Source of the DNA: Escherichia phage phiWec181
Reading direction: 5' to 3' (one strand)
Sequence record: LC739534.1
DNA: 64,000 nucleotides
The notes under the pieces are model-generated. The model made no database searches. It was given only the letters and a program-made list of their open reading frames with translations, and was not told the DNA's origin. The position numbers were made by a program, and so were the translations under genes. Positions within the stretch are counted from its first letter, which is position 1. Each line of letters opens with the position of its first letter. This document shows positions 1 through 64,000 of the stretch, in pieces.

Positions 1-2
1 CC

Positions 3-194
3 TTAATACACATCACCTACAAACCAGATTTCTGGATCGCCATACTGATCCTTCTCGTAAGATTTGTAGACACTACAGCAATATTTCAAAACACCGTCCA
101 CAAGGATTGTTGATCTTTCTTCTGGAATCTCTGTGATCTCCCCTTTGCGGGTTTCGAAGATGGTATCACCCTTTTCAATTAGTCGGATTTTCAT
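3..194 (-). CDS. hypothetical protein (63+ aa, 3' end beyond window start)
   Basis: ATG at 194 preceded by GAGGGAGG RBS; ORF runs off window edge without stop. Confidence 0.45.
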   Translation of the reverse strand: MKIRLIEKGDTIFETRKGEITEIPEERSTILVDGVLKYCCSVYKSYEKDQYGDPEIWFVGDVY

Positions 195-195
195 A

Positions 196-393
196 TCATA
201 CCTCCCTCAATGCGATTAGTGCGTTCACCAGATTATCAACACCTTGAGCATCCAGGGCAATAACATCAAAGTTAAACCCTGTATCAGTTGGGACTTTACG
301 TGTTATGGTGTAATAATCCTCTGCATGACGTTCAACATATGCGTATGGGTAACTGGTGTTCGGATCATGTTTTACGCGAATAGATGTTTTCAT
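196..393 (-). CDS. hypothetical protein (65 aa)
   Basis: ATG at 393 with AAGAGGAG RBS; tightly packed with neighbours. Confidence 0.5.
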   Translation of the reverse strand: MKTSIRVKHDPNTSYPYAYVERHAEDYYTITRKVPTDTGFNFDVIALDAQGVDNLVNALIALREV

Positions 394-863
394 GTTTTGT
401 TCTCCTCTTTAGTTGCAACACGGAACTTATTAGCTTCTCTCACCTGGAACATGAAGTCTTTCTTCTTCATAATCCCGATGGACATTTCATCCAGTTCTTC
501 TGGATGGATCTGGAGATTACGGCGATCGGACAGGAACCAAGATTTCTCCCACCAGAAGCGTTGATCCTCCTCCTTGTGGTGCTTGTATTCCTCTTTTTCT
601 TTTTCTGTGAGGATCTTGAAGCGATTCTTTCCTTCCCAACGCATTGCTGTGTTAAAAGGAATACCGTTATCCCCATTATACACTGCGGAAGTAGGAAGGC
701 AATAGCCAGTTTCTGCGTCGATCATTTGGTAGTGAAATTCACATTCCAGTTCAACGTACTCTAAATCCCCATAAAAATCACTGATCAAGAAAGCAATGTA
801 AGTTTCACCATGTTCGGGAACAAATTCTTGCTTTGTCAACATCTCCAGTTTCAAACCTGCCAT
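390..863 (-). CDS. hypothetical protein (157 aa)
   Basis: ATG at 863 with AAAGGAGAAAG RBS; stop overlaps next start as ATGA. Confidence 0.6.
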   Translation of the reverse strand: MAGLKLEMLTKQEFVPEHGETYIAFLISDFYGDLEYVELECEFHYQMIDAETGYCLPTSAVYNGDNGIPFNTAMRWEGKNRFKILTEKEKEEYKHHKEEDQRFWWEKSWFLSDRRNLQIHPEELDEMSIGIMKKKDFMFQVREANKFRVATKEENKT

Positions 864-875
864 TGCTTTCTCCTT

Positions 876-1109
876 TTAGTCGAACCAGTTATATTCAGAA
901 GGGTAACGCGCATAGTTTGGCTTATACCCCAGCCTTTTCATCTTAACAGACATACGAGTGAAGCCAAAGGTTTTTTTGCCCTTAGACATAAACTTCTTCC
1001 CACTCTTCATTGGCTTCTTAGGGTCTTTGATCGCCTGGTTTAACGCTCGCGCAAGCCACAAAGTGTATGCGCTCGGTGCTTGGTTAACTTTCATCTTGTT
1101 ACCCTTCAT
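876..1109 (-). CDS. lysine-rich basic small protein (77 aa)
   Basis: ATG at 1109 with AGAGGAG RBS; very K/R-rich translation. Confidence 0.55.
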   Translation of the reverse strand: MKGNKMKVNQAPSAYTLWLARALNQAIKDPKKPMKSGKKFMSKGKKTFGFTRMSVKMKRLGYKPNYARYPSEYNWFD

Positions 1110-1120
1110 ACGATCTCCTC

Positions 1121-1333
1121 TTATAAAATTTCAAGTTCTTCGAGTGTTTCTTTCAGGGAAACTGGCAAATCACACTCCACATCCAGCATCGAAACCAACC
1201 AAGAGGTGGCTTCGGCTAACTTCTGGTAATCATCATACAACACATAACCCCCTTCGTCAACCTCTACGATGCAACGATAAGATGCAAAAGGGTTTTTGCT
1301 CATTTCTTCAATGTCATAACGTTCAACAACCAT
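1121..1333 (-). CDS. hypothetical acidic protein (70 aa)
   Basis: ATG at 1333 with GAGGTGA RBS (ORF-track TTG start at 1351 judged over-extended); start overlaps upstream stop. Confidence 0.5.
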   Translation of the reverse strand: MVVERYDIEEMSKNPFASYRCIVEVDEGGYVLYDDYQKLAEATSWLVSMLDVECDLPVSLKETLEELEIL

Positions 1334-1635
1334 TATTTCACCTCTGACCAATCAACAGTAATACATTGATAAGCTTGATGATTTATGTCCAATTCAATAT
1401 AAACCACAAGCCCACGCTCGCGGAGTGCTGTTACCACCATATACATTAACTCGCGCTGTCTGGCGATCCCATCTTGGGAAAGAGGACGATTACAGAAGCC
1501 AAAATCAGAGGGCGTGAAATCCCGTTGGTAATTTCCCGCCCGTGCTTCTGAAAAACACGTCTCAATAACCTCTTCAATAGGAAAACCGATGGAAGCTTCT
1601 TTGGCAATACTGCGTAACTGTTCGGTCAAATTCAT
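1333..1635 (-). CDS. hypothetical protein (100 aa)
   Basis: ATG at 1635 with GAGAGGAG RBS. Confidence 0.55.
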   Translation of the reverse strand: MNLTEQLRSIAKEASIGFPIEEVIETCFSEARAGNYQRDFTPSDFGFCNRPLSQDGIARQRELMYMVVTALRERGLVVYIELDINHQAYQCITVDWSEVK

Positions 1636-1700
1636 TTCATTTCTCCTCTCGTCTGTGTATGCAAAGATTATCTACCAACGTGATCCTTATGTCAAGCTAT

Positions 1701-2213
1701 TTATTCAAAATAAACTTTAACTTGTGCCGTGCTGTAGCGATTGTAAATCTCGACCACGGCTTTAGCATTATCTTCTTTATAGGATTCTGCCAGATCTTCC
1801 GCATCTCGGATATTTCCGGCAACACCTACGAGAACAAGATCCACCATTACAAGATATTTTTTATCTTCTGGACTCTCTTGAGAAGGCTCTTGCACTGGTT
1901 CTTCCTTTGGTTCTGGTGGCAAACCAACCTCTGCCTCAACATAAGAGTCAAACCAAGTGATATCGTTAAAATGCTTTAACTCGTGTTTGGACAGCAGCAT
2001 ACCACAATCAACGAAAGCACCTGCATCAGCTTCAAAGACATGCCCTTCAAATGTTTGGAACTTAACCACATCCCCTTTTTCTGTTGTCTCCAACACCAGG
2101 AAGTGTTTTGGCCCCAGCAGATCTGAAATCTTTCGGTTCAGATTGACAGCTTCACGGAACGCATTGTACTCTTTTGTATTTTTGAATTTATAAGAATGCC
2201 CTTGAATAAACAT
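1701..2213 (-). CDS. hypothetical protein (170 aa), paralog of 2226-2744
   Basis: Long ORF; shares domain order and C-terminal KxxVEIYxxxSTAxxKV motif with neighbour. Confidence 0.6.
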   Translation of the reverse strand: MFIQGHSYKFKNTKEYNAFREAVNLNRKISDLLGPKHFLVLETTEKGDVVKFQTFEGHVFEADAGAFVDCGMLLSKHELKHFNDITWFDSYVEAEVGLPPEPKEEPVQEPSQESPEDKKYLVMVDLVLVGVAGNIRDAEDLAESYKEDNAKAVVEIYNRYSTAQVKVYFE

Positions 2214-2225
2214 AGTAGTCTCCTC

Positions 2226-2744
2226 TTAGTCAAATATCACATTACTTACGAGTTTCGCTGTGCTACGCAGAGTATAAATCTCCACAAGCTTCCCTGGACT
2301 CTCTTTCTTCGCTTTCGTGGCTCTTTCTTGTGCCTCTGAAAAAGATGATACAGTATGCACTACTACGTAGTCAACAATAACTGCAAACTTTTTAGGCACA
2401 ATATCGGCATCAGGACGATCGTCGTGCGCAGAAACATCCTTACCTGGCTGTGGTGCCAGCGGCGGCAAGCCTGTCATTAACAGTGCACCTCCATCAAAGA
2501 AATATCCGATTTCATCGTGTGCAATAAGGAAGCGATCCATTTGAGCATCACCTACTCCCTGATCCCAGAACACTTTCCTATCTTCTACGAAGATGATAAG
2601 GGACAGGACATTCCCATGAACATCCGTGTTAACTGGTTGGAACCAGTGATCCCCAATCGCTTCAGCCAATTGTTTAGAGATTGATTGAAACAACTCTTGG
2701 TACGTGCCTTGTCTGAAACGATATACATTATTTGTTTTAAACAT
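2226..2744 (-). CDS. hypothetical protein (172 aa), paralog of 1701-2213
   Basis: Long ORF; Pro-rich linker and conserved C-terminal motif shared with neighbour. Confidence 0.6.
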   Translation of the reverse strand: MFKTNNVYRFRQGTYQELFQSISKQLAEAIGDHWFQPVNTDVHGNVLSLIIFVEDRKVFWDQGVGDAQMDRFLIAHDEIGYFFDGGALLMTGLPPLAPQPGKDVSAHDDRPDADIVPKKFAVIVDYVVVHTVSSFSEAQERATKAKKESPGKLVEIYTLRSTAKLVSNVIFD

Positions 2745-2766
2745 TAGTGTCTCCTCTTGTATTAAA

Positions 2767-3225
2767 TTATTGTTCTACTTCACGCAGCCACGCTAAAGCC
2801 TCTTCTGGGGATTTATCGAAGTCGTTGAGCAGTTCCTGCTCCAACTCCTCTTTCATTTCATTCAGCACTTGTAGTTGACGTGCCTTTTTCCACAAGGCTA
2901 CACGATAATCAACACCTTGTGGTGCTTCTTCTGCCACTTTTACATTACCTGTCGGGCAGCGAGGAAGATAGTCTTCAATATCTTCCAAGGCACGGCGATA
3001 ATTGGGGTCCATGTAGTTCACACGAACACGATTACATTCTAACAAAGTGGCACGGAACACTTCATAACGTGTTTCGGATAGAATGTGTTTCACACAGACA
3101 GCACCAGTATCTTCTGAAATTACGCTATACACTTCCAGTAGGCTGGAGTTTCTCTTGACATAATCTGTAACGCATTGCACATATGCTCCCAATATTGTGG
3201 AAGCTCTCGCTGGTTTTTCGCTCAT
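2767..3225 (-). CDS. hypothetical protein (152 aa)
   Basis: ATG at 3225 overlapping upstream stop (ATGA). Confidence 0.6.
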   Translation of the reverse strand: MSEKPARASTILGAYVQCVTDYVKRNSSLLEVYSVISEDTGAVCVKHILSETRYEVFRATLLECNRVRVNYMDPNYRRALEDIEDYLPRCPTGNVKVAEEAPQGVDYRVALWKKARQLQVLNEMKEELEQELLNDFDKSPEEALAWLREVEQ

Positions 3226-3461
3226 TTTCTACCTCCCCATAATGCCACCATTTTATTAAAGATGGAAGCGCGTCGTGCACGAGATGCTAACATACGATTG
3301 GCTTCTTCGTAGCCATAGAACAAACGATCTGTCAATACCAACGCCAGTGTCTTCTCTTGCAGAGACTGGCAATTATGTTCAGGACGACAGTCGTGCCCTG
3401 CATCGAAGTACAGATTGTTCAGATAGTTGTTTGCTCTCTCATTCTGCTTTGCAGTGATCAC
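3222..3461 (-). CDS. hypothetical protein (79 aa)
   Basis: GTG start at 3461 with AAGGAGGG RBS 4 nt upstream. Confidence 0.45.
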   Translation of the reverse strand: MITAKQNERANNYLNNLYFDAGHDCRPEHNCQSLQEKTLALVLTDRLFYGYEEANRMLASRARRASIFNKMVALWGGRK

Positions 3462-3470
3462 GATCCCTCC

Positions 3471-3701
3471 TTAATGAACAATTTCATATTCGTGAGGAAG
3501 GAAAACATAATCTTCCCCTTCACCTGCATCTTCTTCATCCCAGAAGAAACCTGGTATCTCAATCATCTTCGAAAAGCGCACATGCGCCAACCCACTATAC
3601 CCTATCTGTGCATTCAGCACAACGGGTAACTCTGCACCAATCAGACCTACATACCCGCAAGCGGTTTCAATACGAATTTTCATACGTTTTATGTTATGCA
3701 T
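3471..3701 (-). CDS. hypothetical protein (76 aa)
   Basis: ORF with ATG at 3701; weak RBS. Confidence 0.45.
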   Translation of the reverse strand: MHNIKRMKIRIETACGYVGLIGAELPVVLNAQIGYSGLAHVRFSKMIEIPGFFWDEEDAGEGEDYVFLPHEYEIVH

Positions 3702-3903
3702 CTTTCATATTCTCCACGAAGTGACGAGCAACAGGATTCCCGTAGAAATATTCATTGATGAAATCGATCACACAGGTTTCACTGCCTGTCACAACGGACG
3801 GTGCGAAGTTTCGGAACTGCACGAGTACACGACTTGCGTTAGCAAGGGCGTTCACACGATCAGTATTAGCTAAATACAAGGATACAGTTTTCATATTCGA
3901 CAT
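3694..3903 (-). CDS. hypothetical protein (69 aa)
   Basis: ATG at 3903 with GAGGAG RBS. Confidence 0.5.
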   Translation of the reverse strand: MSNMKTVSLYLANTDRVNALANASRVLVQFRNFAPSVVTGSETCVIDFINEYFYGNPVARHFVENMKDA

Positions 3904-3974
3904 TTCAATCTCCTCATTGGCTATCTGTTATGCGCGGTATTGCGCCTCTCATGCAAACAAGTATACAGACATTT

Positions 3975-4343
3975 TTATTCAATGCAAGCATTATTTGCAT
4001 CTTCGATGCGATCTTTCACCCATTGAAGACGTAACGTGTTGGTATGACACGCCAAGTCTATACACTCTGAAAGGTAATCCATGCAATCTGCATTGAACGG
4101 AAGATTGTAGTCCAGTTTTGCACATGTAAATTGTTTCCTCATTTCGTATTTCAAACTATCCAACAAACGATCACGCCATCTTTTATCTTCTTCTCTAATT
4201 ACCTCACCAACAAAATCATCTACATAATCTACCAGACAACCACACAAGCCACTCGTTGTGCGATTCATTGCCGGATGGTTGGCAATCCATGCTTTATAGA
4301 ATCGTATTAATGTTGCACTGCTCAACGGAATGTTACTTTTCAT
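3975..4343 (-). CDS. hypothetical protein (122 aa), member of tandem 3-paralog family
   Basis: ATG at 4343 with AAGGAGG RBS; shares PLSSxxLxxFYxxWxxxxxxxxxxxGLCxCL motif with two neighbours. Confidence 0.6.
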   Translation of the reverse strand: MKSNIPLSSATLIRFYKAWIANHPAMNRTTSGLCGCLVDYVDDFVGEVIREEDKRWRDRLLDSLKYEMRKQFTCAKLDYNLPFNADCMDYLSECIDLACHTNTLRLQWVKDRIEDANNACIE

Positions 4344-4698
4344 TATTGCCTCCTTCACAATCCTGGATACGATCTTCTACCCATTGCACACGCAGTCGGT
4401 TGAGATGACATTTTCTGTTTTCACATTCTTCCTCGTAGTCGAAGAAGTTGGTATTGAAAGGTGTGGTTTTAGACAACCCTGCATACATAAACTGTACCAG
4501 CATTTCATCAGCTAAAGCTTCACGCATCTCCCAAAACTGATCCACATCGGCACCATGTATCGGACACAATACGTCCCATGCAAAATTGCCTAAACATACG
4601 CACAAGCCATTCGCTGTGTTCACCAACTCACTACGGTGAGCCATCCAATTCTTATAGAACATCAGAAGAGTATCACTACTCAAGGGAATATTTTTCAT
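4333..4698 (-). CDS. hypothetical protein (121 aa), member of tandem 3-paralog family
   Basis: ATG at 4698 with AAGGAG RBS; conserved PLSS/GLCVCL motif. Confidence 0.6.
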   Translation of the reverse strand: MKNIPLSSDTLLMFYKNWMAHRSELVNTANGLCVCLGNFAWDVLCPIHGADVDQFWEMREALADEMLVQFMYAGLSKTTPFNTNFFDYEEECENRKCHLNRLRVQWVEDRIQDCEGGNNEK

Positions 4699-4699
4699 A

Positions 4700-5080
4700 T
4701 CAGGCTCCTTTACGATTATGGAAACAATCTTTCACTCGCTCTTGCACCCACTCTACACGAAGCTTGTTTTCATGCGCTCTGTTGTGGTTATGCTCTTGCA
4801 CATAGTCTTCGTAGTTCACATTAAAGGGAACACTGACAGACAATCCTGCACAACGAAATTGTTTCTTCATTTCTTTTAATGTCGCATCACTTAGGGCACA
4901 AAGCTGATTTGCCTGTTCCTCACTGAAGTTACTGTCCCACATCTCATCCCAGATAAAACTATCCAAGCATACACATAACCCATGCCTTGTGCGCTCTTTA
5001 GTATGATGATCAGCAAGCCAACTTTCATAGAAAGCTAACAACACCGGACTACTCAACGGAACATTTTTACTCTCTTGCAT
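4700..5080 (-). CDS. hypothetical protein (126 aa), member of tandem 3-paralog family
   Basis: ATG at 5080 with AGAGGAG RBS (ORF-track start 5167 judged over-extended); conserved motif. Confidence 0.6.
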   Translation of the reverse strand: MQESKNVPLSSPVLLAFYESWLADHHTKERTRHGLCVCLDSFIWDEMWDSNFSEEQANQLCALSDATLKEMKKQFRCAGLSVSVPFNVNYEDYVQEHNHNRAHENKLRVEWVQERVKDCFHNRKGA

Positions 5081-5169
5081 GATAATCTCCTCTCTTGGTT
5101 TCATGACAAACATCCTAATTCTCAACGAGGAACATCTTACGATCAATCCTCGGCAATTACAATTCATTT

Positions 5170-6581
5170 ATCATCGCTTTTCCCTATCAATTATTCTATA
5201 TATACCTGTTATTTTTGACACCCCCTTTGGTCAAATATTAATCGGCAAAATATCTGGGGGTACTCTATAAAATGATGCCCCCTGTTCCTGCAATTTATCG
5301 AGGAGAATATCATTCGACTATCATCGGCAAAGAGACAGAAAAGCCTTTGGTAGCAAGGATTTATGGCGAGTACGTCAGGACTGCTTAACGCGAATTTTTC
5401 GGCCCCTCCACTTCTGCGAGCCGGAATCCTCAAATATCAATGAGAATAATTATCATTATCATTCGTATTCAATAACTTAGGCGATCTTTTCCCCTGCTAT
5501 AAGGTCGGGCCTAACTTAACCATCACTTTTCAAACAATCCTTTATCAATCAACTACTTAACAACCTAAACATATGATTACTACGGTGTAAAGGTGCCGCC
5601 CATAACAGACTACCTATAAAATAGATGAGAATGATTATTATTCAGACAATTCTTACAACAAATCGACCAACAAATCAAGAATTTTCTTATTTTTATTCAC
5701 GTTTAAGAGAACGTGCTCAACATTCCGCTACGCGTAACGGTTCGCCCCCAAAAGATTAGCCTTTGCTTTCCTGTATATTTATACACTATGTGCAAGGTGT
5801 CGCTACACGCTCGCCTTGCCCCGCATAATCCTTCACTGTGCTAATGATTTCATAGTGCAACAATAACACTTATTATTATATTACGCTTAATTATTCTTAC
5901 ATACAATGCTAATAATAAGCCAGCGTAATTAGTGTAAGCGTAATACGCTTGCAATAATTGCAAGCTACATAATCACAAGAAATAACTATCACCGATAGTT
6001 ATGATTGTGGGGGTGTAGTTGGCTTATTATTAGCTCGCTACGTGTCCGGCGTAGCGTGCTAATGATGAGGCTTGGAATGATTCATTTTGCAATTATTACA
6101 GTCTTCACTATTTTGATAATAGTTGTTCTTTTAATGGTTTCATTTGTTATCGTTAGTTAGTTGGTTGTTTTGTAGTGTTATCGTTATCTTGCTTAGTATT
6201 CATCACGGTTTGATTGTTTGTCGTTATCAATCATCTTTCTATTATTCCTTTGATTATGATTAGTTTGCTTATTGTTTTAGGTTGTTGGTTGGTTAGTTGT
6301 TGCGAACTATTATCAACATTATAGTTATGCACTTATATTGCATAGATACGCAAGGGTAGATGATAATGGTTATCATTGCACTGGAAAGGAAGAAAACAGC
6401 CTTTTTCGGTTGTTTGTTGTTGGTTGTTGATCTATTTTAACCGCTCTAAATAGCTCTCTAACAGCCTGTTTACCTGGGGTGTATGGTTATTCGTTTGCTG
6501 GTTGATTAGCTCGATACCGCGATTTATTCAGTTTTGTTCTGTGTCGGTTTTTCATAGGCGGAATCTATCAACATTGTTCGG
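5170..6581. other. 1.4 kb non-coding region rich in palindromes and G/T-skewed short repeats
   Basis: No credible ORF; perfect inverted repeats (ATAACTATCACCGATAGTTAT, TTGCAATAATTGCAA, AGCGTAAT/ATTACGCT) and GTTATCGTTA-type repeats on one strand. Confidence 0.6.
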
Positions 6582-6621
6582 GCAAAAAGAAAGGGCGCTT
6601 GGTGCGCCCCTTGTTTTGTTG
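6582..6621 (-). terminator. intrinsic terminator (GGGCGC-N5-GCGCCC hairpin with U-run)
   Basis: GC hairpin 6593-6609 followed on minus strand by TTTCTTTTT; lies just 3' of gene 6626-7045. Confidence 0.6.
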
Positions 6622-6625
6622 TCGA

Positions 6626-7045
6626 TTATAACGCTTCATAGATTGAGTAGATCCGGTTCGCCAGGTCATTACGAAAGCGGAATTTTTCATCACGTTTAAT
6701 CATCAGATCCTTAAAACCGCATTCTTTCAAGGCTTCATTAACTTTACTGCGGCATACTTTCATATTGTCCTGCGCGTCACCAATAAACTTATTGCTATGA
6801 TGCATTGCTTTGATCTCTTCCTCCAGGACCAGGGCAACTACACGGATCGGATCAAGCTGATACGCGGTAACATCCATGCGGCATTGTAAACGGCTTTTAA
6901 CATCGTTTACCGGATACACTGCAACCTCTTCCCCGTCAACGTTCACGATAACCAGTTTGCCATCAATTTCGAAGCCTTTAGCGGCGCTACCGTGACAAAA
7001 AGCGTTATCGAAGGAGTAAGCCGGATTATTTGATTTAATGTTCAT
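6626..7045 (-). CDS. hypothetical protein (139 aa)
   Basis: ATG at 7045; promoter upstream, terminator downstream. Confidence 0.6.
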   Translation of the reverse strand: MNIKSNNPAYSFDNAFCHGSAAKGFEIDGKLVIVNVDGEEVAVYPVNDVKSRLQCRMDVTAYQLDPIRVVALVLEEEIKAMHHSNKFIGDAQDNMKVCRSKVNEALKECGFKDLMIKRDEKFRFRNDLANRIYSIYEAL

Positions 7046-7087
7046 GTTGTTGTCCTTTGTTTGGTTGCGTTGTTTGCTGCCAGTGAG

Positions 7088-7122
7088 TTAAATATAATAT
7101 AACGCCGATCCCCTGTCAATAG
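7088..7122 (-). promoter_or_regulatory. sigma70-like promoter (TTGACA, ~18 nt spacer, TATATT) inside CCCCTATTGACAGGGG palindrome
   Basis: Hexamers read on minus strand upstream of gene 6626-7045. Confidence 0.45.
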
Positions 7123-7154
7123 GGGATAGCGTATTATTTACATTTCTTTACGTT

Positions 7155-7178
7155 AAAGGGCGCTTAGTGCGCCCTTGT
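7155..7178 (-). terminator. terminator/attenuator-like hairpin (GGGCGC-N5-GCGCCC)
   Basis: Hairpin directly 3' of gene 7185-7553; only a short U tract follows. Confidence 0.35.
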
Positions 7179-7184
7179 ATAATC

Positions 7185-7553
7185 TTACTTTGTGCGGTTG
7201 TGAACGTTATCGCGTTCAACCATCAAGGCAAGGCGGATCAGTTGATCAGTTGTATCGCGTAAGCTGTCAGGCCATGTCTTATAGTTCCAGCTATCCAGGT
7301 TTGATTGTATATAGGTTTCAATCGCTTGATCCATATTATCAAACAAGTTTTCCTCCAAGCTCTCGGCTGTTTCACACTGGAAAGCATCAGCGACACTATT
7401 AATCAATAAGCAAGCCAGTAAATCAGCGTTGCGCCAATTTTTACGGATAGTTTCATCTGTCAGATAACCAACGAGATTAACCTTTGCGCCAGTGGTGGAC
7501 GTTGCGATCACTTCTTGCGCTTTTTCAACTGCTTTAATTGCTGATTTGCTCAT
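7185..7553 (-). CDS. hypothetical protein (122 aa)
   Basis: ATG at 7553 with AAGAGGAAAAG RBS. Confidence 0.6.
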   Translation of the reverse strand: MSKSAIKAVEKAQEVIATSTTGAKVNLVGYLTDETIRKNWRNADLLACLLINSVADAFQCETAESLEENLFDNMDQAIETYIQSNLDSWNYKTWPDSLRDTTDQLIRLALMVERDNVHNRTK

Positions 7554-7631
7554 CTTCTTTTCCTCTTTGTGGGCTTGCTGTATTGCTTGCCCTACGCAAT
7601 AACTATAAGTTAACAGGGTGTATAAAGCAAG

Positions 7632-7865
7632 CTATTTTTTATAAAATTTTTCTGCTGTGATATTCTTCCCTGTAGGCTTAACCGCTTGCAAAATCTTATC
7701 ATGTGCCGAACGTCCAAAGGAATAAGATCCGTAAACGGTAAACCAATAATCGCCATTGGGTTGCACGGTTACGGCGGCGTATGGTGTACCTCTCTCATTA
7801 TCACCGATAAAGTGTGAAACATTGCCGTTAACGTTCGATTTAGTGCTTTTAATTTGTCCGATCAT
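7632..7865 (-). CDS. hypothetical protein (77 aa)
   Basis: ORF with promoter-hairpin cassette upstream. Confidence 0.5.
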   Translation of the reverse strand: MIGQIKSTKSNVNGNVSHFIGDNERGTPYAAVTVQPNGDYWFTVYGSYSFGRSAHDKILQAVKPTGKNITAEKFYKK

Positions 7866-7945
7866 GGTGTTATTCCTATATTAGACGGGAAACATTCCCG
7901 CCCTACGTGATAAATAATAATATAAGCGTGATCCGGTGTCAATAG
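7866..7945 (-). promoter_or_regulatory. promoter + 5'-UTR hairpin cassette (GGGAA-loop-TTCCC variant)
   Basis: -35 TTGACA, -10-like hexamer, GC hairpin, GA-rich RBS, all read on minus strand. Confidence 0.5.
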
Positions 7946-8081
7946 GTAGAATTGTAAAGATTTGATAGTTTGTCTCTTTGTTGTTTTGTTGTTTGATAGA
8001 TGTTAGCTATCAATATATAGCGGGGTCGTCCGGTGATTACCTCCCCCGTTGCCAGTGCCGCCCGTTCAATAAGCATAACAA

Positions 8082-8112
8082 AAAACAGGACAAAAGCAAG
8101 CCCTGTTTTGTA
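8082..8112 (-). terminator. candidate intrinsic terminator
   Basis: ACAGG/CCTGT hairpin followed by TTTTTGTT on minus strand, 3' of gene 8117-8320. Confidence 0.35.
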
Positions 8113-8116
8113 AAGA

Positions 8117-8320
8117 TTAGATGATCTGCATATCCTCCACGATAATTTCTAATTTCCAAACAAGATGATCTAAGCTCCCTGATAAAAATGATTCCGATAC
8201 ATAACCGCCATCGGACACCGTAGCAAGGATCTCGCCATTTGCTTGCTCTTTGATTTGAACATCCAGGCGGTTAGCCTTTGCTTTGTTCAGGACGGCGATC
8301 AGGCGGTTAGCTGTAGTCAT
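8117..8320 (-). CDS. hypothetical protein (67 aa)
   Basis: ORF with cassette upstream. Confidence 0.5.
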   Translation of the reverse strand: MTTANRLIAVLNKAKANRLDVQIKEQANGEILATVSDGGYVSESFLSGSLDHLVWKLEIIVEDMQII

Positions 8321-8404
8321 GGTGTTTTCCTTTCAGTTGTGAGCGGCACCATTGCCGCCCTACGTGATACATCTTACACTATCAGATACATTGTGCAAGC
8401 TATT
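8321..8404 (-). promoter_or_regulatory. promoter + 5'-UTR hairpin cassette (GCGGCA-CCAT-TGCCGC)
   Basis: Minus strand reads TTGCAC, 16 nt, TAAGAT, hairpin, GGAAAACACC, ATG. Confidence 0.55.
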
Positions 8405-8596
8405 TTAGATCTCGTCACCTATATAATCAGATCTGTTCTTCTCTGTCATACGTTTTAATAATTCTTGCATATCGCTTATAGCTTGCAATGTGTCTTCTTC
8501 CAGGCTTGAATCCACATAGTCAGGATCATTCTTTACCTTGCTATGGTTATGATAGCGCAACGCTGCTAATACCTTTCTAACTTGTTCCACGTTCAT
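8405..8596 (-). CDS. hypothetical protein (63 aa)
   Basis: ATG at 8596. Confidence 0.5.
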   Translation of the reverse strand: MNVEQVRKVLAALRYHNHSKVKNDPDYVDSSLEEDTLQAISDMQELLKRMTEKNRSDYIGDEI

Positions 8597-8605
8597 GATG
8601 TACCC

Positions 8606-8740
8606 TTAAAATAGTGTGCCGATGGAAGATAGCAGGTCACTAATAACCAGGACCAGATCTACTATCACATATCTAATCAGGAAGGGGATTAGCGCCAGCG
8701 TCGCTACTATGATCCCCATTGTCATGATTACCTTTCTCAT
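8606..8740 (-). CDS. small hydrophobic peptide (44 aa, predicted membrane)
   Basis: Below ORF-track cutoff; ATG overlaps upstream stop as ATGA; hydrophobic core IIVATLALIPFLI. Confidence 0.4.
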   Translation of the reverse strand: MRKVIMTMGIIVATLALIPFLIRYVIVDLVLVISDLLSSIGTLF

Positions 8741-9027
8741 TGTTGGCGGTTTACATAAGCTTTACCGTTTACGGTCATCGGTATGGCCTCAAGGTCTGGA
8801 TCTTCCTTAAGGTCGCGTGCAAGCTCACCGCACCGGACACCCTCGAATCCGTGGTATTCTGTTTCCCCGTTCTTAAAAGTTTTAGCGGCAAGGCATAGGC
8901 GATAATTAACACCGATCCGGTTTACTGCGTTGATATCGGTTAACGTGATCGATTCCGGCAAATCGTTAGCCATTACAGGCGCGTTAATACCAACAACCAG
9001 GGCAACTACTGCGATCATCTTTTTCAT
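8737..9027 (-). CDS. secreted/periplasmic protein (96 aa, N-terminal signal peptide)
   Basis: N-terminus MKKMIAVVALVVGINAPVMA is a typical Sec signal peptide. Confidence 0.6.
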   Translation of the reverse strand: MKKMIAVVALVVGINAPVMANDLPESITLTDINAVNRIGVNYRLCLAAKTFKNGETEYHGFEGVRCGELARDLKEDPDLEAIPMTVNGKAYVNRQQ

Positions 9028-9062
9028 GTGTCTATCCTCTTCCTATTGCGTTTAATGGGGCG

Positions 9063-9299
9063 TTATTGATTGATGTTATGATGAAAGTTATTTTCTTCAA
9101 CGGCTTTTAAAATAAAGGCTGTTACCGCTTTCGTGTCTACTTGTTCGAACGTATCAGAATAAGCCCAATAATAATCATCCCCTACTTTAGGCGGGTAAAC
9201 CTGGACAAGGAGATCGCCACCTGGTTGATCTATAAGCTCAACATGTAAGCCGGATGATTCAGCGGTTTTAACGGCGTTTAATACTGTTGCAATACTCAT
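9063..9299 (-). CDS. hypothetical protein (78 aa)
   Basis: ATG at 9299 with AAAGGAAAAG RBS. Confidence 0.5.
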   Translation of the reverse strand: MSIATVLNAVKTAESSGLHVELIDQPGGDLLVQVYPPKVGDDYYWAYSDTFEQVDTKAVTAFILKAVEENNFHHNINQ

Positions 9300-9343
9300 A
9301 ATCTTTTCCTTTCTAATGTGGGGCGTTGCCGCCCCTTTGTTGA

Positions 9344-9643
9344 TTAGATCGCTGTTTCCAGTAGTTCGGCTAACGTCTTACCGCCTGATAGTTGGTCTAA
9401 CGTTTGCTCTTCTGACAAGAAATTAGCGGATATTAAACCGACCTGGTTCCCTTTGTGCCAGTTAGCCTGGCGGGTGATTCCATCCTTTAAGGATTTTACC
9501 GCCATTGTGCAACCATCACCAAATGATTCATTTTTATGGTCCATCACTTCATAAGCGCCCAGCTTGCTGCTGTTAGGCACCATTAACGCGAATACATCAC
9601 CAACAACCAGTTTTTCTACGGTAACAATAGCGATAGTTTCCAT
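9344..9643 (-). CDS. hypothetical protein (99 aa)
   Basis: ATG at 9643 with GAGGAAAAC RBS; cassette upstream. Confidence 0.55.
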   Translation of the reverse strand: METIAIVTVEKLVVGDVFALMVPNSSKLGAYEVMDHKNESFGDGCTMAVKSLKDGITRQANWHKGNQVGLISANFLSEEQTLDQLSGGKTLAELLETAI

Positions 9644-9724
9644 TTTGTTTTCCTCATTATCGGCGGCACCATTGCCGCCCTACGTGGTAAATATTATCAC
9701 ACTGGCGATCTGTGTCAATACTTT
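9644..9724 (-). promoter_or_regulatory. promoter + 5'-UTR hairpin cassette (GGCGGCACCATTGCCGCC)
   Basis: TTGACA -35 and hairpin ahead of gene 9344-9643. Confidence 0.55.
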
Positions 9725-10111
9725 TTATTCAATATAAATCAAATTATCTTCACCAATGTAAGCCGACACGTCCGGCATGAATTTAGCGGCATTTGTTAGG
9801 CGGTTGGCTGTGTTAGTAGTGTATATTTCAGGGCGATCCCAAAATCCTACGCCGTGACCGTTACGGGTAAAATGTAAATCATTCCCGATCTGGTTGGCTG
9901 TAGCGCCGTCGCTCATTGCTTCCGCAATAGCGGCAACGTTAGCATTACAAAATGATGTAACATCGTCCGCGATACGGTCCAGGGCTTGAGAAGAAAAATC
10001 ATAATCGTCTAAGTTATCAATAAAATCACCTTCGTGATCCCTGGCTGATTCAGCAAAAATAAAAACGTCTTTATAACCGTTGATGATTTCGTTAATGATT
10101 TCTGTTTTCAT
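9725..10111 (-). CDS. hypothetical acidic protein (128 aa)
   Basis: ATG at 10111 with GA-rich RBS. Confidence 0.55.
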   Translation of the reverse strand: MKTEIINEIINGYKDVFIFAESARDHEGDFIDNLDDYDFSSQALDRIADDVTSFCNANVAAIAEAMSDGATANQIGNDLHFTRNGHGVGFWDRPEIYTTNTANRLTNAAKFMPDVSAYIGEDNLIYIE

Positions 10112-10125
10112 GTTGTGTCTCTCTT

Positions 10126-10230
10126 TTAACCGATACCGTGGGAAGATAGGATCATATTAGCCATAGTTGCAACCACTCCAACCGATAACGCCAGGCCAAC
10201 TACTGCAACCGTGAAAATTTTCTCTAACAT
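10126..10230 (-). CDS. small hydrophobic peptide (34 aa)
   Basis: Below ORF-track cutoff; has its own cassette upstream (10233-10311); hydrophobic translation. Confidence 0.4.
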   Translation of the reverse strand: MLEKIFTVAVVGLALSVGVVATMANMILSSHGIG

Positions 10231-10232
10231 GA

Positions 10233-10311
10233 TGCTACCCTCATTAATGGGCGTTGCCTTATTGCCCCGCCCTACGTAATACAGTTTACCCGATTTATAA
10301 TTGTTGTCAAA
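10233..10311 (-). promoter_or_regulatory. promoter + 5'-UTR hairpin cassette (imperfect GGGCGGGGC variant)
   Basis: TTGACA, 17 nt, AAACTG, then GC hairpin, read on minus strand. Confidence 0.45.
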
Positions 10312-10581
10312 TTATTTTTTCAAGCTTGACCACTCAAAACACGGCGGGATCTCGTTAAAACTTGCACCCTGTAAAGCACATAATTTTTTAGCAATAGCCG
10401 CCGTAACCTGGCGTTGTACGCGCGGATCTGCTACTGATTGGAGAAAGTAGGCGGCTTTATATGTGATCATGCTTTCGCCTGTTTCCTTGTTAACGTGGTG
10501 CACTATTTTAGCCTTATCATCTTTAACCAGGGTGTAACCGGATTCGATGGCCTTGATTGCAACGTCCAATGATATTTTCAT
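10312..10581 (-). CDS. hypothetical protein (89 aa)
   Basis: Second in-frame ATG (10581) has GA-rich leader; ATG at 10593 abuts the hairpin. Confidence 0.5.
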   Translation of the reverse strand: MKISLDVAIKAIESGYTLVKDDKAKIVHHVNKETGESMITYKAAYFLQSVADPRVQRQVTAAIAKKLCALQGASFNEIPPCFEWSSLKK

Positions 10582-10593
10582 GATTTGTCTCAT

Positions 10594-10665
10594 CTGATAA
10601 GCGGGGCGGTTGTCGCCCCTGTAAAATGAATACTACGCGCTTATTTTGCTGTTGTCAACAACGGG
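10594..10665 (-). promoter_or_regulatory. promoter + 5'-UTR hairpin cassette (GGGGCGGTTGTCGCCCC)
   Basis: Cassette; -35 overlaps the 3' end of upstream gene. Confidence 0.5.
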
Positions 10666-10823
10666 CGAAAAAACTTTTTGATCTGGTTTGCTGTTAGGCG
10701 CATATCTGCTTTGAGCGTTGCCAGGCGATAAGCTTTACCCTTGATCAGTTTATGGTGTCCGGTGCCGTTGCCGATGATAACATCGATTTCACACAATACG
10801 CGGGAAGCATCAATCTTTTTCAT
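10641..10823 (-). CDS. hypothetical protein (60 aa)
   Basis: ATG at 10823 with AAAGGTAA RBS. Confidence 0.5.
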   Translation of the reverse strand: MKKIDASRVLCEIDVIIGNGTGHHKLIKGKAYRLATLKADMRLTANQIKKFFRPLLTTAK

Positions 10824-10905
10824 GTTGTTACCTTTCGTGTTATGGGGCGCTTGTCGCCCCCTGTCTGATAAAGATAATCCCTTTCGGGATATCTGTCAAC
10901 TATTT
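10824..10905 (-). promoter_or_regulatory. promoter + 5'-UTR hairpin cassette (GGGGCGCTTGTCGCCCC)
   Basis: TTGACA -35 and hairpin. Confidence 0.5.
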
Positions 10906-11091
10906 TTATTGTACGGTGTGGCGATCGCTGTATTCAGCGTAAAACTCACATCCATCGTCACGGCTATCAAGTTTAACGATGTACCCGCTATTCCAACGTT
11001 CAACTGATACTACCGGATAATACTTCCCGTTAAGGATATTTTTCACCAGGTCGCCTTTTACCAGTTCTTTCGTTTTCTTGTAAGTAGTCAT
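10906..11091 (-). CDS. hypothetical protein (61 aa)
   Basis: ATG at 11091 downstream of cassette (ORF-track start 11172 runs through the promoter). Confidence 0.5.
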   Translation of the reverse strand: MTTYKKTKELVKGDLVKNILNGKYYPVVSVERWNSGYIVKLDSRDDGCEFYAEYSDRHTVQ

Positions 11092-11175
11092 GATGTTTTC
11101 TCTTCTGTTTTGCGGTGGACCGTTCCGCCGCCCTATGTAATAAACTATACGCGCCAACGTTCCAGGCGTCAAGTA
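11092..11175 (-). promoter_or_regulatory. promoter + 5'-UTR hairpin cassette (GGCGGCGGAACGGTCCACCGC)
   Basis: TTGACG, 17 nt, TATAGT, hairpin, GA-rich RBS. Confidence 0.5.
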
Positions 11176-11289
11176 TATTTTTAAAATTATTTTCTACAAC
11201 GTAAAACGCCCCAGCATAAGCCAGGGCGCACTAATTAAATCAGGTAGGGGATTGCATTGCCTTACACCTTTTAGGCTGTTAGCTGGCGA

Positions 11290-11517
11290 TTAGTAGCGTA
11301 GGATGTTTACACGCTCATCCCGCCCCAAGATATCTTCATATCTGTTTCCCCTTCCTTCGTACCAGATGATCACGGTGTCAGGATCAAACGGATTGTTTTC
11401 GATAGCCGTTACCTTACAAAAATCATAAAACGGGAACGGATAAACGCCAACCTGTAAACGCGCCCGATCTCCTGGGCGAATGGTAGCGGCACGATCTGCA
11501 ATGACATTGTTATACAT
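11290..11517 (-). CDS. hypothetical protein (75 aa)
   Basis: ATG at 11517 with AAGGGG RBS. Confidence 0.5.
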   Translation of the reverse strand: MYNNVIADRAATIRPGDRARLQVGVYPFPFYDFCKVTAIENNPFDPDTVIIWYEGRGNRYEDILGRDERVNILRY

Positions 11518-11527
11518 AGTAAGCCCC

Positions 11528-11806
11528 TTAACGATTATAAACATTGTGGATGGCATCGAAAGCAAGCCGACCATAAGCCGCCAAATCGGGATTGATCCAG
11601 GCGTTATCTAACATCGTTTCAAGGACTGTGGAATCATCGTATAAAGCATCATAAAAATCTGCACGGATGATCGTTTCAATATCGTCCGGTGTTAGTTCCC
11701 TGTTAAGGTTGCAAACCGCTAAAACGTCCACCAATAATTTCCAATCTTGCAAATTAGTGGTTAATACTGTTTTCATTTCTTCGGTTGTGAGTTTAACGAT
11801 GGTCAT
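11528..11806 (-). CDS. hypothetical protein (92 aa)
   Basis: ATG at 11806; cassette upstream. Confidence 0.55.
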   Translation of the reverse strand: MTIVKLTTEEMKTVLTTNLQDWKLLVDVLAVCNLNRELTPDDIETIIRADFYDALYDDSTVLETMLDNAWINPDLAAYGRLAFDAIHNVYNR

Positions 11807-11883
11807 GATTTTATCTCTCTGTTAGGCGGGGCGCTTGTCGCCCCTATGTGATACACTTTATCAGATTGGTTGGGCTTGTCAAA
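11807..11883 (-). promoter_or_regulatory. promoter + 5'-UTR hairpin cassette (GGGGCGCTTGTCGCCCC)
   Basis: TTGACA -35 and hairpin. Confidence 0.5.
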
Positions 11884-11994
11884 CTATTTTTTCTTTTTCT
11901 TTGCTTCCAACCGTCTAAGGTTACGGCTTGACTTATTGCGCAAGGCGCTTAGATCGTCGTACCCTTTCCATGCTTGCATATCTTTCGGATTCAT
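11884..11994 (-). CDS. small basic protein (36 aa)
   Basis: ATG at 11994 with AAGGGGG RBS; K/R-rich. Confidence 0.35.
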   Translation of the reverse strand: MNPKDMQAWKGYDDLSALRNKSSRNLRRLEAKKKKK

Positions 11995-12004
11995 GTTAGC
12001 CCCC

Positions 12005-12211
12005 TTAACGCGTTGCGTAAATAATATGACTTGCCGGACTACTGCAAACCAGGTTAAGCGGCTTGCTGTTATATTGCATCTTGTCGGCTTGTTTGCTTGC
12101 TGCGATGATTCCATCTATTACACGTTGCAAACTAACCTTTACCGCCTTTTTTGCCAACCGTTGACGCTTTACCAGTGCCTGGATCTTTTTCTTGTCTGCG
12201 TTGCTTAACAT
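12005..12211 (-). CDS. basic protein (68 aa)
   Basis: ATG at 12211 with AAGGGCG RBS. Confidence 0.5.
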   Translation of the reverse strand: MLSNADKKKIQALVKRQRLAKKAVKVSLQRVIDGIIAASKQADKMQYNSKPLNLVCSSPASHIIYATR

Positions 12212-12220
12212 GGTGCGCCC

Positions 12221-12400
12221 TTACTTGTTAGCCGGATTGTATGCCAGGATCGCGCCGCTTGCTTTCACGCTTTCATCTTCATAGTTGCGCAGATCGTTTT
12301 CTGTAAGATTGAGCGCGATCACTTCCTCGATCTCAATGCCAGTGGCAAGGGCGATCTCTTTAATGATGTTTGATGATCTGATAACGTTTACTGTTTTCAT
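12221..12400 (-). CDS. hypothetical protein (59 aa)
   Basis: ATG at 12400 with AAGGTG RBS. Confidence 0.45.
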   Translation of the reverse strand: MKTVNVIRSSNIIKEIALATGIEIEEVIALNLTENDLRNYEDESVKASGAILAYNPANK

Positions 12401-12410
12401 GGTGTGCACC

Positions 12411-12530
12411 TTATAAGATGATTGATAAGATAGTGATAACGAAAGCGATAACACCAACGGCGATCGTAGTCTTACGCCCTTCGGATACTGCCGGATTCTC
12501 TACCGTGTATTCTACTGTGTATTTGTTCAT
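12411..12530 (-). CDS. small peptide with C-terminal transmembrane segment (39 aa)
   Basis: Below ORF-track cutoff; cassette upstream; hydrophobic C-terminus. Confidence 0.4.
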   Translation of the reverse strand: MNKYTVEYTVENPAVSEGRKTTIAVGVIAFVITILSIIL

Positions 12531-12629
12531 TGTGTTATCCTCTCGCTTGCTTTGAGAACTATTCCCGCCGCCCTATGAATTAAATATACACTATCCCAAA
12601 ATGATTGCAAGCCTTTTTCTAAATTATTT
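12531..12629 (-). promoter_or_regulatory. promoter + 5'-UTR hairpin cassette (GC hairpin variant)
   Basis: Hairpin and promoter hexamers between genes. Confidence 0.45.
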
Positions 12630-12914
12630 TTATGCAGTAAACAGACCATCATTTACAACGGCGGCGATGATCTCCCGTGCCATTGATTCAGGGAACGGGG
12701 CGCTATAGTCCTGGCTTGTCTCGTCGCTGTCTGTTACCCAATGATAAGCCAACGAGTAAAAGCCTTTACTCCCTGTTTTCAGTGAAACGATGATCACTCG
12801 GTTAAGTCCATCGGTAAACGTTGCCGTTAATGTGTTATCATCTTGCGTCATGTTGGACAAGTAAGCGGCATCATTAACCAGGGAAAACAGTAGCACCGTG
12901 TTAGCTTTAACCAT
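12630..12914 (-). CDS. hypothetical protein (94 aa)
   Basis: ATG at 12914 with GAGGATC RBS; ORF-track start at 12944 is an ATG inside the cassette hairpin. Confidence 0.5.
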   Translation of the reverse strand: MVKANTVLLFSLVNDAAYLSNMTQDDNTLTATFTDGLNRVIIVSLKTGSKGFYSLAYHWVTDSDETSQDYSAPFPESMAREIIAAVVNDGLFTA

Positions 12915-12944
12915 GATTTGATCCTCAAACGGGCGCGGCACCAT

Positions 12945-13015
12945 TGCCGCCCTACGTAATACACTTTACCTTATTTCTTCCAAAAAGCAAGTTTATTTGC
13001 AATTGGTGACAAATA
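12945..13015 (-). promoter_or_regulatory. promoter + 5'-UTR hairpin cassette (GCGGCACCATTGCCGC)
   Basis: -35 TTGCTT lies inside the last codons of upstream gene. Confidence 0.5.
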
Positions 13016-13171
13016 ACGTTTACCCGCGTAAAACAGTACAGCGACACTAACCACGGCGGCGATCTCATGCATAGCCGACGGGAAACGAGTATCATAATAA
13101 GATCCAATAATAGCAATAGCGGCAACGGCTGCAACGTCGATAATGATTTTTTCTTGTTTTGCGGTGATCAT
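12971..13171 (-). CDS. small membrane protein (66 aa)
   Basis: Two hydrophobic segments; ATG at 13171. Confidence 0.55.
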   Translation of the reverse strand: MITAKQEKIIIDVAAVAAIAIIGSYYDTRFPSAMHEIAAVVSVAVLFYAGKRYLSPIANKLAFWKK

Positions 13172-13259
13172 AATATTTACCTTTTTGTATGGTGGGGGGA
13201 ACTATTCCCCGCCCTGATGTAATACAGTTTAACAGATCCGGTTATAGTGTCAACCACTT
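13172..13259 (-). promoter_or_regulatory. promoter + 5'-UTR hairpin cassette (GGGGGGAACTATTCCCCGCC)
   Basis: TTGACA -35 and hairpin. Confidence 0.5.
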
Positions 13260-13445
13260 TTAAAGATATTTTATACTGATAACATTTTCCGGTTTAACCT
13301 GGTTGTGATAAGCATCAATGTAAATCAAACCATCGTTAGAAACGCCCAGGATCACGCCTTGCGCAATAAAACCGTATCGGTCGCGGTAACGTGCCGCCAC
13401 TTTGTTCGCTGCGTTGTAGGCTGTTTTAATCTCGTTTAAGGTCAT
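13260..13445 (-). CDS. hypothetical protein (61 aa)
   Basis: ATG at 13445 with GAGAGG RBS. Confidence 0.5.
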   Translation of the reverse strand: MTLNEIKTAYNAANKVAARYRDRYGFIAQGVILGVSNDGLIYIDAYHNQVKPENVISIKYL

Positions 13446-13469
13446 GTGCTGTTATCCTCTCGTTAGATA

Positions 13470-13500
13470 TAAGAAAGGGCGCTATTTGCGCCCTTGATTT
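13470..13500 (-). terminator. candidate intrinsic terminator (GGGCGC-N5-GCGCCC)
   Basis: Hairpin 13476-13494 followed on minus strand by TTTCTT. Confidence 0.45.
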
Positions 13501-13503
13501 GTT

Positions 13504-13650
13504 TTAGTCTTCCAGGTCCATCCATGCACGTTTCTCGGTGCGGTCGCGCTTAGTTTTGTTGCGCTTGTCGCCCTTGCGGATCACTTCTTCATTCCACGCT
13601 GCGCGTGTTTTAGAAGATTGGATTTTTTCGGCGCGATTAGATGTATTCAT
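13504..13650 (-). CDS. small basic protein (48 aa)
   Basis: Below ORF-track cutoff; ATG at 13650 with cassette upstream; K/R-rich. Confidence 0.4.
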   Translation of the reverse strand: MNTSNRAEKIQSSKTRAAWNEEVIRKGDKRNKTKRDRTEKRAWMDLED

Positions 13651-13748
13651 GATGTTTCCTCTTTTTAGTTGTGAGCGGCACCATTGCCGCCCTACGTGTT
13701 TTAATTTACTTTATTGTTTGATGCCTGTCAACTACTTTTAAAAACTTT
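13651..13748 (-). promoter_or_regulatory. promoter + 5'-UTR hairpin cassette (GCGGCACCATTGCCGC)
   Basis: TTGACA -35 and hairpin. Confidence 0.5.
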
Positions 13749-14102
13749 TTATTCGTGGGAAAGTGTAAGGATCACACCTGCAATATATAACCAATAGTTT
13801 TCCCTTTCTTTCTGGATCTTGTTTTCGCTACTACGCTCGTTAATGTACCCCCAGGATGTTAACAACCGATCTACTTCCCAATACTCGAAAGCTATATTAA
13901 TATTTGACGGTAAACCTTGTAACCATGATGCTATTGCTCTGATAATGTTATGATCGTAACGTTTTTGATTATCGGTGTACCAATATTCAGATTTAAAACA
14001 GCGCATCAATTCCGCGATCTTCTCTTTCTCTTCTGTGATGCCATACTCGCTATAATCAATTGAGGCCAGAATATAAAGTTTAATTGCATTTTGTGCTTTC
14101 AT
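13749..14102 (-). CDS. hypothetical protein (117 aa)
   Basis: ATG at 14102; cassette upstream. Confidence 0.6.
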   Translation of the reverse strand: MKAQNAIKLYILASIDYSEYGITEEKEKIAELMRCFKSEYWYTDNQKRYDHNIIRAIASWLQGLPSNINIAFEYWEVDRLLTSWGYINERSSENKIQKERENYWLYIAGVILTLSHE

Positions 14103-14179
14103 GGTGTCTCTCTTCTGTTGTGAGCGGCACCATTGCCGCCCTATGTGTTACATCTTACCGGATTTTTAAAACTTGTCAA
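14103..14179 (-). promoter_or_regulatory. promoter + 5'-UTR hairpin cassette (GCGGCA-CCAT-TGCCGC)
   Basis: -35 TTGACA (+ strand tgtcaa 14174-14179), 16 nt, -10 TAAGAT (14152-14157), hairpin 14124-14139. Confidence 0.6.
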
Positions 14180-14402
14180 TCATTTTTCTACTATCATTTG
14201 ATAACCTGTTTCAAGGTTAGTAAACACCGTGATCCCGTCCTGGCGTTCACTCATAAGCAAGCAAGGCGCTAACATCCTTCCTACTTCCTTGCACTCGTTA
14301 TAAGCGGCGGTAATGTCTCCCGCTGCTTTGTCTTCTGTGGTGAATGTATCGTTTACGTAAACTTTACCAGCGACAACGGCGACAATAGCAAAAGTGATCA
14401 TG
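14180..14402 (-). CDS. hypothetical protein (74 aa)
   Basis: ATG at 14402 with AAGAGGAAAAC RBS (ORF-track start 14473 judged over-extended). Confidence 0.5.
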
Positions 14403-14479
14403 ATGTTTTCCTCTTTGTGTTTTTCGTTTTGATTAGTTGATAATACAGCAATTCGCAGATTAGTCTTTAGCAATTCATG

Positions 14480-14698
14480 CTATTTACTCACAACAGTATC
14501 GAAAACAAATTTTTCTTTGTTGTCGAAGCTAACATATCCGATTCGACCACGCAAGCCGCCAGTAGTGCCGTATTCGTAACCATCAAGGCCTTTAACCTTC
14601 CAATCCGTACCCATTAAAACCGCATTATATTTCTGACCAACTACAAACGCGCCACCAGTTGATTCAATGCAAACAACTTTAATTTTACGGATTGCCAT
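14480..14698 (-). CDS. hypothetical protein (72 aa)
   Basis: ATG at 14698; promoter TTGACT-TATAAT with hairpin upstream. Confidence 0.5.
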   Translation of the reverse strand: MAIRKIKVVCIESTGGAFVVGQKYNAVLMGTDWKVKGLDGYEYGTTGGLRGRIGYVSFDNKEKFVFDTVVSK

Positions 14699-14776
14699 TT
14701 TCTTTCTCTCTTTGTGGTGATTGGTTTCTCTTCTCTATAGCGCCCATTATAAGGCGCTATAACGAAAAGTCAACGA

Positions 14777-14944
14777 TTATTTTTTACGGCTTAAGGTGCC
14801 CAAGTTATCAGCGTGACGCAGACCAGGGAAGATCCAAGCGCCGGATTCATCTTTTACAGGTGCCTTAACACTTGCGCCCAGGTTGGCGGCGTTAACTTTA
14901 CGTGCTACGTTGCGAGCGGCTTCACGGGTAGTAAAAGTAATCAT
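14777..14944 (-). CDS. small basic protein (55 aa)
   Basis: Below ORF-track cutoff; ATG at 14944 with GAGAAGAGGAAAAC leader; cassette upstream. Confidence 0.45.
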   Translation of the reverse strand: MITFTTREAARNVARKVNAANLGASVKAPVKDESGAWIFPGLRHADNLGTLSRKK

Positions 14945-15016
14945 GATGTTTTCCTCTTCTCTTTGTTAGGCGGTGGACCATTCCGCCGCCTTGATGTAAT
15001 ACAGTTTACTCTATTT
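14945..15016 (-). promoter_or_regulatory. promoter + 5'-UTR hairpin cassette (GGCGGCGGAATGGTCCACCGCC)
   Basis: TTGCAA, 16 nt, TAAACT, hairpin. Confidence 0.5.
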
Positions 15017-15175
15017 TTATTTCTTTGCAACTACTTTTATATTTTCTTTCTTTGCCTCTTCCACCTGGTCCGCCCACTGCTTACCCCACGTTTGAGCGTT
15101 ATAGTGATATTGACAAAGAGCAACACCACGTTTTAAACCAGCGATAGACTTTTTACCACATTGACAAGTTTTCAT
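15017..15175 (-). CDS. small Cys-containing protein (52 aa, possible zinc-binding)
   Basis: Below ORF-track cutoff; translation MKTCQCGKK...LCQYHY has spaced Cys/His. Confidence 0.4.
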   Translation of the reverse strand: MKTCQCGKKSIAGLKRGVALCQYHYNAQTWGKQWADQVEEAKKENIKVVAKK

Positions 15176-15186
15176 TTTGTGATCCC

Positions 15187-15399
15187 TTAGTTGATGATAG
15201 TCAGTGTAAAATTATAATCACCATTCTTATATAACACCATATTACCGAAGGTGCCGACTCGACGCATATCCATACGGATACCTATAACATCTTTAACGTC
15301 TTTAATGTTTTTAACGCCCGTGATATCTTTATTAAAATATTCCTCGTCTGAAAATAAAACTTGACTTGCATTTTTTAACAGTGTGCGGATATTAGCCAT
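15187..15399 (-). CDS. hypothetical protein (70 aa)
   Basis: ATG at 15399; cassette upstream. Confidence 0.5.
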   Translation of the reverse strand: MANIRTLLKNASQVLFSDEEYFNKDITGVKNIKDVKDVIGIRMDMRRVGTFGNMVLYKNGDYNFTLTIIN

Positions 15400-15488
15400 C
15401 GTGATAATCTCTCTTCTGTTGTGAGCGGCACCATTGCCGCCCTACGTAATACAGTTTACTCTTTTTCTTTCCGGTGTCAACAATCTTT
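15400..15488 (-). promoter_or_regulatory. promoter + 5'-UTR hairpin cassette (GCGGCACCATTGCCGC)
   Basis: TTGACA -35 and hairpin. Confidence 0.5.
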
Positions 15489-15716
15489 TTAGATTAATTC
15501 GTCCAGGCATAACAGGCGATCAACGTTGAGATCGGTCAGGCTGATGGTTGGCACCTGATAAGATTCGATGTACTCGACGCTTGCATATTCCCCAAAGTTA
15601 GCAATAGCCCACTTATTCAAGATCTCACATACATCATTAATCTTTTTGTTTGTTACAACTGCAATAACCTGGGAAGTGCCAACGGTGCCGGATACGCGAA
15701 CAATATTGATAGCCAT
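15489..15716 (-). CDS. hypothetical protein (75 aa)
   Basis: ATG at 15716; cassette upstream. Confidence 0.5.
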   Translation of the reverse strand: MAINIVRVSGTVGTSQVIAVVTNKKINDVCEILNKWAIANFGEYASVEYIESYQVPTISLTDLNVDRLLCLDELI

Positions 15717-15795
15717 GATTTTTCTCTCTTCTGTTAGGCGGGGCGCTTGTCGCCCCTATGTGATACATCTTACACTAATTTAAAACTTTGTCAAA
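15717..15795 (-). promoter_or_regulatory. promoter + 5'-UTR hairpin cassette (GGGGCGCTTGTCGCCCC)
   Basis: TTGACA, 16 nt, TAAGAT, hairpin, AGAAGAGAG RBS. Confidence 0.55.
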
Positions 15796-15889
15796 TTATT
15801 TTCTATTTCTTCCGTAATAGCCCAATTTATGATCTAAGCTAAAACGTTTTGTGAGATAGGTCGAACGATGTTTCATTTTTATGTCTCCT

Positions 15890-16129
15890 TTACATTCCAA
15901 CCATAGCGGCGCGGATCGCGGTAGTGCTATACTTGAAACCGTCTGGAGTTTTATCTTGTCCAGTCTGTTCCAGAAAGAGCATCATATCACGCGCCGCATC
16001 GTTACGGTTAGAATTATAACTAATAAATTCTTTCGCGGTGCGGTATAATGATTCATCGTTATTAATCCAAAGGCTTACATTCCAATGAGTTTTGTTTTTG
16101 TGACCTAAGAACATTTTTGATTTAGCCAT
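15890..16129 (-). CDS. hypothetical protein (79 aa)
   Basis: ATG at 16129; cassette upstream. Confidence 0.5.
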   Translation of the reverse strand: MAKSKMFLGHKNKTHWNVSLWINNDESLYRTAKEFISYNSNRNDAARDMMLFLEQTGQDKTPDGFKYSTTAIRAAMVGM

Positions 16130-16218
16130 GATGTTAATCTCTTTTTCAGTGAGGCGGGAACTATTCCCGCGCCCTATGTAATACAGTTTACTCTTTTTAT
16201 TCGTGCTGTCAATGCTTT
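16130..16218 (-). promoter_or_regulatory. promoter + 5'-UTR hairpin cassette (GCGGGAACTATTCCCGC)
   Basis: TTGACA -35 and hairpin. Confidence 0.5.
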
Positions 16219-16572
16219 TTATAAATCTTTTTTACGTTTTACATCGCTTGCATGACTGTATACAGCGATCCCATTATCACGACAAAAACGGGTAAGGTAT
16301 GATCCGCGTGAAAACTCTTTCCCTTCCAGGTCAACAACCTTGCTAAATTCTTCCAGGGCAACGGTATCAAAATGATCACCATAACCATATTGAAACGGCA
16401 CGTTAACAACTTCAATCAATTTACCGCCGATCTCAACGTCCACGCTTAAAGAAAAATATGTGTTACCGTAGGACTGTTGAAACCAGCGACGGGCGCTAAT
16501 GTGAACGGCTTCAATCTCACCAATTTTAAATTGAGTGTTACCCAGGATCGCAACGTTGATATTTTTAGCCAT
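16219..16572 (-). CDS. hypothetical protein (117 aa)
   Basis: ATG at 16572; cassette upstream. Confidence 0.55.
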   Translation of the reverse strand: MAKNINVAILGNTQFKIGEIEAVHISARRWFQQSYGNTYFSLSVDVEIGGKLIEVVNVPFQYGYGDHFDTVALEEFSKVVDLEGKEFSRGSYLTRFCRDNGIAVYSHASDVKRKKDL

Positions 16573-16668
16573 GATTTTTTCTCTCTTTTTGGTTAGTGGG
16601 AAGTGTTCCCGATAAAAGTTATTATGCTTATACTATCGTTTTTTGTCAATAGTATAAGACTAAAACTT
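16573..16668 (-). promoter_or_regulatory. promoter + 5'-UTR hairpin cassette (GGGAACACTTCCC variant)
   Basis: TTGACA -35 and divergent hairpin sequence. Confidence 0.45.
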
Positions 16669-16848
16669 TTAACGATAATCATCGTAGGCTTTATTAACCT
16701 GGCGAATATAACATTCGAAAGCGAGATCAATAGAATCATATTCCCGCACATAATCCCCGTAAGAAACTACATACACACCTTTTTGATCCTCAAACGTCAT
16801 GATGATAGAATCCAGGCCGATGATTTCAGTTTTAGCGATGATAGTCAT
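16669..16848 (-). CDS. hypothetical protein (59 aa)
   Basis: Below ORF-track cutoff; ATG at 16848; cassette upstream. Confidence 0.45.
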   Translation of the reverse strand: MTIIAKTEIIGLDSIIMTFEDQKGVYVVSYGDYVREYDSIDLAFECYIRQVNKAYDDYR

Positions 16849-16936
16849 AATAATAACCTTTTTATTGTTGGCGGCACCATTGCCGCCCTACGTGATAAAC
16901 TATACCAGAATTTTAAACAGTGTCAAACGTTTTTTC
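16849..16936 (-). promoter_or_regulatory. promoter + 5'-UTR hairpin cassette (GGCGGCACCATTGCCGCC)
   Basis: TTGACA -35 and hairpin. Confidence 0.5.
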
Positions 16937-17182
16937 TTAGTTTGCGAAATATGGCGCGGCGGCTGATGCCGTTAATCTCCAAGTGATTTGGCTATCGATC
17001 AAGTATTCTTCATTCTTGATCCGCACGGTATCAATCGAGAAGTTACTGAAAGGCTTGCTCTTGATTTTACGAACAACCGTTACACGACGGTTATTTTTCA
17101 TCTCTTTTAACTGAATCCAGGCGTAACCTTTTTCATTGACAAATATTTCATTGTGATTGGTGATAGATGATAAGTGTTTCAT
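16937..17182 (-). CDS. hypothetical protein (81 aa)
   Basis: ATG at 17182; cassette upstream. Confidence 0.5.
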   Translation of the reverse strand: MKHLSSITNHNEIFVNEKGYAWIQLKEMKNNRRVTVVRKIKSKPFSNFSIDTVRIKNEEYLIDSQITWRLTASAAAPYFAN

Positions 17183-17273
17183 GATTTTTCTCTCTTCTGT
17201 TTTGAGCGGTGGACCATTCCGCCGCCCTATGTGTTACATCTTACTACTTTTTTAAACATTGTCAAGGATATTT
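17183..17273 (-). promoter_or_regulatory. promoter + 5'-UTR hairpin cassette (GGCGGCGGAATGGTCCACCGC)
   Basis: TTGACA -35 and hairpin. Confidence 0.5.
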
Positions 17274-17555
17274 TTAACTATATGATCCACATCGTTCGCA
17301 GTAGTGATCATCGTCGTCATCTGCTACCTGGCTGATAAAATGATCTACCTTTGCTTTCAAATTATTATAATTGCTTTCTACTTCCTGTAGTCGTCGTTGG
17401 TAGTATTCCAGGGCTTGCACATAGGCCATTTGTTCGGTTTTAGCTTGCATAGCTAAATTCATGCCACGCGTTTCATCGTATAACCAATAACCATCATTAC
17501 ATTCACTAATAGATAGTGTAGGGCTTAGTTTTTCGTGACGGATAACCTTGCTCAT
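17274..17555 (-). CDS. hypothetical protein (93 aa) with C-terminal CxxC
   Basis: ATG at 17555 with AAGGGGCAC RBS. Confidence 0.5.
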   Translation of the reverse strand: MSKVIRHEKLSPTLSISECNDGYWLYDETRGMNLAMQAKTEQMAYVQALEYYQRRLQEVESNYNNLKAKVDHFISQVADDDDDHYCERCGSYS

Positions 17556-17565
17556 AGTGTGCCCC

Positions 17566-17676
17566 TTACTTCAAAATGATTGTTGTGATAACTGCTACGG
17601 TGATCCAGAATGGAACAACTAAGATAATAGCGTTAATCGTTCCAACTGTCAAACTATTTTCTTTCTTGATCATCAT
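17566..17676 (-). CDS. small hydrophobic peptide (36 aa)
   Basis: ATG at 17676 with AAGGAAAAC RBS; hydrophobic translation; the 77-aa ORF-track call starts inside the cassette hairpin. Confidence 0.4.
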   Translation of the reverse strand: MMIKKENSLTVGTINAIILVVPFWITVAVITTIILK

Positions 17677-17683
17677 GTTTTCC

Positions 17684-17767
17684 TTACAGTGTCCAAAGAA
17701 TGATTTCAAGTGCAGCACGGAAACCAGGAATAAAATTGATTGCAAAAAACAGGGAAGTAGTAAACAT
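17684..17767 (-). CDS. small hydrophobic peptide (27 aa)
   Basis: ATG at 17767 directly downstream of cassette; hydrophobic. Confidence 0.3.
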   Translation of the reverse strand: MFTTSLFFAINFIPGFRAALEIILWTL

Positions 17768-17772
17768 TTTTC

Positions 17773-17841
17773 TATCCTTTCAGTTGTGAGCGGCACCATT
17801 GCCGCCTGATGAGTTAACTATAAGGGATCACGTTTTACCTG
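17773..17841 (-). promoter_or_regulatory. promoter + 5'-UTR hairpin cassette (GCGGCACCATTGCCGC)
   Basis: TTGACA -35 and hairpin. Confidence 0.5.
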
Positions 17842-18399
17842 TCAACCTAAATCATCAAAATAAAGATAATTTTTTTCGGCTTCTTTCTTCTCTTCCTGTG
17901 ATGCCTCAAAGACTGGGAGAAAGTGATCAAAGGCGACGCACTCAACCGCTTGATCGTCTTCCTCTTCCTGGTCTTCCTCCTGGGCTATGGCTGCAATTTT
18001 GGCTAATTTCCTTTCAGCCTGGATCAGCTTACCATCTAAAACGCTTTTAGCGGTGCTGTACGCCGTCCAAGTGATGCGCTTACTTTCCAGCGCGGCATCA
18101 AGCGCCGCTATCTTGCTGGGGTATTCATCCAGGACACGAAAAGCCGGATCTACCTTGTACAGCGGATTATCTTTCGCGCCGTCGCTATCATCTGCGGCGC
18201 TTGCAATGTCAGCGTTACCATTCGCCAGCCAACCAGGGCGATCGCTGCGTGTTTTGGTATTCCCATGACTACGCGCCGATCTGTTGCCTACTTGCTCGCC
18301 ACTATAGCCAGGAGCATGATCGATCATGTCGTCCGGTATAATGCGCGGATCATTAACGTCATGTTTTACCCAGGACTGGATCACATATTCGCGCCCCAT
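17842..18399 (-). CDS. hypothetical protein (185 aa) with acidic C-terminus
   Basis: ATG at 18399 with AAAGGGGTG RBS; no cassette of its own, so likely in operon with two genes upstream. Confidence 0.6.
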   Translation of the reverse strand: MGREYVIQSWVKHDVNDPRIIPDDMIDHAPGYSGEQVGNRSARSHGNTKTRSDRPGWLANGNADIASAADDSDGAKDNPLYKVDPAFRVLDEYPSKIAALDAALESKRITWTAYSTAKSVLDGKLIQAERKLAKIAAIAQEEDQEEEDDQAVECVAFDHFLPVFEASQEEKKEAEKNYLYFDDLG

Positions 18400-18659
18400 T
18401 ATACACCCCTTTTAACAATCATTTCACACACAAGAAATAAGCTGGCGGAATCACGGCAAGGATAGAAAGATGTACGATAATCTCTCACCCCTGCTTTTAT
18501 GATCTCCGTGGTTTTACCTGATAGCACATTGTAAATAGTGTAACTTGTCGGACTGTTTTTATATACCTTGCCAGGGTAGATCATAACATAACGAGCAAGG
18601 TTATAAAATTCCTCGTTACGAAAGGCTATGATCTTCCCGCATACCTTAAGAAAGTGCAC
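18399..18659 (-). CDS. hypothetical protein (86 aa)
   Basis: GTG start at 18659 with AAGGGGG RBS. Confidence 0.45.
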   Translation of the reverse strand: MHFLKVCGKIIAFRNEEFYNLARYVMIYPGKVYKNSPTSYTIYNVLSGKTTEIIKAGVRDYRTSFYPCRDSASLFLVCEMIVKRGV

Positions 18660-18669
18660 GTTAGCCCCC

Positions 18670-18942
18670 TTACAGCAAAAAGTTTACTTGTCTTGCTGTT
18701 AATGTAGTATCAACCATTTTCGGGCTTTTATAATTGACAAAACGCGCGGTTTTTTCAATAGCGAAGCCGAGATAATCTTGTTTGTTGAAATTACATTCTT
18801 TCTTAAATGTTTCCCGTGCAATGGCGATCGCTGCGTCCAGGGATAAACGCCCGTCAATATTGATATTTGCGAAAGATCCGCCACCGCTCATAGGTTTACC
18901 AGTGGTGCCCGTTACGATCATTGTTGCGCTATATGATGCCAT
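18670..18942 (-). CDS. hypothetical protein (90 aa)
   Basis: ATG at 18942 directly downstream of cassette. Confidence 0.5.
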   Translation of the reverse strand: MASYSATMIVTGTTGKPMSGGGSFANINIDGRLSLDAAIAIARETFKKECNFNKQDYLGFAIEKTARFVNYKSPKMVDTTLTARQVNFLL

Positions 18943-19032
18943 GATGATAATCTCTCTTAGTTGTGAGCGGTGGACCATTCCGCCGCTCTACGTGATACAT
19001 CTTATCAGGTTGTTGCCTGTTGTCAATACTTT
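18943..19032 (-). promoter_or_regulatory. promoter + 5'-UTR hairpin cassette (GCGGTGGACCATTCCGCCGC)
   Basis: TTGACA -35 and hairpin. Confidence 0.5.
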
Positions 19033-19230
19033 TTATTCAAGCCCTACGATATGTAAGACACGGCGATTAGCAATAGCGTGCTGGTCTTCTGTTATAACGC
19101 CCATTTCTACCAGTGAATCAAGAAAGGAAAGCACCGTGATATATTCGTCATCGGGTACACTCATTTCATTAGTACCGTTTACCACTACGTTGATTTGTCC
19201 TGCTTTCGCTACAATGTGCAATGTTGCCAT
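19033..19230 (-). CDS. hypothetical protein (65 aa)
   Basis: ATG at 19230 with GGAG RBS. Confidence 0.5.
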   Translation of the reverse strand: MATLHIVAKAGQINVVVNGTNEMSVPDDEYITVLSFLDSLVEMGVITEDQHAIANRRVLHIVGLE

Positions 19231-19504
19231 GATCTTAACTCCAGGTGATGAATGATGTTTTTTGTTGGTTGACGGTGGATTATGGAGATCCTCACCTTTG
19301 CCCGTCCTGCATTGCGCCCTCCTGTTGTTTATTGTCGTTGTGCCTCGCCCCCCTCGACAAGATTAATACTACGCTACCAGGTGCGGAACGTCAACGACTT
19401 TTTCAATCTTTTTTATTTTCTTTTTGCTTGCTATATATAAAGGAAAGGGCTATCATCTTTCTACCGCGCCAACCAGGGCGCACAACAGAAGAAAGGGCGA
19501 CACC

Positions 19505-19771
19505 ATGACAACTACTACATTACACCTTATGCACTCGTTAGGCTGGCAAGGCGGCACGGTCCACCAGGTAGCAAGCGCAACGGGCTTAAAGGTTGAAACA
19601 GTTCTCAACCTGGGCGATCATAAAGTGGAAGAGATAGACCATTTTGATCCGTTCGCTGATGGTTATCTCTGGGCTTGCAGTGGCGGCGGGGAAAGCAAGA
19701 TACCGCCAGCCGCGCGGGGCGATATGCATTTTTGGTTAGGTGTTCTCTCCTGGCAAGAAAACAAAAAATAA
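19505..19771 (+). CDS. hypothetical protein (88 aa) in GC-rich island
   Basis: Only plus-strand ORF here with ATG start; weak RBS. Confidence 0.35.
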   Translation: MTTTTLHLMHSLGWQGGTVHQVASATGLKVETVLNLGDHKVEEIDHFDPFADGYLWACSGGGESKIPPAARGDMHFWLGVLSWQENKK

Positions 19772-19774
19772 TCT

Positions 19775-19802
19775 TGACAAGCCCAGGGATCGGGCTTATA
19801 CT
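19775..19802 (+). promoter_or_regulatory. near-consensus sigma70 promoter (TTGACA, 16 nt, TATACT) with no downstream ORF
   Basis: Hexamers read directly; no plus-strand ORF over 30 aa for the next 6 kb. Confidence 0.55.
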
Positions 19803-20029
19803 GTTTTACATACAGAAGAGGAAGCGCCACCCCACGGCGTAAAGGCGGGGCTAACATACCAGGGGCACTGGTTGGAAGGTCGATCGCCGGGAGGCTGGGC
19901 GCTATATATTTGTAAAGAAATGTAAAGATAAAATAATCGCTTGCTTTCCTGGCTGGATCTGTTATTCTTATTACATGGCGAGGGGACACGGGAGCGCGAG
20001 ACAATCACCGGACCTGCCCGTCATTCTGC

Positions 20030-20150
20030 AAATGAGAAAAATTCTCATTTGCAAATAAGACTCATTCGCATTTAATAATTGAATGAGAATCATTCTCATT
20101 CTCATTCGTATTTCGATTTTAAGTGAGAATAATTCTCATTTCGGTAATTT
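20030..20150. repeat. three palindromic TGAGAAT-N-ATTCTCA sites (operator-like)
   Basis: TGAGAAAAATTCTCA, ATGAGAATCATTCTCAT, GTGAGAATAATTCTCAT read directly. Confidence 0.6.
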
Positions 20151-20151
20151 T

Positions 20152-20354
20152 CACGTAAACTTTAGAATTTGCTTTTCAACTTTCACTTTTGTAAAAGCAA
20201 AAAAACTTTAAATACCTGGTGCGCGCGACTTTTTAAAAAATTTTTCTCGGTTTTTTGCTTTGAAATCTGGCCCACCAATTTGAGATAGTGTACGTAAACT
20301 TTAGAATTTGGTTTTGGATTCTCACTTTTGTAAACTCGTAAAAAGTTTAAATAA
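20152..20354. repeat. two ~60 bp direct repeats (ACGTAAACTTTAGAATTTG...TTTGTAAA...TTTAAATA), iteron-like
   Basis: Copies at ~20152-20214 and ~20291-20354, ~85% identical, AT-rich; TTGAGATA repeated three times nearby. Confidence 0.6.
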
Positions 20355-20481
20355 TTGTAGGGATTTTGAGATAGTTTGCTTGTAAGGTTTGAGATAATCC
20401 TTCCCGAAGATGTTACGCAGCCTACAGCCTACCTGAATGCTCGTCTAACGAGATTAACTCTAAAAGATGAGTGTTGGTGTA

Positions 20482-20522
20482 GCTAAAGAGAAAAGGCTCT
20501 CTACGGTGTTGTAGGAGCCTTA
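20482..20522 (-). terminator. intrinsic terminator of minus-strand operon
   Basis: Hairpin AAGGCTC...GAGCCTT followed on minus strand by TTCTCTTT, 3' of gene 20592-21119. Confidence 0.5.
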
Positions 20523-20591
20523 TTTCTGTGGCACAAAGTTGACGTATTCTTTTTAAAAACGAATTTTTTCAAAATATCACGAATATCGCCT

Positions 20592-21119
20592 TTATGGTAT
20601 TTTGGCTGGGAACAGGATTTTAATCAGATTGTTGTGGTATTGTCCTAAAAGATTCTGCCCTTTCCAGTTGGCAGGATTAAGCACCCCTGGTTCGTACATA
20701 CCCATTCCAATTCCGTAAACCTTATCATAAGGACTCGCCTCAACGAACGTTTTGAATTGGTACAGTCGCAAGTCAGAATAAAGATCAGGGTTCTGTGTAT
20801 ACTTCAAGCATAAGCCTCGCATTACGATACGCTCTCGGTACTCTTCCCACATGTCATTATTAAAACCAGACACCGCTCGACCCATGCGCTTGTAGTATGC
20901 CTGTCCCTTCTCGTCGTCACGCTTCATTGAGTGATCAAGGATAGCTGCTGCGATTACCTGATCCTTGAACAGCAAAGCCTTACGCCACATCATGTATTGC
21001 TCTACACAACAGAAAGTTTCATTGTACCCTGGTTCCGTCTCTGTGAATGGTGCAATGTACCAATTGCTAAACACATCTTTATGTGAAAAGAAGAATACAT
21101 ATTCATTAGTTATTCGCAT
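20592..21119 (-). CDS. NADAR/YbiA-like domain protein (175 aa)
   Basis: Translation shows FFxxxxxFSNW, CxEQxMMxxKA and VEASPxDxVYGIG with NLLG, matching the YbiA/NADAR pattern as I recall it. Confidence 0.6.
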   Translation of the reverse strand: MRITNEYVFFFSHKDVFSNWYIAPFTETEPGYNETFCCVEQYMMWRKALLFKDQVIAAAILDHSMKRDDEKGQAYYKRMGRAVSGFNNDMWEEYRERIVMRGLCLKYTQNPDLYSDLRLYQFKTFVEASPYDKVYGIGMGMYEPGVLNPANWKGQNLLGQYHNNLIKILFPAKIP

Positions 21120-21330
21120 TTTTCATGCCTCTTAAGACTTCAGCTTGCCCGTCTTGAAAAGCTTTCATCAGAACTATCTTAAGATTGACTTCCAAGCGTT
21201 CTTCATCCTCTTTATAACAATCCAACACTGCCTTAAGTTCATCATAGTGGTTCAGAATAGGTTTAAAGATTTCATGATCTGCTAAACGTGCCATAGTTTC
21301 TCCTTTGTTAGTCCATCCACCAGTAGCCAT
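21106..21330 (-). CDS. hypothetical protein (74 aa)
   Basis: ORF overlapping neighbours, operon context. Confidence 0.5.
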   Translation of the reverse strand: MATGGWTNKGETMARLADHEIFKPILNHYDELKAVLDCYKEDEERLEVNLKIVLMKAFQDGQAEVLRGMKNANN

Positions 21331-21673
21331 AAACTGCGTCTGCGTCGATGAGTTTGTGTTTGTTGTTCCGCATGTAGTCTAAGATAAGTAGACGTTTATT
21401 GTATCTGGAGAGATTATGACCCTCTTTTCCGCCATAGTCAAAATATTTTGCAAGACTTTTACACTCAAACAAAATCAGTTCGGGAGTTTCTTCACATTGG
21501 TCTGTCTGGTACACTTGACGGATGATCATGTATACGTCATCGTCTTCCGCTAAGTGCTCTACTGGTCCACACCCAGCAGGAATAAATTCATAGTCCCATC
21601 GAATCAGATGTTTCTCTACTGCTTCAAAGAAATCCATTTTTTCGCTACGCATGATCTGAACATCAATTAACAT
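21308..21673 (-). CDS. hypothetical protein (121 aa)
   Basis: ORF, operon context. Confidence 0.55.
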   Translation of the reverse strand: MLIDVQIMRSEKMDFFEAVEKHLIRWDYEFIPAGCGPVEHLAEDDDVYMIIRQVYQTDQCEETPELILFECKSLAKYFDYGGKEGHNLSRYNKRLLILDYMRNNKHKLIDADAVYGYWWMD

Positions 21674-22679
21674 AATTTTCCTCCTGTCTCATTATTCCAC
21701 CTGCTTGGTTGATAGCACTTAAGACAACAGCCAAATCCTCACGCAGGAAGGTTTCACTATGACCGTCTTTCATGTGCAACGCTTCCACACAGCCGATAGA
21801 CGGTAGGATCTGATCAGTCTTAGATTTTAGCTTACTCTCTAACGCCCTGCAAGCCTGGTAGGACGGCAGATCAAACAATGCTACACGTTGCATAAAGTAG
21901 TTATTATTTGCATTCTGAATCTTCAAACGTATATCACTATCCTTTGCAATCCCCAGCTTGAAAGCTCCCGTATCTTCTCCATACTCATCAAGGATAACGT
22001 TGATGTAAAATTCTTGCTGTGATCTGCCTTTACATTCAGAACAACCATTCCCACTTAGATACTTATTAGGTGTTATCGTTTGTTCTCCGTGCTCACTACA
22101 TAAATATTTAAACTTAGACATGGTTCCCACCTTACCAACGAACCCTATAAACTGGTCCCCTCGTTCCTGGCAAGCTTCAGTCATACGGAAAATCCATTGC
22201 GCAGGAGTGTAACGATGGTTTTTAGAACAACGGCAAGCAAGCAGCCCATCTCTAAGACTGCTCCTCGTTACTTCAAACCTACCGTTACACACGCCAGCCT
22301 TTACATATTCGTCATGAGAACATACGGAACACTTAACTATCCAATAAGCCGCCCATCCTTTACTATCTAATCTATCACTACGATAATACTCACGCGGAAC
22401 GTTATCAGGACACGCTTTGTTAAAGGTTGTGATATGGATTGAATCATCAATTAAACATGTTTGCCTTATTGCTTCCACCCTACAACCTTTACAACCACTT
22501 CCTATTTTAGCATTATCTATAGAAGTTGTTCTCCATTCCCCATGTATAGAACATTCACAGGTTAGTTTAGTGCGTGCCCCCTTCCATTCACCATGCCACC
22601 CCGTAATGGTCCACGGTTTATCCTGGTAAGCTTGTTCTATTTCTTCCTGATATTCCTCCCAACTTTTAGCCCTCATCAT
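21663..22679 (-). CDS. zinc-ribbon repeat protein with C-terminal T5orf172/GIY-YIG-like domain (338 aa)
   Basis: Multiple CxxC/CxC pairs; C-terminal FKLGIAKDSDIRLKIQ...KDGHSETF shared with paralog 26247-27200. Confidence 0.55.
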   Translation of the reverse strand: MMRAKSWEEYQEEIEQAYQDKPWTITGWHGEWKGARTKLTCECSIHGEWRTTSIDNAKIGSGCKGCRVEAIRQTCLIDDSIHITTFNKACPDNVPREYYRSDRLDSKGWAAYWIVKCSVCSHDEYVKAGVCNGRFEVTRSSLRDGLLACRCSKNHRYTPAQWIFRMTEACQERGDQFIGFVGKVGTMSKFKYLCSEHGEQTITPNKYLSGNGCSECKGRSQQEFYINVILDEYGEDTGAFKLGIAKDSDIRLKIQNANNNYFMQRVALFDLPSYQACRALESKLKSKTDQILPSIGCVEALHMKDGHSETFLREDLAVVLSAINQAGGIMRQEENYVN

Positions 22680-22689
22680 CCCCCCTACA

Positions 22690-22716
22690 ACAAATGCCCC
22701 TTGCGGGGCATCTTTA
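22690..22716 (-). terminator. intergenic hairpin (attenuator/terminator-like)
   Basis: ATGCCCC-TTGC-GGGGCAT stem-loop between genes; modest U tract. Confidence 0.35.
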
Positions 22717-23856
22717 TTAGAACACGCTACTTAAGGTTGCAGATCGTGTAGTGGTTGGTTCCAGAACCACACGGAACGTATCCCCAGGTTTATCGCTCAC
22801 TACTACAATCTTACCACCTTCGATCAGGTCACACTTCAAACCTTCGGCAGTAGCTTTCAGGTCGATGCGTGGATCGCCATCATCATCCAGGATAACGTAG
22901 CTGCTATCTTCGAGAGGCTCCAGTTCTTCGTCTTTCACGGCTTCCAGGTAGATGTTCAGTTCACATGCACCAGACAAGAACTTGGTAGGAGTGAACTCAT
23001 GCCAGTTGTTGACCCAGTTAGGCTTGATAGCTTTACCGTTGACAACAATAGAGCTAATCGTCCAGCGTGCATCGTTACCCAGAGAGATACCCATCATCTC
23101 CAGACAGGTCTTGAACGTCATTTTCGGATAGAAGTTTAACTCTTCTACGATCCCTTGAATAACATCGAAAGACAGTTCAGTGCTAACATCCCACAAACGT
23201 TGGAAGCTTTCAACATGTTTGCGATTCTTCAGATTCTTGTCCAGGTAGTCCAGCATAGTTTCAATAGACAGTTTGTCGTAGTTGAAGCTATAGAAGATAC
23301 GGCTCGGACGGTTGACGAAGTATTCCGAGATGTATCCGCTGTTCTTTGTCAGCATGAACAGTTTGTTACCGCTACCTGTGCCATCCAGCAGAGTCAGCAG
23401 TGCTTCCTGATCTTCCTTCTTGGAATACACTTTGTCGAACTCATCGAACAGTACTACTGCGCGTTCAGAGATCTTACTCATGAACTCCAGGAAATTGGCA
23501 TCAGAATATGGCTGCGTTACCAGAATAGTTGGGATTCCCAGGTCTTCCGCTTCCAACAGAGTGTTACTGATCAGTTTTGCCAGCATTGTCTTGCCACTGC
23601 CTTTTGTACCCGACAACAGGACACCTGTGTTCTTACCTTCTTTACTACGACGAGCGAAGGTACGGATAACGTGGGCTGCACGTTCTTTGGTTTCCCCGTA
23701 CAGGCGATCAGGAATCGTGAACTTATCAGCGCGACTAAGAGAATAGTTACCATGTGGATCACAATTGACAGTCCAAACGCCAGCGGGGAGTTTATCAACC
23801 TCTACACCAAAATCTTTATTAACAATTGCAACATCCCCATAAACTGTGTATTTCAT
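22717..23856 (-). CDS. AAA+ family ATPase (379 aa)
   Basis: Walker A GTKGSGKT and Walker B VVLFDEFD in translation; RBS AGAAGAGGAGAAAG. Confidence 0.7.
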   Translation of the reverse strand: MKYTVYGDVAIVNKDFGVEVDKLPAGVWTVNCDPHGNYSLSRADKFTIPDRLYGETKERAAHVIRTFARRSKEGKNTGVLLSGTKGSGKTMLAKLISNTLLEAEDLGIPTILVTQPYSDANFLEFMSKISERAVVLFDEFDKVYSKKEDQEALLTLLDGTGSGNKLFMLTKNSGYISEYFVNRPSRIFYSFNYDKLSIETMLDYLDKNLKNRKHVESFQRLWDVSTELSFDVIQGIVEELNFYPKMTFKTCLEMMGISLGNDARWTISSIVVNGKAIKPNWVNNWHEFTPTKFLSGACELNIYLEAVKDEELEPLEDSSYVILDDDGDPRIDLKATAEGLKCDLIEGGKIVVVSDKPGDTFRVVLEPTTTRSATLSSVF

Positions 23857-23881
23857 TTACTTTCTCCTCTTCTGTTGGAAT

Positions 23882-23916
23882 AGACGTATTATCTCTTGTC
23901 TAATACGTCTTGTCAA
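23882..23916 (-). promoter_or_regulatory. promoter (TTGACA, 17 nt, GATAAT) overlapped by perfect 10 bp inverted repeat AGACGTATTA/TAATACGTCT
   Basis: Read directly; the IR spans the spacer and -10. Confidence 0.55.
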
Positions 23917-23924
23917 TACTTGTT

Positions 23925-24284
23925 TTAGATCCCTTCGCCTTTAGTGATGATAGCTTCCATCACCACAGCTTTCTTCTTACGTTGAACATCTTGACGGATC
24001 AGGAGGCTACCACCTTGATCATCCTTATACTGCTTCATGATGATGAAGTTGTTGCCACACACAGCGCCGATAGCCACGTATGGGCGATTAGAATTATCCA
24101 CATCCGCAGATGGGGTTACATCCGTGCAAGTAAAGAACTTGCCATCAGGATCAGTATAAGCAAAGTGGCCTTTAGCAGTTACTGCAACTTCTCCGGTGCT
24201 TGTGGACTGTGCAGCCACAAACGGTGCAGCAGATGCTACGAAACTTGCAGACAGCAGGGCTACAGCTAAAATAATCTTTTTCAT
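23925..24284 (-). CDS. secreted protein (119 aa, signal peptide)
   Basis: N-terminus MKKIILAVALLSASFVASA. Confidence 0.6.
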   Translation of the reverse strand: MKKIILAVALLSASFVASAAPFVAAQSTSTGEVAVTAKGHFAYTDPDGKFFTCTDVTPSADVDNSNRPYVAIGAVCGNNFIIMKQYKDDQGGSLLIRQDVQRKKKAVVMEAIITKGEGI

Positions 24285-24296
24285 GGTGATCTCCTC

Positions 24297-24458
24297 TTAT
24301 TCCAACAACATACACAATGCAGCTACAACCAAGAACAGAGTAGCCACGCTTAAAGCGATAAACATTCCTAATTGAGAATGAAATTCGCCTATGATAGGTG
24401 CAGACAACGCACTTAGCAAACAACCTGTCAAACTTGCTTTGATAATAAGATCTAACAT
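24297..24458 (-). CDS. small membrane protein (53 aa)
   Basis: Below ORF-track cutoff; GGAGGTAAT RBS then ATG; two hydrophobic segments. Confidence 0.45.
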   Translation of the reverse strand: MLDLIIKASLTGCLLSALSAPIIGEFHSQLGMFIALSVATLFLVVAALCMLLE

Positions 24459-24466
24459 ATTACCTC

Positions 24467-24718
24467 CTACAATTCCACAATAGTTTTATCTAAGTGGTGT
24501 GCCTCAACTTGAGATAAGGTTAGCACTTCAACCAAACCTCTGTCAATACCTAATTTGATCACTTGCAAATAATCACCGAAAAGATCAGAGATTTCAATCT
24601 GGTGTTCAGTAACCACCACGACCTCGTTACCCTTGGTATACTCTCTCCAGATTCGTCCACACTTATAAATGAAATCTTTCTGGTCTTCACTGATCATCTT
24701 AGGCTTAACGCTTAACAT
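24467..24718 (-). CDS. hypothetical protein (83 aa)
   Basis: ORF, operon context. Confidence 0.5.
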   Translation of the reverse strand: MLSVKPKMISEDQKDFIYKCGRIWREYTKGNEVVVVTEHQIEISDLFGDYLQVIKLGIDRGLVEVLTLSQVEAHHLDKTIVEL

Positions 24719-25086
24719 TACATACTCCCGTAGTCTGGTTCAATATGGTGTTTACGACAAATAGCATCCCAACGTTCACTACCGAAACCCCGTCCGTGTA
24801 GTGCATCGTATGCGAAATGTTCTGCCAACCACAATACTACACCATCTGGTTCAGTGTCAAGCGGAATTCGAAATTCTCGATCATAACGCATACGGAGAAC
24901 AAACTCATTACCGTCTTCCAGGAGATGCATGTGACTTTTCGCTCGTGATGCCAAGTCAAAGAAAGGTGCCTCGTCTTTCCAAACCTGGCGCTCAACCTCA
25001 ATACCGTGATCAACTACCAGGGTAGCAATCACATCTTTCATTTCTTTACTAAACATATTCCCTCCTAATAATGTTTTAAAGTCCAC
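24718..25086 (-). CDS. hypothetical protein (122 aa)
   Basis: ORF, operon context. Confidence 0.55.
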   Translation of the reverse strand: MDFKTLLGGNMFSKEMKDVIATLVVDHGIEVERQVWKDEAPFFDLASRAKSHMHLLEDGNEFVLRMRYDREFRIPLDTEPDGVVLWLAEHFAYDALHGRGFGSERWDAICRKHHIEPDYGSM

Positions 25087-25310
25087 TCAATACCTGACGG
25101 GTAACTGCCTCGACAAATCTTACCATCGGAATGCCAGTTAATGCTATCAGGGAAAGTATGATTTAGTGTTTTTTCATGAGGAAGCCATTCTGTAGGCTTC
25201 TCTCCACCATTGATCCATACAAAACCTTCGTCTTCCAGTAAACCTAAAGCAAACTCCATCTCTTCTGCATCGTGAACCGTTACTTTCTGACCTTTCTGTA
25301 ATTTAATCAT
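25065..25310 (-). CDS. hypothetical protein (81 aa)
   Basis: ORF, operon context. Confidence 0.5.
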   Translation of the reverse strand: MIKLQKGQKVTVHDAEEMEFALGLLEDEGFVWINGGEKPTEWLPHEKTLNHTFPDSINWHSDGKICRGSYPSGIEWTLKHY

Positions 25311-25319
25311 ATTACCCCC

Positions 25320-25505
25320 TTAACCAATTAGTTGGACTGCCTTGCAGATGTAAATCCAAACAGGACTAAGCATAAGTGCTACAATACTGGGGTAAATCCC
25401 TTTTGGCTCTATCTCAATTATTGATAAGATTAAGGTGACAGCACTGATAAACATATAAGCTCCCAAGAAAGCCAGCGTCAAGAATTCAGACATAATTAGC
25501 TCCAC
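25320..25505 (-). CDS. small membrane protein (61 aa)
   Basis: Two hydrophobic helices in translation. Confidence 0.5.
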   Translation of the reverse strand: MELIMSEFLTLAFLGAYMFISAVTLILSIIEIEPKGIYPSIVALMLSPVWIYICKAVQLIG

Positions 25506-25828
25506 AAGTTATGAAAATATTCAGCAAACAGGCAACGACCTTCGATTTTATCCGTTTTGGTCATAACGGATTCAGGTTTAAAACCTTCAATCATTTGATC
25601 AATAATGGATAACCACTCCACTGTAGCTTCCCGCTCCTGCTCTTCTGTTAGTTTACGGTAATCTGACACATATTTAGCCCAAATCTTAGATGGGATAAGG
25701 ATATCCCCTCGTTCCACAATACGTGCCTTGAACGCGTACAGTCCAGCACAGATAATCGCGGAGAACGTATCATCCAGGTCTTGCAGATCTTCTACGCCAA
25801 ATTGTAATTCATCATGGATAATTTTCAT
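25496..25828 (-). CDS. hypothetical protein (110 aa)
   Basis: ORF, operon context. Confidence 0.55.
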   Translation of the reverse strand: MKIIHDELQFGVEDLQDLDDTFSAIICAGLYAFKARIVERGDILIPSKIWAKYVSDYRKLTEEQEREATVEWLSIIDQMIEGFKPESVMTKTDKIEGRCLFAEYFHNLWS

Positions 25829-26112
25829 TTTGTTTCTCCCCGCTCTGCGTCTAATTTCAATAAGAAGGCTGCATACTCTTCCGAACCTTTGTGTAAGAAC
25901 ATACGATAAGAACTCACCAGTTTCTTCGTTGTTGTATAACGCTCCATTCCGCCGACAACCCCTGTACCGAGAGTGTAGAGAACAACACCTTCAACCCCAA
26001 CATGGGTTACGACTTCAACCATGTCCGTGTTATCCCAGTGATATTTAGGGGATACAATAAGATCGCCAACTGCTAATTTGATGTTTGCCGCTTCGTCTTG
26101 TGAATAGTACAT
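25825..26112 (-). CDS. hypothetical protein (95 aa), first gene of minus operon
   Basis: ATG at 26112 with GAGAGGAGAAC RBS; promoter upstream. Confidence 0.55.
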   Translation of the reverse strand: MYYSQDEAANIKLAVGDLIVSPKYHWDNTDMVEVVTHVGVEGVVLYTLGTGVVGGMERYTTTKKLVSSYRMFLHKGSEEYAAFLLKLDAERGETK

Positions 26113-26152
26113 TTTGTTCTCCTCTCACATTAGGACACGTTTTGTGTCGATG

Positions 26153-26187
26153 GGTGTAGATTACGTGAGCACAAAGGGGTTGTCAAC
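26153..26187 (-). promoter_or_regulatory. sigma70-like promoter (TTGACA, 17 nt, TAATCT) for minus operon
   Basis: Read on minus strand; -35 is one arm of TTGTCAA-N7-TTGACAA inverted repeat. Confidence 0.5.
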
Positions 26188-26193
26188 TACTTA

Positions 26194-26222
26194 TTGACAA
26201 AAATTTCTAAACGTTGTAAATT
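26194..26222 (+). promoter_or_regulatory. sigma70-like promoter (TTGACA, 17 nt, TAAATT) for plus block
   Basis: Read directly; back-to-back with the minus promoter. Confidence 0.55.
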
Positions 26223-26246
26223 AAAAACATCTACAAAGGAGGAAAC

Positions 26247-27200
26247 ATGAAATACGAAGATTTTAAACAAATAGTTAAAGACGATGTGGTATTTGAGAAC
26301 TTACAGGAAGGTTGTGAAGTCTTAGGTTGGACAGAAAGAGATAGAAACTTTGCAAAAATATACGTAATACGTTGTAGTGTTTGTGCCAAAGACCCCGAAA
26401 TGTATGGAGATGGTCTTTTTACAGCTACAAAAGGGCGTTTAGTGAAAGGTCAGAAATGTTGCGCGTGCGCTGTATCCTTTAAATACAGTCAAAACCAACA
26501 CCTAATTCTGCTAAACAGGCATTTAAGTGTCGCAGGGTACAGCATAGTTTCTATTGGTGCTTGGGAGTGTTCTAAGACGAGAATAGAGTTTAGTTGTGAG
26601 AATGGACACACGAAGAACAGAACCCTGGCTCAAGCAAAGGTAGTAGAACCTTGTAAACAGTGTCTTGAAGAAGGCTGTACAAAACACAAACAAGATGAGG
26701 CAGAGGCAAAAATTATGAAGATAATAGAAGATAAATGTTTACCTTATGTATTTGTAGGGTGGGATACTTCTTACAAGAATGTAACTTCAAAATTCAACCT
26801 CATCTGTTCGGATCACGGTTTAAAAACAATAAGATACGCTTGTTTCCTAAATGGTCATTTTTGTAACGAGTGTTCTGGTAGAAATTGCCTAAGTCTTTAT
26901 TTATTAGGAGTTTATGATAGAGACTTGTTGGTAGGTTTAAAATTTGGCATCTCTCAGAGTCCAGTAAGAAGGGTTCAACAGTTAAATAAAAGGAACTTAT
27001 TTAAATGTAAAATACTACAGATTTGGACTTTTACATCACATGATCAAGCTGTACGGATGGAAACATTATTAAAGAACACATTGCGAACTGGAATATTTAC
27101 TAAAAGAGAGATGAAAGATGGTCATACAGAAACCACAGAAGTTACTAATTTAGAAACCATAATGGACCTTATGACCTCATCTCATGGATTGGTTAGTTAA
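26247..27200 (+). CDS. zinc-ribbon repeat protein with C-terminal T5orf172/GIY-YIG-like domain (317 aa)
   Basis: RBS AAGGAGGAAAC; Cys pairs; LKFGISQSPVRRVQQL...KDGHTETT, paralog of 21663-22679. Confidence 0.6.
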   Translation: MKYEDFKQIVKDDVVFENLQEGCEVLGWTERDRNFAKIYVIRCSVCAKDPEMYGDGLFTATKGRLVKGQKCCACAVSFKYSQNQHLILLNRHLSVAGYSIVSIGAWECSKTRIEFSCENGHTKNRTLAQAKVVEPCKQCLEEGCTKHKQDEAEAKIMKIIEDKCLPYVFVGWDTSYKNVTSKFNLICSDHGLKTIRYACFLNGHFCNECSGRNCLSLYLLGVYDRDLLVGLKFGISQSPVRRVQQLNKRNLFKCKILQIWTFTSHDQAVRMETLLKNTLRTGIFTKREMKDGHTETTEVTNLETIMDLMTSSHGLVS

Positions 27201-27495
27201 CAAAAACCTTAACATTTCCGATGTTCTTGCTGACTTCTTGTGAGAACATTGAAAGTACCTTGTCAAGCAGTTTTACTAATTCATTTGTAATTTGTTCCTC
27301 TGAACGAGAAGAAGTAAGTACCTTACTCTCACCAACGATGTGCATCACCTTGATAGGAGCATTCAGGATAACATTGTGCTTTTCATCTTCTTCGAAAGAT
27401 GCTAACCACTTCTCATTATTCCCGTGCAAAGCCACGATAACACCAAAACCGTTAATAGTTTGTGAAATGTTCTTAGTTGCTAATGTAATGTTCAT
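27193..27495 (-). CDS. hypothetical protein (100 aa), convergent
   Basis: ATG at 27495 with AGAGAGGTG RBS. Confidence 0.5.
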   Translation of the reverse strand: MNITLATKNISQTINGFGVIVALHGNNEKWLASFEEDEKHNVILNAPIKVMHIVGESKVLTSSRSEEQITNELVKLLDKVLSMFSQEVSKNIGNVKVFVN

Positions 27496-27554
27496 TGTTC
27501 ACCTCTCTTAATAATGTAGGGCTATTGTACACTAAAAATATTTCAGGTCAAGTG

Positions 27555-27582
27555 TTGACAAGCTTTTTGGTTCTGTTATGAT
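27555..27582 (+). promoter_or_regulatory. sigma70-like promoter (TTGACA, 16 nt, TATGAT)
   Basis: Read directly upstream of 27613. Confidence 0.55.
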
Positions 27583-27612
27583 TAGCTCATACTAAATGAG
27601 AGGAGAAAACAA

Positions 27613-28050
27613 ATGCAAAACATCAAACTGACTTGGACCGAAGCTAAAGAAGCAATGAAGGAAGGTAGACGTGTTAAACACGAGTATTTCTGTGGTGGGG
27701 AATGGTTTGAGATGCAATATGGTGTTATTCTGGACGAACATGGTTATAATATGACTGATTGGTATCGTGACGAAGCTTGGCAGGATGATGGTTGGTCTGT
27801 GGTTGAGAAAGAAGGTAATGAGGAAGAAGGACTGTTGTCTAATGTAGAGCGCGAAATGCGGGAAACAAAGGTGCCCGAACTGGACTACCATCACCTGGAA
27901 CTTCTTGTGGCAGCATCTTTCGCTACTGGAGATACAATGTGGCAAACTCCGGTGTCCCGTGTCGATAACCAAAATAAACCGTCTGCCCGTAATCACAAGC
28001 TTTACAAAGGTAAAGGTCATAACAAACTGAAGAAAGGAAAGAAGAAATGA
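27613..28050 (+). CDS. DUF2829-like protein (145 aa)
   Basis: RBS GAGAGGAG; N-terminus TWTEAKEAMKEGRRVKHEY...GEW resembles DUF2829 as I recall it; Lys-rich tail. Confidence 0.5.
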   Translation: MQNIKLTWTEAKEAMKEGRRVKHEYFCGGEWFEMQYGVILDEHGYNMTDWYRDEAWQDDGWSVVEKEGNEEEGLLSNVEREMRETKVPELDYHHLELLVAASFATGDTMWQTPVSRVDNQNKPSARNHKLYKGKGHNKLKKGKKK

Positions 28051-28193
28051 TCTACAAAAACAAGTTCACTGGTTGTCTACGTAAGTTTGTCGATAAAAAA
28101 GGTTATGTTTCGCTTGACAACGGGACTACATGGGTGCAGAATGGGACTTCAGAACAATTGATCAAGGCTCTGCCTTACTACGAGGAGGTTTAA

Positions 28194-28517
28194 ATGTCCA
28201 ACAATCTGTTTAGCGTGTCAATCGCACCGCGTGTTAATATTCGCTGTCAGTTTGTTACCTTGCCAGGCGTGACACACATTACTTTAGAGTATGATCCTCG
28301 TTCACGAGAGAACCCAATTACAGGCAAGATTGATTCAGCCTACGGCGACTTCCTAATGGATCACCAAGCGATCTTATGTTGTGTGCAACGCTTACAGGCA
28401 GGGTCTTTATACATCTTTAAGAAGTCTGTGTTCCAAGAGATTGCTCAAGCAGTTGAAAGCGGTATGGAGACTCTTAACGCTATGATTGAAGCAGCCAACA
28501 AGAAGGAGGTTTTATGA
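28194..28517 (+). CDS. hypothetical protein (107 aa)
   Basis: RBS GGAGG; overlapping stop/start with next genes. Confidence 0.55.
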   Translation: MSNNLFSVSIAPRVNIRCQFVTLPGVTHITLEYDPRSRENPITGKIDSAYGDFLMDHQAILCCVQRLQAGSLYIFKKSVFQEIAQAVESGMETLNAMIEAANKKEVL

Positions 28518-28771
28518 CACTCTATCACGTAACCACTGAAGGCGATACCGAAGGTCGTACTACAAAAGACTTAGGGTATGTTGAAGCAGATTCGCCTGAA
28601 CATGCAATCAAGTATCTGCACTCTATAGGGAAGTATGCAGGGTATAAATATGACATTCAAGAAGTTGAAGTCAACCCTGTACAAGTGGCAACACCTATGG
28701 TAGAGTTGCAGTATCTTAAAGCCAAGGTTACACCTGGGCCTTTGGGCGGTTATAAGGGAGAGGTAAAATGA
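28514..28771 (+). CDS. hypothetical protein (85 aa)
   Basis: ATGA overlap with previous stop. Confidence 0.55.
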   Translation: MTLYHVTTEGDTEGRTTKDLGYVEADSPEHAIKYLHSIGKYAGYKYDIQEVEVNPVQVATPMVELQYLKAKVTPGPLGGYKGEVK

Positions 28772-28977
28772 GCGGTTGGATTAAGGTATCTGGCACCGAA
28801 GATGTTCCTGTAGGAGAGTGGCTTGTCATCATGGCAGACGGCAAGAAGGGCTTCTGTGAGGTGCACAAAGCCGCAAAAGGGACAATAGCAGTCATTAACC
28901 GTTTATTTTACTTTGACTGTGAACCTGTAATAGCGTATCATGCATTACCAACTTATGAAGAGGAGACTAACAAATGA
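28768..28977 (+). CDS. hypothetical protein (69 aa)
   Basis: ATGA overlap. Confidence 0.5.
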   Translation: MSGWIKVSGTEDVPVGEWLVIMADGKKGFCEVHKAAKGTIAVINRLFYFDCEPVIAYHALPTYEEETNK

Positions 28978-29270
28978 GCCTTACCACTATGCACAAAACA
29001 CTGCTCAAACTATTTAACAATCAACGTAATCTTTTGATCGAAGATTTCCGTAGCTTTAAACGTAACAAGGTCAATCGTGCCTACATGCCTCATTCAGCCT
29101 TTGATGCCACGTTAAAAGAGTTTCGTAACCGTATCTCTGAAATGGATGCTTACATCCGTGGCACAAAGCTTGCACGCACAGTAACTATCCAAACAGGATT
29201 GTTGCACTTTTATGATGGAACTACCGGATCGATCTACAATCCAGACAGCATAGAGAATTATTTAAAATAG
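28974..29270 (+). CDS. hypothetical protein (98 aa)
   Basis: ATGA overlap. Confidence 0.55.
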   Translation: MSLTTMHKTLLKLFNNQRNLLIEDFRSFKRNKVNRAYMPHSAFDATLKEFRNRISEMDAYIRGTKLARTVTIQTGLLHFYDGTTGSIYNPDSIENYLK

Positions 29271-29472
29271 TTGTTGACTTTGATATACGAAGTATGCTAC
29301 CCTACCCACGAAGTGCCGAGCGGGAGCGAGGTATAAGTGTTACCCTCCCGTTAGGGTAGAGGGTAGTAATTATAGTTTCTATCGTTAGATTGTTCGAAGA
29401 ACAGAAACTTAGATCTTGTTCTTATCGTTAGATGATCGTAAGATCAAGAACATAATATAGAGGAGATAAAGA
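29271..29472 (+). promoter_or_regulatory. 200 bp structured leader with nested inverted repeats
   Basis: CTACCCTACC...GGTAGAGGGTAG and GAACAGAAACTTAGATCTTGTTC repeats, then AGAGGAG RBS. Confidence 0.4.
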
Positions 29473-30009
29473 ATGAAATTGTTAGACTATGCGATGGTTA
29501 TGGATCTTAGTGTGCTTCGTGACGATGCTCAATACATGACACAGAACCAGGATGGCACCTTAAACCTGTATTCTGCCTATCCACGTAATCATGGTCCAGT
29601 TACAACTTACGGTTGGGGTGATAGCAACTTCCTGGATTACTACCCAGCACCACGTAGCCTGGAAACTGCTGAAGATTGGTTCCACTCTATTATCAACTTG
29701 CAAGCAATCCGTGACTACCAAGAGAGTGGGTCAGATAGCAACCTGGCAAATACATTGGGAACGTTGAATACCATCTCTTACAAAGAGAAGCCGCCTAAGC
29801 TTTACTTCCTGCGGGATATTCCAGAAGGCACTTTCTTTGTCTATGGCGGTGCTGACGCTTCTGGTGAGCCTCCTATCTGGCAGAAAGTAGATGGCGGTTT
29901 AGCAGTTATGTTTGATACAGGGATCACTTCTCCGCAAGATACTTTCTCTCAAGATCGTGTGTGGAAAATCTTGAAAGCGCATCTGACTGTTAGCCCAATC
30001 CGAGAATAA
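29473..30009 (+). CDS. hypothetical protein (178 aa)
   Basis: Strong RBS; long ORF. Confidence 0.65.
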   Translation: MKLLDYAMVMDLSVLRDDAQYMTQNQDGTLNLYSAYPRNHGPVTTYGWGDSNFLDYYPAPRSLETAEDWFHSIINLQAIRDYQESGSDSNLANTLGTLNTISYKEKPPKLYFLRDIPEGTFFVYGGADASGEPPIWQKVDGGLAVMFDTGITSPQDTFSQDRVWKILKAHLTVSPIRE

Positions 30010-30087
30010 TCTTAATCTGCAAATAAGTCTTGATCACAAGGTTGTATTCTGATAGAATGCAATCTCACTAAACAAAAGGAGATTTAA

Positions 30088-30285
30088 ATGGCTACGAAGA
30101 AACAAAAAATGAAATGTCTGTCACTAACTCAACTGGGACACAGTGCAGGTTGTGTGACGATCGGTAAAACCTACTCCACCACTTTGAATAAAGAGAACAA
30201 CAGCTTTACATTCAAAGATGACAATGGTAACATGCAGGTGGGGATTTACCCTGAGTGTGCATTCGGTACTTGGGAAAAAGTTTAA
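30088..30285 (+). CDS. hypothetical protein (65 aa)
   Basis: RBS AAAGGAG. Confidence 0.5.
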   Translation: MATKKQKMKCLSLTQLGHSAGCVTIGKTYSTTLNKENNSFTFKDDNGNMQVGIYPECAFGTWEKV

Positions 30286-30304
30286 TTAACTGATCGGAGG
30301 GAGT

Positions 30305-30478
30305 ATGCAAGACAAGAAAAACAATGTTCGTTATGCTTTGTACGGACGTATGGGCGTAGACTGCGAATGGAGACTTCTGTTACAGCGTATTCCCTCTTAT
30401 CAAGAAGCTATGACGAAGCGAGAACATTATAAGAAGACGTGGAGACACGTTGTTTGCAAACATTACGAGGAGGCATAA
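30305..30478 (+). CDS. hypothetical protein (57 aa)
   Basis: Below ORF-track cutoff; RBS GGAGGGAG; stop overlaps next ATG. Confidence 0.45.
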   Translation: MQDKKNNVRYALYGRMGVDCEWRLLLQRIPSYQEAMTKREHYKKTWRHVVCKHYEEA

Positions 30479-30786
30479 TGAGCACATTATCAACAGCAGT
30501 CAAGTTCCACCAGGATTATGAAGAAGCTGTCAAAGATGCTGACAATCCTTCCTCGTTAGTGTTTGAGGATCGTACAGGTTTGAAGTGGGTTAAATCTTTC
30601 GATGAGATCTATTTCTGGTATCCGCAGGGAGCCACAAGCAATAGTTCTCTGTATAGCTACGAACTGGAATACCGTGGCCCTGTAGATGAAGATGAAAACT
30701 TTATCATGTATTTCGTAAATAATGGTTGCGGTGAAACGTTTAATGTTGTATTCTCTAAAGCAGATGAGTCTGACGAGGAGGTGTAA
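30478..30786 (+). CDS. hypothetical protein (102 aa), paralog of next gene
   Basis: RBS GAGGAGG; shares YELEYRGP..FIMYFV..G.GE..V.F with neighbour. Confidence 0.6.
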   Translation: MSTLSTAVKFHQDYEEAVKDADNPSSLVFEDRTGLKWVKSFDEIYFWYPQGATSNSSLYSYELEYRGPVDEDENFIMYFVNNGCGETFNVVFSKADESDEEV

Positions 30787-31091
30787 TGCAGTACAATACG
30801 ACTTTAAGTTTGGCAGTTGCAGCCCACATGCTGTACAATGATTCTGTGAAGGATGAGTTGTCGCCTGTGAGTTTAGCTTTCTATCTGATAGAAAGGGATT
30901 GGATGTTCTCTGGTGAGGACGAAATCTACTACGTAAATTCGCGCGGTTTTATTGAAAGTTTTGAACTTGAACATCGCGCACCAACAGCAGAAGATGATCG
31001 TTTTATTATGTTCTGTGTAAGTGATGGTTACGGAGAGGTATATGATGTAGTATTCTTCAAAAACCGACAGAAGATTGAAGAGGAATTCTAA
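30786..31091 (+). CDS. hypothetical protein (101 aa), paralog of previous gene
   Basis: ATG overlapping previous stop; conserved motif. Confidence 0.6.
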   Translation: MQYNTTLSLAVAAHMLYNDSVKDELSPVSLAFYLIERDWMFSGEDEIYYVNSRGFIESFELEHRAPTAEDDRFIMFCVSDGYGEVYDVVFFKNRQKIEEEF

Positions 31092-31454
31092 ATGAAAAAG
31101 CTACTTTGTGTCCTGATGTTGATGATTGCCACCAATGCTACAGCCGCCCGTGACGGTTTCAAGATTGGGGTGGAAGGTAGCCAATTCTTCACTTGGTACG
31201 GTGGTGAAGCTGTCTACCAGGTGGATGATAAAAAGTATAACTGTAAGTTTGATCGTATAGATCGTGGAGTAGATAATTGGGGCGACGCTTATAAAGCAAC
31301 AGGTTTTTATTGCACCAAAGAAATCTACATTACGGTCAAAGAACCACAAGACAACAGAAAGGTGTTGTTTATTGTGATAAACCCTGCTAAATTTGAAGAA
31401 CGTAAAGCTTACTATGCAGATATGTTCATTGAATACAAAAAGGAGGAAAAATGA
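31092..31454 (+). CDS. secreted protein (120 aa, signal peptide)
   Basis: N-terminus MKKLLCVLMLMIATNATAA. Confidence 0.6.
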   Translation: MKKLLCVLMLMIATNATAARDGFKIGVEGSQFFTWYGGEAVYQVDDKKYNCKFDRIDRGVDNWGDAYKATGFYCTKEIYITVKEPQDNRKVLFIVINPAKFEERKAYYADMFIEYKKEEK

Positions 31455-31813
31455 GAGAAACAATCGTAGATGTTGTTATTAATGGACAACGTTATGTACC
31501 TGTTATAGAGAAAGCTGAACCAGACGCTTTAGATGTTGTCTTTGAAGATGATGATCTTGGCACTGTTACTGTACGTGAATATTTCAGACGACTACTCTCT
31601 ACACTTTGGGAAGAAGAAGACAGTTTTAGTGGAAAACGACCTTTTGGTAACTCTTGCTGGCAGTTCGATTTGATTATCGGTTTGATCGATGCTGGCTACC
31701 TGGAGGGTAAAGTTTATCGTGACGAAGATGGAGGTATAGAAGATACCGACTATGATCGTGAAGAAGCAGATAAACTCATTCAAGGTCTAATTTCACGTAT
31801 GTGTTTGGGGTAA
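31451..31813 (+). CDS. hypothetical acidic protein (120 aa)
   Basis: ATGA overlap; RBS AAGGAGGAAAA. Confidence 0.55.
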   Translation: MRETIVDVVINGQRYVPVIEKAEPDALDVVFEDDDLGTVTVREYFRRLLSTLWEEEDSFSGKRPFGNSCWQFDLIIGLIDAGYLEGKVYRDEDGGIEDTDYDREEADKLIQGLISRMCLG

Positions 31814-31814
31814 T

Positions 31815-32183
31815 ATGAAAGTCTTGAACTTCTACCATTTAGGTAAAGTTGTTCCCGACACTGCAATATACATTGGACGCGCGATGCCCCACTTCGGGTT
31901 GAAAGCGTCAAAGTTTGCCAACCCGTTCAAACTGAAAGAGGATGAACCAAGAGGTGCTACCATTCAAAGATACAAAGAGTGGTTGTGGGATCAGATCCGT
32001 TCTGGTAAGATAACTCTTGAAGATTTGTTGGAGTTGGAAGGTAAAGATGTAGTCTGCTTTTGCTCGCCCCAGAAATGTCATGGAGATGTGCTCGTTGCAG
32101 CCGTGGCATGGGCGCGAAGGGAATACGATAGACGTAATCCACCGTTTACGGATGGGTATTGGAACTGGGAGGAAAATCTATGA
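31815..32183 (+). CDS. DUF4326-like small protein (122 aa)
   Basis: Motifs YIGR, FANPF, CFCSPQKCHGD resemble DUF4326 as I recall it. Confidence 0.5.
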   Translation: MKVLNFYHLGKVVPDTAIYIGRAMPHFGLKASKFANPFKLKEDEPRGATIQRYKEWLWDQIRSGKITLEDLLELEGKDVVCFCSPQKCHGDVLVAAVAWARREYDRRNPPFTDGYWNWEENL

Positions 32184-32533
32184 AGAATATTATTGCGGTG
32201 GATGTATTTGGTGCAAGCGTCTTGCAAGACAAGCAAGCTATGCTGTACCACTATGAAGAAGATAAGCTTACGTACATTTATGTCGGGTCAGAAAAGTATC
32301 GTATCTTTGATTTGGCTTTGTTGAAAGAGGGTGATCTCCCTTTAACAGAGAAGCTATATGGCTTCAAATTCAGACGAGATGTAAAGCTTGATGGGAAGAT
32401 TGCAGTGATTCAAGTTGACGCGTATTATATCATTACCTTTGTCACCCCTGTGTTCAGCGATCTGAACGGAGAAGGTGCTATTAATGATGTGATCGTCCTG
32501 AAAGTAGGTAATGCATTGCACGATGTGAAATAA
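32180..32533 (+). CDS. hypothetical protein (~117 aa)
   Basis: ATG 32180 with GGGAGG RBS (ORF-track start 32159). Confidence 0.5.
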   Translation: MKNIIAVDVFGASVLQDKQAMLYHYEEDKLTYIYVGSEKYRIFDLALLKEGDLPLTEKLYGFKFRRDVKLDGKIAVIQVDAYYIITFVTPVFSDLNGEGAINDVIVLKVGNALHDVK

Positions 32534-32544
32534 CAGGAGGTAGT

Positions 32545-33054
32545 ATGTTCTTTGACGTAGATTCCTTATTCGTTGCCACTGCTGGACAATCTGCGGTTAA
32601 CGCAGAGTTTGAAGAAAGGGAGGCGTGGATTGATGCTCATAACTATGATCCTACAAACCTAAACTGGTGCTGTATGGATATCAAAGGTATGAGCAGGGAT
32701 AGTGCGTTTAGGGCATACTACGCTGTATATACTCTTGACAATCTTTATCAGTATTTTGTATTCCGTAATATGATTGTCAACCTTAATCTTGCTGGGAGAC
32801 TAAAGAACAAAAAAGAGTTTACTTTAGGGCACTACATACCGTTCAAAAAAGGTGGTGAACATTTTCCTTCCAACTGGACAGTGCAAATAAGAGTTGAAAA
32901 TAACAACGCAGGTGATACAATACCAAAAGTCAAAACAAAATGGTCATGGGAGAAACAGGAACGTTATATACGTTCCCATCTCCCACCAAACCTGAGAGAG
33001 CCGTATGCGAGTCGGGCCTTTCATTTAATGAATATTGTCAAGAGTTTTTACTAA
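32545..33054 (+). CDS. HNH endonuclease-like protein (169 aa)
   Basis: C-terminal H-x5-GGEH-x4-N...N pattern typical of HNH nucleases. Confidence 0.5.
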   Translation: MFFDVDSLFVATAGQSAVNAEFEEREAWIDAHNYDPTNLNWCCMDIKGMSRDSAFRAYYAVYTLDNLYQYFVFRNMIVNLNLAGRLKNKKEFTLGHYIPFKKGGEHFPSNWTVQIRVENNNAGDTIPKVKTKWSWEKQERYIRSHLPPNLREPYASRAFHLMNIVKSFY

Positions 33055-33064
33055 GGAGGATTTA

Positions 33065-34666
33065 GTGTCTAATACTTTGAGTTTCACTCCAACCGAAGAG
33101 CAATTTGCTATTGAGCGTGCTTTCGGGGAAAACCGTTTTGTAACTATTCAAGCAAAATCTGGTTCGGGGAAAACATCTACTCTATACATGTTGGCAAATG
33201 GCACAGACAAGAGCATCCTGTACCTGGCATTCAATAAGAGCATGGCGGAAGAGGCGCGTCGCAAGATGCCGCACAATGTAGAGTGTCGAACTCTGCACTC
33301 AATCTGCTATCAGAAGCTTCCACAAAACTTACGTCACAAACTCTCGCGTCCTGAAGGGAAGTATGTGAATGTGGCGGGAACAGGTAGCGAAATTGCCAAG
33401 AAGTTTAAGATCCAAAACCTTATTGATAAAAACGGAAAGACTTTGGTCACTCGTGCTATGATCGGTTTAATGGTTAAACAAACTTTGGCTAAATATGAGT
33501 TTTCAGATGATGAGCATATCTCTTTGAAACACTTCCCTAAAATGCACATCTCTGATCTGAAACGTAAGAATGTGAATGAGAATAAGCTGATCGCAGAAGT
33601 CGTTAAATATGCAAAACAATTGTGGCGTGAGCGTATTGATCCTAACTCGGAAACGATCATGACTCATGACACCTATGTGAAACTGTTCGAACTATCGGGC
33701 GAAGATTTAGGGTATGATATCATCTTTGGTGATGAGTTCCAGGATGTTAACCCTGCATTCCTGTCTATCCTACGTAACGCAGAAAAGGCCAGTCGTATTG
33801 TGGTTGTAGGCGATGAGTTCCAGAGTATTTATCAGTTCCGAGGTAGTCAGAACATGATGAAAGAGACGGCTCAATATGGTGTAGAATTACCATTGACAGC
33901 ATGTTTCCGTTTTGGTCCTAAAGTGGCAGACATTGCTAATGCGATCCTTAGCGATAAAACTCCACTGGCCCATCCACTGGTAGGGAAAGGGTATAACACG
34001 GTGACAGGTAGCTTCCACTCGGATATAGTGGACTTCTCCAAACCGTACACAATCATCTTCCGTAAAAACCTGACGTTGCTTATGGATGCAATGGATCGTA
34101 TTGCGAACGGAGAAGATATCAATATTAACGTTGACACCAAAGATTTTATTGCTATGGTGGACAGTGTGAATGCGTTGCGTCGAGGAGATATTGACAAAGT
34201 GAAGCATGAAACCGTTCTACCGTATGCAGACTGGCAGGAGTTTGTGGATTGTGCGGAATCAGATCCAGACGCTAAACGTCTACTGAATATTGTTGTTTCA
34301 GGTAAGGCTAACAACATTGCGTACACACTCCGTATGCACCGTAACTCACCTACAGCAAAGGTGACACTGACCACAGCACACAAATCGAAAGGTTTGGAAT
34401 GGGACCAAGTTATTGTTGCAAATGACTTCCCTTCGAACTATGATAAGAAGACACGCGAGTGGGTAGGGCTGGAAGAATCTGAACGTAACCTTCTATATGT
34501 TGCTCACACACGTTGTATTAAATGTTTGCAGTGGAATGAGACAGTGCATGAGATCTTAACCATGCAGCAATTAGGAGGAGACACATCTCCTAAAATGACG
34601 GAAGAAGATGAGATGGTTGCAGCATTGGCTCGTAAGATCAAGCAGATTCGATGCGAGGAGTATTAA
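33065..34666 (+). CDS. SF1 (UvrD/Rep/PcrA-like) DNA helicase
   Basis: GTG start with AAGGAGGA RBS; motifs AKSGSGKT, GDEFQD, VVGDEFQSIYQFRG, TAHKSKGLEWD. Confidence 0.8.
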   Translation: MSNTLSFTPTEEQFAIERAFGENRFVTIQAKSGSGKTSTLYMLANGTDKSILYLAFNKSMAEEARRKMPHNVECRTLHSICYQKLPQNLRHKLSRPEGKYVNVAGTGSEIAKKFKIQNLIDKNGKTLVTRAMIGLMVKQTLAKYEFSDDEHISLKHFPKMHISDLKRKNVNENKLIAEVVKYAKQLWRERIDPNSETIMTHDTYVKLFELSGEDLGYDIIFGDEFQDVNPAFLSILRNAEKASRIVVVGDEFQSIYQFRGSQNMMKETAQYGVELPLTACFRFGPKVADIANAILSDKTPLAHPLVGKGYNTVTGSFHSDIVDFSKPYTIIFRKNLTLLMDAMDRIANGEDININVDTKDFIAMVDSVNALRRGDIDKVKHETVLPYADWQEFVDCAESDPDAKRLLNIVVSGKANNIAYTLRMHRNSPTAKVTLTTAHKSKGLEWDQVIVANDFPSNYDKKTREWVGLEESERNLLYVAHTRCIKCLQWNETVHEILTMQQLGGDTSPKMTEEDEMVAALARKIKQIRCEEY

Positions 34667-34667
34667 T

Positions 34668-34919
34668 ATGGCGGGTTATCATTTAATAGATATTGAGAAA
34701 CAACCTTACGGCAGTATTGAAAAGATTCAGGAAGAAGTTTATGAACTTTTTGATGCTGTCGAACAGGATTGCAAAGTTATGCAATTGGTTGAATTGTCTG
34801 ATATTGTGGGTGCTGTTGAAGGTGTGCTGGAGACACAGTTTCCTGGGATGACGTTGCAAGATTTGATCACCATGTCAGACATTACCAAACGTGCTTTCCG
34901 CACAGGAGGAAGATCATGA
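34668..34919 (+). CDS. small acidic protein (83 aa), possibly MazG-like pyrophosphohydrolase
   Basis: ATG right after helicase stop; EExYELxDAVEQ helix pattern only. Confidence 0.3.
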   Translation: MAGYHLIDIEKQPYGSIEKIQEEVYELFDAVEQDCKVMQLVELSDIVGAVEGVLETQFPGMTLQDLITMSDITKRAFRTGGRS

Positions 34920-35479
34920 ATGGGGAAGTCATTGCCAATGCGATCCACTATTACGGACGCTATGCACAAATGATTCAAGTACCTTACCTGGTAGATGCAG
35001 ATATTCTTGCATACACACTACCAGAAGGTAAAGAGGATCGCCCTTTGGGGCATCCTAATGGGAGATTCTATGTTGCCAGCGCAGAACAATCCTTCCTCCA
35101 GATGGAGAAAGATGGTTTTGAGTTTGTAGCAGAGCATCCTTATATGGCATTGACACCATGTTACCGCACAGAAGATGTTCTTGATGAAAGTCATTTTAAC
35201 ATCTTTCTGAAACTGGAACTAATTGAGTTTTATCCGAAACATGGGCCTATAGCATATGCAAAGGATATGTGTAATTTTCTTTGGACCTATTATAGTCTGG
35301 AAACACGTATAGTAAAAACTGAAATAGGGTTTGACGTGGAAGACAAATATGGGTTAGAATTAGGATCATTCGGGATGAAGAATTCTCCGAAAGGTCATCC
35401 GTACATGTATGCCACAGGCATAGCAGAACCACGAGCATCTATTGCTCTTAACCACAGAGAGGGGTTTATTTATGAATAA
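34916..35479 (+). CDS. hypothetical protein (187 aa)
   Basis: ATGA overlap; YRTED and GIAEPR motifs; fold assignment uncertain. Confidence 0.55.
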   Translation: MNGEVIANAIHYYGRYAQMIQVPYLVDADILAYTLPEGKEDRPLGHPNGRFYVASAEQSFLQMEKDGFEFVAEHPYMALTPCYRTEDVLDESHFNIFLKLELIEFYPKHGPIAYAKDMCNFLWTYYSLETRIVKTEIGFDVEDKYGLELGSFGMKNSPKGHPYMYATGIAEPRASIALNHREGFIYE

Positions 35480-36971
35480 GTCGATGGAAGAATTAGTTAA
35501 ATATTATGTCCACACAGAAGACCTGACAGACGCAGAGTTTACCAAGATTTATGATCTGTGCGAACAGCTTCAACCTGGCCCGTGGAACAGTGAAGAAGAC
35601 TTCCGTGCCGATGTTAATCAAGATACAGGGTTTTTGTTCTTCGATCCTGCTAATGGCATTGATGCCGTACACAACGAAGATTATATCCCAGCAGGTCTTT
35701 CTGTTACCACTACAGAGCATTTCGTTGATCTGCTTTTGGAGACAGCTTGGTGTGATTCCAAACCAATCTACTACTGCATGAAGGATACGCTACGTATGGC
35801 AGCAAGTCGCCTGTATGACGGGAACTCTCGCTTATATACGGCTGTAGCCGAGCTTTATGGTAATGGTTGGACTGCCGATCAACTCCAAAAAGCTTGGGAA
35901 GAAGGGCGTGGTGGGCGTGACGTTGTTATTTTCTCTGAAGTTTTAGGGGTGGATTCTATCGCTTATGAAAATATTCCACGCTTAGGGACAAAACCAGAAA
36001 TCATTGATGGAGAAGAAATGTTAGATCTTATTTTAGCTAAAGTGGCAGGGCGATCTATTCACGAAGTGTGCGTATCTACCAGAAAGATCTCCACAAGTCA
36101 AATGGAATCTCTTTTAAAGATTTTCACCCTGGTGACTGGTGAAGGGTATTGGAAAGATGCTGAACATTTTCTGATGTATAGTCGTGGTCTGTCTGAACAC
36201 TACTCTTTCTATAGTTCTAAGTCGGGGATTGATGGTCACAACAGTCCACAAGGATTAGAAATAGGTGTTGACGAATTTATCAAACTGTTTTTGAAGCATT
36301 TAGGTATTGACAATACCGAGAAATCATTGGAAGATATCCTTGCTGACTTAACAAAAGAAGGAGAAGAAGTGGAAGAGAATACTTTTGAAGTTGAAGAATA
36401 TGTGGAAGAATACCTTCCGAACCCTGGGTTCCCTCCAGAGGGTAATCCTTATGTGAAGATCGTCTGCCGTAACGGGCAAACTTTCACAGGTCCAGCCGAC
36501 GATATGGGTTGGAGGGTCGATGAGAACCATCCCCATGATCTGGATATGGTGAAATATATGATTGTTCCGCGTGTAGCCAAAGTGGAGGCTGCTCCAGATG
36601 AGGTAGTTGCTCCGGTATATGCACCGAAGCCACGTTATCGTAAGACGCGCCAAAAGCCTCCTGTAGGTAAGAAGCCAGTTGTGCGTATTCTCTACACTAC
36701 ACAACAAACGTACATGTTTAAGAATGTGGACAGTGTGCAGGTTACAGGTGAGAAAGTGTATATCCAGTATGCTCGTAATATTGCAGAAGGTATTGTTGAG
36801 TCTGTTGTTTCCGAGATCGACAGCAATCTGCTTCTCGCAGTGGTGATTGAAGAGAATGGACACCGTGATAATTTCTTAGCTAACATCGACGGTTCTTGGG
36901 ATTACCAAGGGCATGATGGTACTGCCGTTAAAGGTGGTAAGCTGATGGGACGACAGTTCCTTTCTAAATAA
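35472..36971 (+). CDS. hypothetical protein (499 aa)
   Basis: Long ORF with RBS GAGGGG; terminator follows. Confidence 0.7.
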   Translation: MNKSMEELVKYYVHTEDLTDAEFTKIYDLCEQLQPGPWNSEEDFRADVNQDTGFLFFDPANGIDAVHNEDYIPAGLSVTTTEHFVDLLLETAWCDSKPIYYCMKDTLRMAASRLYDGNSRLYTAVAELYGNGWTADQLQKAWEEGRGGRDVVIFSEVLGVDSIAYENIPRLGTKPEIIDGEEMLDLILAKVAGRSIHEVCVSTRKISTSQMESLLKIFTLVTGEGYWKDAEHFLMYSRGLSEHYSFYSSKSGIDGHNSPQGLEIGVDEFIKLFLKHLGIDNTEKSLEDILADLTKEGEEVEENTFEVEEYVEEYLPNPGFPPEGNPYVKIVCRNGQTFTGPADDMGWRVDENHPHDLDMVKYMIVPRVAKVEAAPDEVVAPVYAPKPRYRKTRQKPPVGKKPVVRILYTTQQTYMFKNVDSVQVTGEKVYIQYARNIAEGIVESVVSEIDSNLLLAVVIEENGHRDNFLANIDGSWDYQGHDGTAVKGGKLMGRQFLSK

Positions 36972-36977
36972 TAAATA

Positions 36978-37004
36978 AGAAGGCGCTAAGTGCGCCTTTT
37001 TTGA
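36978..37004 (+). terminator. intrinsic terminator
   Basis: AAGGCGC-TAAGT-GCGCCTT hairpin followed by TTTTTT. Confidence 0.7.
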
Positions 37005-37072
37005 TCCTGAACAAAGTCTTTCGATGGATAAATGGTAAAATAGAATCTCAATCTATTAAATAAGGAACCCAC

Positions 37073-38887
37073 ATGCATAATTTATATCAGGACGTATTTT
37101 CTTTTTTGGATAAAACTTGTGACACATATACACGAGAGAACGCAAACAAACCCTCTCACCTCGTTAACACACATAGGGACTTACTGGCGGGGATTTTAAG
37201 TAAGCACATGGCAATGACTCAGATATTACCAAAGAACCTCGCAGAATGGCATACAGAAGGTTTTGGACATATCCATGATCTTGATTATCTGTTGTCTCCT
37301 CTTACGAATTGTTGTCTGGTAAACTACCAAGATATGCTGGAGAATGGCTTTAAAATCGGTGCTGCATATATTGAGAAACCTAAGTCCATTGGTGTAGCCA
37401 CCACAGTGTTGACGCAAATCATCCAGGCTGTTGCTTCAAGCCAGTATGGGGGACAAACTTGTGCTCATATTGATCAGGGGTTAAGTCAGTATGTTGAAGC
37501 TACCTACCTTAAGAATTTGAGAGAAACAGAACTACGTTACGGATACCCAGCCTGTAACGAAGCTTTAGCAGCAACAGATAAGGCTGTATATGATGCTATG
37601 CAGACATTGCTGTACCAGGTGAATACACTGATGAGCGTCAATGGACAATCTCCTTTCATCACTATCAGTATGGGATTAGATACAACAGTTTTTGGGAGAA
37701 TGATCACTAAGAACTATCTTAAGGTACACAGTGAAGGGTTAGGGAAAGATCATGTCACACCTGTGTTCCCTAAAGTTGTGTTCTTCCTGGAGGAAGGTGT
37801 TAACATGGCAACTGAAGATCCTAATTACGATCTGAAAAAACAAGCTTTAGAGTGTTGTGCAGATCGAATCTATCCTGACTTCATTTCTGTGCCTCTTAAC
37901 AAGGAAGTGACAGGCTCTACGAAAGGAAATGTTACCAGTATGGGGTGCCGTTCGTTCCTGTCTTACTACACTACAGAACAGGGAGAGAAGTATGATGGAC
38001 GTTTTAATTTAGGAGTTGTGTCAATAAACTTACCATTAATTGCAGCTAAAGCAAAAACAGAAGGATATTGTTTCTCTGACCTACTTGATGAACATATGCG
38101 TCTGGCTTACGATGCTCATATGCTTCGGGTGGAACGCCTACGTCATACACGCGCATCAGAGAACCCTATCCTGTTTATGGAAGGGGCTTTAGCACGTCTC
38201 AATGCTGACGATGAGATTGGAGTTTTGTTTGAGGGTGGGTATGCTTCAATCAGTATTGGGTATGTAGGATTGTCCGAAGCTTTGGAGATCTTATACTCTG
38301 AAGAAGCGGATAAGAAAGAGATGGGCAAAGCTATTCTGCAATACATGAAAGACACTTGTGCAGAGTTTAAAGAGTTGTCTAATCTGCCTTTCAGTTTGTA
38401 TGGCACTCCTGCGGAATCCTTGTGCTACAAGTTTGCCACAGCTTTAAATAAAAATTATCCTAATCTGCATGTACGGGATTACCTGACCAACTCGTTCCAT
38501 CAACCTGTTTGGGAGGTTACAAATCCTTTTGAGAAGTGGGACTACGAAACAGGTTTTGCTCAAATCAGTAATGGCGGGAATATTAGTTATGTAGAAACTC
38601 CCAACCTGAAGAACAACTTGGAAGCTTTAGAAGCTTTGGTCGATTATGCTTATGAGCGCATCCATTACTTTGGCATCAATCAACCAGTGGATCAATGTTT
38701 CAAATGCAACTTTCATGGGGAGTTTAAAGCTACAGCAAAAGGTTTTGAATGCCCTTCGTGCGGGAATAATGAAGAAGAAACTATCTCCGTTATTCGTCGT
38801 GTTTCCGGTTATCTGTCTGCCCCTAACTCGCGCCCTTACAACAAAGGGAAAATGCAGGAAGTGTTACAAAGGGAGAAACATCTTTGA
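37073..38887 (+). CDS. nrdD: anaerobic ribonucleoside-triphosphate reductase, class III (NrdD)
   Basis: 604 aa; C-terminal zinc ribbon CFKC...CPSCGN and glycyl-radical motif RRVSGYL. Confidence 0.9.
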   Translation: MHNLYQDVFSFLDKTCDTYTRENANKPSHLVNTHRDLLAGILSKHMAMTQILPKNLAEWHTEGFGHIHDLDYLLSPLTNCCLVNYQDMLENGFKIGAAYIEKPKSIGVATTVLTQIIQAVASSQYGGQTCAHIDQGLSQYVEATYLKNLRETELRYGYPACNEALAATDKAVYDAMQTLLYQVNTLMSVNGQSPFITISMGLDTTVFGRMITKNYLKVHSEGLGKDHVTPVFPKVVFFLEEGVNMATEDPNYDLKKQALECCADRIYPDFISVPLNKEVTGSTKGNVTSMGCRSFLSYYTTEQGEKYDGRFNLGVVSINLPLIAAKAKTEGYCFSDLLDEHMRLAYDAHMLRVERLRHTRASENPILFMEGALARLNADDEIGVLFEGGYASISIGYVGLSEALEILYSEEADKKEMGKAILQYMKDTCAEFKELSNLPFSLYGTPAESLCYKFATALNKNYPNLHVRDYLTNSFHQPVWEVTNPFEKWDYETGFAQISNGGNISYVETPNLKNNLEALEALVDYAYERIHYFGINQPVDQCFKCNFHGEFKATAKGFECPSCGNNEEETISVIRRVSGYLSAPNSRPYNKGKMQEVLQREKHL

Positions 38888-39354
38888 ATTGTTCAGGCTA
38901 TGAAGCAACAGACATGCTTAACGGAGAAGGGGTGAGATGCTCTCTATGGGTCAGTGGATGTAGCCACGGATGCAGAGGATGTTTCAATCAGAAAGCCTGG
39001 TCATACTCTTACGGCGCAGCTTTCACAGAAGCAGATGTAGAACGTGTGTTAGCAGATTTGGCACGACCTTTCATTAAAGGTGTAACAATCTTAGGGGGAG
39101 AACCTTTAGACCCACAGAATATTGATGAAGTTTATAAGTTGATACTCCGAATCAAGGAAGTGTACGGGGAAGATAAGGATGTGATGGTGTATACAGGATA
39201 TTTGTTTGAAGACATTCCTTCCCACATCAAGAATGTTGTGGATACAATCATGGATGGTAAATATGATTTAAATCAACCAACAGCAAAGCCATTCAGAGGT
39301 TCTGATAATCAGAGATTATGGAACAAGAAGAATGGTATTTGGCAAGCAGATTAA
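38884..39354 (+). CDS. nrdG: anaerobic RNR activating enzyme, radical SAM (NrdG)
   Basis: CSHGCRGC = CxxxCxxC near N-terminus; directly follows nrdD; start may be TTG 38884 or ATG 38914. Confidence 0.85.
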   Translation: MNCSGYEATDMLNGEGVRCSLWVSGCSHGCRGCFNQKAWSYSYGAAFTEADVERVLADLARPFIKGVTILGGEPLDPQNIDEVYKLILRIKEVYGEDKDVMVYTGYLFEDIPSHIKNVVDTIMDGKYDLNQPTAKPFRGSDNQRLWNKKNGIWQAD

Positions 39355-39367
39355 TACAGGAGATAAT

Positions 39368-39559
39368 ATGGTTACGTATTTTGCAGTTAAAAACGAAGTA
39401 GGGACGGCTGGGAAGCTGATTCTGGACAGCGATCGAGATACCCGTGAGGTTATTTGTACCCTGATTGATATTTTACAAAGAAAAGAGTTGCTTTCTGATC
39501 GGGACATTGCTAATCTATTGGATATCGGCGGTGACGAACTCGAACGACTGCCATTCTAA
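39368..39559 (+). CDS. hypothetical acidic protein (63 aa)
   Basis: ATG 39368 with AGGAGA RBS. Confidence 0.45.
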   Translation: MVTYFAVKNEVGTAGKLILDSDRDTREVICTLIDILQRKELLSDRDIANLLDIGGDELERLPF

Positions 39560-39571
39560 AGGAGACTAACA

Positions 39572-40174
39572 ATGCAACAACTGATCGTTAATATGCCTCG
39601 CACTGGTAATGAAGTTTTTGGCTCACCAGTAGACAAAGTTTGGAAAGCACACTTTCATCTGACCTTAGCCGAGGTAAGTAGTAAAGAGCTTATGCGAGCA
39701 GCAAAGATTATCGGTGCAAAATGCACAACTATCGATCTACATCGGGACACGCAATCACAGCGCGATCGTATGTTAACTAAGTATCAGGGTGGCATTGACA
39801 CAGGCTTAATGTTGGAATGTGTGGCAAAGTTAAAAGCGGCTGGCTTCAAAGTGTTACGCTATAAACTGGAACAAATGTTCAAGGACGTAGAACACGTAAT
39901 GCAGATGAACCTAAGCAAAGAACATTACGGAGAAGTACACATCAAGACTCCTGCCTCTATGCCGGAGATTGATACTGGCTTCTTCCGTATCTCTTCTAAT
40001 GCCGAAGAGGTGGATTATCGTTTCTATAATGCCCGTCTGTATACCGAAGAAGATAAGTTGCAGTTCAAGAAAGCTTATGATATGCTTCTGGCAAATGATG
40101 TTGAAATAAAGGGCTACCATGTAGAACAAGTGGTAGTAGACAGTAATCTTAACTTAGACGCATGGTGGGCTTAA
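39572..40174 (+). CDS. hypothetical protein (200 aa)
   Basis: RBS AAAGGAG. Confidence 0.65.
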   Translation: MQQLIVNMPRTGNEVFGSPVDKVWKAHFHLTLAEVSSKELMRAAKIIGAKCTTIDLHRDTQSQRDRMLTKYQGGIDTGLMLECVAKLKAAGFKVLRYKLEQMFKDVEHVMQMNLSKEHYGEVHIKTPASMPEIDTGFFRISSNAEEVDYRFYNARLYTEEDKLQFKKAYDMLLANDVEIKGYHVEQVVVDSNLNLDAWWA

Positions 40175-40175
40175 T

Positions 40176-40832
40176 ATGACTATTAAACATATCTCTTTTG
40201 ATGTATGGAACACACTGATCACAGCAAACCCCAATTACGCAGATATGCGAGCGTGGACTATCGCAAAATACGGGGATATTACGGAAGTAGAAGCAAGAGC
40301 AGCTTACAAGAAGATCAAAAAGGAACTGGACAATGCCGCACTTCAGGGAACAGCCGAGTGTGCAGCATATGCCTGGGAAAGACTTGGTTACGAACTTGGG
40401 ATAACACCTTTGAAGTCTGCAAAGCTTCGTTTCGAGTGTGAACAGTGGTTCCTTAAGTTTCCACCGCATGTGGCTGTGGATTTACCGATGCACTTGCTGT
40501 ATCTTTCGGGGCGTTATGATTTGAGCATCAAGAGTAATACCAACTTCATATCAGGAGATATCTTGCGACGTGCCTGTAAGTTTGAAGGTTGGAATTGTTT
40601 TGAGTTCACACATTTCTCGGATGAAGCTTTACTTTGTAAACCAGATCCGCGATTCTTTGCTCGCACGATCACTTATTCTCCAATCCCTCTGGTAGGGCAG
40701 GAAGTGTTGCACGTAGGTGATAGTGAAGAATATGATGGAAAATGTGTTGACGTAGGATTTAACTTCTGTCATATTAAGAACCCTAACGACTTGTTAGATA
40801 AACTTGCTAAAGGAGAACTTGTTAATGCGTAA
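40176..40832 (+). CDS. HAD-superfamily hydrolase-like protein (218 aa)
   Basis: N-terminal FDVWNTL resembles HAD motif I; C-terminal HVGDSEEYD resembles motif IV. Confidence 0.55.
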   Translation: MTIKHISFDVWNTLITANPNYADMRAWTIAKYGDITEVEARAAYKKIKKELDNAALQGTAECAAYAWERLGYELGITPLKSAKLRFECEQWFLKFPPHVAVDLPMHLLYLSGRYDLSIKSNTNFISGDILRRACKFEGWNCFEFTHFSDEALLCKPDPRFFARTITYSPIPLVGQEVLHVGDSEEYDGKCVDVGFNFCHIKNPNDLLDKLAKGELVNA

Positions 40833-41652
40833 TCAAACTCAAATCTTTGCTCACAAATTCGATAGTCTGGAAACTGCTCGCTTTGATATTCGTGACTATT
40901 CCAAACTGAAGTTTGGCAGCAACCAGGCGGCTCGCCGTATGGGGCGAACGCTGGCAGTCTCTTTCTATGACTTGGTAGTCAAGAATATGCCGGAAGAAGA
41001 ATTTGTGGTGATTCCTTCACCTTACAACCATGTGCATAACGCAGCAACCATGATGACCAATCAGTTCATCAACTTCCTGAACCTGTTGCTGTTGAATCAC
41101 AAGGGTAGCCGTGCAGTAGAATTGGATACGATCCACCGCAAGGTGAGTTACATTAACGATTATGGTTTCCTGGACAAAGCGAGCCGTAAGAAACTGATTG
41201 ATGGTGACACCTTCTATTGCAACAAAGATTTTTGGGGCAACAAGAAGCTGATCTTCATTGATGATGTGAACATCACGGGAACTCATGAAGACAAACTGAT
41301 TGAGATCCTGGATGAAAATAAAGTTACGAATGATGTTTACTTCCTGTATTTTGCGAAGTATACTGGTAATCAAGCAGACACAGAGGCTAAACTGAACTTC
41401 AACCATATTAACACGACAGATGCTTTTGTTAAGATGATCAATGAAGAATGTGATGCGCAGTGTCTTGTTCGTCCTATCAAGTATTTGATGGGACAAACAC
41501 CGGAAGAGTTTAAAATCATTCTTTCCCGTTTGCCGCACCAATACGTAGAAGCACTGTTCTTTGGGTGTCTTGGGGAAGGTTATGATAAGATCGAGAAGTA
41601 TTCTGAAAACTTCGTCTTCCTGAACCGTTACTTTAACCAGCATATCCTGTAA
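40825..41652 (+). CDS. phosphoribosyltransferase (PRTase)-fold protein (275 aa)
   Basis: ATG 40825 with AAGGAGAAC RBS; KKLIFIDDVNITGTHED matches PRPP-binding loop. Confidence 0.6.
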   Translation: MRNQTQIFAHKFDSLETARFDIRDYSKLKFGSNQAARRMGRTLAVSFYDLVVKNMPEEEFVVIPSPYNHVHNAATMMTNQFINFLNLLLLNHKGSRAVELDTIHRKVSYINDYGFLDKASRKKLIDGDTFYCNKDFWGNKKLIFIDDVNITGTHEDKLIEILDENKVTNDVYFLYFAKYTGNQADTEAKLNFNHINTTDAFVKMINEECDAQCLVRPIKYLMGQTPEEFKIILSRLPHQYVEALFFGCLGEGYDKIEKYSENFVFLNRYFNQHIL

Positions 41653-41661
41653 GGAGGGAAA

Positions 41662-42144
41662 ATGTTGAAGGTTGTTACTGGGAATCTGATCGATGCCGCC
41701 AAGAATGGGAAAGTGAACGTTATAGCCCACTGTTGTAACTGTATGTGTAATATGGGTGCAGGGATTGCTCCGCAAATTAAACGAGCATTTCCTTATGCAT
41801 ATGCAGCCGACTTGGATACAGCGGCAGGTGATCAAAGCAAACTGGGTTCTTTTAGTTTAGGGGTGCCGGAGGAAGTGTCTGACCCACTGGTTTATAACCT
41901 GTACGGACAGTACCGTTACGGGTATAACGGTAAAGGTCGTCAGTTGGACTATGATGCCCTGTACGATGCTCTTGAGGCTATGGCAAAGGATCTCCACAAA
42001 TGGGTGAACACATCTGCCAAACATAAGATTGGTCTACCTATGATCGGAGCAGGGTTGGCAGGAGGTAATTGGGCTATCATTGAAGTGATGATTGAAGAAA
42101 CTTTAGTAAAAACAGGTCACGATGTGACTATTTATAAACTTTAA
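41662..42144 (+). CDS. macrodomain protein (160 aa)
   Basis: N-terminus VVTGNLIDAAKNGKVNVIAHCCNCMCNMGAGIA matches macrodomain GDI...AIVNAAN...GGGV pattern. Confidence 0.7.
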   Translation: MLKVVTGNLIDAAKNGKVNVIAHCCNCMCNMGAGIAPQIKRAFPYAYAADLDTAAGDQSKLGSFSLGVPEEVSDPLVYNLYGQYRYGYNGKGRQLDYDALYDALEAMAKDLHKWVNTSAKHKIGLPMIGAGLAGGNWAIIEVMIEETLVKTGHDVTIYKL

Positions 42145-42157
42145 GAGGAGAAATAAT

Positions 42158-42379
42158 ATGGGTGTTGTTGCAGGTGTTCTGGCAGTAGTTATCGTGTTTG
42201 TTCTGGCTTTCCTGATTAGTATGATTCCAGCATGGCTTCTGCTGCTGGCTTATAACTACGTTGTTGAAATGATGGGTCACACAGATATCACTGTTCCTAT
42301 CACCTTCTGGACTGTGGTGTGTGTGGCATTTATCATGGCTGTACTACGTGGGATCTTTTCCTCAAGTTCTTCAAAATAA
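42158..42379 (+). CDS. small membrane protein (73 aa)
   Basis: Two hydrophobic helices; RBS AAGAGGAG. Confidence 0.6.
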   Translation: MGVVAGVLAVVIVFVLAFLISMIPAWLLLLAYNYVVEMMGHTDITVPITFWTVVCVAFIMAVLRGIFSSSSSK

Positions 42380-42460
42380 GTGTTGACAAGGTTTTAGAAT
42401 AGAGTAAGATGTATCACATGAGGCGGGGAGTGGTTCCCCGCAAAGAGAAAGGAGAAAATA

Positions 42461-43435
42461 ATGCAACTTGGTTTTCCAATCATTGATGTAGTGGTGTTGG
42501 TAGGTATTCTTGTTCTGTCGATCTGTGTTGACTTTTTTGGTCATCGTGAAAACAAGGAGATCTCTTTCAAATCCGCTGTGGCTTGGTCAGTATTCTGGAT
42601 TGGTGTGTCTTTAGCCTACTACGGTTTTGTATACTTCCAGCACGGCGCAGCTTTTGCAAACTTATTCTTGAGTGGATATGTGTTAGAGAAGTCGCTCTCG
42701 GTAGATAACTTGGTAGTGTTTGTAGCAGTGTTCTCCAGTTTCGGGATTAAGAGCACACACTTACAACACAAAATTCTACTCTGGGGTATTGCAGGTGCGA
42801 TTGTCTTCCGAGGTGTGTTTGTAGCAGCAGGGACTTATCTGCTAAGTTTGGGTTGGTTTGTTAATATCATCTTCGGTGCTGTTATCCTGTTCTGTGCTTT
42901 TAAAATGGTAATGGCTGGCGGTGATGATGAAGAAGTGGATTACTCTAAACATTGGGCGACACGCTTTGTACGTAAACTATTCCCAGTATCGGATCAGATG
43001 GATGGCGAGAAGTTCTTCACAATTAAGAATGGTGTTCGTGTAGCAACTCCGGCTCTGGTTTGTGTGTTCGTGATGGAAATGGTGGATGTGATCTTTGCAG
43101 TAGACTCGGTTCCGGCTGTAATTGCAGTGACACAAGAACCACTGCTTGTATTCTCTTCGATGCTCTGTGCAATCTTAGGCTTACGTGCTCTGTTCTTTGT
43201 TCTTAGTGTGGCCCTGAAGTATCTGGTTCACCTGGAAAAAGCAGTTATCGCAGTCCTGGTGTTTGTTGGTGTGAAACTGATGTATCACCCGTTTGCAGAA
43301 ACGCTGCACGCAAAAGTGAGCTTCCTGCCAGCGCATATTGACCCGACGATCAGCATGTATATCGTGCTTGGTACTCTGACCCTGGGCGTGATTGCAAGTT
43401 TCATCTTCCCTGAAAAAGAAGAAGCTACCGCTTAA
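42461..43435 (+). CDS. TerC-family integral membrane protein (324 aa)
   Basis: Multi-pass hydrophobic translation with YVLEKSLSVDNLVVF, which I recognise as the TerC signature. Confidence 0.7.
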   Translation: MQLGFPIIDVVVLVGILVLSICVDFFGHRENKEISFKSAVAWSVFWIGVSLAYYGFVYFQHGAAFANLFLSGYVLEKSLSVDNLVVFVAVFSSFGIKSTHLQHKILLWGIAGAIVFRGVFVAAGTYLLSLGWFVNIIFGAVILFCAFKMVMAGGDDEEVDYSKHWATRFVRKLFPVSDQMDGEKFFTIKNGVRVATPALVCVFVMEMVDVIFAVDSVPAVIAVTQEPLLVFSSMLCAILGLRALFFVLSVALKYLVHLEKAVIAVLVFVGVKLMYHPFAETLHAKVSFLPAHIDPTISMYIVLGTLTLGVIASFIFPEKEEATA

Positions 43436-43443
43436 TACCAATG

Positions 43444-43468
43444 AACCTCCTTCGGGAGGTTTCTTACT
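43444..43468 (+). terminator. candidate intrinsic terminator
   Basis: AACCTCC-TTCG-GGAGGTT hairpin followed by TCTT. Confidence 0.5.
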
Positions 43469-43483
43469 AACATAGGAGGAATT

Positions 43484-43834
43484 ATGTCTGTATATTTTGA
43501 CGATGTTCAGGAATATGTTTGGTGTCTTTCTGGCACAATCTCGGAAGTAGAAGCTGCGATTCAAGAGGTTTTTCCTTACGCTTATGTAGAAGTTAAACAG
43601 GCACCTCCTATGGATCTTCCCCCTAATGTGGAAGCTTGTTGTGGTTCCGGCGAGGGTACAGTCATCCCAGTTCTGCGTTACGAACTACAAGCAGCAAGTG
43701 CAAATGTCGATGATATTATTACAGAAATTAAGGCGTATGGTTTCTGGACCTCTCCTTACGCTAAATGGGATAACTCTGACACTTGGGATTTATTCTTCTG
43801 GGATAATGAGACAGATGACGAGGTATTTCTGTAA
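43484..43834 (+). CDS. hypothetical acidic protein (116 aa)
   Basis: RBS AGGAGG. Confidence 0.6.
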   Translation: MSVYFDDVQEYVWCLSGTISEVEAAIQEVFPYAYVEVKQAPPMDLPPNVEACCGSGEGTVIPVLRYELQAASANVDDIITEIKAYGFWTSPYAKWDNSDTWDLFFWDNETDDEVFL

Positions 43835-44076
43835 TGAAAGTTGTTTGGGTTGTGTTTGAAAATATTTGTTTTGCAATAGGTTTGTTCGTCATACTTTTTG
43901 TGTTGACAAACGTGATCAATGGTAGTAAAGTATCCCTATACAAAGACGGGGAGCAGATTTACTGCTTCTCTGGAGATTTCAAACACACCTGTGTTAATAT
44001 GCAGAAAGAAGAAACTCCACACCAGAAGTCAAGAGAAGATTTTGATTGGTGGTCACTACTTAATAACTTAAGATGA
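43834..44076 (+). CDS. membrane-anchored small protein (80 aa)
   Basis: N-terminal hydrophobic helix. Confidence 0.5.
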   Translation: MKVVWVVFENICFAIGLFVILFVLTNVINGSKVSLYKDGEQIYCFSGDFKHTCVNMQKEETPHQKSREDFDWWSLLNNLR

Positions 44077-44085
44077 GGAGAAAAT

Positions 44086-44955
44086 ATGAAAAATATTCAG
44101 CCATTACCTGTAGTTGGGGATTTGTATTTCTTATCTGGTACGGGTTATTCCCCAGAAGCATTAGAAGTTAACAAGAACGTCTTCCGAGTGAAAGAAATAA
44201 GAGAAGAATGTAATGAAATTGTTTTCGAAGGTATTACTAATGGAGTTCTTCAGTATGCAGAGATGCGTAGCTGCTTCCAGCAACCTTTCCGCCCGTTGGC
44301 AGACGAGTATAAGATTGCGGTAAATATTGATGATCTTAAAAAAGAACCAGGGTTCGAAGCGTTCTCTACTTTTATGGAAGATACGTATGTGGATGTAAAG
44401 AGATCTAACCTTTTCGCGGGGGATAATTTCCCTCACTTTGTGTCAGAGAAAAGTGATGGTTTTTCCGACTACGTGGATGCTGTAAACTATGATGTTTCTG
44501 AATTGACAGGAGAGCAGGATTATCTTCTGCTGTCTCCTAAAGATTTCATGCGCGTAATGTATGCCGTAGCCGAACAGAAAAAGAAGAAAGAAAAGCTTGT
44601 AGCCAAAAAAGTTAAAAAGGTTAAAGGTAAACGTGCCAAAGGTGTTCCAGAACGTAAGCGCACCGTAAATAAGGCGACAGTCTTCTTTACCAGCGGTGAG
44701 CAATATACGATCAAAGGTTTTAAAGAAGTGGGTTACACTGCTGGCGGAAACCTTCTGTTCTTCACAGTTGCAGAAGAAGGAGAAACTTTTATCCGTTTTT
44801 CCAATATGTGGGAAATGTCTGTAGAAGATATTAAAAGTGTTGTTGTTTTAGGTGTACATAAGAGTTTCATTATTAATCAAATCTCTGATTTCAGTGCACA
44901 CTTGACAGCACCAGATTTCGAAACTACCACAACAAGCTTTAACTTCAAGGTGTAA
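44086..44955 (+). CDS. hypothetical protein (289 aa) with Lys-rich segment
   Basis: RBS GAGGAG; internal KKKKEKLVAKKVKKVKGKRAK. Confidence 0.65.
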   Translation: MKNIQPLPVVGDLYFLSGTGYSPEALEVNKNVFRVKEIREECNEIVFEGITNGVLQYAEMRSCFQQPFRPLADEYKIAVNIDDLKKEPGFEAFSTFMEDTYVDVKRSNLFAGDNFPHFVSEKSDGFSDYVDAVNYDVSELTGEQDYLLLSPKDFMRVMYAVAEQKKKKEKLVAKKVKKVKGKRAKGVPERKRTVNKATVFFTSGEQYTIKGFKEVGYTAGGNLLFFTVAEEGETFIRFSNMWEMSVEDIKSVVVLGVHKSFIINQISDFSAHLTAPDFETTTTSFNFKV

Positions 44956-44958
44956 TGC

Positions 44959-45549
44959 ATGAATACCGAGAGAGATTTAAAACTCTTGTGGTGGGAAGTG
45001 ATGCAGGAGATCAAGGAGGATTTCCCTGTTTACTACAACATGCTACGTGAAGCTGGATATACGGCTTGCGTTAGGAACAAAGTGAATAACTCTTTCGGTT
45101 GGTGCAACTACCGAGAAAAGATTGTTGTTGTGAATTGGCACTTGCATAAAAACTCCACAAGGGATATGATAGTGGACACAATGAAGCATGAGATTGCTCA
45201 TGCGATCGACGGTTGTATGGGTAAGTTCAGTCGTCATGGACCACACTGGCAAAAGCTGGCAGCAGAGTTGGGAGCCAATCCTAAAGCTACTTCCAAAGAA
45301 CCGTTAAACCATGAGTACAAATATGTTCTTGTTTTGGTGGACAGATTTGCCACAAGATGTGTTAGAGGGTATAATCGTAAACCTAACCGTATGACTCCAG
45401 GGAAACAACCACATATTTGGTTGAAGAGTGATAAAGAGGGGACAGAAGGAAAAATATGGTTGTATAAATGGGAAGATTGGGTTAAAGTAGCTAAAGAATA
45501 TGGTGTTTCACCTTACACAAGAGAAATAGAAGAGGAGAATGAAGAATGA
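44959..45549 (+). CDS. SprT-like zinc metalloprotease-motif protein (196 aa)
   Basis: HEIAHAI (HExxH) preceded by conserved Cys/Trp region. Confidence 0.5.
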   Translation: MNTERDLKLLWWEVMQEIKEDFPVYYNMLREAGYTACVRNKVNNSFGWCNYREKIVVVNWHLHKNSTRDMIVDTMKHEIAHAIDGCMGKFSRHGPHWQKLAAELGANPKATSKEPLNHEYKYVLVLVDRFATRCVRGYNRKPNRMTPGKQPHIWLKSDKEGTEGKIWLYKWEDWVKVAKEYGVSPYTREIEEENEE

Positions 45550-46658
45550 CAAGTCCATTTTTGAAAGCGGCAACTGGTGGTCAAAAGAAATCTGAAACGA
45601 GTGTACTGACTGCTACTACAGATGCAAGCAAGTCCGTGTTCGCTCCGAGTGTCCTGGATGCAAGTCCAGTGTATGCTCCAGCAGCGCCAAAAGCTGTGCC
45701 TACCTTGCCAACAATGTCTCGTAAAGAGATTGAAGAAGTGGGTGCAGAAGCAGGTTTAACTCTCCGCACGCTGAATGCCGAAGTGTTAAAGCACCAACGT
45801 AGCAATCAAGGCGATGAAATGAGCCAACGCCTTACCGCGCTGATTAAACAAGCCAAACAGCTTGATCCTGCTTCTATCAAGCAGAGCAAAGGTGTAGGCA
45901 AACTTATCAAGAAACTGATGGGTATGAAGGAAGATCTGTTCGGGGAATTCGATAATGTGAACAACCGTATCGAAGAACTCGTTAAGAATCTTCAGATGGA
46001 TATTCGTAAAGAAGAAGATTCTCTGGTGTACCTGGAGAAGCTGCACCAGGCGATCGGACAGTACGCCGCAAGCCTGAATCGTGATATGGAATTACTCACA
46101 GCAGCTTATGAGCAAGAACTGGCTAACTTTGAAGCTACGCCAGAAGATGACGTAGAAGCCCGTCAACGCGTCCGTGACACGCTTGATCTTCTGGAGATAC
46201 GTATTGCTGACTTGAAGGCATTACGCTTGCTGTGCGTGCAAATGGGGCCGCGTGTATTGGGTATGCAGAAAGTATCTGCCAGCCTCATGCGTTCTGCTCG
46301 TAATATTGTGAACAATGTGATTCCTGCTTACTCGGCAAACTTCTCGATGTATATTGAAAGTCTGCGCCAGAAGAAAGCAGCAGAAACACAGAACAACGTT
46401 CTGGACGAGTTCAACCTGGCAATCAAACTGGGTAGCGATCTTGCCACACAGAACCAGATCGAAGCAGCAGCACTGGCTAACCGCCAAGTGTTGGATATCG
46501 AAACTCTGCGTCACGATCAGGAGAACTTGGTTAAGATGTTGGAAGAAACTAACCGCATCAATACGGAAGCCCGTGCTGCCCGTGTTGATTACATCAATGA
46601 AGTTCAATCTCTCGAAGATGGGATGGTTGACGCTGTTAAGAAGGGGTTGGGTAAATGA
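45546..46658 (+). CDS. coiled-coil protein (370 aa), possibly TelA-like
   Basis: Long helical, heptad-rich translation; TelA guess rests on size and Ter neighbourhood only. Confidence 0.6.
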   Translation: MTSPFLKAATGGQKKSETSVLTATTDASKSVFAPSVLDASPVYAPAAPKAVPTLPTMSRKEIEEVGAEAGLTLRTLNAEVLKHQRSNQGDEMSQRLTALIKQAKQLDPASIKQSKGVGKLIKKLMGMKEDLFGEFDNVNNRIEELVKNLQMDIRKEEDSLVYLEKLHQAIGQYAASLNRDMELLTAAYEQELANFEATPEDDVEARQRVRDTLDLLEIRIADLKALRLLCVQMGPRVLGMQKVSASLMRSARNIVNNVIPAYSANFSMYIESLRQKKAAETQNNVLDEFNLAIKLGSDLATQNQIEAAALANRQVLDIETLRHDQENLVKMLEETNRINTEARAARVDYINEVQSLEDGMVDAVKKGLGK

Positions 46659-46861
46659 GAATCCGTGTATACATGCTTGACGAACAAGCTGGAGAAATAG
46701 GTGTTCGTTATGATGAAGAGAAACGCTTTGCCCCAATGACCCAGCTACAAACTCCAGATATTTTTGCAGCTTGTCGTGACGGATATATCTATGAAGGTTG
46801 TCGCAACTTTGGCAGATTTAAAGTTATTTCTGATGTGGAATTTAACGAGGAGGAAGAATGA
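46655..46861 (+). CDS. hypothetical protein (68 aa)
   Basis: ATGA overlap. Confidence 0.5.
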   Translation: MRIRVYMLDEQAGEIGVRYDEEKRFAPMTQLQTPDIFAACRDGYIYEGCRNFGRFKVISDVEFNEEEE

Positions 46862-47028
46862 AAACATTGCGTGTGAACATCGAAACTACCTGGCGAGATT
46901 TCGAGGTTGTTGATATTGAGATTGAAGACGATATGTCTCAAGAAGATATCGAAGATCTTGCAAAAGAAACATTTCAGGACTATTGTAATTACGGGTTCCA
47001 TATTTTAGGGGAGGAAGAAGATGTTTAA
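46858..47028 (+). CDS. hypothetical acidic protein (56 aa)
   Basis: Below ORF-track cutoff; ATG overlaps previous stop; RBS GAGGAGG. Confidence 0.4.
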   Translation: MKTLRVNIETTWRDFEVVDIEIEDDMSQEDIEDLAKETFQDYCNYGFHILGEEEDV

Positions 47029-47419
47029 ACACACAAACGTAAACTTGAAATTAACAGTAACAGATCCGACTCTTTTCATCAATCTTACAAGCGGGGAAGT
47101 TTATGAAGTTATCACAGACGAGGATGGTTCTTGCTTCCTTAAAGGTTATTATCTCTGTGAATCTGATGAGTTGGTATCTATTATCACCTTGGGAGAATAC
47201 GAAGAACCAGGCTTCCGTGTGGAGGTTGTTAAGAATCCCGATATTATCCAGTTGACTCGCCAAGAACTGATCACAATCATGGAAGACGCTTTTATTGATG
47301 GATGGAAGACTCAAAACTATGATTGGAGTGGCCCAGAAGACTTCCTGCGTCTTCATAAAGAGTATGACGATTCCAGCGAAACTACTATTGCCATTGATAG
47401 TATTAAGGCTGGTGTGTAA
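47021..47419 (+). CDS. hypothetical protein (132 aa)
   Basis: RBS GGAGGAAGAAG. Confidence 0.6.
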   Translation: MFKHTNVNLKLTVTDPTLFINLTSGEVYEVITDEDGSCFLKGYYLCESDELVSIITLGEYEEPGFRVEVVKNPDIIQLTRQELITIMEDAFIDGWKTQNYDWSGPEDFLRLHKEYDDSSETTIAIDSIKAGV

Positions 47420-47488
47420 TGAAAAGTGTTGACAACAATCTCCATAAGATGGATAATACCTCCATCGAAAAAACGGGAGGAGATAAGA

Positions 47489-47761
47489 ATGTTTGATTTT
47501 AAAATAAAGGATTCAAAACCCCAAGATGTAGCAGTTCGTTTCGAAGAGTTGGGGATTGGTGAAACTTTCATGTATTATTCAGCATATGAAGAAAATGGTT
47601 TGGATACATTTGCAAACTTAGTATTCCTTAAAAGCGGCGGCGCGACTGCTGTTTGTTTGAATAGTTCATCAAGAGGGAGTGTCCATACCGTATCCCCAGA
47701 TGTGCCGATGGTTGCAGTTCGTTTAGTAGTTACTGATATTACACTTACAGAGGAGAAATAA
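47489..47761 (+). CDS. hypothetical protein (90 aa), paralog of 48783-49064
   Basis: ATG 47489 with GGGAGGAG RBS; both paralogs sit immediately upstream of a TerD-type gene. Confidence 0.55.
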   Translation: MFDFKIKDSKPQDVAVRFEELGIGETFMYYSAYEENGLDTFANLVFLKSGGATAVCLNSSSRGSVHTVSPDVPMVAVRLVVTDITLTEEK

Positions 47762-47762
47762 T

Positions 47763-48563
47763 ATGTCCAATAAAATTAGCCTGAAGAAACGCCAAGACAC
47801 CCTGACCATTTCACTGAAGAAAAAGAAAATTGTCAACGAAGATCAAAAGATCGTTCTGCGTGTTGCAAGCGCACTGGATATCTCCGGCAGCATGTCCAGC
47901 CTGTATCGTAACGGTACTGTAAGTGAGTTTGTTGGTAAGCTGCTTCCGTTTGGTATGCTGTTCGATGATAACGCGCAGATCGATATGTGGGCTTTCAACA
48001 ATAGCTCTCGTGAAATCACTCCAGCAACTGCTGATGTGTATGATGATTACGTTGGTAAATGCATTAATGGTCGTGTAACAGTCCAGGGTGGCACAAGCTA
48101 TGCACCTGTTATGCAGGATATTTACGATTCCTACTTCGGTAGCACCACTAAATATGAAACTGTAGAAACCCCTGTAACCAAAGAAGTTCCTAAGAAAGGT
48201 TTCTTCAACCGTTTACTGGGTAAAACCGAAACTGTAGAAGCTATTGTAGAAAAAACTGTAGCCGTTGCTGTGCCTGGTGTAGACGTTACTCCGGCAGTTG
48301 TGTTCTTCCAGACAGATGGAGAGAACGATGATCCGAGCCGTGTACTCTCCGTACTGGAAAAGAACAAGGGTAAACCTATTTACTGGTTCATGGTGGGTGT
48401 TGGTAGTGCTCGTTTCTCTTTCCTGAAAGATTTGGCTGAAGCTTACGACAACGTAGCATTCATTGGTCTGAACGATCTTTCCTTGACAGACGAGCAGCTT
48501 TACGATAAACTCTTGTCTGAAGAGTTCGGTGAGTGGGTTGAAAAGGTTGGTGCTAAGAAATGA
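47763..48563 (+). CDS. vWA-domain protein with TerD-like N-terminal leader (266 aa)
   Basis: MIDAS-like DISGSM; GGTSYAPV; VVFFQTDGEND; N-terminus KISLKK...ISLKKK like the TerD gene. Confidence 0.65.
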   Translation: MSNKISLKKRQDTLTISLKKKKIVNEDQKIVLRVASALDISGSMSSLYRNGTVSEFVGKLLPFGMLFDDNAQIDMWAFNNSSREITPATADVYDDYVGKCINGRVTVQGGTSYAPVMQDIYDSYFGSTTKYETVETPVTKEVPKKGFFNRLLGKTETVEAIVEKTVAVAVPGVDVTPAVVFFQTDGENDDPSRVLSVLEKNKGKPIYWFMVGVGSARFSFLKDLAEAYDNVAFIGLNDLSLTDEQLYDKLLSEEFGEWVEKVGAKK

Positions 48564-48802
48564 TCGACACGCTGATCTCTCAAACGGTGTTGCAAGTGAT
48601 GCGTGAGAGAGAAGCTTTCATCATGAAGGGTCTTAAAGATTATTTTGGGACTCTTTCTTTGGAAGAACTCAAACTACGCGTTGAGATCCATGCGTATCCT
48701 TCTTATGAAGAATGGATTGACAAAGCAAATAAAGCTGTTATAATGCGTATCAACAAACCAGAAATCACGACAGGAGGACAAGATGTTAAATTTCGCCATT
48801 AA
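48560..48802 (+). CDS. hypothetical protein (80 aa)
   Basis: ATGA overlap. Confidence 0.5.
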   Translation: MIDTLISQTVLQVMREREAFIMKGLKDYFGTLSLEELKLRVEIHAYPSYEEWIDKANKAVIMRINKPEITTGGQDVKFRH

Positions 48803-49064
48803 GAAAGATAGCAAACCAAAGATTCAGACTTGTCGCATTGCAAATCTTACACATGGTGATTTGTTTGTTCTGAAAAGTGCCTACGACGAAGACGGTCTTG
48901 ATCCAGAAGCAGTCGTCGTTTATATGGTGTTGCGGCGAGATGAAGACACCAAGCACCCATACAATGCGGTAGAGATGAATTACAATGCAATGTTGTGCTC
49001 AATACACTATACGGCAGAGTTGGTGCAGGTAGAGTTAACAGTTAACGAAATTAAACTTAAATAA
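48783..49064 (+). CDS. hypothetical protein (93 aa), paralog of 47489-47761
   Basis: RBS CAGGAGGA. Confidence 0.55.
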   Translation: MLNFAIKKDSKPKIQTCRIANLTHGDLFVLKSAYDEDGLDPEAVVVYMVLRRDEDTKHPYNAVEMNYNAMLCSIHYTAELVQVELTVNEIKLK

Positions 49065-49079
49065 TAGAGGAGACACATA

Positions 49080-49682
49080 ATGAGCGATAAAATTTCCCTG
49101 AAAAAAGGTTCCACCGAGAAGATTTCCCTGAAGAAAGTTGCTCCGGCACTGAAAGAACTGCGTCTGGAGTTCTCCTGGAAATCAAACTCTAAACTGGATC
49201 TGGATGTAAGCGCACTTGTATGCCGACACAACGCCTCTGGCAACCCTGAAATGCTGTCTGCACGTCATCTGGTTTGTTATGCTAACAAGTTTGATCCAGA
49301 ACGTTCTGTATTCGCAGGTGATGATGTTCGTGACGGTACTGGTCAAATGGAACAAATCGATGTAACCTTGGCTAAGATCTCCGATAAAGCCGAAGAGATT
49401 GCTTTTGTCCTAACTATTGATGATGAAACGGGTCAGAAACGTCTGGGTCACGCTACTGAAGGTATGCTGAAGATCTTTGATGCCGAGCGTAACGTTGAGA
49501 TCCTGGACTTCGACTTCTTGGCTCCTGAAGTGGCTGGTAATACCATCTGCCACGTAGCTTCCCTGGTTCGTGAAGACGGTGAATGGAAACTGAAAGCTTA
49601 CGGTGTTGGTAAAGCAGGTATGGATATCTGTGATGTGGTTATGGCCTTCGGTGGTCAGAAAGAATGGTACGATTGCCCGTAA
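49080..49682 (+). CDS. TerD-domain protein (200 aa)
   Basis: Translation aligns by eye to E. coli TerD: ISLKKG, DLDVSAL, GDDVRDGTG, IAFVLTIDD, REDGEWKLKAYGVG. Confidence 0.8.
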   Translation: MSDKISLKKGSTEKISLKKVAPALKELRLEFSWKSNSKLDLDVSALVCRHNASGNPEMLSARHLVCYANKFDPERSVFAGDDVRDGTGQMEQIDVTLAKISDKAEEIAFVLTIDDETGQKRLGHATEGMLKIFDAERNVEILDFDFLAPEVAGNTICHVASLVREDGEWKLKAYGVGKAGMDICDVVMAFGGQKEWYDCP

Positions 49683-49779
49683 GATTTAACTGAAATGTTG
49701 TTGGGGGAGAAATCCCCCATTGCAAAAACGCCTCTCATGTGTTATACTGGTAGTTCATTCACCCAAAAGGAGGCAAAAT

Positions 49780-50301
49780 TTGCTGATAAAAAACTTTGTA
49801 ACAGTTGCGTTACTATCCTTAACTGCTTTTACATTTACACCTGTCACGGCAACCGCCGAAGCTGCAAACGTAAAGACTGCTAAAGTAGTTCACAAATGTG
49901 CAAAGCAAGATACTAAAGAAAATCTCTTGGCTTGTGCAATTTACGCTGAAAGTCGTAATCAGGGTAAACGTGGGATGTATGCTGTAGGTAATGTAGTATT
50001 GAACAGGAAAGGTGATGATTACTTCCCTGATAATATTAAAGATATTCTCTTCCAACGAGGACAATTCTCTTACAGGAAGAAGTTTAACGTTACCGAAGCA
50101 GAGCGATGGAAAGAAGCTAAAGCTATCGCAAAACGACTTATATACCTGGATACACACTTCCCTACACTTAGAGAAGCCCAGGACATGACAAAAGGTGCGA
50201 CATTTTTTAAGAAAGTAAAAACCCGTGCACACTGGACAAAAGATATGGTCTTAGTGTATCGTTATAAAGAACATCAGTTCTACCTACCGACAAGGAGCTA
50301 A
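49780..50301 (+). CDS. SleB/CwlJ-like cell-wall hydrolase with signal peptide (~173 aa)
   Basis: LLACAIYAESRNQG...AVGNVVLNR motif; TTG start 49780 after AAAGGAGG gives a signal peptide, whereas ATG 49720 has no RBS. Confidence 0.65.
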   Translation: MLIKNFVTVALLSLTAFTFTPVTATAEAANVKTAKVVHKCAKQDTKENLLACAIYAESRNQGKRGMYAVGNVVLNRKGDDYFPDNIKDILFQRGQFSYRKKFNVTEAERWKEAKAIAKRLIYLDTHFPTLREAQDMTKGATFFKKVKTRAHWTKDMVLVYRYKEHQFYLPTRS

Positions 50302-50302
50302 T

Positions 50303-50587
50303 ATGCGAGAAGATAATACTGTTGTTGTTGCGAGCTATCTCGTTATCGGTTTAACCGAAGAAGATGTGTACTACATTCGTAAAGGTTTGGAAGCTTACGC
50401 TACCCTCTTCATGGAAGACGAAAGCGATGTTGATAAATATTCCGTGGAGTTGATCAACGACAGTATTTATCCTTGCATAGCTCTTAAAGTAGATGCTGTT
50501 CTGTGGGAGCGTTTTGCAAGAAGTCACGATGCTATTGAATCTTCAATGGTTATGACACAAAACAACATTTTGGGGGTGATTCACTAA
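50303..50587 (+). CDS. hypothetical acidic protein (94 aa)
   Basis: RBS AAGGAG. Confidence 0.55.
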   Translation: MREDNTVVVASYLVIGLTEEDVYYIRKGLEAYATLFMEDESDVDKYSVELINDSIYPCIALKVDAVLWERFARSHDAIESSMVMTQNNILGVIH

Positions 50588-50817
50588 TGGCAGATATCAT
50601 TGAGGTAAACTTCCGTACTCGGAAGAAAGTAGAGAAATATACAATATTGAAAAGTGTTTGCGTTGTTTGTTTCAATAGTGTAATCTACGATTCAAGAAAG
50701 GGCGAAGACGGTAATGAGCCGTATATCGAACTGTCAAAGGGCAACGGTAGTTGCATTTGTAAAGCTTGTGCTGTTCAGATTAAGGGGGTTGTTGATGAAA
50801 ACGAATGGGATAAATAA
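50587..50817 (+). CDS. small zinc-ribbon protein (76 aa)
   Basis: CVVC...CICKAC Cys pairs. Confidence 0.5.
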   Translation: MADIIEVNFRTRKKVEKYTILKSVCVVCFNSVIYDSRKGEDGNEPYIELSKGNGSCICKACAVQIKGVVDENEWDK

Positions 50818-50989
50818 TACAGGGGAACTTTCTCTTGAGAACGTAACAAACGACAAACTGATTAAAATGCGAGATGTAGCTTTGGATCATCTCCAAGACT
50901 CCTTCAAGGAATATATGGAAGCACGGGATCGTGTGCTTGAGATTCGTCAAGCAATGGTTAAACGCGGAATGGTGGTGGATTCTAAATAA
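50795..50989 (+). CDS. hypothetical protein (64 aa)
   Basis: ATG 50795 with AAGGGGG RBS (ORF-track 50714 start judged over-extended). Confidence 0.4.
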   Translation: MKTNGINNTGELSLENVTNDKLIKMRDVALDHLQDSFKEYMEARDRVLEIRQAMVKRGMVVDSK

Positions 50990-50998
50990 GGGGTCAGT

Positions 50999-51562
50999 AT
51001 GATTTATTATATTACCCCCTATCTAAGTGGAGATATCGGCAAAGCAATTAACGATGCTATTGCCGTTCTTCACGAAGATAGTTGGGTCTGTTTACGTGAT
51101 ATCGATACCATGTTCTTACTGCCAGACCAACCTTCTATGTTGGAAGATTTGGTAGCAACCAATCCACCGTTTGATGTGATCGGTGCGTCTTGTAATCGTT
51201 TAGGTAGTGGTTATCAACTTCTCGGTGGAAAGATTGATGATGATCCTAACATTCTGAACCATATTTCTCATGCCAAAGTTGCTCGTGATTACTATGGTGA
51301 TGAAATTGAAGAAGTCCCACAAGGCACTCCCTTAGCAGGTTTCTTTCTATTGTTCAGGAAATCATTATGGAAGGAGATCCCTTTTGAAGAACGTACCATC
51401 CAGTTCGATATAATCTTCTCAAACACTTTACATGAACGAGGAAAAAGGTTAGGATTGATGCGTGGGATGTATCTCTTCCATATTTACCGTTTAGGTCAAA
51501 AAGATCCTCAACGGGCAATATCACACCTTATGCATTGTCATGATCACCGGAAAACTATTTAG
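50999..51562 (+). CDS. glycosyltransferase-like protein (187 aa)
   Basis: DxD-like CLRDIDTMF; tandem with three other glycosyltransferases. Confidence 0.45.
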   Translation: MIYYITPYLSGDIGKAINDAIAVLHEDSWVCLRDIDTMFLLPDQPSMLEDLVATNPPFDVIGASCNRLGSGYQLLGGKIDDDPNILNHISHAKVARDYYGDEIEEVPQGTPLAGFFLLFRKSLWKEIPFEERTIQFDIIFSNTLHERGKRLGLMRGMYLFHIYRLGQKDPQRAISHLMHCHDHRKTI

Positions 51563-51570
51563 GGGGAAAG

Positions 51571-52254
51571 ATGGAAAATATTAAAATTGGGGTTGGCGTT
51601 ATCACTGTAGGTGTTCGTCCACTTAAAGATTACATGGTTGCACCTGGTGTAGACTTCAAAGTGTTTCACGATCCCGATCGTAAAGGTGTAGCTTATGCTC
51701 GCAACCAATTAATGAAACAGTTCTACGATGAAGGTTTTGACTACTGGTTCATTTTTGACGATGATTGCTATCCGGTTAAACGTGGCTGGGAAGAATACTT
51801 CGTTAACCAGGCTGTCGAGAATGGTTGGGACTTCTTCGGTATGCCAGAATACTTCAAAGATACTGTGATAGGTTGTTCTGGAGAAGTAGTCTTCTGGGAA
51901 TTGGCTATGTGTCAGTTTGCAATGTATTCTCGTGCAACTGTTGAGACGATGGGTTATTTCCGTCCTTATACACACGGATATGGTTTCGAAGATGCAGAAT
52001 GGACTAATCGTCTGAAAGCTTCAGGTTTGAATAAAGGACTCCAGGGCGTACCTTGTCCGATGCGCATTATGGCGTACATTCACCCCGACGATGTTTTCGG
52101 TGATAACCCTTTACCTTTTGCTAATCTGACAAAAGAAGAGAAAGAATCAGCAATCGGGATCAATTGGGAAGAATACAAACTGTCTTTGGAGGATATTAAT
52201 AATGGCAAAACACACATCTCTTTTGAAGAGGCTGAAGGATATGGCGTTAAATAA
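51571..52254 (+). CDS. GT-A (family 2-like) glycosyltransferase (227 aa)
   Basis: FIFDDDCYP DxD motif. Confidence 0.55.
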   Translation: MENIKIGVGVITVGVRPLKDYMVAPGVDFKVFHDPDRKGVAYARNQLMKQFYDEGFDYWFIFDDDCYPVKRGWEEYFVNQAVENGWDFFGMPEYFKDTVIGCSGEVVFWELAMCQFAMYSRATVETMGYFRPYTHGYGFEDAEWTNRLKASGLNKGLQGVPCPMRIMAYIHPDDVFGDNPLPFANLTKEEKESAIGINWEEYKLSLEDINNGKTHISFEEAEGYGVK

Positions 52255-53188
52255 GAAACCAACCCTACTGTGTGACAACAAATTCAACAGTGGTTGTGAT
52301 TACCATCGCATTGTCATGCCATTTTCTAACACAGAGATCAAGCCACGTACTGATGTACTGGTCTTTAACCGCATCTTCTCGAAGGGTGCTGATGAAGTAG
52401 CCAAACTTAAGCGCCAAGGTGTTAAGATTGTTGTAGATTTGGATGATTTCTATCAATTGAATCCAGAACACTACCTGGCGCATCTGTACGCGCCAAACAC
52501 CCGCACAATCGTGGAAATGGTTAAAATAGCAGATATTGTCATTGTCACAACCGAATACCTGGCGTACAAAGTTCGTCACTTAAACTCTAACGTTGTTGTG
52601 ATCCGAAATGCTCTACCGTTTGATGATGGTCAATTCACTCTCTCGAATGATCGTACTTCGGGTACGCCTATCATTTGGGCTGGAGGTGCGAGTCATGAAC
52701 CGGATTTACGTTTGCTTTCAAACACTTTTGATGATAGTTTATTGTCTATCGCAGGGTATGAAGCGAGCAGCACAGTGACAGGGCAAGAGTGGGTTAAGAT
52801 CCGCCGTAGTTTGCCTAATGCGCAGTATAAACCTGCTGTAGATTCTTTGAATCATTATATGTCTGCATACGATGGTCATGCTATGGCTGTAGCTCCGTTA
52901 GTAGATAACGACTTCAACCATTGCAAGAGCAACCTGAAAGTATTAGAAGCTGGTGCTAAAGGCATTCCAATCGTTTGTTCTAAGGTATTACCTTACTACA
53001 ACCCGATCGATGCCCGTGCAGTAACCTTCGCAGATAGCAAAGCAGAGTGGCACTATGAAGTTGTAAAACTACTTCGTAATCCAAACTACCGCGAAGATCG
53101 TGGACTGTTCTTGGCTGAACATGTTCGTACTCACTACAACTTGAAGGATGCAAACGAATTGCGTCGTCAAGTGATCGAAAGTCTGTAG
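52241..53188 (+). CDS. GT-B glycosyltransferase (315 aa), paralog of next gene
   Basis: C-terminal KSNLKVLEAGAKGIPIVCS resembles GT1/GT4 nucleotide-sugar-binding motif; shared CDYHR N-terminus. Confidence 0.6.
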   Translation: MALNKKPTLLCDNKFNSGCDYHRIVMPFSNTEIKPRTDVLVFNRIFSKGADEVAKLKRQGVKIVVDLDDFYQLNPEHYLAHLYAPNTRTIVEMVKIADIVIVTTEYLAYKVRHLNSNVVVIRNALPFDDGQFTLSNDRTSGTPIIWAGGASHEPDLRLLSNTFDDSLLSIAGYEASSTVTGQEWVKIRRSLPNAQYKPAVDSLNHYMSAYDGHAMAVAPLVDNDFNHCKSNLKVLEAGAKGIPIVCSKVLPYYNPIDARAVTFADSKAEWHYEVVKLLRNPNYREDRGLFLAEHVRTHYNLKDANELRRQVIESL

Positions 53189-53194
53189 GTGTTT

Positions 53195-54139
53195 ATGGGA
53201 CAAATTATTCTTGACAATCGTGGTGGAAAAGAATATAGTGTCTGTGATTATCACCGAGTAATGCTGCCTTACACAAGGCAGTTCTCGGCCCAACCGTCAC
53301 AGAACGTATATGTCTTTAACGGTGTCCCTACGAAAGGGAAACAAGGCTTCATAGCCCTTAAGAGCATGGGCTTTAAGATGGTAATGGATTTGGATGACTC
53401 TTTAAACATTCCCCAAGGCCATATGCTGGAAGACATTTTTGATGCAGGTATTCGAGAAGACTTGCAATGGTTCCTCGAACGCAGTGATCTTGTAACGACA
53501 ACAACCCCTGCTCTCCAGGTGGAATTGTCCCAGTACAATCCTAACGTGCATATTATCCCAAATGGTTTACCGTTTGACGAGGATCAGTTTACGTTAACTC
53601 GTGATCGCTACTCCAAGTCCCCTGTAGTTTGGGCTGGAAGTGAAACACACAAGCAAGACCTGGCTCTACTACCGAACTTCGGGAGTGACTTAACGATTTG
53701 CGGATTCCGCAGAGATAGTGAAGTGTTAAGTAGTCAGCAATGGACCGATATACGTGAAAAGGTGGCTCCAAGCTGCAAATATGAGGCTGTTAGACCATAT
53801 GAGAGCTATATGGAATCTTACGACGGTCATCAGATAATGCTTGCACCTCTAACAGATAACATGTTTAATAACGCTAAGAGTAACCTGAAGATTCTGGAAG
53901 CAGGTGCCAAGGGTTTACCTTTAGTGTGTTCTCCCCGTGAAAACTACTTCACCGAAGAGTTTAAAGATTTGTTGTTCTTTGCAGAAACAAAAAGCGAGTG
54001 GGAAGATATTGTTAATTACCTGATCCAGTGTCCTGATGTGGGTATTGAAAAGGGATTAGCTTTAGCTAAGTATGTTCGTAAGCATTACCATATTGATGTG
54101 CTGAATGAACGCCGTAGATTATTATTTGAGGAGTTATAA
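53195..54139 (+). CDS. GT-B glycosyltransferase (314 aa), paralog of previous gene
   Basis: KSNLKILEAGAKGLPLVCS; CDYHRVMLPY. Confidence 0.6.
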   Translation: MGQIILDNRGGKEYSVCDYHRVMLPYTRQFSAQPSQNVYVFNGVPTKGKQGFIALKSMGFKMVMDLDDSLNIPQGHMLEDIFDAGIREDLQWFLERSDLVTTTTPALQVELSQYNPNVHIIPNGLPFDEDQFTLTRDRYSKSPVVWAGSETHKQDLALLPNFGSDLTICGFRRDSEVLSSQQWTDIREKVAPSCKYEAVRPYESYMESYDGHQIMLAPLTDNMFNNAKSNLKILEAGAKGLPLVCSPRENYFTEEFKDLLFFAETKSEWEDIVNYLIQCPDVGIEKGLALAKYVRKHYHIDVLNERRRLLFEEL

Positions 54140-54417
54140 TGCTGAATACTTTTGATTTTGAATACACTACGAAAAGTGGTTTTAATGTTGTGGTGGAGGT
54201 TGACTATTACTACGAAGAGCCTGATCCACACTCACGGGAAAGTGATTGGGATTACCACGGCGGGTTACTGATCGACGGTATCCGTTTCTATGCGGGTCTG
54301 GAACAGATTAATGCGGAAGACATTAACGTCACCGTAACAGAAATCGCATACCAATTCAAAAAACATATGGAGGCATTAGAAGCCGAGTACATGATGGAAA
54401 CTAACGAATCATTTTAA
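54139..54417 (+). CDS. hypothetical acidic protein (92 aa)
   Basis: ATG overlapping previous stop. Confidence 0.5.
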   Translation: MLNTFDFEYTTKSGFNVVVEVDYYYEEPDPHSRESDWDYHGGLLIDGIRFYAGLEQINAEDINVTVTEIAYQFKKHMEALEAEYMMETNESF

Positions 54418-54426
54418 CAGGAGAGG

Positions 54427-55071
54427 ATGACCATGAGGTTAGTACAAGGTTGGGGGATTAATGATATAGGTAGTATCCCTAAAACAGGTTTTATCCGAGT
54501 AGCTTACAGGTGTTGGTCAAGAGTTTTAGAAAGATCTCACAGTAAAGCTTGGAAGAATAAGTATCCTACATACAAGGATGTAACATGTTGCGAAGACTGG
54601 AAATATTTTTCAGTATTCATGGACTGGATGGAGACACAACCTTGGGAAGGAAACGATTTGGATAAGGATTTGTTAGGAGATGGTAGCTTATACTCCCCTC
54701 AAACTTGTGTTTTTATACCTCCTGAAATAAATAAAGCTTTAGCTGCAAATAAAAAACAAGGAGAATTCTTATCTGGAGTCTGGTTTCAAACAAAGTCTAA
54801 AACTATGGTTAATAGTTTAAAACGTCCTTGGGCTGTTAAAGCCCATAGACAGGGTAGTAAAAAACCTGTATATTTAGGAAACTATTATTCAGAACAAGAA
54901 GCCCATAATGTGTGGTTGACTACACGCGCAGAGGATATGTTATGGTGGTGCGACCAATGGGAAAACAACGAGAAGTATAATAAATCTTGGAAACCTGTGT
55001 TTAAAGAAGCTTTTAATAAGAAAGCTGAAGCTTATAGAGGGAGGATAAAAAATGTCATACATTGTCACTAA
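54427..55071 (+). CDS. HNH/AP2-type homing endonuclease-like protein (214 aa)
   Basis: W..RC...Y..V..CEDWKxFSxFxxW...YSPxTC then AP2-like Y.SEQEAH..W; paralog of 59542-60138. Confidence 0.6.
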   Translation: MTMRLVQGWGINDIGSIPKTGFIRVAYRCWSRVLERSHSKAWKNKYPTYKDVTCCEDWKYFSVFMDWMETQPWEGNDLDKDLLGDGSLYSPQTCVFIPPEINKALAANKKQGEFLSGVWFQTKSKTMVNSLKRPWAVKAHRQGSKKPVYLGNYYSEQEAHNVWLTTRAEDMLWWCDQWENNEKYNKSWKPVFKEAFNKKAEAYRGRIKNVIHCH

Positions 55072-56833
55072 GTATGGTTTTGATGTAGATTTAAGCAAAG
55101 AGGGGCACACAGGGTGTCCCCGTTGTATGAAGAACGGAAAAGATAGATCGAAGAATAACTTGATGTGTTATGGGTTGGATTCTAACGATGAGCATAAAGG
55201 AGCAAAATGCTTCGCGTGTGAGTACACAATCCCCAGCGTTGAATGGTTACGAGAGAATGGTGAAGTTTTAGAAGAAGAGGAGGATATTGTGGGTTCGGAA
55301 TTTAATAAAGAGATTCATCGTAAGATTGTAGAAGAAACAGGCACTAACCCACGAGGCTACCGTGGGATCAAGGAAGAATATTCTAAATTCTACGGTGTAC
55401 GTTACCAGTACAAACAAGAAGAATCTGGTGTTGTTGTGGAACATACTTTGTATCCAACAACTATCGGTAAAGAACTGGTAGGTTTTAAGCGTCGTATCCA
55501 CCCTAAAGACTTCTCCAAGCCCATTGGTCAAGTAGGTAAAGATGTAGATTTGTTTGGACAAGTTCGTTTCCTTGAGCGTTCCCACACCGTAATCATTACT
55601 GGTGGTGAACATGATGCCTTGGCAGCATATCAAATGTTGGCAGAAGGTCTTGACAGGAAATATGAATTACCAGCAGTAGTTAGTGGCACAACTGGTGAAA
55701 CCAGTATGTACAAACAGGTACAGGCACAGTACCCTTTCTTTGAGAAGTTCAAGAAGATCATCGTCTGCATGGATAATGATAAGGCAGGTAAAGAAGCTTT
55801 TGAGAACATTGTGAAGGTGTTGCCTCGTAATAAAGTTTACCTGATGAAGATGGAACTGAAAGATGCTAATGAATACCTGGTGCAAGATAAAGCAAAAGAT
55901 TTTGTGAAAGCTTATTGGGGTGCAAAACTTTATACCCCAGCGGGTGTTTATGCTTCGAACGAACTTTATGAAGCTGCAATGGACTGTCTGGATGCACAAG
56001 TGATCACCCTCCCTCCGTTCATGCGTACTGCTGCGAACATGTTGGGTGGTGGTCTGGTAGAAGAAGAGATCACAGTTATTCTGGCTAAAACGAGTATCGG
56101 TAAGACGTTGATGGTCAATGAGATCACCAAACACATTATCGTGGCTCATCCAGAACATGTGCTGGGTATTCTGTCTCTGGAGGCAACGTATAAGAAATAC
56201 TCCCGTAACCTTCTTTCTTCGTTCCTGCATATTCCTTTGCATCGTAAGACTAAGGAAGAAAAGGCTGCGATCCTGGAAGAGAACAAGGAAGCTATCAATA
56301 ACTTCTACGTTCGTGAAGATGGTTCTCCTCGCTTCTTTGTTTGTGATGATCGTGGTGCAGACATTGATTCAATCAAGGAGAAAGTGCTGGAGATGATCAT
56401 CTACTTCGGCATTACCATCCTGGTAATTGACCCATACTCGGATCTGTTGTCGGGGATGAGTGTTCAGGAACAAGAAGAGTTGGCAACGTGGTTGAAGCGC
56501 ATCATGAAAGAATACGGCATCACGATCATTGTAATCTCGCACGTTAAGAAAGCTGCCAACAATGGTAACGAACACTTAACAGAAGATGATGCAATGGGTA
56601 GTAGCTTCTTGGCTAAAGGCGCAGGTATTACACTGGCACTGGAACGAGATAAGGCTAACGATGACCCCGTACTTAGAAACACAACTTTTTGTTATATTCT
56701 CAAAAACCGAGAGTTTTCAGAAACTGGTCCGGCTGGGGAGTTTTATTACGATATTAAAACTGCCACGCTACACGACAAAGCACAGTATTTTGCTAACCCT
56801 GATAATGCAGGTGGTGCAGAAGGCGCGTATTGA
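55052..56833 (+). CDS. DNA primase/helicase (593 aa)
   Basis: N-terminal zinc ribbon CPRC...CFAC; TOPRIM (GGEHD, DNDKAG); DnaB-like Walker A AKTSIGKT and Walker B LVIDPYSD. Confidence 0.85.
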   Translation: MSYIVTKYGFDVDLSKEGHTGCPRCMKNGKDRSKNNLMCYGLDSNDEHKGAKCFACEYTIPSVEWLRENGEVLEEEEDIVGSEFNKEIHRKIVEETGTNPRGYRGIKEEYSKFYGVRYQYKQEESGVVVEHTLYPTTIGKELVGFKRRIHPKDFSKPIGQVGKDVDLFGQVRFLERSHTVIITGGEHDALAAYQMLAEGLDRKYELPAVVSGTTGETSMYKQVQAQYPFFEKFKKIIVCMDNDKAGKEAFENIVKVLPRNKVYLMKMELKDANEYLVQDKAKDFVKAYWGAKLYTPAGVYASNELYEAAMDCLDAQVITLPPFMRTAANMLGGGLVEEEITVILAKTSIGKTLMVNEITKHIIVAHPEHVLGILSLEATYKKYSRNLLSSFLHIPLHRKTKEEKAAILEENKEAINNFYVREDGSPRFFVCDDRGADIDSIKEKVLEMIIYFGITILVIDPYSDLLSGMSVQEQEELATWLKRIMKEYGITIIVISHVKKAANNGNEHLTEDDAMGSSFLAKGAGITLALERDKANDDPVLRNTTFCYILKNREFSETGPAGEFYYDIKTATLHDKAQYFANPDNAGGAEGAY

Positions 56834-56838
56834 TTCAG

Positions 56839-56866
56839 AAGGGGCGCAAGCCCCTCTTGACTTTTG
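56839..56866 (+). terminator. candidate terminator/processing hairpin
   Basis: AGGGGC-GCAA-GCCCCT hairpin followed by CTTGACTTTTGATTG. Confidence 0.45.
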
Positions 56867-56916
56867 ATTGAGGAATGTGATACCCTTCAGGTTGAGTTAC
56901 ATAATATGGAGGACTA

Positions 56917-59514
56917 ATGAGTAAGTTTACATGGGATATTGAAGCAACCGCATTACTGAACAATGACACAATTGATTACCTGGCAAGCCCTTATCGATTG
57001 AAAGACACTTTTGGTATGCATTGTATTTGTCTGGAAAACCACGAAACAGGAGAGATCATTGCTTTTCACGATGGTCCTAAGTACATTTTCGATGGTCGTC
57101 CTTATGAAGAGTCTGACGGTAAGTACACTTATGTACTGAAGGAGTATGTGGCACAAGAATACACACACTTTCCTCTGTCAGATTTTCCAGATTTTGTCAA
57201 CCATACAGGCAAGTTCGCAGATAAGCCTGAATACCTCGTAGAAATGGCTGTAGCCCACAACGGCATCAACTATGACCACTTGGCAGTTAAGCTTTACTAC
57301 GGGCTGAATTACAGCGTTAAATACAATACTTGGGGTGATTCGAAAGTTAAGATTATTGATACCCTGATCCTTAGTAAAGTATTGAACCCTGATCGCAAGG
57401 TTGATGGTAAACCTGGGCACAACTTGAATGCTCTTTCTAAAAAAGCTGGCGGTGATGTTAAGATTGATTTCCGTAAAGAGCTTCCAGAAGGAGAACGATT
57501 CAAGACTTTCGCAGCAGATATGTTGTACTACTGTATCTACGACAACAAGGCAACTACAGCAGTATATTATTACCTCATGGAAGAATGGGGCGATTATAAG
57601 AAGTGGCAAGAGCCGTTCGACTTGGAGCAACGTATTGCGGATATCATCACCCGTCAAGAACACCGTGGCTTTAAGTTCAACATGCAACAAGCTGAACAGA
57701 ACCTGGAATTCTTGGACAAAGAAATGGAACGTCTACGTTTGTTGGTAGAGCCTATTCTTCCACCTAAGCCAGCGACTAAAGGTTATCTGAAAGATTTTAT
57801 TCCGCCGAAACTTCAAATCAAGAAGAACGGTGAGCCAACAAACCATATCATCAGGTTTGCGGAGAAACATGGCGGTAGCCTTGAAGAACGTGAAGGTGAT
57901 TGGTGGCTGCTTGTTTTAGATAAAGAGTTTAAGTTACCGATCTCAAGTGAAGAACCTATTTGTGAACCTACCATTCCGTCTACGCTGAATGATACGACAC
58001 ACATTAAAAACTGGCTTGTAGGTTTAGGTTGGGTTCCGTCTGAATATAAAGACAAGGATTTGACGCTTAAATCTGGTTCGAAGATCAAGAAAGATCCTGA
58101 CGACTTAGAGAAAGGTATTCTGTCTTATGTCAAACAGACCTTGGAAAGCAATTTCTGTAATGACCGTTGCGAACACTTACAAGCCGATGCTGAAACACTG
58201 GAGCTTAGAATCCGTGAACGTCTGGCTAAAGGGAAAGGTCGTGGTCTTAAAGTGCTGACCAACCCATGCTTCACGAAGGGGCAGGAGAAAGAGATTTGTC
58301 CTAATCTTGAAGCACTGGGCGAGAAGTTCCCGTATGCCACACAGATTGTGCAGTACCTGACGTACAAACATCGTCGAAACTCTATTTTGGGCGGTGGTGC
58401 AGATTGGGAAGACGATGAGGAAGATCAAGAATACGACAAAGGTTTCTTGGCAGCAGTTCGTGCCGATGGTCGTATAGCGACTCCAGCGGCTACATGTGAC
58501 GCTGCAACATCTCGTATGAAGCATCGCTCTGTTGCTAACGTTCCTCGCGTTACATCGTTGTTTGGGTACGAAATGCGTAACTTGTTTGGGGTAGAAACAC
58601 CGCGTTACTTCCAGATCGGTTATGACTTTGACTCCTTGGAAGCAAAGATTGAGTCGCATTATTGTTGGCGCTACGAACCGGAGCCTCATGAATACTGTAA
58701 CGCTCTCTTGTTGGAGAAGCCTAACGATGTTCATACCATGATGGCAAGACGTATCACAGAAACTATTGGACGTAAGTTTGAACGTAGTCCAGCTAAATCT
58801 GTTAAATACGGGATTACATATGGAGCACAGGCAGACAAAGTTGCTAAGACAATTGGTAGTGATAAGTACACAGGACAACTGGTATTTGATGCGTTCTGGG
58901 AAGCAGCTTTCCCGTTAGCACAACTGAAAGAGAAGTTGAATGCTTTCTGGGTTAACACTGGCAAGCAGTATGTTCTCGGTATTGATGGACGTAAAGTTCC
59001 AACACGATCTGCACATGCAATCTTAAACTCCTTGTTCCAAAGTGGCGGGGTTATCTGTGCCAAGCGTGCAATGGTAATCTATGACGATATGATTGAAGAG
59101 GAAGGTTTAGCTGTTGACTTCTTCGTAGATGACTGGAAGAATAAAGAGTTCGTTCAGCAAATGATTGCTTACCACGATGAAGCGCAGCTTGAAGTATCTC
59201 GTAACTTGGTGGAATTTAAATGGTTCTCCAAAGAGTCTTTAGGTTGGGTTAAAGTGGATGACGAGAAAGAGCAGAAGAAAATAGATGCGGAATGTCTTGC
59301 AAAAGCTAATGAATGGAAGCATAATAAAGAGAAAGAGACAGGGCAGATTTGGGCTAACGTTCACGAATCACCTAAAGGTGGTTGGTTTACCGCTTATAGT
59401 CGTGCCGGAGAACTTGCTTCTCTTGCTGTTATCAAAGCTGGGGAATATTACAAACTAAACGTTCAGCTTACCGCTGGATACGATGTTGGTAGTTCCTGGG
59501 CCAGTTGTCATTGA
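56917..59514 (+). CDS. family A DNA polymerase with 3'-5' exonuclease domain (865 aa)
   Basis: Exo motifs DIEATAL, NGINYDH, YYCIYD; polymerase motif A GYDFDSLE, motif B KSVKYGITYG, motif C YHDE. Confidence 0.9.
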   Translation: MSKFTWDIEATALLNNDTIDYLASPYRLKDTFGMHCICLENHETGEIIAFHDGPKYIFDGRPYEESDGKYTYVLKEYVAQEYTHFPLSDFPDFVNHTGKFADKPEYLVEMAVAHNGINYDHLAVKLYYGLNYSVKYNTWGDSKVKIIDTLILSKVLNPDRKVDGKPGHNLNALSKKAGGDVKIDFRKELPEGERFKTFAADMLYYCIYDNKATTAVYYYLMEEWGDYKKWQEPFDLEQRIADIITRQEHRGFKFNMQQAEQNLEFLDKEMERLRLLVEPILPPKPATKGYLKDFIPPKLQIKKNGEPTNHIIRFAEKHGGSLEEREGDWWLLVLDKEFKLPISSEEPICEPTIPSTLNDTTHIKNWLVGLGWVPSEYKDKDLTLKSGSKIKKDPDDLEKGILSYVKQTLESNFCNDRCEHLQADAETLELRIRERLAKGKGRGLKVLTNPCFTKGQEKEICPNLEALGEKFPYATQIVQYLTYKHRRNSILGGGADWEDDEEDQEYDKGFLAAVRADGRIATPAATCDAATSRMKHRSVANVPRVTSLFGYEMRNLFGVETPRYFQIGYDFDSLEAKIESHYCWRYEPEPHEYCNALLLEKPNDVHTMMARRITETIGRKFERSPAKSVKYGITYGAQADKVAKTIGSDKYTGQLVFDAFWEAAFPLAQLKEKLNAFWVNTGKQYVLGIDGRKVPTRSAHAILNSLFQSGGVICAKRAMVIYDDMIEEEGLAVDFFVDDWKNKEFVQQMIAYHDEAQLEVSRNLVEFKWFSKESLGWVKVDDEKEQKKIDAECLAKANEWKHNKEKETGQIWANVHESPKGGWFTAYSRAGELASLAVIKAGEYYKLNVQLTAGYDVGSSWASCH

Positions 59515-59541
59515 CATTTACTTGATTTTAAAGGAGTTTTT

Positions 59542-60138
59542 ATGCTTACTGTATATGGTGAAGGTATTAATGATCTGGAGGGTGAGAGCACTCTACCTGG
59601 TAGTAAGAAACTGACTCCTCATTATATGAAATGGATGGCTATGTTGGGGAGGTGTTACTCCCCTTGCCAACAAGAACGTGATCCTTGTTATCATGGGGTG
59701 CTGGTCTGTGAAGAATGGAAGCTGTTTTCCAACTTCTATGCTTGGTTAAAAACTTGGGAAGAGTGGGAGAAATTAGAATTAGACAAGGATATTATTGGAG
59801 GGGGAGTTTACTCCCCTAACACCTGCCTTTTAGTAACAGGAGATCTTAACAAGTTCTTAGCTTATAGAGTGAGTAAAAGATCTCATGGAACTATGGTAGG
59901 TTTACATTACGAAAAAGATCGTAAGAAGTATAAAGCCAATATTAAAACAGGCTCACGCATGGTAACACTTGGACGTTTTGATACTGAACTTGAGGCGCAT
60001 CTTTGTTGGTTGAAAGCTAAAGCAGAACAACTTACAAAGTTTTTTGAAACAGAAGACAAAAGAGTTGTTCCACATCTTAAAGCATTGTATAATGATATGC
60101 TTGAACATATTGAACAACGTAAGGAGTGGACACGATAG
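59542..60138 (+). CDS. HNH/AP2-type homing endonuclease-like protein (198 aa)
   Basis: Paralog of 54427-55071; AP2-like GRFDTELEAHLCW. Confidence 0.6.
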   Translation: MLTVYGEGINDLEGESTLPGSKKLTPHYMKWMAMLGRCYSPCQQERDPCYHGVLVCEEWKLFSNFYAWLKTWEEWEKLELDKDIIGGGVYSPNTCLLVTGDLNKFLAYRVSKRSHGTMVGLHYEKDRKKYKANIKTGSRMVTLGRFDTELEAHLCWLKAKAEQLTKFFETEDKRVVPHLKALYNDMLEHIEQRKEWTR

Positions 60139-60341
60139 GAGGGTATATGCGTTACGATTTAGATTACTTTGGTATGCCTTACCTACCCGATGAGTTCGCA
60201 GATGAGGCGGAAGATCGTGAGTGGGATGATGGGGATATCCGTTGTTGGTCTTGTGGTAAAGACATGTCTTACGAACAACACATGCACAACGATGGCTTCT
60301 GTCCGCACTGTCAGAATGAAATAGATTTAGAGGAGGACTAA
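60126..60341 (+). CDS. small zinc-ribbon protein (71 aa)
   Basis: CWSCGK...CPHCQNE. Confidence 0.5.
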   Translation: MDTIGGYMRYDLDYFGMPYLPDEFADEAEDREWDDGDIRCWSCGKDMSYEQHMHNDGFCPHCQNEIDLEED

Positions 60342-60343
60342 TA

Positions 60344-60511
60344 ATGACTTCCGGTATTATGATCTGTTATAAGATCGTTCGTATTGTTGGGGATGAAGTT
60401 ACTACTCGCCACTTTATGATTGAAAATCATGCTGATGAGGTGTATAATGATTGGCTGGAACAAGGCGGATACGACTTCGTATCTAAAGAAACTTTCCACT
60501 TAGAAGTATAA
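60344..60511 (+). CDS. hypothetical protein (55 aa)
   Basis: Below ORF-track cutoff; RBS GAGGAGGA. Confidence 0.4.
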   Translation: MTSGIMICYKIVRIVGDEVTTRHFMIENHADEVYNDWLEQGGYDFVSKETFHLEV

Positions 60512-60520
60512 GGAGAAGAA

Positions 60521-60739
60521 ATGCGTAAATTAGTGAGTTTTAATGTTTCAATTCTGATTGATGAACAAAATGAAGATGTTATTAAAGGTCTTGCAAATAA
60601 GATTGAAGGTGGAATGACGGAAGCAGAAGTATGGGAAGAATGTGCTCGACTTTATGAAGCAGGTGTTCTTGAAGTCTTGGAAGATGAGATTAATATGGAT
60701 GATGTTGTTAAAGTAACTGTGGAGCGTATCAATGACTAA
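60521..60739 (+). CDS. hypothetical acidic protein (72 aa)
   Basis: RBS AAGGAGAAG. Confidence 0.5.
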   Translation: MRKLVSFNVSILIDEQNEDVIKGLANKIEGGMTEAEVWEECARLYEAGVLEVLEDEINMDDVVKVTVERIND

Positions 60740-61337
60740 ATCAAGCCAGATTACCCTTGCCCGTGAGATCCTTACTGTTCTTAAGATTGCTGATCCTCGT
60801 TCAATCCTGGCAGGTGGCGCGGTCCGTGATTGGTACATGCTGGACATTGCAGGGCGAGATCTGGACTTCTATACATCATTCCAGCCACACCGAAACATAG
60901 ATCAGGTGATTACGTTTATCAAAGAGAATCTTAAAGGCACCAATGTAACCGTGTTAGGTCAGGAGGAAATGGGTGACAACTATGAGTCTATGATCGGACT
61001 GAAACATGTGTTTGAGTTTATCCGTGATGATCAGGTTTGCAATCTCATGATCATGGAACCATGCTACATGAGCAACATCCTGAAAAACTTTGATCTTTCT
61101 GTTTGCAAAGCTTCGTTTGATGGTGTAGAATATTACTTCGATCCTGACTTCCTGGTAACAGATGCAACAAATATTTGCTTCGTGCATAAGGATGTTAAAG
61201 TGGATGCGAAACACGTCCGTAAGATCGCGGATCGCTTCCCGCACATGCGTTTTGTACGTGACTTGGATGTGCAGCGTCGCACGCAAGATAAGGCTCTACC
61301 AAAGTTCGAAGATACTGATGAAGATATTCCTTGGTAA
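60732..61337 (+). CDS. Pol-beta-type nucleotidyltransferase, CCA-adding-enzyme head-like (201 aa)
   Basis: ILAGGAVRDWYMLDIAGRDLDF matches GGxVRD...DxD signature. Confidence 0.55.
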   Translation: MTKSSQITLAREILTVLKIADPRSILAGGAVRDWYMLDIAGRDLDFYTSFQPHRNIDQVITFIKENLKGTNVTVLGQEEMGDNYESMIGLKHVFEFIRDDQVCNLMIMEPCYMSNILKNFDLSVCKASFDGVEYYFDPDFLVTDATNICFVHKDVKVDAKHVRKIADRFPHMRFVRDLDVQRRTQDKALPKFEDTDEDIPW

Positions 61338-61381
61338 TAAAGCTTGACTTTCACTAATCTTTTATGATAGGATGACAATCA

Positions 61382-61777
61382 ATGACTGAACGTTCAAAAG
61401 TAAGTGTTGAAACTGAATACAGCGAATACCTGAACAGTTTGATACTTGTTGAAAAAGATGTAATAGGTCTGGATAACTCGTTCTTCTTTCAAATCCTGAT
61501 AGGTAAGGGTGGACACCGAAAGTTATTCTCTCGCGTGGAAGACTCTGACCTATCCGAAACTGAAATAACGGTTAAAGAACTTATTAGCCTACAGGATAAC
61601 ATCCGAAAAGTTATTGACACAGCCGGGAACGCTGTTACAATAAAACTCGACATGCATTCTGTGCAATTTGTTCATTTTCCGAATGGAGAAATTGGAGTTG
61701 GAATAGGTAAAGGTAAGTACCTTTTAGAAAAAGAAAACGCAGAGCTTCTTCGTGAGTTCTGTGCAAAAACAATGTGA
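61382..61777 (+). CDS. hypothetical protein (131 aa)
   Basis: ORF. Confidence 0.55.
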   Translation: MTERSKVSVETEYSEYLNSLILVEKDVIGLDNSFFFQILIGKGGHRKLFSRVEDSDLSETEITVKELISLQDNIRKVIDTAGNAVTIKLDMHSVQFVHFPNGEIGVGIGKGKYLLEKENAELLREFCAKTM

Positions 61778-61794
61778 ATATAGAGGAGATAATA

Positions 61795-62703
61795 ATGTCC
61801 GTAATTAATACTGAAACTGATCGTAAAGGCAAAACTGTAACTTATGCAACTGGTGTTGTAGACTACGTTAAACTGGATAAATTCGCAGAGCCTAAAACCT
61901 TCCAATGGGATGGTAAGTCGATTGTTTCTACTCACCGTGCTTCACTCGTTCTGAAAGAAAAGGGTGCCAAGCAGGATGCAAAAGGGACGTGGATTAGCCT
62001 GGGTGATATTGAACTGAAAGAAGGTTACGAAAATCTTCAGGTTAAAGATGGTGATACTTGGATCACTATCGAAAAAGGTGTTGAAGTTAGTATTGATATC
62101 GACAAAGTTGATACCAAAGGCGACAAAACTTACTACAATACCAAGAAATCTCGTATCACTGTTCTTTCTACTGAAGGTGTTCAGAAGAAAGAAAATAAAT
62201 CTGGTGGGACTGGCGTTTCAGGTAATACTGGAAACAAACAATCCTTCAAAAAACGTGATACCGTAGGTCTTGAGACTGGTCATGCAGTTAACGGAGCTTT
62301 GGAACTGATTCGTAATGGTGTGAAAGGTGAAGCGTTTGATATTGCAGGTGTGGTTCAGTCTGCTACTGTGACTCTGAAAGCTGAAGTGGCTAAAGAGCGT
62401 GGCGTAGATATCAGTGATTATGATCTGGGGGCTTCTGTTGGTCACGCTGTTCTGAATGCCTGTAAAGATCATTCCGGTAAGACTGTTTCGGTAGAAGATT
62501 TGATTGAAACTGCTCGTGAAGTTCTGGCACTTTCTGACAAGGTAGCTAATGCCATTCGTGGCGCAGCAGAACAACCTAAGAAAGAAGAAGCCAAGAAAGA
62601 GCCTAAGAAGGAAGAACCGAAGCAGGAGCCTAAACAAGAACCTGCTCCTCAACAAAATCCAGAAGAACCTCCAATGGACTTCGATGATGATATTCCATTC
62701 TGA
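61795..62703 (+). CDS. ssb: single-stranded DNA-binding protein (302 aa)
   Basis: ATG 61795 with AGAGGAG RBS; Lys/Glu/Pro-rich linker and acidic tail ending DFDDDIPF. Confidence 0.75.
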   Translation: MSVINTETDRKGKTVTYATGVVDYVKLDKFAEPKTFQWDGKSIVSTHRASLVLKEKGAKQDAKGTWISLGDIELKEGYENLQVKDGDTWITIEKGVEVSIDIDKVDTKGDKTYYNTKKSRITVLSTEGVQKKENKSGGTGVSGNTGNKQSFKKRDTVGLETGHAVNGALELIRNGVKGEAFDIAGVVQSATVTLKAEVAKERGVDISDYDLGASVGHAVLNACKDHSGKTVSVEDLIETAREVLALSDKVANAIRGAAEQPKKEEAKKEPKKEEPKQEPKQEPAPQQNPEEPPMDFDDDIPF

Positions 62704-62730
62704 TCTTATTGATTTATAAAGAGTTTTTAT

Positions 62731-62766
62731 AAAAGAAAAGGGAACCTTTGCGGGTTCCCTTTTTTA
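62731..62766. terminator. bidirectional intrinsic terminator
   Basis: A-run, GGGAACC-TTTGC-GGGTTCCC hairpin, T-run, between convergent genes. Confidence 0.8.
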
Positions 62767-64000
62767 TTAGTCGTAATATTTCAAACCTGTAATAAACTTC
62801 GATCCCCAATCCGCACTTGCGGCGGTGAACGTCAACATCCAAGTTGTAGCTGTACCAGTGAAGACCTCTCGTTGCACAGTACCATCAGTGTGGTAAATGT
62901 CCACGCCAGTATGTCCATTCTTAGGAATAGTGAAGGTAACAGCACTGGTAGTGTCTCGTGCATAAGAACAAACAAATGGTGTCCCCGCCCAGACTGGATT
63001 TGTCAAATCACCCATCTCAAGTTGTGGAACCCAAGCAATAAGACCTGCCGTACCATCTCCTGCGAAAGTGTCTGATCCACTTGCATTCAAAGCTATAATC
63101 TCATAGGTTATAGATGCTTGTTTGGCAACTGTCACTTTGTGTAGAATTACACGATACCAACCATTCCCCATATCGATTATGTTTGCATCTGCACCTGTAA
63201 ATGTTCCAGCTACAAGATCATAAGTCCCTTCGTTAATCTCATCTCCTGAAGTCAATTTGAGTTTCACTTTAGTGATCCCGTCTGGCTTCAAGAATACGGA
63301 TGCCGCCCAGTGCTTACCTGCTGTAATATCAGAAGCTGTATTCACTGCTGATAAAATATGTTGTCCTGAAGTTGTAGAAGGTGTTAACTTGTAAGTGTTA
63401 GCCGTAGTTCCAATCGGAGAGTTGATTGTTGATGCTGTGACTGTCAAGTTCGTCTTCAACCACGGGGAAGCTGTTGTCAAGTTATTGTTGATAAAGATAT
63501 GTGTACGGTTGGCTGCTACAACACGTCTACCTTGTGGAGTTGTACCAACATATTCTAAAGGTGCTACGGGAGCAGAACTCTCTGTAGGTACAAGGATATC
63601 TCCAGAAGTCCTGGCATAACGGTTACTCCTGTTGACCTTTACATCCACCGGAATAGTTTCTTGCGTCAAATCATAGTCCATCACAATCACCACAGCATTC
63701 ACTGCGAGATAAGAACTATCTTCGGCAGTTACCACGCCTTGATAAGTTGCTCTACAACCAATACGACAATCTCCATCAGTAACCGCTGTAATAACGCCTG
63801 TAACGGGGTCAACTGTTGCTACTGTAGGGTCGTTAGAGAAATACTCAACAACCATACCAGGGAGGTTTTCTGCCCCTGCTGGGGTTATTTCTGCCACCAA
63901 TGTTTGCGTTGTCCCTTCATCCATAGCTGAAAGACTTGGAGTATACACTTCCAACGTTGAAGCATAACCTCCAGAGCTATCTGATAAAGTTGTTCCTGCT
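62767..64000 (-). CDS. tail fibre-like structural protein with Ig-like (Big_2-type) domain; 5' end beyond window
   Basis: Open frame continues to window edge; Thr/Ser/Gly-rich beta-type sequence; TVDPVTGVITAVTDGD. Confidence 0.6.
   Translation of the reverse strand, partial: AGTTLSDSSGGYASTLEVYTPSLSAMDEGTTQTLVAEITPAGAENLPGMVVEYFSNDPTVATVDPVTGVITAVTDGDCRIGCRATYQGVVTAEDSSYLAVNAVVIVMDYDLTQETIPVDVKVNRSNRYARTSGDILVPTESSAPVAPLEYVGTTPQGRRVVAANRTHIFINNNLTTASPWLKTNLTVTASTINSPIGTTANTYKLTPSTTSGQHILSAVNTASDITAGKHWAASVFLKPDGITKVKLKLTSGDEINEGTYDLVAGTFTGADANIIDMGNGWYRVILHKVTVAKQASITYEIIALNASGSDTFAGDGTAGLIAWVPQLEMGDLTNPVWAGTPFVCSYARDTTSAVTFTIPKNGHTGVDIYHTDGTVQREVFTGTATTWMLTFTAASADWGSKFITGLKYYD

Follow-up and report, generated by a model that had tools for sequence, protein, structure and literature searches.

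A predicted Gad2-family nucleotidyltransferase with an SSB-like C-terminal tip in the replication module of Escherichia phage phiWec181

The 64,000-nucleotide stretch of Escherichia phage phiWec181 analyzed in this study (LC739534.1; hereafter, the window) contains a 201-codon gene whose product appears to be of a known kind, the phage "nucleotidyltransferases" (NTases) of the Gad2 family, with a function that is predicted only. The reading we favor, to which we assign a probability of roughly 0.4, is that the protein is a phage-specific NTase involved in replication-associated counter-defence: nucleotidyl transfer by an enzyme docked through its C-terminal tip would shield replicating DNA from Gabija-type nucleases. 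When the choice is between a counter-defence NTase associated with replication and a tRNA repair enzyme, the former is the most likely.

The gene (60732..61337, + strand, stop codon counted) starts with ATG, ends with TAA and matches PHROG 10174 "nucleotidyltransferase" (2.7e-45) and phrog_1614 (1e-8). Its ATG overlaps the stop codon of an upstream 72-aa ORF (phrog_25475; 60521..60739, + strand) in the sequence ATGACTAA, and a GGAG motif lies about 9-12 nt 5' of the start. The opposite strand is interrupted by stop codons throughout. Copies in phiWec179 and phiWec186 are 100% identical to the query, and related phages keep the gene at 56-98% identity. The product is acidic, with a pI of 5.1 and a core charge of -5. 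A PADLOC scan gave no match. The ORF list, the translation and the conservation of the family agree with the initial annotation in that this is a real 201-aa ORF with GGAVRD and DLD motifs.

The most conserved part of the protein is motif A (60813..60866, + strand), made of GGAVRDW (residues 28-34; GGAVRD, residues 28-33, nt 60813-60830) and DLD (residues 43-45, nt 60858-60866), which would provide the catalytic metal-binding carboxylates. In an alignment of 143 family sequences whose overall identity is merely 20-35%, G28, G29, D43 and D45 are invariant (143/143), and A27, A30, R32, D33 and W34 are conserved in at least 90%. Near-invariance among sequences so divergent indicates that motif A is not a chance match. 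The two halves of the motif are separated by nine residues (WYMLDIAGR) rather than by the 13 initially counted. One of the nine, D38, is an insertion specific to the clade, so the spacing in the wider family is 8 residues, as in E. coli Cca. The Pol-beta superfamily is recognized by an alpha-beta-alpha-beta-alpha-beta core in which an hG[GS] loop precedes a [DE]x[DE] motif located on the following strand, and this arrangement is found here, as initially proposed for the NTase head signature. Motif A can be aligned with its counterpart in CCA-adding enzymes and poly(A) polymerase (PAP), and also with the AGGxITS...DLDVYF segment of Gad2. From the invariant GG and DxD residues, the NTase is predicted to be catalytically competent, with a fold that corresponds to the head plus a neck stub of class II tRNA nucleotidyltransferases.

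Three additional segments were examined using the alignment and an AlphaFold2 (AF2) model, which was built from the 143 sequences and replaced a poor model based on 11 close homologues (pLDDT 61). The first is E95 (61014..61016, + strand), located on strand beta4 (residues 90-98 in the model), which is a putative third catalytic carboxylate. This position is occupied by E in 84, by D in 16 and by N in 20 of the 143 sequences, and is therefore acidic in 100; among the 43 sequences (30%) that have no acid there, 24 carry D or E somewhere within residues 92-99. The second, F120-D-L-S-V-C-K-A-S-F-D130 (61089..61121, + strand), is equivalent to motif B and common to Gad2 (FDFTVCMGxFD), with F120, S123 and C125 strongly conserved in the family. 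It aligns opposite FDFTVCMG of Gad2 and opposite RRDLTINA of E. coli Cca, with N-F in place of RR. The third is a conserved basic, neck-like helix, H161-V-R-K164-I-A-D-R168-F169-P170 (61212..61241, + strand; residues 160-168 in the model), whose alignment to class II motif D is ambiguous. Of the 143 sequences, 132 have H or Y at position 161, and K164, F169 and P170 are present in 138, 122 and 109, respectively.

The closest characterized relative of the NTase is the N-terminal NTase domain of Gad2. Comparison of the family with a 10-sequence Gad2 profile using hhalign gave 97.4% probability and an E value of 1e-11 over 121 columns (query residues 12-153), and comparison with the verified Gad2 of B. 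laterosporus gave 91.9% and 6.8e-7. With the query alone, BLASTP against Gad2 yielded an E value of 0.004. Precomputed matches to PF26128 ("Gad2") are unmarked for core members P0290, P0284, P0314, P0315, P0310 and P0331. The match of P0298 is marked "weak", and that of P0001, a protein with 98% identity to the query, is marked "faint". The two groups share AGG, DxDxY[F], (V/I)QxI and FD(F/L)(T/S)VC...(H/D)(E/P)DFL, and both occur almost exclusively in phages.

The relationship has, however, clear boundaries. The alignment ends at Gad2 residue ~141-159, and beyond residue ~175 the query is a low-confidence tail. The verified Gad2 proteins (from Bacillus phage SPbetaL7 and a B. laterosporus prophage) have 394-400 aa, including a C-terminal region of ~250 aa that the NTase does not have, and carry GGxITS where the NTase family has GGA(P/V)RDW. 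Because of these two differences, anti-Gabija activity may require parts that the NTase lacks. The location differs too, as SPbeta-type Gad2 is found in a dedicated anti-defence locus and the NTase gene in a replication module. In the source paper, SPbetaL7 without Gad2 became Gabija-sensitive and regained resistance with a homologue; the Gad2 proteins assayed against Gabija there were those of 394-400 aa only, and the homologue list provided by the authors also includes short forms of 214-278 aa (e.g., 214 and 228 aa). A second, long-form Gad2 was not detected in the window by tblastn.

The NTase family comprises ~433 clusters (at 50% identity) of standalone proteins of ~190-220 aa. Every context sampled was phage-like, and the family is almost missing from 185,579 species-representative genomes, where 9 loci were found, all of them in MAGs. 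The annotations of the clusters are either generic or read "tRNA nucleotidyl transferase/poly(A) polymerase". Short phage proteins labeled "nucleotidyltransferase" or "PolyA_pol head domain" (PHROG 10174 and 1614) belong to the same family or are close structural neighbors; they are of equal size and often adjoin primase/helicase genes. Examples are found in phAPEC8, phi92 (gp158), ICP1 (ORF223), Pectobacterium PP2, phiNV3 and Emajogi (gp22). A literature search returned nothing on short phage head-domain NTases.

The NTase differs from most of these proteins in its C-terminus, which reads ...EDTDEDIPW and comprises a linker (residues 176-195) and an acidic/aromatic tip, D-E-D-I-P-W (residues 196-201, nt 61317-61334; the whole segment, 61257..61334, + strand). 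Across the NTase clade, the tip is strongly conserved (P200 and W201 without exception, D197, D198 and I199 in at least 90%), and the linker differs from member to member in both length and sequence; in the AF2 model, residues 181-201 have block-mean pLDDT values of 46-61. As judged from the alignment, the clade has a conserved C-terminus that resembles the tip of bacterial SSB (DDDIPF): both proteins terminate in I-P-aromatic preceded by a stretch of acidic residues, in the NTase after a variable linker modeled with low confidence. The differences are that the NTase tip ends in Trp and the SSB tip in Phe, and that the former is borne by an enzyme and the latter by an OB-fold SSB. Matches to [DE][DE]IP[FWY] in the six frames of the window are two, each at a protein C-terminus. 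Unlike in other short proteins of PHROG 10174/1614, the DDIPW tip is found in the phapecoctavirus clade and in a few scattered members. Its absence from phi92 gp158 and from most of the family indicates that it is not essential to the core function. Acidic/aromatic tips recur in at least seven separate NTase sub-clades, and two full-length Gad2 homologues terminate in ...PIF. The possibility that the tip is a clamp-binding motif was rejected by inspection, as it has no QLxLF-like pattern. A literature search found no report of phage proteins other than SSB that mimic the SSB tip.

A second protein with a tail of this type is encoded two genes downstream (61774..62703, + strand). This SSB-like protein of 309 aa matches PHROG 4477, is annotated as SSB in related phages and has a tail that is matched by SSB PHROGs. 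Its final 12 residues, EPPMDFDDDIPF (nt 62665-62700), are those of the E. coli SSB C-terminus according to a phmmer comparison with PDB 1eqq.

The genes surrounding the NTase gene are those of a DNA replication module. Upstream lie a presumed primase-helicase of 593 aa (55052..56833, + strand), whose 593-aa equivalents in loci L010 (a contig near-identical to the window) and L012 were the copies scanned for domains and contain Toprim_2 and DnaB_C, and a family A DNA polymerase of 865 aa (56917..59514, + strand; PF00476 at 4.6e-14), which has the same position in phi92, L010 and L012. The order helicase-primase, Pol A, NTase, SSB-like is thus found in the window and in these three relatives. 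The ORF that separates the NTase gene from the SSB-like gene (131 aa, phrog_16560; 61382..61777, + strand) is 55% identical to phi92 gp157 and 35% identical to its counterpart in L012, and is not found beside distant NTase family members. A conserved two-gene module made of the NTase and this ~131-aa gene was considered and discarded, as the downstream gene is kept in the phi92/phAPEC8 lineage only. In more distant phages the arrangements are NTase, DnaB, Pol A (L013); NTase, Pol A (L026); 5'-3' exonuclease, NTase (L025); and NTase, HNH, primase/helicase, Pol B (a Curvibacter phage). A replication context is also found in L014 and for Emajogi gp22/gp23. Some other members have no replication genes in their vicinity and are found in the neighborhood of RtcB or Thg1, or amid small early ORFs. 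The NTase gene is recurrently placed in phage DNA-replication modules. Both this placement and the Gad2 relationship go beyond the initial annotation.

The same context admits an explanation that does not involve defence. The NTase might be a replication accessory, either a terminal transferase or a primer-processing enzyme that extends the 3' ends of DNA or RNA primers with untemplated nucleotides, at genome termini or within the phage replisome. In unrelated phage lineages the gene is repeatedly found beside genes for helicase-primase, DNA polymerase or 5'-3' exonuclease, and its product has an acidic/aromatic, SSB-like tail similar to tails that serve for docking at the replisome. T7 gp2.5 and gp4 provide analogues of such tails. 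In addition, the ribose-discriminating RRD motif of class II enzymes has been lost, which, as deduced from the class II alignment, could allow the use of dNTPs. We regard this explanation as unlikely, and yet as the best placed of the alternatives.

A somewhat more doubtful alternative is tRNA 3'-end repair or CCA addition, whereby a minimal, head-only class II enzyme would mend ends trimmed by host defences or mature the phage tRNAs. CCA-adding enzymes encoded by phages are an accepted theme in RNA repair (PMC7824862), and the resemblance is genuine in some respects: among proteins of solved structure, those nearest in fold are the CCA-adding, A-adding and PAP enzymes, and motif A matches. 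Ten tRNAs are encoded by the phage, one of which (tRNA-Tyr) has a gene without CCA, and RNA repair genes lie within a few kb of two distant family members (RtcB in L007 and Thg1 in L011). At the sequence level, however, similarity to CCA-adding enzymes is limited to motif A. The match to PF01743 (PolyA_pol head) covers residues 26-58 only and scores 15 bits versus a gathering threshold of 23, and 23 of the 143 family members reach E<=0.01 with this model. The RNA-binding domain PF12627 was not found, and an NCBIfam search returned CCA models only, all of them below threshold (12-13 bits versus cut-offs of 290-439). In hhalign comparisons with single sequences of E. coli Cca and PcnB, motif A alone was aligned.

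Comparison of the family with a class II profile gave 55% and E 1.2e-4, values that, compared with 97.4% and 1e-11, place the family nearer to Gad2 than to CCA enzymes. This profile was made of close Cca homologues and PcnB and has low diversity, so its mapping of motifs B and D is moderately reliable at best. On that mapping, the RRD of motif B lies opposite N119-F120-D121; across the family, these positions have the consensus x-F-x, and D is present in 45/143 sequences only. No conserved E-D pair corresponds to the EDxxR of motif D, as positions 157/158, in a low-confidence stretch of the alignment, are variable; the residues conserved nearby are instead H/Y161, K164 and R/K168. The templates for base and ribose selection are therefore not conserved. 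The protein is also half as long as class II tRNA nucleotidyltransferases and poly(A) polymerase I (3aql, 4wby, 1miv, 1ou5; ~370-470 aa), and lacks the body and tail with which those enzymes hold their tRNA or RNA primer. A standalone "CCA-adding enzyme head domain" of 191 aa does exist in S. pneumoniae (NP_344798.1, PDB 2la3), where it is encoded on the bacterial chromosome; no sequence similarity to the NTase was detectable at E<=10. PDB sequence searches with the single NTase protein and with a shallow profile produced noise only. Neither CD-NTase/cGAS-like signal synthases nor MenT/AbiEii-type (DUF1814) NTase toxins were found to share both fold and sequence similarity with the NTase.

The genomic data also speak against a role in tRNA maturation: CCA is encoded in nine of the ten phage tRNA genes, the host has Cca, and the tRNA cluster lies ~55 kb upstream of the window, in which no tRNA genes are found. 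Of the CCA-adding-enzyme-like identity initially proposed, the alignment of motif A is retained; the profile score, motifs B and D, the missing neck (stub aside), body and tail, and the CCA-encoding tRNA genes do not fit it. Judged from its sequence, the NTase does not qualify as a CCA-adding enzyme as that class is defined.

RNA tailing by a mini poly(A)/poly(N) polymerase, which would tag transcripts of the host or the phage so that they are degraded or stabilized, is also quite unlikely, less probable than tRNA repair. The protein has no RNA-binding C-terminal region and is acidic, and RNA degradation genes were not seen in its context. Lower still we place the synthesis of a small nucleotide product (e.g., a dinucleotide or a polyphosphate) acting as a signal or decoy that keeps a nucleotide-sensing nuclease such as GajA off. 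A small, acidic, standalone protein would suit an enzyme acting on small molecules, and no fold or sequence tie to nucleic-acid-binding elements was found. Cheng et al. (2021) are reported to have found that the Gabija nuclease is nucleotide-regulated. A 2026 review still counts the mechanism of Gad2 among the unknowns, which leaves room for a product of this kind. The least probable idea, and a very improbable one, is that catalysis is secondary and the tip does the main work by competing for SSB-tail pockets on host repair and restart proteins: a clade-conserved DDIPW beyond a variable linker, as in E. coli SSB, and a neighbor that copies the E. coli tip exactly are in its favor, but most family members have no tip, and the invariance of GG and DxD in tipless members as well indicates that catalysis is under selection.

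The reading that we prefer, replication-associated counter-defence by a Gad2-family NTase, would involve the following steps. The NTase would be expressed together with the replication genes, and its DDIPW tip would dock it on a protein that recognizes SSB tails; candidates are the polymerase and the helicase of the phage and the SSB partners of the host. Once docked, the enzyme would transfer a nucleotide, the acceptor being a 3'-OH (in DNA or RNA), a protein or a small molecule. Such transfer might guard replicating phage DNA against Gabija-type nuclease defences that sense replication or DNA ends. A bolder version, which we consider improbable, is that a built-in mimic of the SSB tip targets a short Gad2-family NTase to replisomes or DNA ends through the docking sites also used by the phage SSB-like protein, and that a nucleotidylated 3' end or bound protein then blocks defences that sense DNA ends or replication, Gabija and its relatives included.

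These observations connect the catalytic domain of Gad2, a validated anti-Gabija protein, with ~200-aa "nucleotidyltransferases" that form a large family restricted to phages. They indicate that members of this family are not CCA-adding enzymes, and that the label "tRNA nucleotidyl transferase" on such phage proteins should be treated as unreliable. Gabija is one of the commoner defences in bacteria. In the phAPEC8 group of therapy coliphages, the NTase gene may determine host range on Gabija-positive strains. Members of the family are short and easily purified, and may help to find what Gad2-type NTases transfer, and to what; the SSB-tip-like tail, in turn, suggests a concrete route of recruitment. 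If the bolder version given above is correct, it would provide a first mechanistic handle on Gad2-type enzymes and an example of an enzyme that hijacks the SSB interaction hub.

The gene at 60732..61337 (+ strand) encodes a 201-aa protein between an ATG start and a TAA stop, and the ORF is real; stop codons abound on the opposite strand. The ATG overlaps the stop of a 72-aa ORF located upstream, and GGAG precedes the start. When we examined the motifs reported in the initial annotation, GGAVRD and DLD were found at residues 28-33 and 43-45. The gap between them is, however, 9 residues and not 13, and the family alignment identifies D38 within it as a clade-specific insertion; hence, the family spacing is 8 residues, as in E. 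coli Cca. Escherichia phages phiWec179 and phiWec186 (Stephanstirmvirinae, Phapecoctavirus) match the window at 100% identity. The protein is assigned to phrog_10174 (2.7e-45), with a more distant match to phrog_1614, and relatives carry the labels 'nucleotidyltransferase' or 'putative tRNA nucleotidyl transferase / poly(A) polymerase'; it is a further member of an already known and annotated kind. Promoter-like sequences are found at 61344-61373 (TTGACT-18 nt-TAGGAT, extended -10 TG), inside the 44 nt that separate the stop of the nucleotidyltransferase (NTase) from the following gene (61382), and, with a better score (TTGAAA-17-TATAAT, 11/12), at 60420-60448, 5' of the 72-aa ORF whose translation is coupled to that of the NTase. 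Such sites are no more numerous than chance would give.

From 1.84 billion representative proteins, a close-homologue profile retrieved 433 clusters with E<=1e-3, of which 107 had E<=1e-10; nearly all consist of standalone proteins 170-240 aa long. In 185,579 species-representative genomes, a scan with one pattern hit only 9 loci, all in MAGs, and every long contig examined was phage-like in appearance. In an alignment of 143 sequences, mostly 20-35% identical to the query, G28, G29, D43 and D45 are invariant, A27, A30, R32, D33, W34, Y84 and K164 are at least 90% conserved, and conservation is strong at F120, S123, C125, F140, F169 and P170; an acid occupies the E95 position in 100 sequences. 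This pattern indicates an enzyme selected for catalysis.

AlphaFold2 with a deep alignment gave a model with pLDDT 89 and pTM 0.84 (block-mean pLDDT 46-61 over residues 181-201). Fold comparison placed class II enzymes (CCA-adding enzymes and bacterial poly(A) polymerase) on top: E. coli poly(A) polymerase 3aql (12.1), A-adding enzyme 4wby (11.7), CC-adding 3wfo (10.9), and T. maritima 3h37 and B. stearothermophilus CCA enzyme 1miv (10.8 each). The standalone 191-aa head-domain protein 2la3 (9.2) and human TRNT1 1ou5 (9.1) followed, and Pol X, TENT5, MenT, CD-NTases and aminoglycoside NTases reached 5-8. Foldseek against the PDB agrees, and the same fold is found in many 165-230-aa phage proteins of BFVD, including ICP1 ORF223. 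These matches uphold, for the predicted structure, the intuition that the protein is a tRNA-NTase-type head.

In sequence, only motif A resembles class II enzymes. Class II matches of the family profile in the PDB (E 2e-4 to 0.02) span ~40 residues, hhalign aligned 25 columns to Cca and 40 to PcnB, and a head-plus-neck profile-profile alignment gave E 1.2e-4. In this last alignment, opposite motif B of class II enzymes (R-R-D), the query has N-F-D and the family consensus x-F-x; motif D (E-D) faces variable positions, and the body and tail domains are absent. For the query, PF01743 stayed below threshold (15 bits vs 23), and NCBIfam CCA equivalogs scored 12-13 bits against cut-offs of 290-439. 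Altogether, these observations argue against a CCA-adding enzyme in the defined sense: of the likeness to such enzymes proposed initially, fold and motif A stand, while motifs B and D, body, tail and the PF01743 threshold speak against it.

A closer relationship is found elsewhere. Most core family members have a precomputed match to PF26128 'Gad2' in contig look-ups, although only a faint one was recorded for a 98%-identical twin of the query. Gad2, 400 aa long, counteracts Gabija in Bacillus phage SPbetaL7, which becomes Gabija-sensitive on its deletion, a B. laterosporus homologue gives resistance back to SPbeta, and AlphaFold predicts an NTase domain in it (10.1101/2023.05.01.538930); its mechanism was still listed as unknown in a February 2026 review (PMC12904381). 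Using sequences from Supplementary Table 10 of that preprint, hhalign matched the query family to the verified B. laterosporus Gad2 (91.9%, E 6.8e-7) and to a 10-sequence Gad2 profile (97.4%, E 1e-11, 121 columns; query 12-153, Gad2 17-141). Both share AGG...DxDxYF, (V/I)Q-x-I and FD(F/L)(T/S)VC...(D/E)DFL. At the sequence level, the match to Gad2 is much stronger than that to class II enzymes. Differences exist: verified Gad2 has ~250 extra residues that the query lacks, and GGxITS where the family has GGA(P/V)RDW. The Gad2 homologues listed range, however, from 214 to 485 aa and include proteins of 214, 228 and 278 aa (10.1101/2023.05.01.538930). Those of 474-485 aa (phages 4MG, KpS8) harbor a ~130-residue insertion within the NTase domain; two full-length Paenibacillus homologues end in ...PIF and a short Schlesneria form in ...PYPWF (Supplementary Table 10 sequences).

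Gene order was also compared. In the window, its near-identical relative L010, phi92 and contig L012, the order is helicase-primase, Pol A, (HNH or small ORFs), NTase, a 131-148-aa protein and an SSB-like protein. The NTase precedes a DnaB-like helicase and Pol A in L013, a helicase-like ATPase and Pol A in L014, HNH, primase/helicase, HNH and Pol B in a Curvibacter phage, and Pol A in L026; it follows a 5'-3' exonuclease, downstream of Pol A, in L025, and ThyX in L009 and L011. In L007, L008, Vibrio phage 1.101.O and ICP1 it lies amid small early ORFs. Association with replication or nucleotide-metabolism modules is therefore recurrent across polymerases and lineages, but not universal. A rival reading is that the protein is a pure replication accessory or a terminal transferase. 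The 131-aa downstream gene was rejected as a family-wide partner because its conservation is lineage-specific.

The HNH endonuclease gene of the window (59542-60138; phrog_953, 1.3e-69), between the DNA polymerase and the small ORFs downstream, is absent at this place in the closest relatives (PsgM04F, phiWec188, phiWec190 and many phAPEC8-like phages), which align only from query position 636, a pattern typical of mobile homing endonuclease insertion. 'Pseudomonas phage PsgM04F' (OR584014.1; host P. coronafaciens) shares 96% DNA identity with the present E. coli phage region, and a phi92-like copy occurs in 'Campylobacter phage C3'; both host labels look doubtful. In L026, a 61-aa protein of the Acb2/Tad1 hairpin family (anti-CBASS/anti-Thoris sponge) is encoded at 8852-9037, ~7 kb downstream of the tip-bearing family member P0337; known anti-defence genes can thus share the early/replication region.

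In the phapecoctavirus clade the NTase ends in ...D-(D/E)-D-I-P-W, with P200 and W201 invariant and D197, D198 and I199 nearly so; the 15-20 residues before it, modelled with low confidence, differ among members in both length and sequence. The 309-aa SSB-like protein encoded two genes downstream (61774-62703; phrog_4477, without a Pfam OB-fold match) ends in EPPMDFDDDIPF (62665-62700), the very 12 residues that close E. coli SSB, which suggests that the phage protein may plug into the host SSB interaction network. A search of the 64-kb window in six frames for [DE][DE]IP[FWY] gives two matches only, one at the extreme C-terminus of each of the two proteins. Among 222 family proteins, 42 have F or W as last residue and 23 have acidic/aromatic tips (PDDIPW, NDIPW, DDGIPF, KPIPF, SDDDF and DFDDLDEGLF, for instance). 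Clustering at 40% identity separates the tip-bearers of the 143-sequence alignment into at least 7 groups; the nearest relatives of tip-bearers are often tipless, and two independent tip-bearers again adjoin Pol A or exonuclease genes (L025, L026). The tip is absent from phi92 gp158. The SSB-like orthologue phi92 gp156 (L001 6053-7000) has DFDDDIPF internally, followed by 15 residues (APIGLQYGRNFLHCF), either a masked tip or a differing annotated stop. By analogy with SSB-Ct and the tails of T7 gp2.5 and gp4, the simplest reading of the NTase tip is a putative peptide for docking onto a protein of the replisome or a partner of SSB.

The reading that the evidence supports best is that of an active NTase of the Gad2 family, specific to phages and with a head of class II type. 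Its most likely role would be counter-defence: expressed together with replication genes and, in this clade, probably tethered through the SSB-like tip, it would transfer a nucleotide at replicating phage DNA. Rival readings make it an RNA tailing enzyme, a small-molecule or decoy synthase, or a competitor acting through the tip only.

Repair of tRNA CCA ends, a further rival reading, may still apply but has nothing specific in its support: the sole hints come from RtcB or Thg1 genes lying a few kb away from two distant family members, and CCA is already encoded in 9 of the 10 phage tRNA genes, which lie ~55 kb upstream of the window (LC739533.1 19056-21113). The tRNA-Tyr gene (LC739533.1 20339-20422) is the one without CCA, ending in ...CACATC followed by AAAT. 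In L007 (4906-5949, 9339-11209), an IS605 OrfB/TnpB-like gene lies directly 5' of the family member, and RtcB and GIY-YIG ~3 kb downstream; in L011 (569-1360), Thg1 lies ~5 kb upstream. Such RNA-repair genes are sporadic neighbours. On LC739533.1, also outside the window, a dTDP-rhamnose pathway (rffG, glucose-1-phosphate thymidylyltransferase, rfbC, rfbD-like) adjoins nrdAB (42284-45559).

For this family, the 'tRNA nucleotidyl transferase' label is thus corrected, a large group of short forms is tied to Gad2, and the SSB-like tip of the NTase is brought to notice.
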